A stretch of 64,000 nt of DNA, taken from the NCBI RefSeq assembly GCF_006345805.1, contig NC_043018.1, positions 28,086,001 to 28,150,000 on the forward strand, written 5' to 3'. This document shows positions 1 to 64,000 of the stretch, piece by piece (within the stretch, counting starts at the first letter, position 1; each line of letters begins with the position of its first letter). The translations under genes and the position numbers were made by a program. This stretch comes from Octopus sinensis (taxonomy: Eukaryota). Below the pieces are notes generated by a model. That model had not been told where the DNA came from, ran no database searches, and saw only the letters and a program-made list of their open reading frames with translations.

Positions 1-365
1 GTTTTCTGTCCAAAACGATTTCGACCCTGTAATTACACGCTATTATTTGTAGCTTAATCCACTTCGAGTTTCAGCGTTAACAACACGCAGGCACAGACTT
101 GGTTGTGTATGTCTGTGTGTGTGAGTATATATATATATATATATATATTGATAGAAATCTTAAGACAACAAAGGAATGAAAGTGACCTCGATATTATGTA
201 AATAGAAGAAAATTTTCATTGCATTTTTTTTCCGATGGCCGATAACTGAAGAGATGGCGGAGTTTTATCATGGCTACCGAATAATTGTCACACCAGCATT
301 TACATACATACATACATAACATACATACATACATACATAATATATATATATATATATATATATTG

Positions 366-421
<56 letters not shown>

Positions 422-759
422 GTAGGTCCCCGGGTTGATTCGGGGTTAACCACAGTAGGTAAGGTACTCAATACATAGCAGAGTAAAATTAATTTATTAT
501 ATAGAAGGAGCTTCTACAGGACTAGAACTGTTTCATTCAAGAAAATCTTCAGGAAGCTAGTTAACAAGAATTGTATTGGCATTTATACATTTAGGCAGGT
601 TTAAAGGGGTGGTGGTGGGGGACTTTTTGGGGGTAGGCATAGCGCAAAAATATCATACTTGGGGGAGTGGTCAAGGAGTCAGTGGTAATTAGATAAAAGA
701 ATAAATAAAAGATAAAAAAATATATAGAAGAATAGAGTTTTAGGTAAATAGGAGATTCT

Positions 760-879
760 CACTTATACCTATACAACATATGTATACATATATACACCAC
801 ACACAATTATACATACACACATGCATACACACACACATATATACATACACACATTATATATACATACATATATCTATAC

Positions 880-921
<42 letters not shown>

Positions 922-1114
922 TACACACACATACATGCATATACATATACACACACACATGTATAATACACACACGACCACACATACATATACCAACAAA
1001 AAAAAATATATACATACACACACATACACATACACACATACCACACATATCCACATACACACATGCACACACAGCACACAAGTCCCTATATACCATATAT
1101 ACATATACACATAC

Positions 1115-1145
<31 letters not shown>

Positions 1146-1711
1146 CACATATATGTACCTATACATACCTACACATACACACATATACATACAGATACAA
1201 ACCCATTCCCTATTTTAATTTTATTATCTTCATTTATTACTTTTGTTATCTTTGACCGCTGGTCACAAGCATCTTGGCTACGACAGCAAGTCCATTTATC
1301 TTTCTACTTGAACACAAGCACTCACTCACGCACACGCACACACTTATTAGCACGCACACTCACTCATTCGTACACTCATACACATACACGCACGTACGCG
1401 TTATATTCATACATACATACATCTACATACATTCACATATATACACATACGTACGCGTACCTACAGATTCATGTCTACATATACACCAATAAATATTATA
1501 CACACATACTATACACCTACATACAAATACATACATATATATATATATATATAATATATATATATAATATAATCCACATATATACATACATACATACATA
1601 CACCCATACATACATACAAATATACACATACACACACCCACACGTATACATATACATACATATACGCGCATGCATACACACACACATACATACACATACA
1701 CATATATATAT

Positions 1712-1742
<31 letters not shown>

Positions 1743-2028
1743 TACATACATATACATACATACACATACACTTATACACACACACATACATACACATATA
1801 CACATACACACACATACACATATACATGCGTACCCATACACACACACACACGCACATCCATATATACACATAAGTACACACATGCGTAAAAGTATACATA
1901 TATCTATACATATGCTTACACATACACACACACACACGCGCCTCCTTATGTTCATACTTGCATGCATACTCAAAAAATAAATAATAAATATTAAGTATAT
2001 ATACGTGCAGTTAACTATTATACAGACG

Positions 2029-2060
<32 letters not shown>

Positions 2061-2084
2061 CAATATACATATATCTATATATAT

Positions 2085-2119
<35 letters not shown>

Positions 2120-2375
2120 CATACCTACACATATGTACATATACATACACACATACGTAACTCTACGTACCTACATATACATAAACACATGAGCGTACAC
2201 GTATATGTACATATACACATACACATACACACACATATATACTACATACATATACATACACACACTATATACATATATATATATATATACAATATATATA
2301 GATATATATATATATATACACACATACACACACATATATACATACATATGCATACACACACTTACACATACACAC

Positions 2376-2412
<37 letters not shown>

Positions 2413-3151
2413 CATATATATACACATATACACATATATATTACATACATATACAACACATCCATATACATATCCACATCACACCTACACACACACCATA
2501 CATACATATATACATACACACACACATACATCTACATACACACATATACATATATATAGATAATAGTATAATATATATATATAAATGTGCGCAAACATAC
2601 ATACATACTCATACACACACACACACTTACATATACATATATACACACACTCACACACACTTACACACATATATATAATATATATATAATACATATATAT
2701 ACATATATACACATATACACATATGTACACATACACACACATATTCACATATATATATATATACATATATATCTATATATATATACATAGAATATATATA
2801 CACATATACCAATATATATATACATATCCATATACATATATTATATATAAATACATACCACACCTACACATACCACATATAGACATATATACATACATAT
2901 ACATACACACACATACTCACACACACACACATATATACATACATACACATACACTATAATATATATACATACACAACCATGCAATACGTATAACTCTACA
3001 TACCCACTATACATATATACATATACACACACACATTATATATTACACATATTATATTATATATACCCATCTACATCTGTATATACACACACATACATGC
3101 ACATACACATAACTTTACATACCTACATATACATCGACATACTCGCGTACA

Positions 3152-3185
<34 letters not shown>

Positions 3186-3362
3186 CATACACATACATAT
3201 ACATATATATAATATATAAATATATATATATACACACACATATATATATAATACACACACACACACACATACACATATATAATATAATATATATAATATA
3301 TATATTATATATATATGCATTATATATACATATATATACGTATATATATACATATATATATA
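760..3362. repeat. Very long compound (TA)/(CA)/(TACA) microsatellite field
   Basis: About 2.6 kb of almost pure dinucleotide and tetranucleotide repeats, which explains the I/Y/H/T and C/V/M/Y ORFs in the ORF track. Confidence 0.95.
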
Positions 3363-3893
3363 TTATCAACAATTGAGGGTAAAGTTATTAGTTATTAATC
3401 AATTTCACCAAGTATTCAGTATGTAAAAGGACCATTATTTTTTGAGTAAACATTGTCTGAGAGAAAATTTTCTTTAAGTAGTGGAAATGGCTAAAAATCT
3501 TTTTTGGCTGCTATTTCTAGAAAGTTCAGTATGTGGCAAAGTAATTTATTTTACTAAGCCCTAATTATATAATTTTTATATATACATACCATACATACAC
3601 ACATACATATACACATACATATGCATACACACATATATACATATATACATATATACACAACACACACACACCACACAAACACACATCATATATATAATAT
3701 TTTTACATACATACACACACACACACACATAATACATGCGTATATTCCTACTATACCCATACATTTCTATACATATATACGATACACATATACAAGCGTG
3801 CACATACAATATGTGAAAGGTCTTAGGAGAAAAGGTAATCGGGGGTGCTAGGGGAACGGTGGGATTGGGGGGGGGTTTGTGGGTGGGGTGTCA

Positions 3894-4206
3894 TCAATCT
3901 GGTTGCCGGGTAGGTCTATAGTTCTTGTAGTTTGCATAATTCTTATGCATGCAATTTGGGGAGTGTTCTGAGATCTTGTTAAGGAGAGGGCCTTTGGCGA
4001 ACAAGATCTCTAGGCTCTCCGAATTGCAAAGGTCACAGCAGGTATGCCTCCTGTGTACGAACGCGCCTTCTGTAGTAGTTTCCACTTGGTCTTGAAGGGG
4101 ATGGAGTTCCTTTTAAGGTACAAGATGTGGGCGGCGAGGGTATTTGGTTGGATTTATCCGGTCGCCGGAACGAGTGTGTGTGGGCGTACCAACGGGACTT
4201 AAAGCT
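3894..4206 (-). mobile_element. Penelope-like element remnant: 3' half of a GIY-YIG endonuclease, frameshifted
   Basis: Minus-strand frames give YIGMTSNSFKSRWYAHTHSFRR and CDLCNSESLEILFAKGPLLNKISEHSPNCMHKN, the typical PLE C-terminus (C.LC..EK..I....LLNKRSE....C.H.NK). Truncated at a (TA)n tract. Confidence 0.8.
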
Positions 4207-4222
4207 GTTTGACGTCATTCCG

Positions 4223-4256
<34 letters not shown>

Positions 4257-4348
4257 TATATATATGCGTGTGTTTGTATGTGTGTGTGCTTGGTAATATC
4301 ATTCGCATTTGTAATCTATTCCATTTTTAAATGTTTTACACGTTCTAG

Positions 4349-4653
4349 CATTTCCGCACAAGTCTACGCTGCGAAACCTGACAGAATCGGTCGGCGCTAC
4401 AAGAAAGCGCTTTACTTTGAATATGCCGATCGTTCGTACAAGACTAAAGTAACTCGAGATAAGAAGGAAACCCATCTTGGATTCTTGGGTCCCGTCATTA
4501 GAGTAAAAGAAGGTGAGAGAGTTGAGGTCTACCTGAAAAATATGGCTTCGCGCCCCTATTCGTTCGTACCCCACGGCACTCTTTATAGCAAAGATTTAGA
4601 AGGAACATTCTATCGCACCAAGGACCATCATCAGAAACATTTTGATAGTGAAG
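4349..4653 (+). CDS. Ceruloplasmin/hephaestin-like multicopper oxidase, first exon visible in window (cupredoxin domain 3, N-terminal part)
   Basis: Acceptor TTCTAG|C (phase 2; the exact start is less certain because the upstream exon is outside the window) and donor GAAG|GTAATC (phase 1). Translation ISAQVYAAKPDRIGRRYKKALYFEYADRSY...HLGFLGPVIRVKEGERVEVYLKNMASRPYSFVPHG matches the ceruloplasmin odd-domain motifs RIG..YKK..Y.EYTD and LG.LGP.I.A..GD....KN.A.RPYS. Confidence 0.9.
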
Positions 4654-4699
4654 GTAATCTTTTTTCTTTTTTTCTTTTTGTTTTTGATTTGCTTCAATC

Positions 4700-4955
4700 G
4701 TTAGGCTTAGGCCATGCTGGGGCACCACCTTGAAGGATTTTAGTCGAATAAATGAACCCTAGTATTTATTTATTTTCAAAGTAGGAGGCACTTTTTCAAT
4801 GAGGATCTTTGTGCCGAAACGCTAAGTTACGGAGACATAAACACAGCAACACCGGTTGTCAAGCAGTGGATAGAGGGAACAAACAGACACAAAGGCATTT
4901 ATACACACACAAACACACACACAGAGATATATGTATGTATGTATATATGTAAGTG

Positions 4956-4989
<34 letters not shown>

Positions 4990-5145
4990 TATATATATAT
5001 ATATATACACGATGGGTTTCTTCGACTACATTTACTCACAAGGCTTTGGTTGATCCAAGACACTTGCCTAAGGTGCCACACAGTGAGATTGAACCCGGAA
5101 CCATGTGTTTGAGAAGCAAATTCTTACTACACAACCACGCCTGTG
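4700..5145 (-). mobile_element. tRNA-derived SINE family 2 copy, directly after the first visible exon
   Basis: Reverse complement of the GGCGCAGGAGTGGCTGTGTGGTAAG...GGTTCAGTCCCACTG...CCTTGGGCAAGTGTCTT...GGTGCTCCAGCATGGCC family. Other copies at about 8836-9222, 10295-10735, 11803-12255, 28735-29170, 46970-47360, 51270-51705 and 51895-52400. Confidence 0.8.
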
Positions 5146-6180
5146 CCTATAAATGTTGGTTTTTCAGTTTAATTCAAATTTATTGCCTTTGTTTTGGTTC
5201 TTTAGTTTTTGTTCTGATCGAACAACTTTATTATCAAAACCGTGCCAGCCTTGGCCATCAAGTGGATTTTAACTAGAAGTATACACATAGGAATATTTTA
5301 GCCAACATCCTTTTGTTTTTAAAGTTATTAAGCTAGAGTGTCGGACAAAACACTTAATAATCTGTTGCTCTTTCATGGCGTTCGTACGCAGACATGATTT
5401 GATAGTCACAGTTTCGACAAACGGTCTCAGAATTAGTCACTCTCCAAATAGGTTCGACACCAAAATTTGCTATAATATTATTAGAAACTTGGTACCAGCA
5501 CTGGTTAGTGAGGGTGTTAGCTTCCATGTTTTCTAAGAGTGGGATCATTGCTATTAAAATAATTTAGAACTAAAGAGTAAAATTTATGAATTACTTAAGA
5601 CAGTCGTCATAAGGTAGTCCTCCATTAAACCACATCTCTCTGTAACATGTTTGCCTTAAAATACTTCATTTACAATTAAAATTAATTACGAAGCAGAACA
5701 AAAGAATGGGATCATAAGAATTGTGAATACAATGTTTATAGCATAAGAATTATTGTAAATTTAGCATAATTCCGAATAATTTAGAATTAGTGCTTGTGTG
5801 CATCGATGTCTGTGAATACAAATGCTAAAAGTGGTTAAGAGGTTAAGAGTGATTAATCTAATTGCATGAAAGTTTGGGCACATCCTTTTATCATAGCCTG
5901 GGTCGACCGAAACCTTGCGTGAAAACTAGGCAGATGGGAGGGTACCCGAATAGATTGTGCCTCCACTGCAAACGTCAATCCTTATCACATTACCTAACGC
6001 AGATTTCGCTTAGAAATTATGTTAAGGTTGCTCGTAACTGCCAAATATACATCCACTTACTACTTTAATGAGCCAGGCTTTAAGTTGGGTGAACAATTGA
6101 ATTTTTATAGTCGAAATCGCGATGGAAAACCCGCCATATGTAATTCAGTCGTCCCTCGACTATCGCTGGTGAAAGTCCAT

Positions 6181-6198
6181 GAAGTAGAAACAGTACTG

Positions 6199-6248
<50 letters not shown>

Positions 6249-6266
6249 CAGTACTGTTTCTACTTC
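6181..6266. repeat. Perfect palindrome centred on (TA)n
   Basis: GAAGTAGAAACAGTACTGTATTA-(TA)n-TAATACAGTACTGTTTCTACTTC. Confidence 0.9.
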
Positions 6267-6268
6267 TC

Positions 6269-6566
6269 TTAGAAGAGATGAGGTACACAGAAGATCGGAT
6301 GGTTTATATTTACAGATATTTATTTGTATATTACATTTTTTATATATCATATAACTTAGATCATGTATTAGCGCTTTCTCCCATTCTAGTGGGGTTTTCA
6401 AATCAAACTAAGTTCCTGTGTTCCAGGAACTTAGTTTGATTTGAAAACCCCACTAGAATGGGAGAAAGCGCTAATGATCTAAGTGATATGATATATATAT
6501 AAAAAATTTATATACAAATAAATATCTGTAAATATAAACCATCCGATCTTCTGAGTACCTCATTTC

Positions 6567-6572
<6 letters not shown>
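6269..6572. repeat. About 300-bp fold-back (two ~150-bp inverted arms, 5-nt loop)
   Basis: Centre AGTTCCTG-TGTTC-CAGGAACT; the arms remain complementary out to TTAGAAG/CTTCTAA with a few substitutions and small indels. Confidence 0.88.
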
Positions 6573-6613
<41 letters not shown>

Positions 6614-9130
6614 TATATTTGTATATATTTATTTTATTATAAATGCAAAATAACTGTAGGGAGGAATCGACAAAAGATCAGGTGAACCGCGATATGACGA
6701 GGGATTACTGTAGTGAATCGGTTAATATACGCATCATTGAAAATAACAAGTCCACGTGCCATCAGGTTCACTACTGAATGTAGTCTAATGCATCCCCCTT
6801 GAGCAATGTTATATATTTACGTACATTACCTGAGGTTGGGACAACCTGTGTATCCACACACACACATAAGTATAAGGAGATGAAGGTTGCAAACAACTTT
6901 ATTGGCATTAATCCTTTAATATCACCGGAATGTTTGAAAACAACCATCGACAATATGAAAAGTGTTCTACTCGAGGATACTGAGGCTTGTGACCTAATCA
7001 AAATAAAATTAATATTTAATTAAGATTACAGTTCGTGCATTGACAGAATAAACAGAGTTACCTAGAAGATAGTGTCTCTTAAAGTACTGGGTTTAACACT
7101 TTGTCTACCAAACCCATTTTGCGCCATCTTTCCATTAATTGCAGCGCTCTCATTTTGTTAGAAATTATACACTTTTTTTCAATCTTTTAACAGCATATAT
7201 ATTCCAGTTCACTATATAAACCACCACATTGATTTATAGGTTGGGTATTACCCGTGACTCATGCTGTACTGAACGAATATTATTTTCTATCTGTACCGCA
7301 GGATCACCGGTGTTTCTCATGGCAGACAAAGTGTTTAAACGGCCATCATAACATCTCTGCAAATGGATTTAAAAAATTTATATATGATTTTTCTCTATAG
7401 ATTATATTTCCAGATTGTATGTGCCTTCATAGTTTCTTTTTCACAAAAAAGCGCTCCAAAGATGGAGATGACAGTGACTTTCACCCTTCTTACAAGATCC
7501 TATCTTAGATTTTATTAATTCAAAGTGAAAACCATCCAAGAAATACAAAGAATCATCAGTTCCGTACATTTCCTAAAATTCGAGTAATTTAGTTTGATCC
7601 ACAGTAATGTGAGTGGAGTCACATGTCCTAGTGGTTAGAGCAGCGGACTTCGCAGTCGAGGGATCGCTGGTTCGAATCACAGACCGGGCGATGTATGTGT
7701 TTATTAGAGAAACACCTAAAGTTCCACGCGGCTCCGGCAGAAGGTATTGTTGAACTTCTGCTGACTCTTTCAACACAATTTTCCCTGACCCTTTCCTCCT
7801 GCACCTAGTGGCTCACTTGCGACGGGCCAGCATCCTGTCCAGGTGGGGAACCTATACGCCAAAGAAACCGGGTAAACCGGCCCTTATGAACCAGGCATCG
7901 CTCGAGAAGGAACAAACAACGACAACAATAACACAGTAATGCGAGGCTCCATAAAAGAAGTAATAATGATTTTCATATTTTGGCACAAGGCCAGAAATTT
8001 TGATGGTGGAAGTGATAGCAGTTCACATCAACCCCAGTGTCCAATGGGAAATAATTTTATCGATCCCGATAGGATGAAAGGCAAAATCGACATCAAAAAA
8101 ATAATAGTCGCTATGGGAATCTCCGGTGACACTGAATGGTGATTATTTAATAAAAGGATTATTATTATCTTCAATTTGATTGTGGATAGGGTGTCGAGCT
8201 GGCAGAATCGTTTGCACGGCAAGCAAATTGCTTAGCGGCATTTAATCCGTCTTTAGGTTCTGAGTTCAAATCTTGCCGAGGCCGACTTTGCATTTCATAT
8301 TTTGGGGATCGATAAAATAAGTAGCAGTTGAACACTGGGGTCAATGTAATCAACTTAGCCCCTCCCCCAAAATTGCTGGCCTTGCTTAAAGGCATTTCGT
8401 CCATCTATACTTTCTGAGTTCTAATACTGCCGAGGCTGACTTTGCCTTTCGTCTTTCGGGATCGATAAAATAAGTACCAGATGAAAACTGAGGATGATGT
8501 AATTGACTTACTCCTTCCTTCGAAATTATTATCCTTGTGCCAAAATTTGAACCTAATATTACATAGTGAACCAAGTTTATTTGAAGACTAAGAACGGGCA
8601 AAAAAACAAAAAACAAAACAAAAAAACAAAGAACTGAAGCAATATGGTCATCCGTTCATATGACTTCATATACAAAGTAAAGGGATTCTAGACACGGCAT
8701 AACAGCTACTGAAATAAATTAAAGCAAAACACTAAATCGGTCGAGATTATTAATACAGATACAATTCTCACACTATGTACTTCTATAGCATTCTTTATGC
8801 TTTTATTCTTATCTATCTATCTATCCATCTATCTAGTGGCTGTGTGGTGAGTAACTCGCTTACCAACCACATGGTTCTGGGTTCAGTCCCACTGCGTGGC
8901 ATCTTGGGCAAGTGTCTTCTGCTATAGCCCCGGGCTGACCAATGCCTTGTGAGTGGATTTGGTAGACGGAAACTGAAAGAAGCCTGTCGTATATATGTAT
9001 ATATATATATATATGTGTGTGCGTGTTTGTGTGTCATTGTTTGTTCCCCTAGCATTGCTTGACAACCGATGCTGGTGTGTTTACGTCCCCGTCACTTAGC
9101 GGTTCGTCAAAAAAGACCGATAGAATAATT

Positions 9131-9257
9131 ACTGGGCTTACAAAGAATAAGTCCCGGGGTTGATTTGCTCGACTAAAGGCGGTGCTCCAGCATGGCCGCA
9201 GTCAAATGACTGAAACAAGTAAATGAGTATTTATATACTCTTATTTTTCATTCTTAT

Positions 9258-9291
<34 letters not shown>

Positions 9292-10769
9292 TTCAGTATC
9301 CGTCTACCAAATCATCTCACAAGGTTTTGGACAACCCAAAGCACTTGCCTAATTTGCCACGTAATGCGACTGAACCTGGAACCATGTTGTTGGTTAGCAA
9401 CCTGCTTACCACACAGTCAACTTTTGGCACGAGGCCAGCAATTTTGGGGGTAGGGGCAAGTCGATTACATCGATCCAAGTGCTCAACTGTTACTCATTTT
9501 ATCGATAATGAAAGGATGAAAGGCAAAGTCCACCTCGGCGGAATTTGAACTCAGAACGTAGCGGCAGACGAAATATCTATTTCTTTACTACCCACGAGGG
9601 GCTAAACACAAAGAGGACAAACAAGGACAGACAAACGGATTAAATCGATTATATCGACCCCAGTGCGTAACTGGTACTTAATTTATCAACCCCGAAAGGA
9701 TGAACTTTACTACTCACAAGGGGCTAAACACAGAGAGGACAAACAAACGGATTAAGTCGATTATATCGACCACAGTGCGTAACTGGTACTTTGGTGGAAT
9801 TGAACTGAGAACGGAGCGGCAGACGAAATACTGCTAAGCATTTCGCCCGGCGTGCTAACGTTTCTGCCAGCTCGCCGCATAACTAACATTTTAAGAATAG
9901 AGCATGGTGAACCATCGGTGACTACCATTGTAAGCGGTGTTGACTTTTTAGCATTTGAACTGGTCATATCCTGCCAAAATATTCTACTGCTTCATGTTCA
10001 AACTGACCATTCCAGCTTCTCGCACCTACCCTATAATGTTCTTTCTAAAAATAAATAATCGCATCATCGAAATCCCAAAACCTACAAATTAATGCCCGTA
10101 ATTAAATCAAAACAAAGTGAATAAACAAGAACAGAAAAATCTGCAGGCTATCGGGTTAATCCTAGCCCCGAGTTCGATTTCGTCTTTCATACTTTTGGAT
10201 TTATAATAATCTGTACCAGTTGAGTGCAGTGGCTCAACTGAACTTCTATATCGTTCATTCTCTAGACTTTAGACGTTGTATTTGTTTAGGAATCTAGCGC
10301 AGGAGTGGCTGTGTGGTAAGTAGTTTGTTTACCAACCACATGGTTTCGGGTTCAGTCCCACTGCGTGGCACCTTGGGCAAGTGTCTTCTTCTATAGCCTC
10401 GGGCCGACCAAAGCCTTGTGAGTGGATTTGGTAGACGGAAACTGAAAGAAGCCCGTCGTATATTTATATATGTATATTTGTATATATATGTGTGCGTGTA
10501 TGTTTGTGTTTGTCCCCCTAGCATTGCTTGATAACCGATGCTGGTGTGTTTATGTCTTCGTCACTTAGCGATTCGTCAAAAGAGACCGATAGAATAAGTA
10601 CTGGGCTTACAAAGAATAAGTCCCGGGGGCGAGTTGCTCGATTACTGGCTTACAAAGAATAAGTCCCGGGGTTGATTTGCTCGACTAAAGGCGGTGCTCC
10701 AGCATGGCCGCAGTCAAATGACTGAAACAAGTAAATGAGTATTTATATACTCTTATTTTTCATTCTTAT

Positions 10770-10803
<34 letters not shown>

Positions 10804-12151
10804 TTCAGTATCCGTCTACCAAATCATCTCACAAGGTTTTGGACAACCCAAAGCACTTGCCTAATTTGCCACGTAATGCGACTGAACCTGGAACCATGTT
10901 GTTGGTTAGCAACCTGCTTACCACACAGTCAACTTTTGGCACGAGGCCAGCAATTTTGGGGGTAGGGGCAAGTCGATTACATCGATCCAAGTGCTCAACT
11001 GTTACTCATTTTATCGATAATGAAAGGATGAAAGGCAAAGTCCACCTCGGCGGAATTTGAACTCAGAACGTAGCGGCAGACGAAATATCTATTTCTTTAC
11101 TACCCACGAGGGGCTAAACACAAAGAGGACAAACAAGGACAGACAAACGGATTAAATCGATTATATCGACCCCAGTGCGTAACTGGTACTTAATTTATCA
11201 ACCCCGAAAGGATGAACTTTACTACTCACAAGGGGCTAAACACAGAGAGGACAAACAAACGGATTAAGTCGATTATATCGACCACAGTGCGTAACTGGTA
11301 CTTTGGTGGAATTTGAACTGAGAACGGAGCGGCAGACGAAATACTGCTAAGCATTTCGCCCGGCGTGCTAACGTTTCTGCCAGCTCGCCGCATAACTAAC
11401 ATTTTAAGAATAGAGCATGGTGAACCATCGGTGACTACCATTGTAAGCGGTGTTGACTTTTTAGCATTTGAACTGGTCATATCCTGCCAAAATATTCTAC
11501 CTGCTTCATGTTCAAACTGACCATTCCAGCTTCTCGCACCTACCCTATAATGTTCTTTCTAAAAATAAATAATCGCATCATCCCAAAACCTACAAATTAA
11601 TGCCCGTAATTAAATCAAAACAAAGTGAATAAACAAGAACAGAATAATATGCAGGCTATCGGGTTAATCCTAGCCCCGAGTTCGATTTCGTCTTTCATAC
11701 TTTTGGATTTATAATAATCTGTACCAGTTGAGTGCAGTGGCTCAACTGAACTTCTATATCGTTCATTCTCTAGACTTTAGACGTTGTATTTGTTTAGGAA
11801 TCTAGCGCAGGAGTGGCTGTGTGGTAAGTAGTTTGTTTACCAACCACATGGTTTCGGGTTCAGTCCCACTGCGTGGCACCTTGGGCAAGTGTCTTCTTCT
11901 ATAGCCTCGGGCCGACCAAAGCCTTGTGAGTGGATTTGGTAGACGGAAACTGAAAGAAGCCCGTCGTATATTTATATATGTATATTTGTATATATATGTG
12001 TGCGTGTATGTTTGTGTTTGTCCCCCTAGCATTGCTTGATAACCGATGCTGGTGTGTTTATGTCTTCGTCACTTAGCGATTCGTCAAAAGAGACCGATAG
12101 AATAAGTACTGGGCTTACAAAGAATAAGTCCCGGGGGCGAGTTGCTCGATT
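9131..12151 (+). repeat. Near-identical 1.5-kb tandem duplication (9131-10643 and 10644-12151)
   Basis: Identical ORF pairs at offsets 1512 and 1508 in the ORF track. Both units start at ACTGG(G)CTTACAAAGAATAAGTCCCGGGG inside SINE family 2. Confidence 0.92.
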
Positions 12152-12498
12152 ACTGGGCTTACAAAGAATAAGTCCCGGGGTTGATTTGCTCGATTAAAGG
12201 CGGTGCTCCAGCATGGCCGCAGTCAAATGACTGAAACAAGTAAAAGAGTAAAAGAGAGATATAGACAAACTAGAAAAGATTGTGATGTTGGTGGTAATTT
12301 GCTAAAATTTTAATTAGTGTTGCCACAGGAATAGTTGTTTTATTTATAAATCTGACATATAATGAGCTAATAATAACACCGTTGACAATATTTGCTAGTG
12401 AGGTACTTATGTAACGCTGTCATTACTTAGGATTGTGTAAGCACTAACAGCTGTGGACTTGACTTCTTTTCAACTGTAAACTCATTGTTTATTTGCAG

Positions 12499-12692
12499 AA
12501 GTAAACGGTTTGCTGACACAACCTGGGAAAACACAACTTTACGTTTTTGAAGCACCATTCTTAGGAACACGTGACCCTTCATGCAAGGTTTTTCCTTATC
12601 AATCAGGAGTGAATTTTTTGAGAGATATGAACTCCGGGCTCGTAGGTCCAATAATAATCTGCAAAAAAGGAGCCACGTCTTTCCACAATATG
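12499..12692 (+). CDS. Multicopper oxidase exon (domain 3, C-terminal part)
   Basis: Acceptor TTTGCAG|AA (phase 1, matches previous donor); donor ATG|GTAGGT (phase 0). Translation VNGLLTQPGKTQLYVFEAPFLGTRDPSCKVFPYQSGVNFLRDMNSGLVGPIIICKKG matches the Cp motif DP.C....Y.S.V....D..SGL.GP..IC.KG. Confidence 0.92.
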
Positions 12693-12855
12693 GTAGGTAT
12701 AATTGTAAAAAAGAATTAATTTCAACACTTCAGAACCTACTATTTATTCATTTTTTTTTCACTTTCCCAAGTACAAAAAAATGGCAGCAAGATTACGGAA
12801 CCATTAGCACATGCTTTGTGTCATTTCTTCCGGTTCTTAATATTCTAAGTTCAAA

Positions 12856-13310
12856 GCGGCGAGCTGGCAGAAACGTTAGCACGCCGGGCGAAATGCTTAG
12901 CGGTATATCGTCTGCCGTTACGTTCTGAGTTCAAATTCCTCCGAGGTCGACTTTGCCTTTCATCTTTTCGGGGTCGATAAATTAAATACCAGTTACGCAC
13001 TGGATTCGATATAATCGACTTAATATCTATGTCTGTCCTTGTTTGTCCCCTCTATGTTTAGTCCCTTGTGGGTAATAAGGAAATAGGTATTTCGTCTGCC
13101 GTTACGTTCTGTCTTTGTCTCCTCTGTGTTTAGTCCCTTGTGGGTAGTAAAGAAATAGAAATAGGTATTTCGTCTTCCGCTACGTTCTGAGTTCAAATTC
13201 CACCGAGGTCGACTTTGCCTTTCATCCTTTCGGGGTCGATAAATTAAGTACCGGTTACGCACTGGGGTCAATATAATCGATTTAATCCCTTTGTCTGTCC
13301 TTGTTTACTA
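12856..13310 (+). mobile_element. tRNA-derived SINE family 1 (tandem and partial copies)
   Basis: Head GGCGGCGAGCTGGCAGAAACGTTAGCACGCCGGGCGAAATGCTTAGC (A-box-like) and GAGTTCAAATTCC (B-box-like). This is the most abundant family; other copies at about 8180-8545, 9420-9890, 17720-18260, 21055-21460, 41394-41590, 45385-45790, 48526-48760, 50677-51120, 52395-52785, 53475-53950 and 59052-59460. Confidence 0.85.
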
Positions 13311-14997
13311 TATTTCAGTGACTTGCATTTTCTTAATACGTTCCGGAAGAATCGAACGAGAATGTGCTAACTACTGCTGTATTTCGTCAAAGGAGAACAA
13401 CTTCTTTAAGGCGAATGTATGTCCATAACACACTCGATTCATTAGCATAAGGAAACCCTAGGTCACCCAGTGTTTCGACATCGTTCTGTCTCGTTAGCCA
13501 AAGGCACTCTGGGTTACTGAATCTAACAAATCGTCATATACGCGGCAAACAGCAAAAATCGAAACGAAGTGCATTATACTTGTTCTTAATATGTTTCGGC
13601 AGATTAGAGCGGCTTGCACGCAGTGTCGTTAGAATGTCGGACAAAGTCCTTGGTAGTATTTCGTCCGTTCTTCTGATTTCAAATTCTACCGAGTTTGACT
13701 TTGTACTAGTTGAACGCTGGAGACGAGGTAATCGACTTACCCCTCCTCGAAAATTGCTGGCCTTGTGCCAAAATTTGAAACCGATATGTTTCAGAAGAGG
13801 ATCTTTTAGGTTTGAACGGCAGTTTTTTCTAGCGGTGTCATATGAAATTGTCACCCATAATTATGACCCTAGAATCGATCTATTGCATTTCAATCTGCTT
13901 TAGTGTTAGGGTTAGGGTTAGGGGTGGGGAAGGGTATCTTTTTTTTCTTCAGAAATGTAAATAAACCCACTCTGTTTCTTAAACGAGGGACATATTCATA
14001 CGGCACAGAATGCTTTTTAACTCAATAGACGTCACTGATTGGTTGAAATTGCAGAAATTGAAGAAAAAAAACAACAAATATTTTACAAACTATAGAATTT
14101 TCGGATCTTTTCCTTTTCAACGGCAGATGTCAGCACAATTTCCTGTTAACTAAACACTTTTAAACTTCGTATACTGGTAGAATGTGTTTATAAAACATCA
14201 TTTTTTCTTGGTTTTATTGAGTAAATTCTATAGTTTGTAACATATTTCCACTATAAAATCGAGCATTTTGGCAATTTTAACCAATCAAATACGTCCATTT
14301 GTAGTCAAAACATACCGTGCCGTATGAATATGCCCCTCGTTTAAGAAACAGATTGGGTTTATTTACATTTGCGAAGAAAAAAAGATACCGTTCCCCCACC
14401 CCTAACCCTAACCCTAACCCTAATCCTAAAATAGATTGAAATGCAATAGCTCGATACCAGGGCCATAATTATGGGTGACAATTTCATACGACACTGCTAC
14501 GGAAAATGGGATTTTTTCTAGCGGTGTCAAATGAAATTGTCACCCATAATTATGGTCCTGGTATCGATCTATTGCATTTCAATCTATTTTTGGATTAGGG
14601 TTAGGGGTAGGAGAAGGGTATATTTTTTTCTTCGCAAATGTAAATAAACCCAATCTGTTTCTTAAACGAGGGGCATATTCATACAGCAAGGAATCTTTTC
14701 ACCCCAAATGGAGGTGAGCGATTGGTTAAAAATGCCAAAATGCTCGATTTTAAAGTGGAAATATGTTATAACATATGGAATTTTCTCAATAAAGCCAAGA
14801 AAAAAATGTTTTATAAACACATTCTACCAGTATACGAAGTTAAAATTTTTTAGTTACGTGGAAATTATGTTAAAAACTGCCGTTCAAACCGAAAAGATCC
14901 GAGGGGACAAATCCAATGTAGTATTTTTCTTTTCGAGGAAGGGTGGGGTGCGAAAAAACACCCAAAATAAGCAATGCTGATGTTTGTGGCAGAGCTG

Positions 14998-16194
14998 GGA
15001 TCTTTTCACTTTCGTAGCCTGAGGGCAGATTTTTCTAGTTAACTAAATAATTTGAAACTTCGTATACTGGTAGAGTGTCTCAAAAGAAAACACTAGTTCC
15101 AACTTGTTTATTTGAGAAAAATCTATTTTATGACTTTAAACGTATATTAAATCTGCGAATTTTAACCAATCATATTGTTTGTTTTCATTTGAAATAATTT
15201 ACTGCATTATCTTAGTGTGACGTAGAAAGCTATTTTGTGACGTAGACAGCTGTGCGTAGGTCTGTGTTTTGTGTGCGTGTGTGTGTGTTTGATGGGGTGT
15301 GGGAGACAGAAAGTATGTTGTGTAAGCGAAGTACTTCTGTTAGTGTGTGTGAAGAGACAGAGAGAGTAATGTGTGAAAGAGAGAGATAACTGAAATTTTT
15401 TACTCGGTGTATGTGTATATGTATGTATGCATGTATGTGTGTGTGCATGTATCTATGTATGTGTGTGTGTGTATGTATGTATGTGTGTATGTATGTGTGT
15501 GTGTGTATGTATGTATGGCCGATTCAGTGTTTACATTATTTCGAGTTAAAACGAAAGATTACCAAAAAAAATTTTGTCTATATCTTCGATCACTGTCATT
15601 ATTCCATTGAGTCAACCTCATTATTTTCTACATAGCAAAGGTAATCTTTCGTTTTAACTCGAAATAATGTAAACACTGAATCGGCCATACATACATACAC
15701 ACACACACATACATACACACACATACGAAAGATTGCCAAAGATAAAAAGTTACAGAAATAAAAGTTACAGAAATAAAAGTTACACGAAATAAAAGTTACA
15801 CGAATAAAGTAAGAAATAAAGATCACAAAATATATACGAAAATTTACAAAAACTAAGTTAGTTATATAATATATAAGTTTAATATATAAGTTAGTTAATA
15901 ATATATTGAAAAAATGTGAATAGAAACTGAAGGAATACGGTGATGTTAAATACGTCTGCAAAATAGCCGTTTACGTCTATTGAGACGGAGTAAATAATAT
16001 CAAGCCGAAAGACCGAATACTATTGGTTAAAATTCTAATTATTAAACAATGTTAAACTTAGAAATTACAATTCCGTTTTCATTCTGGTTTACAATTAAGT
16101 TTTCTTTTGACACATTCTACCAGTATACGAAGTTTCAAATTGTTTGGTTAAGTAGGAAAAATTTGACAAATCAGGCTACGAAAGTGAAAAGATC
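14998..16194. mobile_element. Nested 1.2-kb non-autonomous DNA transposon of the same GGATCTTTTC-terminus group
   Basis: TIR GGATCTTTTCACTTTCGTAGCCTGA / TCAGGCTACGAAAGTGAAAAGATCC; flanking 8-mers CAGAGCTG and CAGAGTTG (7/8 match). Confidence 0.8.
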
Positions 16195-16510
16195 CCAGAG
16201 TTGTCCGTAGTTGACTGTGAAGCTGTCGTCTGGGTTCTTCTAATTTTTTCGTGTGTCGGTGGCGGCGGTGTTGGCGTCCAATGCTCACACCTGCACCTGT
16301 GTTGCTTCTCCCCTTCTCCCCCTTCATGAAGCTGTGGGGAAGGCAGGGTAGGGAAATCACTGTCGTAAGCGTTGTCAAGGAGACCAGCGTTCTTTTCAAC
16401 GACGACTTCATGGCTTGAAGACGCCATGCTCAAAACAGAAAATGGCTTAGAAAAGCCGAAAACAAATTTAAAAATCGGGAAACACGCCGCACAGGGCAGG
16501 TTTCCGAATG

Positions 16511-16932
16511 GGATCTTTTCGGTTTGAACGGCAGTTTTTTCTAGCGGTGTCATATGAAATTGTCACCCATAATTATGACCCTACTATCGATCTATTGCAT
16601 TTCAATCTCTTTTAGGGTTATTGTTAGAGTTAGGGGTGGGGGAAGGGTGTCTTTTTTCTTCACAAATGTAAATAAACCCAATCTGTTTCTTAAACGAGGG
16701 ACATATTCATACGGCACAGAATGTTGTTTACCTCAATGGACGTCATTGATTGGTTGAAATTACAGAAATTGAAGAAAAAAAAACAACAAATATCTTACAA
16801 ACTATAGAATTTTCTCAATAAAGCCAAGAGAAAAAGATGTTTAATAAACACATTCTACAAGTATACGAAGTTTAAAATTTTTTAGTTACGTGCAAATTAT
16901 GTTAAAAACTGCCGTTCAAATCGGAAAGATCC
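16511..16932 (+). mobile_element. About 420-bp MITE (28-bp TIR), right arm of the composite unit
   Basis: TIR GGATCTTTTCGGTTTGAACGGCAGTTTT / AAAACTGCCGTTCAAATCGGAAAGATCC. Confidence 0.85.
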
Positions 16933-18572
16933 TCAGAAGATTAGGGTGGTGAGCTGGCTGAATCATCAGCATGCCGGACAAAATGCTTAGCAGCATTTCG
17001 TCCGACAATATGTTCCGACAGATTCGAACGCAAATATACTAATCTCTGTTGTGCTTCCGCAGTGAAGAATAACTTTTCCTTTAAAACGAATGTATTTTTC
17101 ATGGCATATTTGCTCTGCTTCATATTTCCCGTCTCACTATAAATTCTCTGTTGCTACCGTCTTTTCTAATATATCATCTCAATACACAAAACACTTCTCC
17201 ATTCGGTCGTTAAAATACTGTCCTTGTACGATCTACTTTGCCCTTATTTATTCTACTAATGCGTCTGCTTCTGTACACATCCCTTTAATATAATTATACA
17301 ATTACTCAGGCTAATATAAACCCACTGAATTAATTTAGTTTCGTCGAGAATTTATCATTCATTCACCTGGGAAAACTAAAATTTACTTTATAATTTGAAA
17401 TAGAATGTTTGAGCATGGTGATGGCCTTATTACTGTTGCTGTTGGTAATAGTGATGATGTTGGTGGTAGTGGTGGTGGCGGTGAGTAATGGTAGTGGTGA
17501 CACATTCGAGTCACTGAAGAAGCGTATGACTTCGTTGTCATCTATCATTTATTTTCTGTTTAAAATTTTCGTTATTATATTAATATATTTCGAGCAGATA
17601 GACGTCAACATTTTAAATTTAATTAAGAAGAAATGCGAAGTTGATCCACGTGTTATTTGAACTCATGACGTGAAGATACGTCGTTGAACACGTTGCGAAA
17701 TTTAGTTTGAAATGCTACCATTTCTTATTTCTTTATTGCCCACAAAGGGCTACACACAGACGGGACAAACAAGGACAGACAAACGGATTAAGTCGATTAT
17801 ATCGACTCCAGTGCGTAACTGGTACTTATTTAATCGACCCCGAAAGGATGAAAGGCAAAGTGGACCTCGGCGGAATTTGAACTCAGAACGTAACAGCAGA
17901 CGAAATACCTATTTCTTTATTACCCGCAAGGGGCTAAACGCAGAGGGGACAAACAAGGACAGACACACGGATTAAGTCGATTATATCGACTCCAGTGCAT
18001 AGCTGGTACTTATTTAATCGACCCCGAAAGGATGAAAGGCAAAGTCGACCTCGGCGGAATTTGAACTCAGAACATAGCGGCAGACAAACGGATTAAGTCG
18101 ATTATATCGACTCCAGTGCGTAGCTGGTACTTATTTAATCGACCCCATAAGCATGAAAGGCAAAGTCGACCTCGGCGGAATTTGAACTCAGAACGTAAAG
18201 ACATGAAATACTGCTAAGCATTTCGCCCGGAGTGCTAACGTTTCTGCCAGCTCGCCGCCGAGCAATACTCTAACCGCTAAACCACGCCACCCCACCTTTG
18301 CTGGCATACAATCACCTGAACTAACTGTGTGTTGTTCTTAGGTTAAATGACTCTCTGTGTTGCTACAGTTGATTCTGGCTCTATACAGAGTGATTTCATG
18401 TGCATCTCTCTTGTGTTTAGATATAGAATTACCTTTATGGTTTTGTTTTGATAATCTCAATTCACTCTCTCTCTCTCTCAAAATTCCTAAAGCACCGAGA
18501 TTCTGAAGCCCTACAGATTTCTCCAAGACAGCCGGATATGTAGAAGTGAAACTTCGGCTGTAACACGAAACG

Positions 18573-18608
<36 letters not shown>

Positions 18609-18796
18609 GTATATGTATATATCTATATATATATATGTATGTATATTAATGTATATATATGAATATATATATATGTAAGTATATTTAGGTACATATATGT
18701 ATATTTATGTATGTATGCATGTATGTATATATGTGTATATATGCATATATATACATACATATATGCATATATATATATATGTATGTGTATCTACAC

Positions 18797-18849
<53 letters not shown>

Positions 18850-18959
18850 GATGCATATATATATTTATTTTTAATGTATAAATACTTATAGTGAATATGT
18901 GCGTGCGTGTCTGTATGTTTATGTGTATATGTGTGTATATATATGTATGTATATACATA

Positions 18960-19000
<41 letters not shown>

Positions 19001-19054
19001 TATATATATGTATATGTATGTATATATATATATATAATATATATATATAAGTAT

Positions 19055-19120
<66 letters not shown>

Positions 19121-19465
19121 TATATATCAGTTCACGGTTTGATACGAGAAGAAATATAATTAATATTGATTTCTAGCGTAGATTGAATGCATTAAACTTG
19201 ACAAGAAAGTTATTGATGTGAGAAATTGAAAAATCGACACAAGCTGTTCAAGATGGCTGCTATATTTTATTGACCCCAGTGCGACAACAGTCAAATCTGC
19301 CTTCGACTGGACTCGAAATCAGAACTCTACGCGTATCTACTAAATACTGCAAGATACTTAAATACATGTTGCTCAAAAACTCACGTGGAAAGCATTTTAT
19401 TTATAACACGTTGAAATCATCATCATCATCATCATCGTCGTCGTCGTCGTCGTCATTATCAACAT

Positions 19466-19544
<79 letters not shown>

Positions 19545-19796
19545 TAATTAATTTGTTAATTAATTTTTTGTCATGTACAACAAGTACGTGTGTTTTCATC
19601 ATTATTTTATTTGTTTTGTTCAATTTTAGAAAAATTGAATCTTGTCTTTGAGAATTCTCAAGCGTATTGAACATATTTTCTGCGTGACCTTTGGCCGACC
19701 TTGTTCATTTAGGAATTTGAACTCAGAACGTAGCGGCAGACGAAATACCACTAAGCATTTCACCCGGCGTACTAACGATTTTGCTAGCTCGCCGCC

Positions 19797-19858
<62 letters not shown>

Positions 19859-19859
19859 C

Positions 19860-19912
<53 letters not shown>

Positions 19913-19934
19913 CATAGTAATAATAATAATAATC

Positions 19935-19976
<42 letters not shown>

Positions 19977-20407
19977 TAGAGAAATTAAGGCCAACAGACC
20001 AGATATAGTTGTCAAAGATCATGAAGAAAAAAAATGCTTTCTAATTGATGTATCAATACCGGCTGATGACAACGTGTCTCTAAAAGAAATGGAGAAACTC
20101 TCAAAATACAAAGACCTGGAAATAGAGGCAACCAGAATGTGGAATCTAAAAACAGAAACAATTCCTATCATAGTAGGTGCATTAGGCATGATAAAAAAAT
20201 ATTCAGACAAATACATAACAAAAACACCAGGACTTACAAACACATATAACATACAGAAAATTGCACTACTAGGCACTGCACACATCCTACGCAGAACACT
20301 TTCCATACAATAACCATCAGAGCATCACAACAAATCACAGTACATACCCAAGGCACACAGAGCTGCGCTCGGTAGTGAAGTGAAAGCACGCTATAAAAAT
20401 AAAACTA

Positions 20408-20411
<4 letters not shown>
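19977..20411 (+). mobile_element. 5'-truncated R4/Dong-type LINE (restriction-like endonuclease C-terminus plus 3' UTR) inserted in (AAT)n
   Basis: Open frame EIKANRPDIVVKDHEEKKCFLIDVSIP...KLSKYKDL...IPIIVGALG...ALLGTAHILRRTLSIQ* (PD..D REL motif). Long (AAT)n tracts on both sides. Confidence 0.88.
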
Positions 20412-20473
<62 letters not shown>

Positions 20474-20565
20474 GCTGACGTGAAGACCAAGTGTGTAATG
20501 CGTGTGTTTAACGTGCAAAAATATGACTTTTACTAAATTCTTGTTTAACATTTCTTCTTATGAAG

Positions 20566-20716
20566 GTAACCGTCGACAAAGAATTCGTACTGTTATTCTC
20601 TGTGGTAGACGAGAATGTGTCGTGGTACTTGGAGGACAACATAGCCAGCTACATACGAGACAAGAGTACACTAGATCGAATGGAAGAAGATTTTATTCGA
20701 TCGAATTTATTACACG
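20566..20716 (+). CDS. Multicopper oxidase exon (start of domain 4)
   Basis: Acceptor TTCTTATGAAG|GTA (phase 0); donor CACG|GTGAGA (phase 1). Translation VTVDKEFVLLFSVVDENVSWYLEDNI...EEDFIRSNLLH matches Cp VDKEF.L...VFDEN.SW.L.DNI...EDF.ESN.MH. Confidence 0.93.
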
Positions 20717-20984
20717 GTGAGAATATTTTCCATTACATCAAACAATTGAAAAGTATATCAATTCTCCAGACTTAATATTTATAGAGAAAATAATTGAAAT
20801 GAATCATATATTGTTTGGCTTCGTACTATAGCATATCTAAAATTGAAGATTATCAAAGCAGCTCTTACAATAAAGGTTATCGGAAATTTTCCAGACGTTT
20901 TATCCGACCTAATCACATATTATTATTACTTATCATCAATCGAATTTTATGAACGATATCACACTTAATCTCACATGATATAAC

Positions 20985-21020
<36 letters not shown>

Positions 21021-22036
21021 CATTTTACATCTTATCTAATATTATATAAGTGTTTAAGGTGGTGAGCTGGCCCAATCGTTAGCACGTCCGGCAAAATGCT
21101 TAGCGGTATTTCGTCTGCCGTTACGTTCTGAGTTCAAATTACGCCGGGTCGACTTTATCTTTCATCCTTTCAGGGTCGATAAACTAAGTACTAGTTACGC
21201 ACTGGGGTCGATATAATCGACGTAATCCGTTTGTCTGTCCTTGTTTGTCCCCTCTGTGTTTGTGGGTAGTAAAGGAATTGGTATTTCGTTAGTCTTTACG
21301 TTCTGGCTTCAAATCTCACCAAGGTCAAATTTGCATTTCTTCCTTTCGGGGTCGAGTAAATAAGTATCAATTTGATATCTGGTGTCGATGTAATCAACTT
21401 AATCCCTTACCCCCCCCCCCAAAAAAATCGCTGGCCTTGTGCTACAATTTGAAACTAATACTATAGAACTGTTTATTGCAGCTCGTGATATTTCGATACA
21501 AGAGATCATTCACAGCATTGAATACACCACATTAAACTAGATAAAATAAGTTGCAGATAAGTGACCGATGGTCACTTTGTTCACAATATATCGCTGGTAG
21601 AGACAGATTTTTGGCTATCACTCCAATGCGCTGGTGCGCGCGGCTGACATGAGCCAACCAGTTCGAAACCGGCTGGTCCCGCGATCCTGTCAGCTACTGG
21701 AGGATAGTAGGGGTTCGTAGCCCCTGCTAGCGCTGTATTGTATATAATTGTGCAGAGCTTGCACCGAAGACCAGCTGGTGGAGAATCCGCCTGTGATTAA
21801 ACTAGAAATAACACTCATCTGCCACTTAGTTGTCGCTACACGCTTTACTAATTGCCACATTGTTTAACCGTGAATAGGTATACGATTAACTTGCAGTATT
21901 TAGTTAACATCCGTTAAGATCTGATTTTGGATGTTGTCGAAATCCTGCTATGAATCTTTATCGAACTGGGGCCGATAAAATATAGAAGCCATCATGAAAT
22001 TGTAATAATTTTTCTATTGAAATGTGAAGCGTATTA

Positions 22037-22697
22037 AGGACAAAATTTATCATTTTTACTCTCAACCGAAGTAAGGCCCTATAACCTTACTACCTCCTCC
22101 TGGTCCAACAATAGGACAAAATTTATCATTTTTACTCTCAACCGAAGTAAGGCCCTATAACCTCACTACATCCTCCCGGTCCAACAATAGGACAAAATTT
22201 ATCAATTTTACTCTCAACCGAAGTAAGGTCCTATAACCTCACAACCTCATCCTGGTCCAACAATAGGACGAAATTTATCATTTTTACTCTCAACCGAAGG
22301 AAGGCCCTATAACCTCACTACCTTTTCCTGGTCCAACAATAGGACAAAATTTATCATTTTTACTCTCAACCGAAGTAAGGCCCTATAACCTTACTACCTC
22401 CTCCTGGTCCAACAATAGGACAAAATTTATCATTTTTACTCTCAACCGAAGTAAGGCCCTATAACCTCACTACATCCTCCCGGTCCAACAATAGGACAAA
22501 ATTTATCAATTTTACTCTCAACCGAAGTAAGGTCCTATAACCTCACAACCTCATCCTGGTCCAACAATAGGACGAAATTTATCATTTTTACTCTCAACCG
22601 AAGGAAGGCCCTATAACCTCACTACCTTTTCCTGGTCCAACAATAGGACAAAATTTATCATTTTTACTCTCAACCGAAGTAAGGCCCTATAACCTCA
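22037..22697. repeat. 76-bp minisatellite, 8.7 copies, with a 304-bp (4-mer) higher-order repeat
   Basis: Units start at 22037, 22113, 22189, 22265, 22341, 22417, 22493, 22569 and 22645. Diagnostic variants recur in the order A-B-C-D-A-B-C-D. Confidence 0.95.
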
Positions 22698-23059
22698 ATT
22701 TTATTGCAATGACTCGTAAAATGATCACTCACAAAAACATTACATTGTGAGTAAATAAATGAATGCAAATCACTGATTTACATTATATAAAATTATATCG
22801 GTATGTACGGAAGCTAAACCTTCGCATGTTTCAGTGTTATTACAACCTTGTCAGCAATGCTTTTGCTTTCTACAATAGCAATAAGAAAACAGTCGCTGTA
22901 AATATACACTAATTGCATAGAAAATGAGCACTGAATATTATCCCATTTTATTCAACGATATATCAATATACACCATCTTTTGTCATATCGTTCTCATGAT
23001 AGCATAAATTACCCGTCTATTCTCATCTTGCTGCCTTTATTTTTCATACGTATGTGAAG

Positions 23060-23272
23060 TCGTCAATGGATATGGTTATGGTAATCTTCCTGGGTTGGAC
23101 ATGTGCGTCGGGGACCGAGTTATGTGGCATATGTTTAACGTGGGCAATGAATTTGATGTACATACGATATATTTCCATGGTCACTCGTTCCATAAGCATG
23201 GAGTGAACAGCGACGCTGAGGAACTTTCACCAGCTTTGTCCAACTCGGTCATCATGGATATCGATAATCCAG
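23060..23272 (+). CDS. Multicopper oxidase exon (domain 4, type-1 Cu His ligand)
   Basis: Acceptor GTGAAG|TC (phase 1); donor CCAG|GTAGGT (phase 1). Translation VNGYGYGNLPGLDMCVGDRVMWHMFNVGNEFDVHTIYFHGHSF...MDIDNP aligns without gaps to Cp [33 protein letters not shown]. Confidence 0.93.
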
Positions 23273-23814
23273 GTAGGTCCTATTTGCTCGTATTCTTCAG
23301 CCAGTCTCTGTGTGTGTATGTTAGAGCACTTGTGTCTATATATGTGCATGTGTGTGTATGTGAGTGTGTCTGTGATCATGTGTGTGTGTTCGTGCGTGAG
23401 TGTGCACATGTATACATAAATATATACATATATAAGTCTCTGTGCGAGTGCGTGTATGCATGTATGTATGTATGTATGTATGTATGTATGTATGTATGTA
23501 TGTATGTATGTATGTATGTATGTATGTATTTATGTATGTATGTATGTATGTATGTATGTATGTATGTATGTATTTATGTATGTATGTGTGAGTGTATGTG
23601 AGTGTGTGTGTATGTAGGTTTATATGTACGCATGTACATATGTATATATATAGAAGAGATAGTGTAAAATTTGGATTCAGACAATTAAGCAGTACTCGCT
23701 GTAAGCTCGGCATTCAGAATCCGCTATCAGTTTGCGTCGAAACCATTCACCCTGTATCGTAATGTAATGTGCCCCATGTAACTGAAAATCATAGAATATC
23801 CGAACAATAAATTT

Positions 23815-25430
23815 ATTCTCCTATGTTCTTCTTTTACGTTGATCCTGTTGTCACCAGGGCATGCTATTCGATTATCATGCATGTTCTTTCGTTTTTTATT
23901 CACCACAACAATGTTCGGTTTCCGATGTCTGGTCAGGTGATTGCACTGGATCATTGCACCCCACAGGATTTTGCAATTCTCATTTTTGGCGACTCCTGAA
24001 ATTTTCTCATACCAGGTATTTGCTTTTTGTAGGCCGTGATTTCCACAGAGCTCCCAATGGATCATTCTTGCCTCATTGTCATGGCGTCTTTTGTATTCGC
24101 GTTGTGCAAATTTCGGGCATTCGCTAACGATGTGCCATACCGTTTCACCCCTCTCAGCACACATTCTGTCACTACCGGTAGTGCTGTCTATTCTGCACTT
24201 CATATAATTGATCCTTATTGCTTGTTCTTAAGCTGCGCATATGAATGCTTCTGTCTTTATCTTCAGGTCACATCTCCTCATCCATAGCCACCGGTCCTCT
24301 GTATCTGTCTTGGCGTTCACATCTCTTGCAAACTGACCGTACATTTTCTTTTCCTTCCATGCTGTTTCCTTTTTTTTTTGTTTTGTGCAGTTCGTGTTTA
24401 AATTTTTCTTTAGTTACGCAATTTTCAATTTCGATGACGCCGGCCTTCGTGTGTTTCAACAGTGGCTCCACAGCATTTTTATATACCACCCTATGCTGTT
24501 TTCCTCTCCTTCGGTACAGTCCTGGCAACTGATCAAACCTATCTCCCCCTTTCTGGACAAGTACGGCTTATCGGTGTCACTCTTAGTGTGGAAGTCTCCG
24601 TGTACTGTGAACATTTTTCTGGTCATGGTGTCCATTTTCTTCATTTCTCTCTTTTGCCATTTTATAATTCCCGCTCCATACCAAAGTGATGCTATCGCCC
24701 ACGTATTAACTGCTTGGATTTTATTCTATCCTATCAATTTTGAGCGCAACACCAATCTCAGTCTTCGGAAATATTCCATCCTTAGTTGCTCTTTCATTTC
24801 CTTTTCCATTATATCGTTGAACTCTAGTACACCAAGATATTTCTATTCTTCCGTTTCAAGTTACTTAATCACGTCCCTATTCGGTAATTCTATCCCTGCT
24901 AGGGACTGTACCTTGCTTCTTGTTATTGGTGGATTATTCCACACTTCTTGAGTCCAAATTCCATTCTAATAACAATACTAAAACAATGGACCGTTTTCAC
25001 CAAGGAACTCACTTGGGTCTCATCTTTGCCATACAGTTTCAAATCACCCATGAGAGGAGGTGGTTGATTGTTTGAGATTTTTCCTTTAGTTGGTTCCCCA
25101 GGTTCATTTTCCTAAATACCATGATCAGGATTATCATGCAGGGAAGAAAAAGCAACGGAGATAGGCTATCACCTTGGGAAATCCCTTTCTGATACCCAGG
25201 GTACCCAAGCTTTTCTTGTAAGTAAGATGTCAGTTCAGTTTTCCATCCCACCATACCTCTCTTCAGGAAACACGGTACATTCCTCGCAATTCCAAACACA
25301 TCGAAGCACTCGATGATCCACGAATGTGGACTCATATCATAAGCTTTACGATAGTCAATCCAGGCCATTCCCAGATTTGTTCTCCTTTGTTTACAATCTT
25401 GCATTACCATTTTGTCTATTAATAGTTGAT
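23815..25430 (-). mobile_element. Degenerate R4/Dong-type LINE fragment A (RT, CCHC knuckle, start of REL)
   Basis: [16 protein letters not shown]...[13 protein letters not shown] (RT); HTKSDTDKPYLSRK; ETVWHIVSECPKFAQREYKRRHD; HRKPNIVVVNKK. Multiple stops and frameshifts. Confidence 0.88.
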
Positions 25431-25439
25431 CTTTGGTAA

Positions 25440-26385
25440 CTCTGCATCTCCTTCTACATCACCTCGATCCTGACAACAGCTCCAATATTCTTAATATTGT
25501 TTTTCAAAGCCCTTGGAAACTGCTCCTAATGCTCCAGTTACCACCGGTATCGCCATTACTTTCCTCATGTCCCATAACTTTCCTATCTTGTCCTGCAGTA
25601 GCTGGTATTTCTCAATCTTTTCTGTTTCCTTAGATTTCACCCTTGAATCGCCTAGTATTGCAACATCTCTTATCTTCTATTTCGTCTTTATGAATGAGCA
25701 CGATATCTGGTCGTTTCGCCTCTATGACTTGGTTGCACTGCTTGTTACAATCCCAGAGTATTTTGTAATGCTCATTTTCATTACGCCATCTGGCTTGTGT
25801 TCATAGCATTGTTCGGCTCTCTCGAGGTTTGCTTTATTGCACAACAGCCAATGGACATATCTAGCCACTTTATTGAGTCTCCTTTTATATTCCCGTTGTG
25901 TTAGCTTACAGCACTCACTAACAATATGGCTTATACTTTCTCCGTTTTCAGAGCACGTCCTACACTGCGGCGAGTCAGTGCTTTTATCAATTAGATATTT
26001 GGAATAGTTTGTTCTGAGAGTTTGTCCTTGAGCACTGCAGAGTAATGCCTCAGCGGACCCTTTTAAGTCTCCTTTCTGCAGCCATTTCTAGGTTCTATTC
26101 CAATAAATCGCATCCTTATTCTTCAAGTACTGACTGTCCTGCCAAATTTTCTTCATCTGTTTTCTCTGTTCTTTCTCAAATTGTGTTGGATCTACGACTT
26201 CGTTCAGTTTTAAGGTTCCCGGCATTTCCACTGCGCCAATCAATTCTTCTTTATTTCCCTTGACATACCAATCCAGGCTATTCTCTTCATCTCTTGCACA
26301 ACCTTCACAACACACTAATCGCTTCCTCCATCTTTTCTCTTAACTTACAATCTTGACACATCGCTCTCGGGGTGTAGTTCCTGCT
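25440..26385 (-). mobile_element. Degenerate R4/Dong-type LINE fragment B (3' region), in tandem with fragment A
   Basis: LHPESDVSRL.VKRKDGG and CEGCARDEENSLDWYVK, plus a REL-type C-terminus; repeats the region covered by fragment A. Confidence 0.78.
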
Positions 26386-26411
26386 TAATTGTCATTAATT
26401 TACGTTTATTA

Positions 26412-26460
<49 letters not shown>

Positions 26461-26465
26461 GTTGC

Positions 26466-26513
<48 letters not shown>

Positions 26514-26545
26514 CGTTGTCGTCGTCGTCATCATCATCATCATAA

Positions 26546-26589
<44 letters not shown>

Positions 26590-26593
26590 TTAG

Positions 26594-26834
26594 GGAAATG
26601 GGCGGTTGTCTGCCGTACAGGTATACATTACCAAACAGGAATGCAGGTGCTGTACAATGTCAAAGATTGCGGATACAAGCATCATCATCATCTTCTGCAG
26701 ATGGGTGACTTTCATTGGTTTCCTAACCATGCCACGACGCGTTACTATTATATTGCGGCTGTGGAAGTTCAGTGGGAGTTCGCCCCTTTGAAACGAGGTA
26801 TCATCACAGGAGAGGAAATCACTGACCCCGATTC
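26594..26834 (+). CDS. Multicopper oxidase exon (domain 4 type-1 Cu Cys/His/Met, His-rich linker, start of domain 5)
   Basis: Acceptor ATTTTAG|GG (phase 1); donor GATTC|GTAAAT (phase 2). Translation GKWAVVCRTGIHYQTGMQVLYNVKDCGYKHHHHLLQMGDFHWFPNHATTRYYYIAAVEVQWEFAP contains C-x4-H-x4-M and the YYIAAVE..W.Y.P motif. Confidence 0.92.
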
Positions 26835-26907
26835 GTAAATTTTTGTTTATTTAATTTTTGTTTCTTTTGGAAGATCGTTAGATTAATTGTACAACTACAA
26901 TGATAAT

Positions 26908-27294
26908 TGTAGTTTGCACTCCGTCGCTTACGACGACGAGGGTTCCAGTTGATCCGATCAACGGAACAGCCTACTCGTGAAATTAACGTGCAAGTGGTTG
27001 AGCACTTCACAGAAACGTGTACCCTTAACGTAGGTCTTAGGGATATTCAGCGTGACACAGAGAGTGACAAAGCCGGCACTTTGAATTACAGGCACAACAG
27101 AAACAGGAAGTAAGAGTGAGAGAAAGTTGTGGTGGAAGAATACAGCAGGGTTCACCACCAGCCCCTGCAGGAGCCTCGTGGAGCTTTAGGTGTTTTCGAT
27201 CAATAAACACTCACAATGCCTGGCCTGGAAATCGAAACCGCGATCCTATGACCGCGAGTCCGCCGCCTTAACCACTGGGCCATTGCGCCTCCAC
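26908..27294 (-). mobile_element. tRNA-derived SINE family 3a with 11-bp TSD
   Basis: Head GTGGAGGCGCAATGGCCCAGTGGTTAAGGCGGCGGACTCGCGGTC...GGTTTCGATT on the minus strand. TSD ACAATGATAAT at 26897-26907 and 27295-27305. Confidence 0.85.
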
Positions 27295-27682
27295 ACAATG
27301 ATAATAATGTGATGTAAAACACACACACACACACACACACAAAACAAATGATTATAACTTAAAACTCATTATTAACCATTTCATCAGAAACTTTATCCTC
27401 ATCATCATCACCATCGTCATCATCATCGTCGTCATTGTCGTCGAAGTCGTCATCGTGGTCGTGGTCATGATCTTTACCATAGTCGTCGTCTACGTCATCA
27501 CCACCATCAACGTCATCATCATTATCATCATTTCGTCATCTTCTCCTACTTCTCATCATCACCACCAAAATAATCCACCTTTTTCCTCTCTTCCCCCTCC
27601 TTTTCTACCACCACCGCTGCCTTTGTTAGCAATTATAAATATTTTTTTACAGTTCTATATTTAAGATGAGGAATTATGTACC

Positions 27683-27994
27683 TTATTTACAATTGACGGA
27701 TATTTGTCCTCATCTTCTTTGTTGTCAACACAACGTTTCGGCTGATATACTCTCCAGCTTTCATCAGGTATCTTGGGGAAATTTCGAACCTGGGTTCTCA
27801 TTCCTTAGGTATTTTTCGATGTTATTATTATTAGTACTATTATTATTATTCAGGACACTGCCTGGAATCGAACTCGGAATCTTGAAGTTAGTAGCCCGCG
27901 CTCTTAACAGCTACACCATATGTCCGTGGGCACATGACGTAGTGGGCATTGACAACAAACAAGATGAGGACACATATCCGTCAATTGTAAATAA
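27683..27994. mobile_element. Small element with 46-bp terminal inverted repeats and an internal hammerhead-like motif (probable Penelope-derived pLTR remnant)
   Basis: 27683-27728 is the reverse complement of 27949-27994 (2 mismatches). Minus-strand CTGATGA..AGCTG/CAGCC..GAAACGT at 27727-27772. Confidence 0.6.
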
Positions 27995-28063
27995 TGTAAA
28001 TAATGGAATTTTAATTTTATTTAATTAACTGATGTATTGATTAATTATATATTTCTTTTCAAG

Positions 28064-28689
28064 GGAAGGCTACGTGTATGTGAGGAAAACAGGAAACTAC
28101 ATTGGAAGTGTTTATAAAAAAGCTGTTTATAGAGAATTCACGGACGAAACCTTCACGAAGATGGTTCACAGAGGGGAACGTGACATTCATTTAGATCTTT
28201 TGGGCCCCATGATCAAGGGAGAAATCGGAGACACTATCAAAGTCGTTTTCAAAAACAAAGCATCTAGACCTTACTCAATGCATCCACAAGGAGTCCGTTA
28301 CACCAAGCAAAACGAAGGACAAATCTATCTTGATGGATATCCTAACAAAAAAAGCGGGCAAGTGGCACCTGGGGACACGTTTATTTACACCTGGCAGGTA
28401 ACAAAATCGTCTGGTCCTGGCGCTGGTCAAAGCAACTGTATTCCTTGGATATATTATTCCTCTGCAGAACCTATCAGAGATCCTTATAGTGGTTTAATTG
28501 GTCCGCTTGTTGTTTGTAGAAAGGGATATCTGGATCACTCGGACAAAAGAAATGACGTCGATAGAGAATTTGCGCTTTTGTTTATCATCATCGATGAAAA
28601 CCAAAGTTGGTATTTGTCAGAGAACATAGCTGCACATACGAATGTACGAGATAATACAACTCTTCTAGCGGATCCTGAATTTTATCAAA
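28064..28689 (+). CDS. Multicopper oxidase exon (domain 5 and start of domain 6)
   Basis: Acceptor TTCTTTTCAAG|G (phase 2); donor CAAA|GTAAGT (phase 1). Translation IGSVYKKAVYREFTDETF...LLGPMIKGEIGDTIKVVFKNKASRPYSMHPQG...YSGLIGPLVVCRKG...DVDREFALLFIIIDENQSWYLSENI. Confidence 0.95.
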
Positions 28690-28896
28690 GTAAGTCATTT
28701 ACGTTTGTTATTTTTGTTGTATTATCTTTTACTTTAGTCCTGCTGGAGCGTTGTCTTGAAGGGTTTCTGCGAACAAATCGACCTCATTGTTCAGATTTAA
28801 GATTGGCATTTATTCTATCAAACCAACCATCAGCGGTTGTCAAACGGGTGGTGGAGGACAAACAAACACAAAGCACACTCACATACATACATACAC

Positions 28897-28931
<35 letters not shown>

Positions 28932-28953
28932 CAAATATAATATATATATATAT

Positions 28954-29003
<50 letters not shown>

Positions 29004-29194
29004 TACGACACGCTTCTTTTCAGTTTCCGTGTACCAAATACACTCACAAGGCTTTGTCGGGCCGAGGCTGTATAGTAGAAGATACTTGCCCAAGGTGTCA
29101 CGCAGAGGGATTGAATTCGGAACCATGTGGTTTGGAAGCAAGCTTATTACCACCTTGCCACGCCTGCGCCTATATATATGTGATATATATATAT

Positions 29195-29260
<66 letters not shown>

Positions 29261-29786
29261 GTTTATAAATTTATAAATAAGGATAATATCGATATTTAAA
29301 TATCGATATTATCAAGTGACCAGCATGGGAAAAAATACCATACAAAGGTAATAATTTTTTACAACTAAAAATAAGGGTGTCTTAAACATTTAAGGTGTTT
29401 TTTAGAGTCAACGATTTGACTGCTATTTCGGCATGGTGGTGTCTCTCAGACACCCTTATTTTTAGTTATATATATATATACATGTTTTAGCCAGAGAAAT
29501 GTTTTTTTGACAATAAACACATCTAAAGTAAAGTTTTTTCATTAACCTCCAGAATACTTCCCTGGACGCCCAATTTATTGTGTGAACCCCAAAATCTTAT
29601 ATGGTACCCCTGGGGACATGTGGGCTCCTACTAAGAACTGGGCTTAGTGACTAAATCCTTCAAGACGTCTTAAGTCTGAAGAAATATATATTATACATAG
29701 ATATCATTGTACGCTTTCTAGAAATTTGACCGAGTCTTATGACGTCAACAACGTTCTTTATGTATTTGTTTTTTAATCCTGTCTAG

Positions 29787-30115
29787 GTAACCTAATGTTC
29801 ACTATCAACGGTCGAATCTATGGTAACAATCGAGGACTGGTTATGAAGACCCACGAACGTATCGCCTGGTATATAATGTCCCACGGCGGCGATAAAGATG
29901 TCCACACAGCACACTTCCACGGCCAGACTTATCTGCAACGCTTCGATGGCTTGCATAAAGGAGATGTTCTCGAGGTTTCTGCAGACACTGCCAAAACGGT
30001 GGAGATAAAAGCTGAAAATCCGGGCAAGTGGATATTACATTGCCATGTGAATGAACATATCATCGGTGGTATGGAGACAGCTTACACAGTCCTGGCACCC
30101 GGAGAGCATTTATAA
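29787..30115 (+). CDS. Multicopper oxidase terminal coding exon (domain 6; type-1 and trinuclear Cu ligands; stop TAA)
   Basis: Acceptor CCTGTCTAG|GT (phase 1). Translation has DVHTAHFHGQ and WILHCHVNEHIIGGM (the canonical MCO signatures H-x2-H-F-H and H-C-H-x3-H-x4-M) and ends APGEHL*. The seven exons total 2059 nt = 1 nt + 686 codons, so the frame is consistent throughout. Confidence 0.96.
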
Positions 30116-30208
30116 TTAACGTCTGGTCGTTGATTTGCAGTAGACATTACGCGGATGTTGGTGGTTGATGACGGACATATTATACAATCGAATTTTGTAA
30201 ACTTTTGA

Positions 30209-30214
30209 AATAAA
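30209..30214 (+). terminator. Candidate polyadenylation signal AATAAA for the oxidase mRNA
   Basis: First AATAAA after the stop codon, about 95 nt downstream. Position only; no transcript evidence. Confidence 0.35.
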
Positions 30215-30321
30215 TGGAAAAGACAAAAAAGTATATTGTAATTGCTGATTTGTTGATATTTAGAAAAAAGATATTGATTATATATATGCATATGTATAAG
30301 TATGTATGTATGTATATATAT

Positions 30322-30377
<56 letters not shown>

Positions 30378-30845
30378 TCTGTTTGTGAGAGGGTAAGTAT
30401 GCGTGCATGTATTTTTATCTATGTATACAAATATATACATGCCCGTATATGTATTTATATATGTGTGTGGTGTGTGTGTGTAAACATATCTATCTATCTA
30501 GCTATTATCTATGTATATATCTATATATATACATACATATATATACATATACATATATATATATATATATATATAATAGAAATATTAAAATTACTAAGTC
30601 TCTCTAAAAGAGAACAACGGCAGCGTTTCCGGAAAATAATAGTTATCGCCATACTAATATGGCATTCTTATAAAAATAAGAATAAAGCTGTCCGCTTATT
30701 AGCTCCATGAGGCCATCGCCTTAAGAGAGACTTAGTAATTTTAATATTTCTATTATTGAAAACAAGTGGATGTATTCCACCGAAGCTAGGTAAATAAAAC
30801 CTTCGAACAGAGATTGTCGGAAGCGACACCTACTGGTCTGGCTAC

Positions 30846-30887
30846 GCTGCATTGAAAAGGGGCAATACCCCGAAACGCGTCTGTAGC
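30846..30887 (+). ncRNA. Minimal type I hammerhead ribozyme motif, U3-A8 core variant, GUC cleavage triplet (predicted cut after 30881)
   Basis: GCTGCA (stem I) TTGAAAA (core) GGGG-CAATA-CCCC (stem II) GAAA CGCG T C TGTAGC (stem I partner, 6 bp with one G-U). Stem III is the palindrome ACGCGT. Confidence 0.72.
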
Positions 30888-31053
30888 TGCCGGTCAAGTA
30901 GTGTGGAGCGACTGACCTCCCTTGTTCGAAGGTTATATGGATACAGTTTGTGTATCAAATAGCTAACTTAAGGCGATGGCCTCATGGAGCTAATAAGCGG
31001 ACAGCTTTATTCTTACTTTTATAAGAATGCCATATTAGTATGGCGATAACTAT

Positions 31054-31158
<105 letters not shown>

Positions 31159-31208
31159 GAAAAAACAAGTCAAAAATAGAAAATGCTAAAATAATTTTAT
31201 AGTGAACA

Positions 31209-31252
31209 TTTCAGTACCGGTTTCGGTCATTTTGAGACCTATTCAACTGTAA
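31209..31252 (-). ncRNA. Hammerhead-like motif in left pLTR (core UUGAAUA, position 8 mutated)
   Basis: TTACAG TTGAATA GGTC-TCAAAAT-GACC GAAA CCGG TA CTGAAA; palindromic stem III ACCGGT. Confidence 0.5.
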
Positions 31253-31579
31253 CGATTAAATAATTAAATTTGGAAAAATTAGAAGAAAGGTTTTTTTAAA
31301 GGAATATTTCTATAGTAGTGTTCAGATTTAAGTGGCATTCTGCCTTTCTCTGACTCCCTTGTTTGCACTTGTGTGTTGGAGGTCGTTGTGAGTTCTTGGT
31401 AGGGTAGTAGAGGAAGAAGGCTGGTGAGGAAAGGGGGTGGGAGAATCTGGGAGTGCCCTGATGGTCGTATTTTGAATGGTCAGTGGCGGCACCATCCTCC
31501 ACCCTCCTAAAAAAAGACCACAGAATGAACACAATCCTCCAAACACACGATCATAAAAAGCAAGAGACAGTCTAAATCC

Positions 31580-32050
31580 ATGAAAAGTCTCCTAACACAA
31601 GCCCGAATTCACTCTTCAACACAGAAGCCGACAGTAAAAAAATGTGGAAGACCTAATTGCGGGATATGCGACTATCTAATTGAGGGATCAGAGTTCTCCT
31701 TCAAACAGGGACAACGGTTTACAGTGAAAAGCAACTTCACATGTGCTTCGGAGAACCTAATATACTCACTAACCTGCTCCGGGTGTCAAGAGCAGTACAT
31801 AGGCCAAACAAAAAATAGTTTGCGTAAACGAATGGCCCTGCACAGATCCCAGATAAAAATTCCCCAAAAGAGAAAAATAGCTTTTAGCCAACACATAGAT
31901 ACTTGCGCCAACAAAAAAACACCAAGCTTCAGGATTTTCCCCCTCTACCAATTTAGGGACGATACAACCTCGAGACAATGAATAAGTAAAGAAACTCTCT
32001 TTATTGCAAAATACAGGCCACTTCTTAACGGGTCTACGATAAACAATTAA
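31580..32050 (+). pseudogene. Penelope GIY-YIG endonuclease domain with one premature stop
   Basis: KCGRPNCGIC...CASENLIYSLTCSGCQEQYIGQT..LRKRM..H; after TGA (31979-31981) the frame continues ISKETLFIAKYRPLLNG, the usual PLE end. Confidence 0.88.
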
Positions 32051-33019
32051 TATACCTCAACTTTAGAATAAAAGAAATATTCACACACAAATATTACATT
32101 CCAAAGAATCCATTACTAATCACAGCTAAAATCACAGCTATAATCCATAACATACCAACTTCAAGTCATACAACACCTCACTACTTTAACCCATTCATAT
32201 TCTCCCTTCTCTGTTTTTTTCTTCTTCTTCCTCTTCTTCTTCATCATCATCATTATCATCATCATCGTCGTCATAATCATCACCACCATCACCATCATCG
32301 TCATCTTCTCCCTCTCCTTCTCCTTCTTCTTCTTCATCATCATCATCATCAACATCGTCATCTTCTTCTTCTTCTTCTTCTTCTTCTTCTTCTTCTCTTC
32401 TTCTTCTTCTTCTTCTTCTTCTTATTCTTCTACTTCTCCACCTCCTACCCCTTAACTTTGCCACTAATGTTTTTTAGTATAACACCTACGCAAATTCTAT
32501 AAACAAGCCTGTCAATATAAATATTCTCCTGAATTGAACTGCGACTGCCAGCCGCCACTGACCATTCAAAATACGACCATCAGGGCACTCCCAGATTCTC
32601 CCACCCCCTTTCCTCACCAGCCTTCTTCCTCTACTACCCTACCAAGAACTCACAACGACCTCCAACACACAAGTGCAAACAAGGGAGTCAGAGAAAGGCA
32701 GAATGCCACTTAAATCTGAACACTACTATAGAAATATTCCTTTAAAAAAACTTTTCTTCTAATTTTTCTAAATTTAATAATTTAATCGTTACAGTTGAAA
32801 AGGTCTCAAAATGACCGAAACCGGTTCACTATAAAATTATTTTAGCATTTTCTATTTTTGACTTGTTTTTTCATATATATCAACTCGTGTGTTCCTTTTC
32901 ACCCTTATACATATATTTATATATATATACACATACATATATATATACACATACATACACATACATACATAAAGTTACTTATATGTAAATGTGTATATAT
33001 ATATACACACACACACACA

Positions 33020-33069
<50 letters not shown>

Positions 33070-33548
33070 TATATGTATGTATGTATATATATATATATAT
33101 ACATACATATGAAACTCTGATTAAGAGCCGTTCAAACTAATTGGAAACGATCCAATAAATTCAATAAAATACTCCAACGCCGTTCCTACTAGGGGCCTAA
33201 AAGAAACGAGGAATACATAATAGGATACCATTTAGTATATCGGTTAAAAGTAAATTCATTCTCTGCATTCTAATTGCCTCATTACGAAGTTTAGTAATAC
33301 CCATAAAACTACGTAAAAATTAGTGAAGTCTTACAAGGGAGACTACTCCTTACATTTCTAAAAAGTTAGTTCCCTTGCATTATTACTTGACGCTGTTGAT
33401 ACGCTTTTTGTAAGTTAAGGTTATTGAATTAATTTACTTGGGATATAAACCTTAAATTTACTAGTTATCCTTTTATTTTCTATAAATAAGGATAGACTCT
33501 TACTACTGTAATTCATCTCTCTATCTCTCTCTGTCTCTGTCTCTCTCT

Positions 33549-33976
33549 GGATCTTTTCGGTTTGAACGGCAGTTTTTAACATAATTTCTAGGTAACTAAA
33601 AAATTTAAAACCTCGTATATTGGTAGAATGTGTTTATAAAACATCTTTTTCTCTTGGCTTTATTGAGAAAATTCTATAGTTTGTAAGATATTTGCTGTTT
33701 TTTTTCTTCAGTTTCTGCAATTTCAACAAATCAGTGACGTCTATTGAGGTAAAAAACATTCCGTGCCGTATGAATATTCCCTCGTTTAACAAACAAATTG
33801 GGTTTATTTACATTTGTAAAGAAAAAAAGATACCCTTCCCCCAACCCCTAACCTTAACTAACCCTAACTAACCCTAAAATAGATTGAAATGCAATAGATC
33901 GATACTAGGGTCATAATTATGGGTGACAATTTCATATGACACCGCTAGAAAAACTGCCGTCAAACCGAAAAGATTC
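33549..33976 (-). mobile_element. Same MITE family, solo copy
   Basis: Both TIRs present, reverse orientation; CTCTCTCT on both sides. Confidence 0.85.
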
Positions 33977-34463
33977 CTCTCTCTGTCTCTGTCTGTCTCT
34001 GTCTCTCTTTTCTGTCTTTCTCTGTGTCTGTGTGAGAGGTATCTTGTGCAAAATATATTTTACTCTCTCTCATATCATTCCCATAATTTTTCATGAAGTA
34101 TTTCATGGGAGCCTTTTGGATAATTTCTACCGGTATTTCAAAGATCAGATCCAGGTCAAAATATTTCATTTATTGACCGTCTCAATCCCTAAAGTAAAAT
34201 AAATAACTCGTCGTGGGCTTTATCTCATATCAAAGTATTCAACGTCTTCTTTGTAGAACGCTTCCTCTACGGTGATGGCATTCATGACTCTGTAGACCAA
34301 TTCTTGCATAGAAGACGGCATTAGCTGCATGGGAATGTTGAAGGAGGACGAAGTTGGTTTGATGAGCCTTTCTCTCCTGTCGCTTGATTTCTTCCATTTT
34401 TCTTCGGATAGCTTCGAAGTCTTTGGTGTTTCGATGATGATGGAACAGCACCAGTAAGTAGAG

Positions 34464-34830
34464 GCGCAATGGCCCAGTGGTTAGGGCAGCGGACTGGCGG
34501 TCGGAAGATAGCGGTTTTGATTCCCAGACCGGGCGTTGTGTGTGTTTATTGAGCGAAAACATCTAAAGCTCCACGAGCTCCGGCAGGGGGTGGTGGCGAC
34601 CCCTGTTGTACTCTTTCGCTCCAACTTTCTCTCATTCTTTCTTCCCGTTTCTTGTCCCCAACTTCCTACGCAACCGCTGAGCCTGGATGCACATTCATCC
34701 ATCTGTCGATGCTCTCGGTGTCGGGGGCTGACATGCTTTCTCTTCTGCGGGTCTTACGAATAGCAAAGGACCACGTTTCGGACTTCTCCGATCTTGCGAG
34801 CTCTGGGACGAAGACCGTTCGCTCAACAGC
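34464..34830 (+). mobile_element. SINE family 3b (family-3 head, different 3' tail) with ~20-bp TSD
   Basis: AACAGCACCAGTA(A/T)GTAGAG at 34444-34463 and 34831-34850; tail ends TTCGCTCAACAGC. Confidence 0.82.
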
Positions 34831-35162
34831 AACAGCACCAGTATGTAGAGTATTGGGCTGGTGTTTCAAACGATTTAGGTTCAATTTTTAGTGTTTTTCA
34901 GTGTTGCATTGATCTGCTTACTATGCTTGATGGTATAACTATATAATTATTTGCCGTTTTATATCGAATATATATACATATATATATATATACACACATA
35001 TATATATATATATATATGTTGGAATCTTACATGTATACCATTTTGCCTAAAAAATGTATCTACAAATTCAATATCCCTACATATCTCACATCTATTTTCT
35101 TTCCTCTACCTCCCTCTCTTATTTTTATCAATCTAAATTAACTACTACTATCCTCTCACACC

Positions 35163-35210
35163 GTCTCCGATGAAGGAATATAATAAATATCCTGGAAACA
35201 GCTGTAAGAC
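35163..35210 (+). ncRNA. Hammerhead-like motif (core CCGAUGA, palindromic stem III ACAGCTGT)
   Basis: GTCT CCGATGA AGGA...TCCT G GAAA CAGCTG TA AGAC; one extra G before GAAA and a U4C change. Confidence 0.5.
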
Positions 35211-35986
35211 CTATTTATAAATGTTCTAAAATCTACTCAGCCTTGGTTTTTTATCTCGTTACGAAAAATATATATATATATCTATTTCCTAATTTATATC
35301 ACTGGATATCATTGTTCGTGTATTTGACGAATACTGGAGATTCATTTGAAATTACTACAACATATATTTGCAGCTATGGCTGTATGGGAGATGGGCATCA
35401 TGGATATATAGTACTGGACAAATTAATTAACATGTCTGTGTATGTATGTATGTATGTATGTATGTATGTATGCATGTATGTATGCATGTACGTATGTTTG
35501 TATGTATGTATGTATTTCTGTATGTATGTATGTATGTATATATGTATGTCTGTATGTATGTATGTCTGTATGTATGTATGTATGTATGTATGTATGTATG
35601 TATGTATGTATGTATGTATGTATGTATGAATGTATGCATGCATGTATGTATGTATGCATGTATGCATGTATGTATGTATGTATGTATGTATGTATGTATG
35701 TATGTATGTATGTATGTATGTGACCCTGCTGGAATCGTTATCTCTCTGGGGAAAATGGTTTGCGGTATTTTACCCGTCTTGAGTTGTCTTCACGGCTGTC
35801 TTTCATTTATTTCGGGATCGATAAAATGCGTGCCAGTTCAACTCTGGGGTTGATTAAATTTAATCGACTTAGCCCCACCTGAAAAGCTGCTGGCCTTGCG
35901 CCAAAATCTACCAATGAACGAACTGTGGTGTTTGACACTGTGTCATTCTCGACACAGCTGCTTCCGATTCTGTCGCCGCTGCTGCT

Positions 35987-36321
35987 TGTTTGTTTGTTTG
36001 TTGAGCGAAGCGGTCTTCGTAGGAGAAGTCCGAAACGTGGTCCTTTGCTATTCGTAAAACCCGCAGAAGAGAAAGCAGGTCAACCCCCGACCCCGAGAGC
36101 ATCGACGATGGATGAATGCGCATCCAGGCTCAGCGGTTGCGTGGGAAGTCGGAGACAAGAAACAGGAAGAAAGGGTGAGAGAATGTTGGGGCGAAAGTGT
36201 ACAACAGGGGTCGCCACCACCCCCTGCCGGATCCTCGTGGGAATCGCCCGGTCTGGGAATCGAAACCGCGATCCTCCGACCGCGGGTCCGCTGCTCTATC
36301 CATTGGGCCGTTGCGCCTCCA
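35987..36321 (-). mobile_element. SINE family 3b copy, inverted relative to 34464-34830, with 13-bp TSD
   Basis: TSD CGCCGCTGCTGCT at 35974-35986 and 36322-36334; same head and tail as the 34464 copy. Confidence 0.85.
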
Positions 36322-37479
36322 CGCCGCTGCTGCTCTGACTGTTGATGTTGTTGGTGTTGTTGTTGCTCTTGCTCTCTCCGAAAGCAGTTCATTGATTATT
36401 GTTCAGCTTTTATCTTTTATTGCTTATTAGCTTCAGTCAGTTTACTGTGGCCATGCTGTGGCACAGAGCTTGGCGGGTTTTTTTGTGGAACCACTTGACT
36501 CCAGCAGGTGTTATTAAAGCCTTCTCCTTTTGCAGAACCGATAGCATGTAGGAACCGAAGCAAACTAACACCATTTGTGAATTTGAAGCGACGGGGGAGA
36601 AAACAGACGCAAAGACACATAAATATGCACTCACACAGTCACCACACACACACAAACACATCTATGATGAGCTTCCACCGTATATACGGCGAGCTTCTAC
36701 ACAGTATCTATGAACCAACTTCAGTTACAAAGCATTATTCAACCCGGTTATTGTAGAAGACACTTGGCAAAGCCCGAAACCACGTGACTGGAAAGCGAAC
36801 TTCTTAACCATACAGCTATTCCTGCGCCCAAACATTAAAACAAATTATATAGCGTTAAGGGAGATAATTCAAACGGAACAACGTCATGCATAAAGAAGGG
36901 ATCATTTATTAAGTGACATAGGGAAAATGAATTTTAATTCTATTCTCAATTTTACTTGTGGAACGAAAAGAGAAACCTAACGGTAATAGTTATAAAGTTG
37001 CAGAATAAAGTGGAGATAACTTTAACAGAAGTCAAAATTATTTTAAATGTTAAGAGGCAAACATGATCATTGTTGGCTGTTGCAGATACTCATTGGTCTT
37101 GGGTCTTATTGGCCCTCATCAGTGAAGTAATTTTTAAATAAGATTGATCACCCAACAAAATACTTAGAAAGGTATCCCACAGCCCTAATTCCCTAATTTT
37201 TTTTTTCAAAATGACACGGGTACAAACAGTGAGCTAAGTACGCTTATATATATACCCACACAAGACAGACATCACTAAATACATTGGCACTCATACAGAC
37301 AAACACCCCAATCTTCGCCAGAAACACGCGAACACAGATACAAATGGAAGCACAAGCGCAAGTAGGGATATGCATCATAGAAAGGTAAAATCGGATTAGC
37401 AGAACAGGGGGAGATACGTGAGATAGAGAGGCCGAAAAAGTCAAAAGTTATGTGACAAAGAAACTAAATAATTCTTTCT

Positions 37480-38320
37480 ACTATAGGCAGAAGACCTGAA
37501 ATTTGGGGCAGGGGACAAGTCGATTACATTGACCCCAGAGTTTCACTGGTAATTAATTCATCGACCGCGAAAGAATGAAAGCAAAGTCGACTTTGGCGGA
37601 ATTTGAAATCAGAACGTAGCGACGGGCAAAATACCGCTTAACATTCCGTCCAGCGCGCTAACGATTCTGCCAGATCGCATAATAATTAATTTTTTCTACT
37701 ATAGGCAGAAGGCCTGAAATTTGGGGAGGGGACAAGTCCATTACATCGACCCCAGTGTTTCACTGGTACTTAATTCATCGACGGCGAAAGGATGAAAGCA
37801 AAGTCGATCTCGGTGTAATTTGAACTCAGAACTTAGCGACGGGCGAAATACTGCTAAGCATTTTGTCCAGCGTGCTAACCATTCTGTTAGCAAGCCACCT
37901 TGAAGAAACTAAATAATCTTTTCTACTATAAGCACAAAGCCTGAAACTTGGGAAAGGGGACTAGTCGATCACATTGACCCCAGTGTTTCACTGGTACTTA
38001 ATTTATCGACCCCGAAAAGATGAAATGCAAAATCGACCTCGGCGAATTTTGAACTCAGAACGTAGCGGCAGACGAAATACCTATTTCTTTACTACCCACA
38101 AGGGGCTAAACGCAGAGAGGACAAACAAGGACAGACACACGGATTAAGTCGATTATATCGACCCCAGTGCGTAACTGGTACTTAATTTATCGACCCCGAA
38201 AGGATGAAAGCAAAATCGACCTCGGCGGAATTTGAACTCAGAACGTAACGGCAGACGAAATACTGCTAAGCATTTCGTCCAGCGCGTTAACGATTCTGCC
38301 AAATCGCCACCTTACAGAAA
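37480..38320 (-). mobile_element. Head-to-tail array of about four SINE family 1 copies
   Basis: Repeated TTCTACTATAGGCAGAAG...GTCGATTACATCGACCCCAGTG...GAATTTGAACTCAGAACGTA...GCATT units. Confidence 0.82.
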
Positions 38321-38998
38321 CTAAATAATAATAATAATACTAAAGCTGAAGTGAAGACCAAATGTCCAGTGCGTGTGTTTAAATGGTAAAATATGATCAT
38401 CCCTAAACATAACAATATTTATGTCTTAACTTAAGCAAACAACTTAGTACATTATTTACACTCGACGGATAAGTATTCTCGCCTTGTTTGTTATTCCCAC
38501 AACGTTTCAGGTGATGTACTCTCCAGCTCTGAGAGTACATCTGCCGAAACTTTGTGGTTGTTGCTGCTTCGTATAGAAATCTAGGCGAGTGGGGTCACAA
38601 TCACCACTCTGATAACAAACACGAACAATGGTTTAAAATTTTGAAGCCATTTATTTTCTACTCGTACGTAACATCGTGCAGGTGTACGGAGTGTTTATGC
38701 AAATGTATGGTAGACTACTAAATAAGAAAAATACAAAAATAAGACAAACTTAAATACAAAAATTATTTGAACAGGGTTTTACTGATATTTGACTTTTTGA
38801 TATACAACTTTCTTGTAACAAAGTTTGATTACAAAATACACTCAACATATTTATCATGACTGACACACATGGACGAAAAGTACCAAATGAGGAAACATGC
38901 TGGATGTACTGGAACACTTTCACTCATGGATTCACAATTATCTACACATCATTATATGTCTCAGGTTAATGTAAGGAAAACAACTACGTATAATTAAA

Positions 38999-39436
38999 GG
39001 ATCTTTTCGGTTTGAACGGCAGTTTTTAACATAATTTCTAGGTAACTAAAAAAATTTTAATTTCGTATACTGGTAGAATGTGTTTATAAAGCATATTTTT
39101 CTCTTGGCTTTATTGAGAAAATTCTATAATTTGTAAGATATTTGTTGTTGTATTTTCTTCAATTTCTGCAATTTTAACCAATCAATTACGTTCATTAAGG
39201 TAAAAAACATTTTGTGCCGTATGAATATGTCCCTCGTTTAAGAAACAGATTGGATTTATTTACATTTGTGAAGAAAAAAAGATACCCTTCCCCTCACCCC
39301 TAACCCTAACCAATCCTAACTAACCCTAACACTAAAACAGGTTGAAATGCAATAGATCGATACTAGGGTCATAATTATGGGTGACAATTTCATATGACAC
39401 CCCTAGCAAAAACTACCGTTCAAACCGAAGAGATCC
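38999..39436 (-). mobile_element. Same MITE family, solo copy with perfect 8-bp TSD
   Basis: TAATTAAA|GGATCTTTTCGG...CCGAAGAGATCC|TAATTAAA. Confidence 0.9.
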
Positions 39437-39809
39437 TAATTAAATTATCTTATAAAATTTTTATCAGCTCATCATTCTTGAAGCAGCAGAAAACTGGTCA
39501 CACTGGAACAAAACCATGTTTGCAGTAACATGAAATAAACGAAGGAGAACATTCAGAGATGACAGCGGGTGTTTTCCGAGATATAGATGGACACAAAAAG
39601 CCCTACCCGTTTTTCTGAAAACGAAACAACTTTGATCCCAGATACAAACCGGAAGTGACTCACTTCCGACAAGTTGTGGAAACTAATAGTAAATAGTAAT
39701 ACAATAGGCTTAGCCTTGGGGATAACAGTGGTAACAACAGGAAACTAGGTGAGAATACTAATCCGTCCAATTTAACAAATGTACATAATTCCTCATCTCT
39801 AAAATATAG

Positions 39810-40096
39810 AACAGTACAACTTAATACGTTTATAGTAAAGATCGTTTGCCAACAAACATGGCAATTCTGGGTTAGGACTAATGTTGCTGTAATTTAGCCC
39901 GAGAAGACATCGTCTCAAGCTGGCTATACGACACGATCTGTGTCCTTATATTTTCGAACAAGGGAACATAGGACACAGATCGTGTCGTATAGCCAGCTTG
40001 AGACGATGTCTTCTCGGGCCAAATTACAGCAACATTAGTCCTAAACCAGGATGGCCATGTTATGTTGGCAAACAATCTTTACTACAAAGTACTGTT
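39810..40096. repeat. Fold-back element: ~115-bp inverted arms around a 23-nt spacer
   Basis: TAGTAAAGATCGTTTGCCAAC...ACACGATCTGTGTCCT (to 39946) pairs with AGGACACAGATCGTGT...GTTGGCAAACAATCTTTACTA (from 39970); outer AACAGTAC/GTACTGTT also pair. Confidence 0.88.
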
Positions 40097-40596
40097 GCGG
40101 AATATCTCACGTTGTGAGATTTAAAAATAGCAATTTCCTAATTTAGTATTTTCATATTTCCTATTTAGTACTTTCATATTTGCTTTCATTTTTTTTTTCC
40201 AATTCAGTTATTAACAATATTGCAAATTATGATCAATACTCAACCGACTACATATTGTTTGCGTGTTGTCTGCAGTTTCTTTTGAGAACGGTTTAGAGCC
40301 AATTGTTACGCTTTGATGAATTTTGTTAGAAATTTATATCGAACATCAGTTGCTTTGTCTCGATGGAATTTCCCATTCCTTCTTTCTAATCATTCTTTCC
40401 GAAATGGGAATTCATCCACCTCTGTGAGTTTCTCAGAATATATGCAATCAAATCTGTTATGCAATTTTAATTCGAAAACAGTTCGTACTTCTGTTTGATA
40501 TTCTAATATTTTTTCAAGTGAAACAGTTCAAAATATTTGATGTCTATAATGTTAGTATACACAGCAGCGAATATTACTGTAAAATAAATGAAGTAC

Positions 40597-40637
<41 letters not shown>

Positions 40638-42092
40638 TGTGTGTGTATGTATACGCATGTATGTATGTTATATATGTATATATATACATATATGTATGTA
40701 TATATGTATATATATATATATATGCATATATATATTTTTTTCATTTTACTTTATCTAGTTTCAGCTCATGAGCTGTGGCCATGCTGGGGCACCGCCATTC
40801 GGTGTTGCTACATGATTTTACTTCACGAATGCTTTTTAGCAATTGACATTTGGTGCATATATATATATATATATACATGTTTATCTCTCTCTCTTTCTCT
40901 TTCTTTCTCTCTCCTCTCTCTCTCTGTATATGCGGGGTCTTAATGCTGTTTGACATGTTCAGGTGCTGGAGACAGTTGCTAAGCCTTAAAGGGACAAAGT
41001 ATGAATTAGAAAGTCATACGTGCTTCAACAAGATTCCTCACTTTCTCATAAATTCCGCGTAGCCTAAAAATGTATACCACATACTTTTTATGATCATATA
41101 ACATCAAACTTGTGGCATAGCAAATGGCCAGTCCATATTTTCACAAAAACGCAGCTTCACTGAAGACCGTCATTGTCTGGGTGATGTTCGAAACCAAAAC
41201 GGAAAATTTAGTGCCGTAATATCAATAATTCCAGTCCTACATTGCAGCCGTCATCAAAACTGACGACAAATTCATAAAAATAGCCATATAAGAAAGCTTA
41301 AGGAGAAGGTATGCACTAATTCTTATTAAAATACATCTGCTTTCTACTAAATTAGACTTGTTTCATTAATGTGTCAATATATCCACAGATAACAAGGCGG
41401 CGTGCTGGCAGAAAAGTTAGCGGTATTTCGTCTCTCTTTACGTTCTGAGTTCAAATTCCGCTGAGGTCGACTTTGTCTATCATCTTTTCGAGGTCGACTT
41501 TGTCTTTCATTCTTTCTAGGTCGATAATTTAAGTATTATCGACTGGCCCCCTCTCCCAAAATTTTGGCTTTGTGCCTAGTTTAGAAAAGAATATATCCAA
41601 AGAATAACACTAACACTCCATACATACACACACCTACACACGCACGCACACATATATATGAGCGATTATTGAAACAGAAGATGGAATTGGAATAACTCTT
41701 TATTAAATACAACGATCGTTTCGATCCATCCTGCGACTGTCCTTTATGGATGGGATGCTGTGCATCATTTTGTGTTGCCCAAATTTTTCAGTCTGTGTCA
41801 TATCAGGTACGTTCATACATAAAGTGGTCTCTCGCTGAAGATCGTGATTTTGGACAGCCATGTTGTTCTTTGCCCTCTTCACTTAAGGAATGAGGTAATG
41901 CTACGATTGCCCTCATTATTAAATATCCGTAACAAATCATATTAAATAATTGCAAATATAAACATAGAAACTGCCGACAAGAAAGAACAAGAAAAGGAAA
42001 ATGTTTATACAAGGGAAAGTAAATGGGAGAGGGATAGAGATAGGATGGGACCTGTGGGGGTAGAATTAGATTACATTAATCATAAAGTAGTG

Positions 42093-42330
42093 GAGGCGCG
42101 TGGCTTAGTGGTTAGGGTGTTGAACTCATGACCGTAAGGTTGTGGTTTCGATTCCTGGACCGGGTGATGCGTTCTGTTCTTGAGCAAAACACTTCATTTT
42201 CACATTGCTCCAGTCCACTCAGCTGGCAAAAATGAGTAATCCTGCGACGGACCGGCGTTCCAGGGGATTTTCTACACCACTGAAACCGGGAAACCGGCCC
42301 TTATGAGCCTGGCATGTCTCGAGAAGGAAC
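42093..42330 (+). mobile_element. tRNA-derived SINE; its 3' tail is shared with the SINE at 7608-7920
   Basis: GTGGAGGCGCGTGGCTTAGTGGTTAGGG head, GGTTTCGATTCC B-box, tail GAAACCGGGAAACCGGCCCTTATGA...CTCGAGAAGGAAC. Confidence 0.75.
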
Positions 42331-43008
42331 ATTTTTTAAAAATTATAAAGTAAGGCGAGGGTACTACAAGAAAAAGACATAAAAATTATATGCAAGCGGA
42401 AGTGTCTGGGAGAGCGATATAGATAGAATGAGGAAGGATTAGATTGCATTAAGTTTAAAGCGAGAGAAGGTTACTACACTTGCTAACACGGGTCGGGATA
42501 TGTATAGACACATGCATTCACTCACAGTCACACACATACACACCTGTACATGCACCCACACAGAGTGTAGGCACCCACATTCATATAGAGATTGCATCCT
42601 GCAATGAATGATTAGCTATTGATGAGGTATTTGTCTTGAGCTTTAAAAGCTGGATAACTCTGGATTAATAAATATTAAAAGTCCTTAAATACAGTATTAA
42701 GTAAACTTTAATCTAAAGATGTTATGTGTGCGATTGTATTGAGTTCTTGCTTTCTCTGGAGTTTTTACGACATTAATGAAATCAAATATCCTTCATCACT
42801 AACTTTGATTTGAAACATTTCCGCAATATTCGCTTCTGGTAGATTTCAACATTTTAGTACGGTGTTTTCTGTCATGGAGGAATGTTTCGGAATCTTTCAA
42901 AGCGAAATTAGATCAGATTAACCAACCAGAACAGGATTGTATAGATAGATGCATACTTACATTCGAATGTACGTACGTACATACGTACGTATATACCTAC
43001 ATACTTAT

Positions 43009-43039
<31 letters not shown>

Positions 43040-43230
43040 CTCACACACGAAGACATGTATCTGCATACAGACATGTATGCCAACGCGTGTAAGTGTATAC
43101 GTATGAGTGCGTATTTGTGTACGTGTGTGTGTATACGTGTGTGTATGTACCTGGTTGCGTGTGGGCATCTGAAAGTACAATTATAGAATTATACTTGTCT
43201 AAATTCTAGTTACACTCAGAAATATATACA

Positions 43231-43264
<34 letters not shown>

Positions 43265-43287
43265 CATATATATATAGACACACACAC

Positions 43288-43334
<47 letters not shown>

Positions 43335-43493
43335 CATACATACATGTATATATGTATATAATATATATATATTGACATATATTATATAAAAATATGGATA
43401 TATTGTTACGTATATATATTTATTATTTTTATGTATATATATGTATATACATTATTCTCTCTCTCTCTCTCTTTATATATATATATATTTATG

Positions 43494-43543
<50 letters not shown>

Positions 43544-44603
43544 ATATATGTATATACATACAGATGTATGATTGTGTGCTTGTCTACAATTCTATGTATG
43601 CACATTAACACATACGTATATGAATACAAAAATATCTATATGAATACATAAATATGCGCTACACATCCAAGCACACACACACACACACATCTCATACACA
43701 CACGTGTACACATTTCCGAGAGGACTTCATCGACGCACAAAACACAAGGAAAAAAAATATATATACAAGATTGTCGAAAAAATATATACAAAAGAAAACG
43801 AATAGAATAATGTTTGGTTGAAAAAAAAACCATTAATAAATTCTAGAAAAAAATAACATACATATACACACAGAAAAGCCGTGATAAAAAATACATCGAT
43901 TAAACTAGATAAAAGGCAAATAAAATATAGAACGGAACATATATATATATGTGTATGTATGTATATTCATGGTAAGTTATATTGTAGGAGATATTATCAT
44001 TGTGGGTAAAAAAAGATTGAAGAGGATTCTTTGATGCTATCTTTAATCTTTTACCATTCTTTTGTGTATTAAAAGAAGTTTACTAGGAATGAGATGGTGT
44101 TGACTTATTCGATAAGAATAATTCTAGATTGGTGAAATCCGCATGGCGCGGTTTAGTGTTACAGCTTAAGGAGTTTGAATGTGATAAGACCGATTACGGA
44201 GGAGGTAAAGGTGTGAGAGAGTGACAAATAAATAAGGAGAGAGAGAGAGAGAAGGAGGAGATGGGGGAAAGAGACGGTGAGGCAAAGTAAAAATGGCGGC
44301 GAGAAAGTAAATGGTAGAGAGAAAGAGAGAGCCTGACAGAGAACAAGTGTGTATGTATGTATGTATGTATGTATGTATATATGTATGTATGATTGTCTGT
44401 AAGTATGTATGTATGTATGTATGCATGTATATATTTGTATATCTATCTGTCGATCTATCTATCCCCCTCTCTCTGTGTCTCTGTCTGCTTCTCTGTCTCT
44501 TTCACTCTCTCTTCCACATCCCATTCTTACTTTCTCTTTCTCTCTCTCTCTCTTTCTCTTTATATATATCTCATTTTTTCTCTCCTTGTTTTTTTTTCTG
44601 TGT

Positions 44604-44643
44604 GTCTTTCTGTCGAAGAGCGTAGGCTCGAAACGTAAAAGAC
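44604..44643 (+). ncRNA. Minimal type I hammerhead-like motif (core CUGUCGA plus extra A)
   Basis: GTCTTT CTGTCGA A GAGC-GTAG-GCTC GAAA CG TA AAAGAC; perfect 6-bp stem I, 4-bp stem II, palindrome ACGT. Confidence 0.55.
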
Positions 44644-44752
44644 TTTTTCTATTTCTATTCCTGAGCGCTATACATTTGTTTGTACTCCACCTTCCTTCGT
44701 CTTTTGTTTATTTTCGTAAACTTTCCCTTTATTATATATATATATATATATT

Positions 44753-44806
<54 letters not shown>

Positions 44807-45883
44807 GTAAAAGGAGAGGGGGAAACATGCAGAGAGAAGTTTTCTTTATACCAGTCCTTGGAAAATGGGTCAGGAGCAATCCTTAATGAACACCCCTATT
44901 TGTCTTCAGTAAAGGCAGCGAGCTGGTAGAACCGATAGAACGCCGGAAAATTTGTTGAGCGACATTTTTTTCCGTCTTAACATTCTGAGCTCAGATTCCG
45001 CAGGGGTCGACTTTGCCTTTTTTTCTTTCTGTTTCCCTGAAATAGGTAAGAGTCAATCACATTATTTCAAGTGAAATAACTCAAGTGTATTACATGTCCT
45101 ACACTTGCGTTATTGCAGTCGAAACCGAAACACGCCCACCACCTCTAAACTTGGCTTTAATTTTACATTCTGGGTCAGGACAAAGACGTACCCATTATTT
45201 TCACAGACCCATCTAAACTGATGAATCTGATGTCCTTAAAGTGCTTCTTGAAGTGCCTTGCAAGACATCTGTGGGTAAACATGACCTAGGAGAATACCGC
45301 TAAGCATTTCGCCCGGCGTGCTAACGTTTCTGCCAGCTCGCCACCTTGATTTATATATCTCTTGCAATTATTACTTTAGGAAGAAGGCGGAGAGCTGGCA
45401 GAAACGCTAGCACGCCGGGCGAAATGCGTAGCTGTATTTCGTCTGCCGTTACGTTCTGAGATCAAATTCCGTTACGTTCTGAGTTCAAATTCCGCCGAGT
45501 TCGACTTTGCTGTTCATCCTTTCGGGGTCAATAAATTAAGAACCACGTACGCATTGGGGTCGATGTAATCGACTTAATCCGTTTGTCCATCCTTGTTTGT
45601 CCTCTCTGTGCTTAGCCCCTTGCTGGTAGTTAAGAAATAGGTATACTGACTGTCTTTACGTTCTGATTTCAAAATCCGCCGAGGTCGGCATTGCCTTTCG
45701 TCCTTTCGGCGTCGATAAATTAAGTACTGATTGCGTACTGGGGTCGATCTAATCGACTGGCCCACACTAATTTCAGGCCATTAACACAGAATAGAAAAAG
45801 TTATTACTTTGGGAAGGATTTGTATTCTAGAGTATATACCCGTACAGACATCGCATCGTTACTTACGTAGCCACACATGGAGG

Positions 45884-45918
<35 letters not shown>

Positions 45919-45982
45919 TAATATATGTATGTTATGCATACGTATATGTCTGTATAAATATGAGCGTGTATGCTTATATCTA

Positions 45983-46025
<43 letters not shown>

Positions 46026-46052
46026 TATATATGCTTACATGTGTATACACAG

Positions 46053-46111
<59 letters not shown>

Positions 46112-46132
46112 CATACATATATACACACACTC

Positions 46133-46163
<31 letters not shown>

Positions 46164-46293
46164 CTTATATATATATACATATATATATATATGTATATAT
46201 ACGTATATATATATATATATATATGTAGGTATATATACACATATATATGTAGACATACAGATATGTATGTAAGTCTATGTATGTATGTATTAT

Positions 46294-46327
<34 letters not shown>

Positions 46328-46538
46328 CACAATACATACATATATTTGTGTGTTGTATATATGTACACACACACACAGACACACGCACTCACACACACAT
46401 ATACTTGAGTATACATATAGAAATATATTCTAAAATATACAGGTTTTCGCTGGCGGCGAAAGTAAACAAATTTATATTTTTAGTTATCAAAATGGAAGTT
46501 GTTCTTGAGTTAGAACCAGGGTGTACGTGCAGTTGTAT

Positions 46539-46599
<61 letters not shown>

Positions 46600-46617
46600 A
46601 TATCTATCTATCTGTCG

Positions 46618-46673
<56 letters not shown>

Positions 46674-46679
46674 GTATGT

Positions 46680-46740
<61 letters not shown>

Positions 46741-47406
46741 CGTATGTATATGTACATACATACCTACCTACTCACCTATATATATATATATATATGTGTG
46801 TGTCTGTGTGTGTTTCCTCTAACTATGGTATGAGAAAATGTCACATTTTTATCATGCAAACGAAAGTTGTTGAAATTACTTAAATGCTAATACTACAGAG
46901 GATAACAGAAATAGTATCCATGGTAACAGCGCAGCAGCGTAACATCTATTTCATAACACCTGATGGGGGTGGCTTTGTAGTGTGTAGCTCGCTTACCAAC
47001 CACATAGTTCCGGGTTCAGTCCCACTTCGTGACATCTTGAGCAAGTGTCTTCTAAAGCCTCGGGCCGACCAAAACCTTGTGAGTGGATTTGGTAGACGGA
47101 AAATGAAAGAATCCTGCCGCGTATGTGTGTGTGTGCGCGCGCGTTTGTGTGTGTGTGTTTTGTGTGTCTGCGTTTCTATCCCAACCATCATTGACAACCG
47201 ATGTTGCTGTGTTTACGTCCCTGTAAGTTAGCGGTTCGGCAAAAGAGACCAATAGAATAAGTACCAGGCTTAGAAAGATACGTCATGGGGTCGATTTGCT
47301 CGACTAAAGGCGGTCAAATGATTGAAACAAGTTAAAGAGTGAAAGAGTAAAAGAGTAACGGTTTGGAAATCTAAGCTTCCGTTAAATTTGAAATGTCACT
47401 TCTTTC

Positions 47407-47831
47407 AGGTGGTTGTGCAGTCAGTTCTGTCATATGGATATAAAACACGGAATCTAACAAAGTGATTAGAAACGGAAATTGACGGAACTTGTCCAAGAAT
47501 GATTCAAGCTGTTCTAGACATCTTCACGAGACAACGTCATTGGAAAGGACTTCTGTATTGTAATTTACCAGCAATATCGCATGCCACCAGAGAAAGAAAG
47601 ACAAAATAAGCAAGATGTTGCTGGAGAGAAGAAAAAGATGAAGTTATCAGAGACGTTCTTCTTAGGGAACCGAAGTATGTGTACGCAAATGCTGGTAGAC
47701 CACATCGAGCATACATAACGCAACAGTGCGAGGACTCGGAGTGCAACCGGAAGACTTACCACGTACGATGCGGACCGAAGGTTACTGGAAGGAACGAGTT
47801 ACGGCAATCCGTGCAAATAACCACGACCGGG

Positions 47832-47880
<49 letters not shown>

Positions 47881-47955
47881 GGTGATGATGATGATGATGA
47901 TGATGATGACGATGATGATGATGATGACGATGATGATGATGATGATGACGATGAC

Positions 47956-47992
<37 letters not shown>

Positions 47993-48012
47993 ATGATTAT
48001 GATGATGATAGT
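47407..48012 (+). mobile_element. RTE/RTEX-type LINE 3' fragment with (GAT)n tail
   Basis: Degenerate VVQSVLSYG...LETEIDGTCPRMIQAVL...LYCNLPAIS...CWR..DEVIRDVLLREPK...GRP...WKERV, followed immediately by (GAT)n. Confidence 0.75.
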
Positions 48013-48282
48013 GATGGGGATTATGATGATATATGGTGACAATGGAAACTTTACAATTCGAAACTTAGAAAGTGAAAGTGTTTGTATGAGAGAAAAGAAC
48101 AAGACAGAGTTGACGCACAGAAAACTACAAAATAGGAGGAAAACAATGTAACTGTGTGATGTTGAGGTAATATGTTTAGAAGACTCTCTCAAAGAAAGAA
48201 AATTAAAGTTACAAATAGAGAACAAGATGTGAGTACATTGACGGAATCTACAGATTATCATCATCATCATCATCATCATCAT

Positions 48283-48875
48283 TGAGTGAGGGAGCAGTGT
48301 ATGCCGTCAAAATGACACTGGGGTAAAATACACGAAGCCCAATATACCCATGAATCTGATGAGGGTACACCAGGCACATGCATCGCAACCAGATGTGCAC
48401 ATGGTGATCTCATATCAAGATAAACAGCGTATGACTTGCAGGTGGGGGCCCAACTAGAATTTTTTTCAGGTCGACTAGTCCATCCCGCCCAAGCAAGTGA
48501 CAAGCAAATCTATGGTATTGAGTAGGCGAGCTGGCAGAAACGTTAGCACGCCGGGCGAAATGCTTAGCGGTATTTCGTCTGCGTTACGTTGTGAGTTCAA
48601 ATTCCGCCGAGGTCGACTTTGCCTTTCATCCTTTCGGGGTCGATAAATTAAGTACCAGTTACGCACTGGGGTCGATGTAATCGACTTAATACCTATGTCT
48701 GTCCTTGTTTGTCCCCTCTGTGTTTAGCCCCTTGTGGGTAATAAAGAAATAGGTATTGAGTAGAATATCTGTTGTAGCCCATCTTTTATACCAAGACAAA
48801 ACAATCTACATAACACTCAGAATCAGTTAAGATCAGAAGTCATGAGAGCCCCTGCCTGGTATTGCATCAGGGCAT
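48283..48875 (-). mobile_element. ~550-bp non-coding element (family 4), interrupted by SINE family 1 (TSD GGTATTGAGTAG)
   Basis: Reverse complement of 62470-63025; flanked by (ATC)n/(ATT)n. Confidence 0.82.
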
Positions 48876-49009
48876 ATCATCATCATCATCATCAACATTA
48901 TTATTATTGTTATTATTTTCATTAGAAACACACTGTATACATTAATAAGCCATTAAAATAGACACACCAGATTGTTCATTTACAAAGTCATGTGATAAAG
49001 AAATATTTT

Positions 49010-49040
<31 letters not shown>

Positions 49041-49189
49041 TTATTATTATTATTACTTTTCTTCTTCTTTTTTTTTTTCTTCTTCTTTTTTTCTTTTTCT
49101 TCTTCTTTTTTTCTTTTTCTTCTTCTTTTTTTCTTTTTCTTCTTTTTTTTTTTTTCTTCTTCTGCTTCTTCTTCTTCTTCTTCTTCTAC

Positions 49190-49245
<56 letters not shown>

Positions 49246-49510
49246 ACATATTTGGCTTTTGTGTTTGTACAAGTTGACACTAAGTCTTGCCCAGAGACCG
49301 CATTAGACAACAATTAAGAAGTTCTTACTTTTCGTTTTCGCACAGAGAGTTGTTCTAGAGTGTTACAATAGAAGAAACTAAAAGAAAATCAGAAGATTGT
49401 TTTAAAATTAATTTGATGATAAGATAATGGCGTGATCTTAAAAGAGAGTAAAAGGTGTTTGCTATTATTTACATTTAAAAGTACTTTTGATGATGTTTAC
49501 AGATTAAATC

Positions 49511-49547
<37 letters not shown>

Positions 49548-49561
49548 ATTATTATTATTAA

Positions 49562-49625
<64 letters not shown>

Positions 49626-49657
49626 GTTATCATTATCATCATTATTATTATTATTAT

Positions 49658-50578
49658 TGAGTGAGAGAGCAGTGCATGCCATCAAAGTGACACTGGGGTA
49701 AAATATACGAAGCCCAATATACCCATCATGACTACCCGTCTGATAAGGTACACCAGGCACATGTATCACAACCATATGTGCGCGGACATGGTGATCTCAT
49801 ATCAAGATAAACAGCACATGACCTTGCAGGTGGGGCCCAGTTAGAATTTTCTTCAGGTTGAGTAGCCCATCCCGCTCAAAAGGTCCCTGAATAAGGGTTG
49901 TTTAAGGATGTTGAAAGAACTACCCATGTTTCCAGAGGTGAATTATTCAAACCCCAAAGAATCCCTCTCAACACATGGCTATGATGCTCCCCCACTACTT
50001 CTGCTCGTGATCAGAGATGCACATATCGTCAGCCACTAAGGAACATGCTCAACTGGTTAAGGTCAAACAACCGACAAGCAAATCTGTGGTATTGAGCAGA
50101 ATATTTGCTGTAGCCCATCTTTTATACCTTATTATTATTATTATTATCATTATTATTATTATTATTATTGAGTGAGAGAGCAATGCATGCCATCAAAGTG
50201 ACACAGGGGTAAAATATACGAAGCCCAGTATACCCATCATGACTACCCGTCTGATAAGGGTACACCAGGCACATGTATCACAACATATGTGCGCGACATG
50301 GTGATCTCATATCAAGATAAACAGCGCATGACCTTGCGGGGGGGCCCAGTTAGAATTTTTTCTGTTGGGTAACCCATCCCACTCAAAAGGTCCCTGATTA
50401 AGGGTTGTTAAGGATGTTGAATGAAACACCCATGTTTCCAGAGGTGAATCATTCAACCTCAAAGAATCCCTCTCAACACATGGCTATGATGCTCCCCCAC
50501 TACTTCTGCTCGTGATCATAGATGCACATATCGTCAGCCACTAAGGGACATGCTCGACTGGTTAAGGTCAAACAACTG
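49658..50578 (-). mobile_element. Two 5'-truncated family 4 copies in tandem (49658-50128, 50169-50578) within (ATT)n
   Basis: Both retain the TGAGTGAGAGAGC end and are truncated at the other end; separated and flanked by (ATT)n. Confidence 0.85.
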
Positions 50579-50614
50579 TTATTATTATTATTATAATAAT
50601 TATTATTATTATTA

Positions 50615-50663
<49 letters not shown>

Positions 50664-53600
50664 CCCATCATCAATGCAGCGAGATGGCACAACCGTTAGC
50701 ATGCCAGGCAAAATGCTTAGCGGCATTTCGTCCATCCTTACGTTCAGAGTTCAATTTCCGCCGAGGTCGACTTTGCCTTTCATCCTTTCGGTATCGGTAA
50801 ATTAAGTACCTGTTGCGTACTGGGGTCGATCTAATCGACAGTTTCCCCGGACCCAACGCTCACCAAATTTCAGGCCCTGTGCCTATAGTGGAAATGATTA
50901 TTATTAAGGCGGCGAGTTGGCAGAACCGTTAGCACACCGAGCAAAACATTTATCGGTATTTCGTCCGTGTCTTGACGTTCTGAGTTCAAATTCTGCCGGG
51001 GCCAACTTTGCCTTTCATCCTTTCAGAAGGTCGATAAATTAAGTACCAGTGAAACACAGGGGTCGATGTAATGATCTAGTTCGCTCCCCACTAATTTGAG
51101 GCCTTGTGCCTCCAGCAGAAACGATTATTATTATTGTTGCTGTTGTTGACAATGGCTCTGTCTCTTGAACCACGTGTCTCAAGGGACTGCACCAAATAAA
51201 TTCAGTCACAGTCAGGTTTCAAATGATTCGTTTATCGATTATTTTGCAAATAAGGCATTTTCATATGCTTTCTTTTATTATTTGCTTCAGCCATTTGACT
51301 GCGGCCGTGCTGGAGCACTGCCTTTTAGTAGAGCAAATCGACTCCGCCGGACTTATTCTTTGTAAGCCTAGTACTTAGTCTATAGGGCTTTTTACCATAC
51401 CACTATGTTACGGGAACGTAGACACACCAGCTTCGGTTATCAAGCGTTATTTGGTGGAGACAAACACAGACACACATACACACACATACTCACACATGCC
51501 CATACACACATACGCACACACACTCATATATATATATATATATGGCGGGCTTCTTTCAGTTTCCGTCTATTAAGTCCACTCATAAGGCTTTGGTTAGCCC
51601 GAGGCAGTAGCAGAAGACACTTGCTCAAGGTGCCACGCTGTGGGACTGTACCCGGGACCATGTGGTTGGTAGACAAGCTACTTACCACACAGCCACTCCT
51701 GTGCCTGTATGACGTGTTAATTGTATCGCAATAGCTAGGGGTAGATGGAAGATTTTGTATGCCAGATCTTCATAGTGTTTTTGTAAAATAACTTCTGCTT
51801 ACATACCAATTCTGTAGGTAGAGGTGATCAGGAGGGTAATGAAAAGACATAGTATGAAACCCCATCGTTGGTACTGAGAGAAAAGCGATAAACTAAGGCG
51901 CAGGCGTGGTTGTGTGGTAAGTAGCTTGCTCACCAGCCACATGGTTCCGAGTTCAGTCCCATTGCCTGGCACCTTGGGCAAGTGTCTGTTTTAAAATTAA
52001 TTTGATGATAAGATAATAGCGTGATCTTAAAAGAGAGTAAAAGGTGTGTGCTATTATTTACATTTAAAAGTACTTTTGATGATGTTTACAGATTAAATCA
52101 TTTATTATCATTATTATTTGGACAACCAAAGCTTGTGAGTAGATTTGATAGACGGAAACTGAAAGAAGCTCGTGGTATATATATATATGTATATATATAT
52201 ACATGTGTGTCTGTGTGATGTGTGTGTGTGCGTGTGTTTGGGTATCTGTGTTTACGTCACTGTTAGTTAGCAGTTCAGCAAAAGAGACCGATTGAATAAG
52301 AACTAGGGTTACAAAGAATAAGTTCTGGGTTCGATTTGTTTGACTTAAGGCGGTGCTCCAGCATAGCCGCAGTCATATGACTGAAACAAGAAAAAGAATC
52401 TTTTCTACTCTAGGTACAGGGCCCAAAATGTTTGGGAAGGAGGCCAGTCAATTAGAACACAGTTAGCAAGTGGTACTTAATTTATCGACCTCGAAAGGAT
52501 GAAAGGCAAAGTCGACCTCGGCGGAATTTGAACTCAGAACGCAAAGACAAAATACCTATTTCTTTACTACCCACAAGGGTCTAAACACAGAGAGGAAAAA
52601 CAAGGACAGACAAATGGATTAAGTCTATTATATCGACCGCAGTGCGTAACTGGTACTCATTTAATCGACCCTGAAAGAAGGAAAGGCAAAGTCGACCTCA
52701 GCGGAATTTGAACTCAGAACGTAGCAGCAGACGAAATACCGCAAAGCATTTCGCCCGGCGTGCTAACGATTCTGCCAACTCGCAGTGGTATTTTGTCCGC
52801 ATTTATATCCCGAGTTCAAATTCCAACCAGGTCGATTTTGCAGTCCATCCTTGTGGGGCGATCGATTTAAAAAGGATCAGCCTAGCACTAGAGTCGATGT
52901 AATCGACTTACACCGGCGCCCACCAAATATCAAGTCTATAAATGAAAAGACCACTACTACTACTACTAGTAGAAAAATTTAACATATACTTACGCCCTTC
53001 TGACACCTATTATCAGTTCACATCCAGGTAAACAATGTATGACAGAAATTTTCGTAAATTTTTATTGCTCTCCGGGAAACCTTCCTCATTCATCACCAAA
53101 GACAAACCGCTATCACTTCTACACTTAAATCGATTCTCACCTGCCAAACTCCAACATCATGAAATTCTTGTAACACACAATAAAGCTAGAGAGCAGATCG
53201 TAACGATAATAAAGTAAACTGTATGACAAAATACTATGCTGTTCGGAAGATCAATATACTTAGATATAACACATCATCATATAAGTTATAAGTTTCACAG
53301 TAATTTTGTTGCGGATAAAAAAAAAAAAAATTACTTTCACTTTCGAATTATCGTTATTTTAGTTTGACGAAACTCTTTAAGGCAGTTCCCTTGCATCGCC
53401 GTCATCCGATAACGAACACAAATAAGTGATTACCGATAAATGATATATCTTTATTTATATACCGAGCTGTAATTCGTCCGTCTTTACGTTCTGAGTTCAA
53501 ATTCCGCCGAGGTCGACCTTGCCTTTCATTTTTTTTTCATGATCAATGAAATAAGTACCAGTTAGGCACTGGGGTCCCAAGTAATCGAATTAATCTCCCT

Positions 53601-55632
53601 TTCCCCCATAAATTTTTGTTCATAGCGCTATTTGAAACCAATATTAGCCGGGGGAACTAGTCGATTAGATCGACCCCAGTACGCAACAGGTACTTAATTT
53701 ACCGATTCCGAAAGGATGAAAGGCAAAGTCGACCTCGGTGGAAATTGAAGGCACGAGCTGGCAGAACCGTTACCATGCCGGTAAAAATACTTAGTAGTGT
53801 TTCGTCCGTCTTCATATTCTGAGTTCAAATTTCGCCGAGGTCGACATTGCCTTTCATGCTTTCCTGAATCAATGAAATCAGTACTACTTGATGTAATCGA
53901 GTTAACAACTCCCCCTCCCCATATTGCAGGCATTGTGCCGAAACTTGAAACCAATGACCGGTGTTGAGGTGTTTACCTCCCCGAAATCGAGCGACTCGGC
54001 AAAAGTGGGCGATAGAATATGTACCAAGCGGGAAATTAAAGTACTAGAGTGTATTTGTTCGTGTGAGATTCTTCTAGACGGTGCTCCAGCATGGCAGCAG
54101 TCTAATCATTGAAACAAGTGATAAAGAAAAACATAAAAACAAAAGATATATAACTCTGTTTCATGGTTTGTCGTTGAATCGCTTGTGCCGTTTACTCATG
54201 GCGGACGAGATGTCGCAATATCATTTCGAGTATTCTTTAATCTTTGTTAGGACCCATACAGTTACGACATATGCATTACTGTCTAAATATGAGAAACGCA
54301 TTACAAGTGTGAGGTGTGAAATTCATGTAATCAGTTGATGTTATGCTAAAGTTCAGAGAATTTATAGTAAAAGATAAAACGAAAGTTTCGTAACAGCAGA
54401 GAAATTAAACAGTAAAATGATACGACAATGAAAAACTCTGAAAGTTAATATGGCTGATAGCATAATAGTAAGAATATCCATTAAATGTAGCTTTATGAAG
54501 CATCAGATAACATCAAGCATAGTTCAGAAATAAGATAGGCATCTTGAGGTAGAATTAAAAGTTAGAGAAATAGCAATGAAAACCCGATGTGATGTAAATA
54601 ACTTTATTAGCCTAATACATCTAGCTGATTAAGCATAATTTATCGCTTCGTCTTATTTTACTTTAGGTCACTGTCTGTGGCTGATATACTTCTTGGTTAT
54701 TGCCTAAAAGGCTTTCATTTTGCTGTTATATTGTATTGACCCAATAGTTTTGGCAACCTATTTGTTTTATTCAAGTTAAAATAAAAGCAGCCTAGCATTC
54801 AGAGTAGAGGCCATTGTGTTGCACCGTCCGAAGTCACCCTTTTTCCTGTTCTTTGATTCAACGTTCATACCGGTTCTTGTCCTTCGAGGAGGCAAAAACT
54901 CCTTCGTTGAAGCTTCCACCACCGCTTGGTTGATGAAACGTCACGAATGCACGAAGTGAGCCATTGATTGGATCCCATTAACAGAGCCCGCGCTGTTGCA
55001 AGAATTCAGACCAGGTCTTTTATGGGTAACATCTCAACTGGTGTTTCGTTTCTTGTTTCCGAATACAGAAATTTATAAAAATGGAAAAATATAGAAAGGT
55101 TTGTAATAACATGGGCACACCTATAATTAAAAATACTACAGGAATTTCTACCATGTTGTAGTGTTTGAATAAGGATTCGAATATGGATTCGAAAAACTCG
55201 CTTTGCAACCGTTTGATTTCGAGTTCAATCCTACAGCATGGCGCCATGGGCAAATGTCTTCTACAATAAACACAGGCCAGGAAATGGCTTTTGGATGAAT
55301 GTGGTAGACAGAAAATTCTATGGTGTCTATCCTCTTGAAATAAAAACTGTTTATCTTCTGTCTGGAATTCAAAAACATGTTTTTGACTCCCAGACAGAAG
55401 ATAAACTGTTTTTACTTCAAAGTTTTATAAATTTTTACTGATATTTGATAAGATGAGATTCATAATTGAAACCGATAATATTTTCTTTATATAATTTTTA
55501 AAATGATTTTATTAAATTCCTTCTTAAATCGAAATACGTTAGATTTACTTCTGTGCTATTTCCATCTCTGTCTTTTATAAGTAAAAGTTCTATTTTCAAA
55601 CATATATATATATTATATATATATATATATAT

Positions 55633-55671
<39 letters not shown>

Positions 55672-55998
55672 ATATATATATATAACATATATATATATAT
55701 ATATAATATATATATATATGTGTGGGTGGGTGTGTGGGTGCGTCTGTGTGTTTCTGTGTGTGTCTGTGTGTGGGTGTGGGTGTCTGTGTCTATATATATA
55801 TAGTCAGTTGAGGTGTGTTCTGTTAAGAACGTATAAGGGTACAAATAGAGCTCGTTCGCCCTTAGAATTCCCAAATAGCCGGTAGTATTCTTATGGTATG
55901 CTACCAATTATTTTCTTATGTATTCCTCGTTTGTGAAAATAGAAAGTAAAAAGTAAAAATTAAAAGAGTCAAAAGGAAGAGTAAGTACGGTTAGGCAG

Positions 55999-58513
55999 CT
56001 TTTTAATCCTTACAAATCTTTCGATACATACGGATCCTCGAATATACAGGATTTAAAGTTGAGTTTAAATTAAATTATGTAACGATTTACCTGTATAAGA
56101 AGATCTAGATCTCCTTAGGCGATACTCAGTTGCTGTCTCCGTAAGTAAATCTAGATTTCCATGCTACAACATCCATGGCTTCTTCTTTGAAACTAACAAA
56201 CGCTGACGGTTTCAATTCGGTCGGTACAAACGGAACATCATGAAAACAGAATCAAAAAGCCGCCAGATAAACATAAGAATAATAAGAATACGATTAACTG
56301 CGCATACCGAAGAAAATCCGTATGTCCGCTACTGAACCAATGTGCTAAAAAGAAAACATAAATACAACAATCAGTAATTGAACACACAAACAACATCTGC
56401 TGGTAGAGAAGAAACAAATCAAAACTACACCGAATTTAACACCAATAACTAACATAAACAACAGATAGACTGCAAAATCTCAACGTAAAAGATGGTAACA
56501 ATATAGTTGAAATATATCATCCAAAAAGGTCCAACAAAACAGATTACCGATTAAACAAAGCCTCGGATACTAGAAATCAAACAGAGCATCATGAACACAG
56601 AATCAAAAGGCTGCCAGATAAACATAAGAATAATAAGAATATGGTTAACTGCACTTGCCGTAGAAAATCCGCATGTCTGCTCCTGAACCAATGTGCTCGA
56701 AAAAACATAGTATATAAATGCATAGTCTACACATCTCAACATAATTACGTATACATAGGTACCACTGAAAACCAATTCAAAGTTTGTTATCGAAACCACA
56801 TCTCGTCATTCCGAAAAATAAATAGACGGCGCACGACCTCGCTGGTAGACATCATATGGAGACTGAAAGTATCAAAAATTAAATACCAAATAGAATGGTA
56901 AAAAAAAAATAATAAAATAAAACGTACATTCAAGTACTTTACTATTCGGTAAATGTGACCTTTGCTTTGATGAAACACGGAGTATTCTGCAGAGTAACGA
57001 AAGTCTAGTGAATAAACATAATGAGAATATTCCAAGATGTAACCACCGTGCCAAATAAATTATAATTATCATTTTATCTCGCTAAACTCATTTTTTACCG
57101 CCTTCGCATATGTATAGGTGTGTGTATTTATGATGGAGCGTTCAACGATATAACTATGTACATGAAAACGAGTAGATAAATGTATAAGCGTCTATGTATA
57201 GCAGTGAGTGTGTTTACTGCTATGTAGGTGAGTATATATATGCATGTGTGTATCTGAATCTATGTACATATATATCTTTATATATAAAAGTGAAGTTGTG
57301 TGTCTGTCTCCTACGATTTAGATTCCTAACTACTCCCACATTTTGTGGTGCAGTTTAACCCAAACCGGGTATCTTATAGTCGTGATTCATATCGAGCCCT
57401 TCTGGGTATTAGCGCGCGTCTACGATGAGTCTACGATTTAAAAAAAAATTTACCATAATTTCTTTCAATTTTAATGCATTTTTTCGCTATTATATAAGGG
57501 AAGTAACTCTCTAAAAATGTCTATGATGAGTCAACGATTTAAAAAACAATTTACCATAATTTTTTTTCCATTTTTAATGCATTTTTTGCTATTTTTTGGT
57601 TTTAACTCTTTAAAAATGCTTATATAGTTATTTCCCTTACAAACCCGAGCAACGCCGGGCGATACTGCTAGTTTTATATATATGCATGCGTGTGTGTACG
57701 TGTTTGCGTGTGAGTGTATGTGTGTGTGTATGTATGGAAACTAGCACATGATATAATCTCGATAATGAAATACATTTTGAAAATATGTAAACTCATTTTG
57801 GAATTTTGAGAGATAATTCGATTTTTCTTTTAAACAATCAGGTGTGATAGCGTGATAAGAAGTTTTCTTCTCAAAGACGTTGTCCAGAGTTCGTATTCCA
57901 CTGAGCGGAACATTGGCTAAGTTTCTTCTACTATCGTCTCCGGCCGACCAAAACCTTGTGAGTGGATTGATTTTATTTGAGGGAAATCAGTTCTCTGTCT
58001 CTCTGTCTCTCTCTGTTTGTCTCTCTCTCTCTCTCTCTGTATATATATATATATATATTAATATATATATATATATATATATACACATCATCACCACCAC
58101 CACGACCAGCATCATGATTTGTTCTTTTATTATGTGTAAGTGATTGTGTAAGTATGAGCTAATGCATGAATGTATTTTGCGTGATGATACAGTTTGGCAT
58201 GTGCAGAATAACCTGTTGAAACTAAATAAATAAACAGACAACGTGCACATTGCAGCTCATGTCGAACCTGAAAACACATTCATACCGACCGAATTGAAAC
58301 CGTCAGCGTTTGTTAGTTTCAAAGAAGAAGCCACGGGTGTTGTAACATGGAAATCTAAATTTACTTACGGAGACAGCAACTGAGTATCGCCTGAGGAGAT
58401 ACATATAGATTTTCTTACACAGGTAAATCGTTACATAATTTAATTTAAACTTAACATTAAATCCTATATATACGAAGATCTGTATGTATCGAAACATTTT
58501 TAGCGATTAAAAG
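55999..58513 (+). mobile_element. Second Penelope-like element region: ~230-bp inverted repeats (55999-56226, 58283-58513) around a GIY-YIG remnant
   Basis: The inverted repeats are evident by direct comparison. 56641-57058 encodes NCTCRRKSAC...NIVYKC...YVYIGTTENQFK..Y.NH.SSF and, after a frameshift in an A-run, KCDLCFDE...LVNKHNENIPRCNHRAK*. Confidence 0.82.
57275..57671 (+). mobile_element. Non-autonomous Helitron nested in the Penelope region
   Basis: A|TCTTTATATATAAAAG 5' end, subterminal hairpin CCCGAGCAACGCCGGG (57644-57659), CTAG|T 3' end, no TSD, internal ~70-bp direct repeat. Confidence 0.85.
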
Positions 58514-58570
58514 TTACCTAACTGTACTTACTCTTCTGTTTGACTATTTTACATTGTACTCTCTCTCTCT

Positions 58571-58620
<50 letters not shown>

Positions 58621-58664
58621 CATTTATATATGTATATACATACATATATATATATATATATTAT

Positions 58665-58723
<59 letters not shown>

Positions 58724-59892
58724 ACAGTGTGTATGTATGTGTGTAAATATATATATGCGTATATATATCTATGCTTATGTATGTGTTTGTGTTCTCGGTG
58801 ATTACTTGCCACCTGGTGCTCGTTTGTTTATATAGCCGCACATTAGCGGTTCGACAATAGAGAACGACTGACTATATACCAGACACAAAGAAGCATATAG
58901 CGTGATCGATTTGTTCGTCTAAACACCTTGACGCAGTGCCAATGTCCAAAGACTGAAGGAAATTAAGATGTAACTATCTAGGAGAGATATATGTGGCAAA
59001 TGGTTTACATTCAAGAATTTAAACATCTATTTTAATAGTTTACATCAAAAAGGCCACGAGCTGACAGAAATGTTAGCACTCGGGCGAAATTCTTAGCGGT
59101 ATTCTGTCTGTCTTTACGTCCTGAGTTCAAATTCCGCCGAGGGCGACTTGCCGTTCATCCTTTCGGGATCGATAAATTAAGTACCAGTTGCTTACTGGGG
59201 TCGATCTAATCGACTGGCTCCTTCCCCAAAAATTTCGGGCCTTGTGCCGAGAATAGAAAATAATATTTCTGTCAGAAACGTTAGCACATAGGGGGGAAAT
59301 ATTTAGCGGCATTTCGCCCGTTTTACGTTCAAATTCCACCAAAATTGACTTTGCGTTTCATCATTTCGGAATCGATAAAATAATTACCATTTGAGTAAGG
59401 AGTCAATGTAATCGACTTACACCCTCCTCTGGAATTGTTAACCTTGTTCCAGAATTTGACAGTATTTTTAAATCGAAAATGAAATATTTTCCGTGAAAAA
59501 TTTTCCGTGTTAAAAGCACTCATCGTGAATCACTTACGATTATCTTGTAAAATAAATTATAAACGCAAGAACAGAAACACAATTTTTGGTTCTTACAACA
59601 GATTAAAGCAAGATAGAGAATCGTTTATCTCATTAGAATGTGTAAGTTTTCTGTAAAACAAGGACGGCAACAGTAGAAGAGAATATCTAAGATTTAGTTC
59701 CTTGGCAACCAACTCACACACAGACGGAACGCAAACACATATACACGCACAAACGCATTCATCCAAACGCAAAAACACGCAGATACACAGAGGCAACAAA
59801 CAAGAAAGGGAATCTCATTCTACTGAATTGTTTCTTATAAACCAACCAACAACCAAACAACCAAACAAACAACCAATGGATGAATCAATCAA

Positions 59893-59937
<45 letters not shown>

Positions 59938-60469
59938 ACATAAGTACAAAACAAGGTGGAATAATATCCATTTATTGAAGCTGCAAAGTTGTCTCAAAAA
60001 GCTGTTACTCAGAGTGTCATGTTTCCGTTTGTCGGACGGTCACAACTGTTCGACGAACAGGGTACGTGAAACTCTGCGTAACAGTTTTTGTGATAATTTG
60101 ACACGTTTAATAAAAGCATATCTCAAATTTTATTTAATTTGCTTTTCGCGGGAAGGAAAGTTTCTATTGAAGATGCGTACCGCCTTCACCTTCGAAACGC
60201 AAAGTAGATGAAACCATGGCAACTGAAGAAGGGGAATTTTCCTTGTGTTATATGTCCTGTAATCTTTTTTTTTGTTTAAGAAAAATGTCCAGTTCCTTGG
60301 TTTTGTGTTTATGTTTTCGTCTCTCATTGTGTTCGACGTTTTTTGGGGTCCTGTACCCATATATGCGTGTATATATACATGTAGAGGTAGGTACGTACAT
60401 ATATGTATGTATATATGCATATTTTATTTCTTTCTTTATTTATTTTATATATATATATATATATATTAA

Positions 60470-60526
<57 letters not shown>

Positions 60527-60586
60527 CATCATCATCATCAATATTATTATTATATGATCGAACGCCACGCATCCTTTTCCGAGTAA

Positions 60587-60648
<62 letters not shown>

Positions 60649-61750
60649 TATATAGTTACCCTGTTTGCTACGCACTAGGATAGAACCAGAGACCACGTGG
60701 CTGCAAATCGAACTTCTTAACACAATCATGCTTCCACCAACTTTGATCTCAGTATATATTTTGATTCATCTTCACATACACATTACCGAAAATATTTCAT
60801 CACACTATTTTAGGTTTTGAATTTTTGTATATTTCTTTAACCCCTCCCCCCAAAATGATCCGAATGATAACGATCACTAATTACCCCCGCTTAGCTTTTT
60901 CTAGCTGTTCATTCATTTCATTCAAAAATCTCCCATACACAACGTGGACAAAAATCTTCATAAGAAAATACTAAATTACAATAATTTCCATATCATGATT
61001 AGCGAAAGCAATCATGTCGACAAACACAATACTCTTTCACTTACGAAATATATAAAAAAATATATCAACACTATATAAAGTGTATGCCTTTTCCTTCTTT
61101 ATTTTATATATATATTTTTTGCATTACAACTTACAACATGAGGATAATCGCAATTCTCTTCTTCCCTTTATCTTACTATATACATGTAGAGGTAGGTACG
61201 TACATACATGTATGTATATATGCATATTTTATTTCTTTATTTATTTAAATATAAACATACATATGTCTGTGTATGTGTGTTGTATGTTTGTGTGTGTATA
61301 CACACACACATACGCGCGCATATTTGTCAAGGAAACGTACTTGTATTTCTCTGTGTGAAACTAACATTGTGATAGCATACCGTAATATTTTTATATCAAA
61401 ACTTTTTTATACGAACCTCTCTTTTTTTATGCGAAAGCAAAATTTAGTATCTTTATTTTCATATCGCTTTATATAGTAAAAGATATTTAATGGGAATATT
61501 CACCTCCTATATTGAAAGATTAAATTTGTTTTACTCAAGCACACACATATATATATATATATATGTATCATTTTCACCTGTTTCAGGATAAAGGGTATGA
61601 CAACGTTAAAGCTCGTATTTTGAATAAATTATTTTTGTTTTCATATATATGAGTGTATATATGCACACACGCGCGCGTGTGAGGTTTTGCATGTGTTCGT
61701 GTGTTTGTATAAGTAAATACTTTTAATGTAATAAATATATTTGTATTTAC

Positions 61751-61782
<32 letters not shown>

Positions 61783-61872
61783 CATATATGCGCATTGTTA
61801 CACATATATATGTATATACTTATTGATCAGACCTCGTATGCATATACATATGTATGTATGTATGTATGTATG

Positions 61873-61906
<34 letters not shown>

Positions 61907-62021
61907 TGTATATATGTATATATATATATATATAGCTGGAATTAGCAACAAACAAAAGAAAAAGACAAGTGTGTAAACAACAAACGGATGTGTTAGCTTA
62001 ACGCTCATGGAGGTGAGACAA

Positions 62022-62059
62022 CCTCTTACGTTTCGAGCTTACGCTCTTCAGCAGAAAGG
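62022..62059 (-). ncRNA. Minimal hammerhead-like motif, same family as 44604-44643 (core CUGCUGA plus extra A)
   Basis: CCTTT CTGCTGA A GAGC-GTAA-GCTC GAAA CG TA AGAGG. Confidence 0.5.
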
Positions 62060-62368
62060 AACACGAGTAAATAAACGACGAGAATAAAAAAGAAAGCTTT
62101 AGTAGTTAGCGGTGGGGTGCGGTTGTGTGTATGTGTATATATGTAGAGAAAGAGCATAAAATGTTAAGATATATGAGAGGTGAATATATTTTCTTCTAAC
62201 CACTTGATATCCGCAGGATTGCGGCCGTTTCTCTGCCATAATCACGTAATAATGAAAAGTTCCAGTGCTCAATCGATTATGTTACATATCTGCACCAATA
62301 TACCTGCTACACATTCCACAGTACATTTGTACAATTACAAATCAATGCAGATGTATAAAGTTTGCCCC

Positions 62369-63025
<657 letters not shown>

Positions 63026-63962
63026 ATAATAATAATAACGATAGTTATTTTTATTGATGAATGGTGAAAGCAGCGTAACGCACGTTGTAACTTAAGTTGT
63101 GCAGATTTATAATATGAAAATAATTAAGATGTTTACTGCTCTTCTACTCTTCTATTTGTTTTAGTCATTTGACAGCGGCCCTGCTGGAGCACCATCTTTA
63201 GTTGAACAAAACTACTCCAAGACCTACTCTTTGTAAGACTAGTAATTTATTCTACCAGTTTCTTTTACCGAACCGCTAAGTTATGGGGACGTGCATACAT
63301 CACTTTATCCTATGTAATACCTCTGATTTTTCTTACTTATTACACCACCCCATATATTATATATATATATATATATATATAGTCATACTTTTCTCACGAA
63401 GCACATAGATCGCATAGAATTGCTCAAGTCAAACCTGGAACGTTAGACAAGTATAATAAATGAAATGGAAATAATTCTAGTCAGGCAAACTATAATGAAC
63501 ACATATGTATACAGATTTAATTAGGAAAAAATTGCCGAAAATAAAGCATATATTATGGAGATGTACATGCATAGTAAATGACCTGATATGAGATCATGTT
63601 CTGAAACAAAAACAATTTCAGCGTGGAAACCATTTAAAAACATACAAAAGTCGTTAGATTCACTTCAACATTTAAATTCAATTTGTAAAAATATTTTGCC
63701 GCTTTGAAACCGCGATCTGTTCACTAACAAAACTCTGTGTTGCACGGAATTTCGAAAAGTGATGATGTAACTCTTCAATGTTGTAAAACAAAAATTTGTC
63801 AGGATAAAACATAAGAGTTAACAACTGTCAAACTTAGTGCATAAGAAAATCAACCAATTCATTCTTAATGACCCGATACATACATACATACATATATATA
63901 CATACATACATAATACATACATACATACATACATACATACATACATAACATACATACATACA

Positions 63963-63996
<34 letters not shown>

Positions 63997-64000
63997 ATAT

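What the first reader, a model, noticed from the sequence alone, without database searches (positions are those of the whole stretch)
30846..30887. Intact variant-core hammerhead ribozyme in sense orientation just 3' of the oxidase gene
Seen: every element of a minimal type I hammerhead is present, including a 6-bp stem I, a 4-bp G-C stem II, GAAA, a GUC triplet and a self-complementary ACGCGT in place of a stem III hairpin. The core is UUGAAAA, i.e. the C3-G8 tertiary pair is co-varied to U3-A8. Established: Penelope-associated minimal hammerheads with palindromic stem III have been reported to cleave as dimers, and U3-A8 is a tolerated covariation. Inference: it lies 730 nt after the stop on the mRNA strand, so read-through or long-3'UTR transcripts could self-cleave, affecting termination or mRNA stability of the host gene.
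Basis: partly seen in the sequence, partly recalled or inferred. Interest (0 to 1): 0.7.

Follow-up and report, generated by a model that had tools for sequence, protein, structure and literature searches.

The report
Retroelement-borne hammerhead ribozyme motif in octopus
The hammerhead ribozyme motif is really there, but it is the ribozyme module of a small, recently inserted Penelope/retrozyme-type mobile element in the Octopus sinensis genome, and nothing shows that it regulates the neighbouring ferroxidase gene.

Summary
It is not a chance match. Shuffles give 0.007 strict hits per window. Reversed cephalopod sequence gives none, against three real strict-plus-palindromic hits in 155 kb.

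The O. bimaculoides ortholog locus holds two more such hammerheads, one with the same UUGAAAA core. A lake metagenome contig holds a 580-nt tandem repeat whose canonical-core hammerhead has the identical helix II and loop 2.

The motif caps an imperfect hairpin inside a 484-bp composite (30573-31056) inserted in a (TA)n microsatellite. The composite is one + strand unit plus an inverted partial copy that spans the unit's end-to-start junction. This implies a tandem or circular template of about 363 nt. The two copies meet at a shared palindromic CTTAAG.

These are Penelope-like-element insertion signatures, and a GIY-YIG Penelope remnant lies 100 bp away in the same microsatellite. The copies differ by about 1.6%, against about 10% between species, so the insertion is young.

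There is only one hammerhead here and its helix III is 1 bp, so efficient cleavage in place is unlikely. A host-gene role is unsupported. It is a new member of a known kind.

The parts
30846..30887 (+). Type-I hammerhead ribozyme motif. Helix I GCUGCA/UGUAGC, core UUGAAAA (U3-A8), helix II GGGG-CAAUA-CCCC, GAAA, palindromic ACGCGU as a 1-bp helix III plus tetraloop, C17. Predicted cut between 30881 and 30882.
   Evidence: Chance estimates.
30838..30893 (+). Extended helix I: closing stem CUGGC (30838-42) / GCCGG (30889-93), with an internal loop of 5' UAC (30843-45) against 3' U (30888). This is the position of the loop-1 element of canonical metazoan type-I hammerheads.
   Evidence: Fold. The same layout occurs in O. 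bimaculoides L003 18669-18727 (GUGGC-UAU...U-GCUAC), L004 (UAUC/UU) and the Schistosoma-derived N79 (GUAC/UCCA).
30799..30936 (+). Imperfect hairpin ('rod') whose tip is the hammerhead. Helix I continues into arms of about 47 nt.
   Evidence: (-65 kcal/mol). A parallel rod is seen at the second UUGAAAA hammerhead, L003 12155-12502.
30721..31056 (+). Direct (+) copy of the element: B' (30721-30756), u1, hairpin with hammerhead, u2, A' (30967-31056). It ends ...CTATTAT against (TA)n.
30573..30725 (-). Inverted partial copy: B (30573-30608, the reverse complement of B', 35/36), s (30609-30635, unique), A (30636-30725, the reverse complement of A', 89/90). It equals the reverse complement of A'-rc(s)-B', so it spans the end-to-start junction of the unit. 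It starts ATAATAG next to (TA)n. It meets the direct copy at the shared palindrome CTTAAG (30720-30725).
30506..30572 (.). Left (TA)n-rich flank of the composite, read as the target microsatellite.
31057..31151 (.). Right (TA)n flank of the composite. It separates the composite from the neighbouring Penelope-like remnant.
31152..32879 (+). Context, not part of the hammerhead element. This is a 5'-truncated Penelope-like element remnant with a GIY-YIG ORF at 31580-31981 carrying a C-x4-C-x2-C linker. It is flanked by inverted copies of its own end (31152-31490 / 32551-32879, 96-98.5%) and sits in the same TA-rich tract. It has no hammerhead and no sequence similarity to the composite.
29786..30115 (+). 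Context: last coding exon and stop codon of the hephaestin-like ferroxidase gene (Octopus sinensis XP_036368009.1). AATAAA is at 30209-30214.

Best explanation
The motif is the type-I hammerhead module of a short, non-coding retroelement of about 363 nt, of the animal non-LTR retrozyme / Penelope pseudo-LTR kind. Penelope-like-element machinery copied it into a (TA)n microsatellite downstream of the Octopus sinensis hephaestin-like gene.

What is shown:
- The motif has every sequence and pairing feature of metazoan type-I hammerheads, with the documented U3-A8 core covariation.
- Octopus DNA holds other such hammerheads far above chance.
- The 484-bp composite is one + unit plus an inverted partial copy that spans the unit's junction.
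- Both outer ends read CTATTAT against (TA)n.
- The two copies meet at a palindromic CTTAAG.

What is inferred:
- At master loci, tandem units are transcribed and neighbouring hammerheads pair through their palindromic helix III. They cut after C17 and release unit-length RNAs that can be circularised.
- A tandem or circular RNA was then reverse-transcribed from both nicked strands of the TA tract, starting at two CUAUUAU sites 63 nt apart (the Penelope 'tail').
- The two cDNA ends annealed at CTTAAG.
- The copy in this window is a solo, probably dead-end insertion. It has one hammerhead, a 1-bp helix III and no partner in cis, so it should cleave poorly if at all. It most likely has no role in the host gene.
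For: - Motif anatomy.
- Not chance: 0.007 strict hits per window in shuffles. The reversed-sequence control gives 0, against 3 real strict-plus-palindromic hits in 155 kb.
- Other octopus copies: L003 12290-12336 has the same UUGAAAA core at the tip of a rod with 139-nt arms. L003 18677-18721 has a canonical core and the same UAY/U internal loop.
- L004: a 580-nt tandem repeat (531/532 identical), GC 42%. Its canonical-core hammerhead has the identical GGGG-CAAUA-CCCC and a palindromic tetraloop.
- Literature: a 6-bp helix I, 4-bp helix II and 1-2-bp helix III with a palindromic loop acting as dimers; U3-A8 in Schistosoma Penelope-like elements (PMC4209133). A single-pair helix III with a palindromic tetraloop in amphibian retrozymes (PMC7229834).
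- Composite anatomy.
- Penelope-like-element signatures from the literature: an inverted 5'-truncated copy, a one-sided tail, (TA)n targets (PMC8557442). Both strands cleaved and extended, and two internal RT start sites that define the tail (PMC11167929).
- The inferred circular unit folds at -119.6 kcal/mol, z = -6.2, GC 41.6%.
- Youth: 1/90 and 1/36 mismatches between the copies, against about 10% between species.
- A Penelope-like GIY-YIG remnant with its own inverted copy sits in the same TA tract.
- Solo retrozyme monomers are common and dispersed (bioRxiv 10.64898/2026.07.22.740005).
Against: - No second copy of this particular element was found in about 200 kb of cephalopod sequence. 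The three octopus hammerhead elements share nothing outside the core. The 363-nt tandem or circular unit therefore rests on this one locus.
- The 90-nt near-perfect terminal inverted repeats in a TA context also fit a DNA-transposon MITE.
- The orthologous site in O. bimaculoides is an assembly gap, so an empty site could not be shown.
- The other hammerheads were found with a descriptor that demands the pairings, so helix covariation among them is partly built in.
- No Rfam support.
- Neither activity nor transcription was tested.
Confidence: 0.7

Rival explanations
1. The hammerhead is a working part of the ferroxidase gene: read-through or long-3'UTR transcripts self-cleave at 30881/30882, which promotes termination or changes mRNA stability.
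For: - The motif is in the sense orientation, 731 nt after the stop codon.
- Helices I and II stay folded in the context of the whole foldback.
- The palindromic helix III could pair between two transcripts.
Against: - The AATAAA at 30209 lies in the block shared with O. bimaculoides, which ends at 30279. The motif is about 570 nt beyond that block.
- The insertion is young and lineage-specific by arm divergence.
- There is a single hammerhead with a 1-bp helix III. Single motifs of this class were inactive and dimers weak in vitro (PMC4209133).
- In Anolis, no RNA-seq reads ended at the Penelope-like-element hammerhead cut site (PMC11167929).
- The same kind of motif sits in introns of the ortholog with no link to 3' ends.
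Confidence: 0.04
2. The 421-484-bp foldback is a DNA-transposon-derived MITE or foldback element, or a local palindromic duplication. The hammerhead-like tip is a coincidence or an inert relic.
For: - It has 90-nt terminal inverted repeats at 99% identity with TA-rich flanks, as in Stowaway-type MITEs.
- If helix I comes for free from a hairpin, the remaining motif is expected 1.24 times per window, or 0.18 times with a palindromic helix III.
- No other copy was found, and there is no Rfam hit.
Against: - The 1.24 per window applies anywhere in the window, not at a hairpin tip.
- The reversed-sequence control keeps hairpins and still gives 0 hits.
- Several features were not in the descriptor and still match real hammerheads: helix I of exactly 6 bp, the UAC/U internal loop, G10.1-C11.1, and loop 2 CAAUA identical to that of a tandem-repeat hammerhead.
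- A coordinated C3U+G8A change in an otherwise intact core is unlikely by decay.
- The B-s-A arrangement outside the left repeat is not explained by a simple terminal-inverted-repeat element.
Confidence: 0.15
3. If the region is transcribed, what matters at this locus is the 90-bp near-perfect double-stranded stem. It would serve as a hairpin-RNA source of small RNAs or as an ADAR editing substrate, and the hammerhead would be incidental.
For: The foldback folds at -243 kcal/mol, z = -27.6, with 90-bp arms at 99%.
Against: There are no expression data. The near-perfect arms are best read as a by-product of the insertion rather than as a selected structure. This is an add-on to the best explanation rather than an alternative to it.
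Confidence: 0.1

Closest known systems
Canonical metazoan type-I hammerheads of non-LTR retrozymes and satellite repeats (newt/axolotl HHR_Amex1, Schistosoma Sm-alpha; PMC7229834, PMC7761336)
   Same: - 6-bp helix I followed by an internal loop with 5' UAC.
- 4-bp helix II with an A-rich loop CAA(A)UA.
- Helix III of one base pair capped by a palindromic tetraloop, so a dimer is needed.
- The unit has low GC (41.6%), carries no ORF, and is predicted to fold as a highly paired circle.
- Solo monomers are known.
   Different: - The core is U3-A8 instead of C3-G8.
- Loop 2 is one A shorter than in Schistosoma.
- The 3' side of loop 1 is a single U.
- At this locus there is no tandem array. There is one unit plus an inverted partial copy, so the tandem or circular unit is inferred and not seen.
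[quoted passage not shown]
   Same: - U3-A8 covariation.
- Palindromic 15.2-16.2 positions and loop 3.
- G10.1-C11.1 pair.
- Mostly dispersed single motifs, sometimes as nearby inverted pairs.
- Insertion signatures of Penelope-like elements: an inverted truncated copy, a one-sided tail, and a (TA)n target (PMC8557442, PMC11167929).
   Different: - Helix I (6 bp) and helix II (4 bp) are of the canonical type. They are not the short helix I and long 6-8-bp helix II with a bulged base after A9 that typify the minimal hammerheads.
- The element has no RT/GIY-YIG ORF.
- The adjacent GIY-YIG remnant is unrelated in sequence and has no hammerhead.
Hammerheads in 3' UTRs of mammalian Clec2-type genes (Martick et al. 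2008; own knowledge, cited in PMC4209133)
   Different: Those ribozymes are conserved among species, lie inside the mature 3' UTR and form a complete three-helix ribozyme. Here the motif is young, lies beyond the conserved poly(A) signal and lacks a stable helix III.
Stowaway-type MITEs / foldback DNA elements
   Same: Long near-perfect terminal inverted repeats, small size, a TA-rich insertion site and no ORF.
   Different: - An inverted segment outside the left repeat duplicates internal sequence (B/B').
- A complete hammerhead sits at the tip.
- No further copies were seen in about 200 kb.

Membership tests
Hammerhead ribozyme, type I | Conserved core C3-U4-G5-A6-N7-G8-A9 ... G12-A13-A14 ... 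N-U-H17 | tested here: met
   The core reads UUGAAAA ... GAAA ... GUC. All invariant positions are present except 3 and 8. These are changed together to U-A, which keeps the 3-8 pair. That covariation is documented in natural Penelope-like-element hammerheads (PMC4209133) and recurs in L003 12290-12336.
Hammerhead ribozyme, type I | Three helices around the core with helix I open; G10.1-C11.1 closing helix II | tested here: met
   Helix I is 6 bp and helix II is 4 bp with G10.1-C11.1. Both are in the minimum-energy fold. Helix III is only A15.1-U16.1 plus the palindromic loop CGCG, which is the usual metazoan state (PMC4209133, PMC7229834). It becomes a 6-bp helix only in a dimer.
Hammerhead ribozyme, type I | Loop 1 / loop 2 tertiary-contact elements of canonical animal hammerheads | tested here: inconclusive
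   The 5' UAC internal loop after exactly 6 bp, and loop 2 CAAUA, resemble N79 (GUAC, CAAAUA), L003 18669-18727 (UAU, AAAUAA) and L004 (UAUC, CAAUA).
Hammerhead ribozyme, type I | Score above the Rfam gathering threshold for a hammerhead model | tested here: not met
   No hit at the gathering threshold or at E<=10. The canonical-core tandem hammerhead of L004 is missed too. The models do not cover this short-helix-III class, so the failure says little.
Hammerhead ribozyme, type I | Site-specific self-cleavage after H17 | not testable with these tools
   This needs in vitro transcription of monomer and dimer constructs.
Animal non-LTR retrozyme | Tandem repeats of about 150-600 bp, each with a type-I hammerhead | tested here: inconclusive
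   There is only one hammerhead at the locus. The inverted partial copy spans the unit's end-to-start junction, which implies a tandem or circular template of about 363 nt. No array was seen.
Animal non-LTR retrozyme | Non-coding, GC below 45-50%, RNA circle predicted to be highly self-paired | tested here: met
   There is no ORF within the unit. GC is 41.6%. The circular fold is -119.6 kcal/mol, z = -6.2. For comparison, the L004 unit has GC 42% and a rod-like fold.
Animal non-LTR retrozyme | Expressed as circular RNA | not testable with these tools
   No transcriptome data were available.
Penelope-like element (as the mobilising system) | Insertion signatures: an adjacent inverted 5'-truncated copy, a one-sided 30-40-bp tail, and a (TA)n or AT-rich target | tested here: met
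   An inverted partial copy lies at 30573-30725. There is a one-sided extension of 63 nt (s+B), which is longer than the usual tail. (TA)n lies on both sides. The criteria come from PMC8557442 and PMC11167929.
Penelope-like element (as an autonomous member) | ORF with a reverse transcriptase and a GIY-YIG endonuclease | tested here: not met
   The composite has no such ORF. The GIY-YIG ORF at 31580-31981 (Pfam 6e-5) belongs to a separate remnant with no sequence similarity.
MITE (Stowaway-like) | Terminal inverted repeats, a TA target duplication, and many dispersed copies bounded by the repeats | tested here: inconclusive
   Terminal inverted repeats are present (90 nt, 99%). A duplication cannot be read inside (TA)n. 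No other copy was found in the window, L003, L005 or L006. The B/B' arrangement is unexplained by this model.

The most novel reading that the evidence does not exclude
Despite being a young solo insertion, the hammerhead cleaves read-through transcripts of the hephaestin-like gene. It would do so as a trans-dimer through ACGCGU, or with host factors. This would give the gene a ribozyme-assisted termination or decay step, a mobile-element ribozyme caught at the start of domestication. A milder variant is more likely, at about 0.35: octopods carry active U3-A8 hammerhead retrozymes, and their insertions bear Penelope-type double-strand-priming footprints. That would be structural evidence that retrozymes ride on Penelope-like elements.
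Probability: 0.04. Interest if true: 0.65.

Novelty: new member of a known kind. Interest (0 to 1): 0.3.

Why it matters
It adds cephalopods to the animals known to carry type-I hammerheads of the retrozyme/Penelope kind. It also shows the U3-A8 core variant recurring outside flatworms.

The composite gives an unusually readable insertion footprint: an inverted junction-spanning copy, matching CTATTAT ends in a TA tract, and a palindromic CTTAAG joint. This fits the recent proposal that animal retrozymes are mobilised by Penelope-like elements.

For annotation, it is a caution. A complete-looking ribozyme next to a gene can be mobile-element cargo and not a gene part. In addition, Rfam models miss this whole class.

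Tried and rejected
- **Rfam.** Searches at the gathering threshold and at E<=10 found no hammerhead. The L004 positive control was also missed, so these negatives were set aside.
- **Exact-protein look-ups.** Look-ups of the GIY-YIG ORF and of the last-exon ORF found nothing on record.
- **GIY-YIG homologues.** A homologue search gave only two metagenomic fragments, L001 and L002. These are internally deleted Penelope-like pieces, and my scan found no hammerhead in them.
- **Link to the neighbouring remnant.** I tested whether the composite is the pseudo-LTR of the neighbouring GIY-YIG remnant. There is no sequence similarity.
- **Orthologous site in O. bimaculoides.** Alignment stops at window position 30279, and the site falls in a 2861-N assembly gap. 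Presence or absence could not be decided.
- **Argonauta hians locus.** Only the exon aligns, and there is one weak hammerhead-like candidate.
- **O. sinensis upstream 24 kb (L006).** It holds no further hammerhead and no orthologues of the two O. bimaculoides elements, because that part of the gene lies outside the locus.
- **Other collections.** Scans of bacterial/archaeal genomes and of viral contigs with the motif pattern gave 0 hits.
- **SINE or tRNA origin.** ARAGORN found nothing.
- **Covariance model.** MAFFT misplaced loop 2 and helix III, so I used a scripted structural table instead.
- **Tandem Repeats Finder on L004.** It found nothing because the 580-nt period exceeds its 500-nt limit. 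The period was checked directly.
- **Literature.** The paper that measures C3-G8 exchanges (PMC1986816) is not held, so the catalytic cost of U3-A8 is not quantified here.
- **Other near-motifs in the window.** 12707-12757 (-) and 55440-55482 (+) are low-complexity, AT-only helices. 27767 (-) and 62051 (-) have canonical cores but no proper helix II. All four were rejected.

Full report
**1. Where the window comes from**

The window is Octopus sinensis chromosome sequence: GCA_006345805.1, CM016880.1, where window position = L006 position - 24221. The 'oxidase' is the hephaestin-like ferroxidase XP_036368009.1. Its last seven coding exons match the window at about 100% identity, and the stop codon ends at 30115. 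The region is very rich in TA and TATG microsatellites and in retroelement debris.

**2.

Read directly and found independently by my own descriptor, 30846-30887 (+) is:

GCUGCA | UUGAAAA | GGGG-CAAUA-CCCC | GAAA | CGCG | UC^ | UGUAGC

- This gives a 6-bp helix I, a 4-bp G-C helix II closed by G10.1-C11.1, and the palindrome ACGCGU in place of helix III.
- The cut site is predicted between 30881 and 30882.
- The core differs from CUGANGA only by the paired change C3U/G8A.
- RNAfold keeps helices I and II in the best fold of the motif alone, of the 146-nt hairpin and of the full foldback. Two copies pair through ACGCGU.

**3. It is more than chance**

- In 300 dinucleotide shuffles of the window, with all four Watson-Crick 3-8 cores allowed, the strict motif (helix I >=6 bp, helix II >=4 bp) appears 0.007 times per window. 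It never appears with a palindromic helix III.
- Helix I here is part of a longer hairpin, so I also used a control that keeps hairpins. Reversed sequences of 155 kb of cephalopod DNA give 0 lenient, 0 strict and 0 strict-plus-palindromic hits. The real sequences give 6, 4 and 3.
- Rfam finds no hammerhead at the gathering threshold or at E<=10. It also fails on a textbook canonical-core tandem hammerhead (L004). This negative result therefore carries no weight for hammerheads with a 1-bp helix III.

**4. Relatives elsewhere**

A scan of metagenome contigs with YTGANRA-GGGGCAATACCCC-GAAAC found one contig, from a lake metagenome. It carries two copies 580 nt apart in a tandem repeat (531/532 identical, GC 42%), each reading:

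UCCUAA | CUGACGA | GGGG-CAAUA-CCCC | GAAA | CUAG | UA^ | UUAGGA

This is a canonical-core type-I hammerhead with the identical helix II and loop 2. It also has features the search pattern did not ask for: a 6-bp helix I, a palindromic tetraloop and a UAUC/UU internal loop.

The O. bimaculoides ortholog locus (L003) holds two more strict hammerheads, both in introns.

- 12290-12336 reads GAGAAA | UUGAAAA | GUCA-CAACAA-UGAC | GAAA | CAUCGAUG | UC^ | UUUUUC. It has the same variant core and sits at the tip of a rod with 139-nt arms that are 77% complementary.
- 18677-18721 reads CGGACG | CUGACGA | AGGG-AAAUAA-CCCU | GAAA | CUCGAG | UC^ | CGUUCG. It is enclosed by GUGGC-UAU ... U-GCUAC. This is the same closing stem and UAY/U internal loop as here (CUGGC-UAC ... 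U-GCCGG).

The Schistosoma-derived N79 ribozyme, printed in PMC12550524, has GCAG-GUAC-AUCCAG ... GUCC-CAAAUA-GGAC.

These hammerheads were found with a descriptor that demands the helices, so helix covariation among them is partly built in. Features outside the descriptor were not demanded:

- the exact helix lengths;
- the loop-1 UAY;
- the A-rich loop 2;
- the palindromic helix III.

Outside the core, the three octopus elements share no sequence. This matches the 'extreme sequence variability' reported for Penelope-like-element hammerheads (PMC4209133).

**5. What the literature says about this architecture**

- Metazoan type-I hammerheads have a 6-bp helix I, a 4-bp helix II and a helix III of 1-2 bp capped by a 2-4-nt palindromic loop. 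They act as dimers in tandem transcripts (PMC4209133).
- Amphibian retrozyme hammerheads have a single-pair helix III with a palindromic tetraloop (PMC7229834).
- U3-A8 was found as a natural covariation in Schistosoma Cercyon Penelope-like elements, with about 1300 genomic hits.
- Single minimal motifs showed no detectable cleavage, and dimers showed low activity.
- In an Anolis Penelope-like element, a C3G/G8C double mutant partly restored cleavage. Hammerhead-dead mutants still inserted, and no RNA-seq reads ended at the cut site (PMC11167929).

**6.

The motif is the tip of an imperfect hairpin at 30799-30936. That hairpin lies inside a composite bounded on both sides by (TA)n. The segments are:

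| Segment | Coordinates | Relation |
|---|---|---|
| B | 30573-30608 | |
| s | 30609-30635 | unique |
| A | 30636-30725 | |
| B' | 30721-30756 | reverse complement of B, 35/36 |
| u1 | 30757-30798 | |
| hairpin with hammerhead | 30799-30936 | |
| u2 | 30937-30966 | |
| A' | 30967-31056 | reverse complement of A, 89/90 |

- The right part (B'-u1-hammerhead-u2-A') is one + strand unit.
- The left part (B-s-A) is the reverse complement of A'-rc(s)-B'. It is therefore a copy of a segment that runs from the end of the unit into its beginning.
- One template explains everything only if it was longer than one unit, that is, tandem or circular, with a period of about 363 nt.
- Both outer ends read CTATTAT (ATAATAG on the left) against the TA tract.
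- Both A' and B' begin with the palindrome CTTAAG, and this is exactly where the two copies meet (30720-30725).
- The inferred circle is non-coding, has GC 41.6%, and folds at -119.6 kcal/mol (z = -6.2).

**7. How this fits Penelope-type integration**

Penelope-like elements:

- prefer (TA)n or AT-rich targets;
- are heavily 5'-truncated;
- often carry an inverted 5'-truncated copy at the 5' side;
- show a one-sided 30-40-bp 'tail' (PMC8557442).

A purified element cleaves and extends both DNA strands and starts reverse transcription at two nearby internal RNA sites, and those sites define the tail (PMC11167929).

My inference is as follows. Two cDNAs were primed from the two nicked strands of the TA tract, at two CUAUUAU sites 63 nt apart on a tandem or circular RNA. 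They grew towards each other and annealed through their self-complementary CTTAAG ends.

About 100 bp to the right, in the same TA tract, lies an independent Penelope-like remnant with the same inverted arrangement:

- It has a GIY-YIG ORF at 31580-31981 (Pfam 6e-5), preceded by a C-x4-C-x2-C linker.
- It is flanked by inverted copies of its own end (31152-31490 / 32551-32879, 96-98.5%).
- Its closest relatives are metagenomic Penelope-like fragments.
- It has no hammerhead and no similarity to the composite, so it is a neighbour and not the parent.

Animal retrozymes have recently been argued to be non-autonomous derivatives of Penelope pseudo-LTRs, and dispersed solo monomers are common (bioRxiv 10.64898/2026.07.22.740005; PMC7761336).

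**8. Age and host relevance**

- The duplicated parts differ at 2 of 126 positions. Flanking non-coding DNA differs by about 10% between O. sinensis and O. bimaculoides. Barring gene conversion between the arms, the insertion post-dates the split of the two species.
- Interspecies similarity in the 3' flank ends at 30279, about 70 nt after the AATAAA at 30209. The mature mRNA therefore probably ends well before the motif.
- The orthologous site itself could not be read, because O. bimaculoides has a 2861-N gap there.

**9. Verdict**

The motif is a genuine type-I hammerhead of the retrozyme/Penelope kind with the known U3-A8 variant core. It is carried by a young, solo, inverted-composite insertion in a TA microsatellite.

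It has only one hammerhead and a 1-bp helix III, so efficient self-cleavage in place is unlikely. A role in the ferroxidase gene is unsupported, though not excluded.

The main uncertainty is that the 363-nt tandem or circular unit, and hence the retrozyme label, rests on this one locus. A MITE reading keeps about 15%.

It is a new member of a known kind. Interest is modest, mainly for the clean insertion footprint and for the recurrence of UUGAAAA-core hammerheads in octopods.

Noticed in passing
window 31152-32879: A 5'-truncated Penelope-like element remnant. It has a GIY-YIG ORF at 31580-31981 with a C-x4-C-x2-C linker, and it is flanked by about 340-nt inverted copies of its own end (31152-31490 / 32551-32879). 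It is inserted in the same TA tract as the hammerhead composite. No hammerhead was detected in it.
   Followed up: partly
L003 12290-12336 and 18677-18721 (O. bimaculoides CM046622.1, introns of the HEPHL1 ortholog): Two further strict type-I hammerheads with a palindromic helix III. One has the same UUGAAAA core and sits at the tip of a 348-nt rod (12155-12502). The other has a canonical core and the same UAY/U loop 1. Together with the window copy, this makes roughly one hammerhead per 40 kb of the octopus DNA sampled.
   Followed up: partly
L004 1-1112 (contig TBL_comb47_HYPODRAFT_10135176, lake metagenome): A 580-nt tandem repeat (531/532 identical) with a canonical-core type-I hammerhead in each unit. 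This looks like a retrozyme from an unidentified freshwater animal present in a bacterial-metagenome assembly.
   Followed up: partly
window 30700-31000 and L004: Rfam 15 hammerhead models detect neither the variant-core motif nor the canonical-core tandem hammerhead of L004, even at E<=10. Hammerheads with a 1-bp helix III appear to fall outside the models' reach.
   Followed up: yes
window 4347-30115; P0004 compared with P0272: The O. sinensis gene model is 784 aa, against 1091 aa in O. bimaculoides. Its first 98 residues do not map to the window or to ferroxidase homologues, so the model is probably truncated at the N-terminus or chimeric.
   Followed up: no
window 23727-25410 (-): Fragments of a LINE-type reverse transcriptase lie in an intron of the ferroxidase gene. 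The Pfam RVT_1 match scores 25 bits, below the family cut-off.
   Followed up: no
window 30636-30725 / 30967-31056: If transcribed, these arms form a 90-bp near-perfect RNA duplex. That is a plausible substrate for A-to-I editing or small-RNA production in an animal known for heavy RNA editing.
   Followed up: no
window 32195-32464 (-): An ORF of almost pure Glu/Asp/Arg low complexity lies on the strand opposite the Penelope-like remnant's 3' region. It is probably a translated simple repeat (GAA/GAT).
   Followed up: no
L005 16195-16238 (-) (Argonauta hians): A weak minimal-hammerhead-like candidate: CUGAAGA plus a bulged A, a 6-bp helix II and a 4-bp helix I. It was not assessed further.
   Followed up: no
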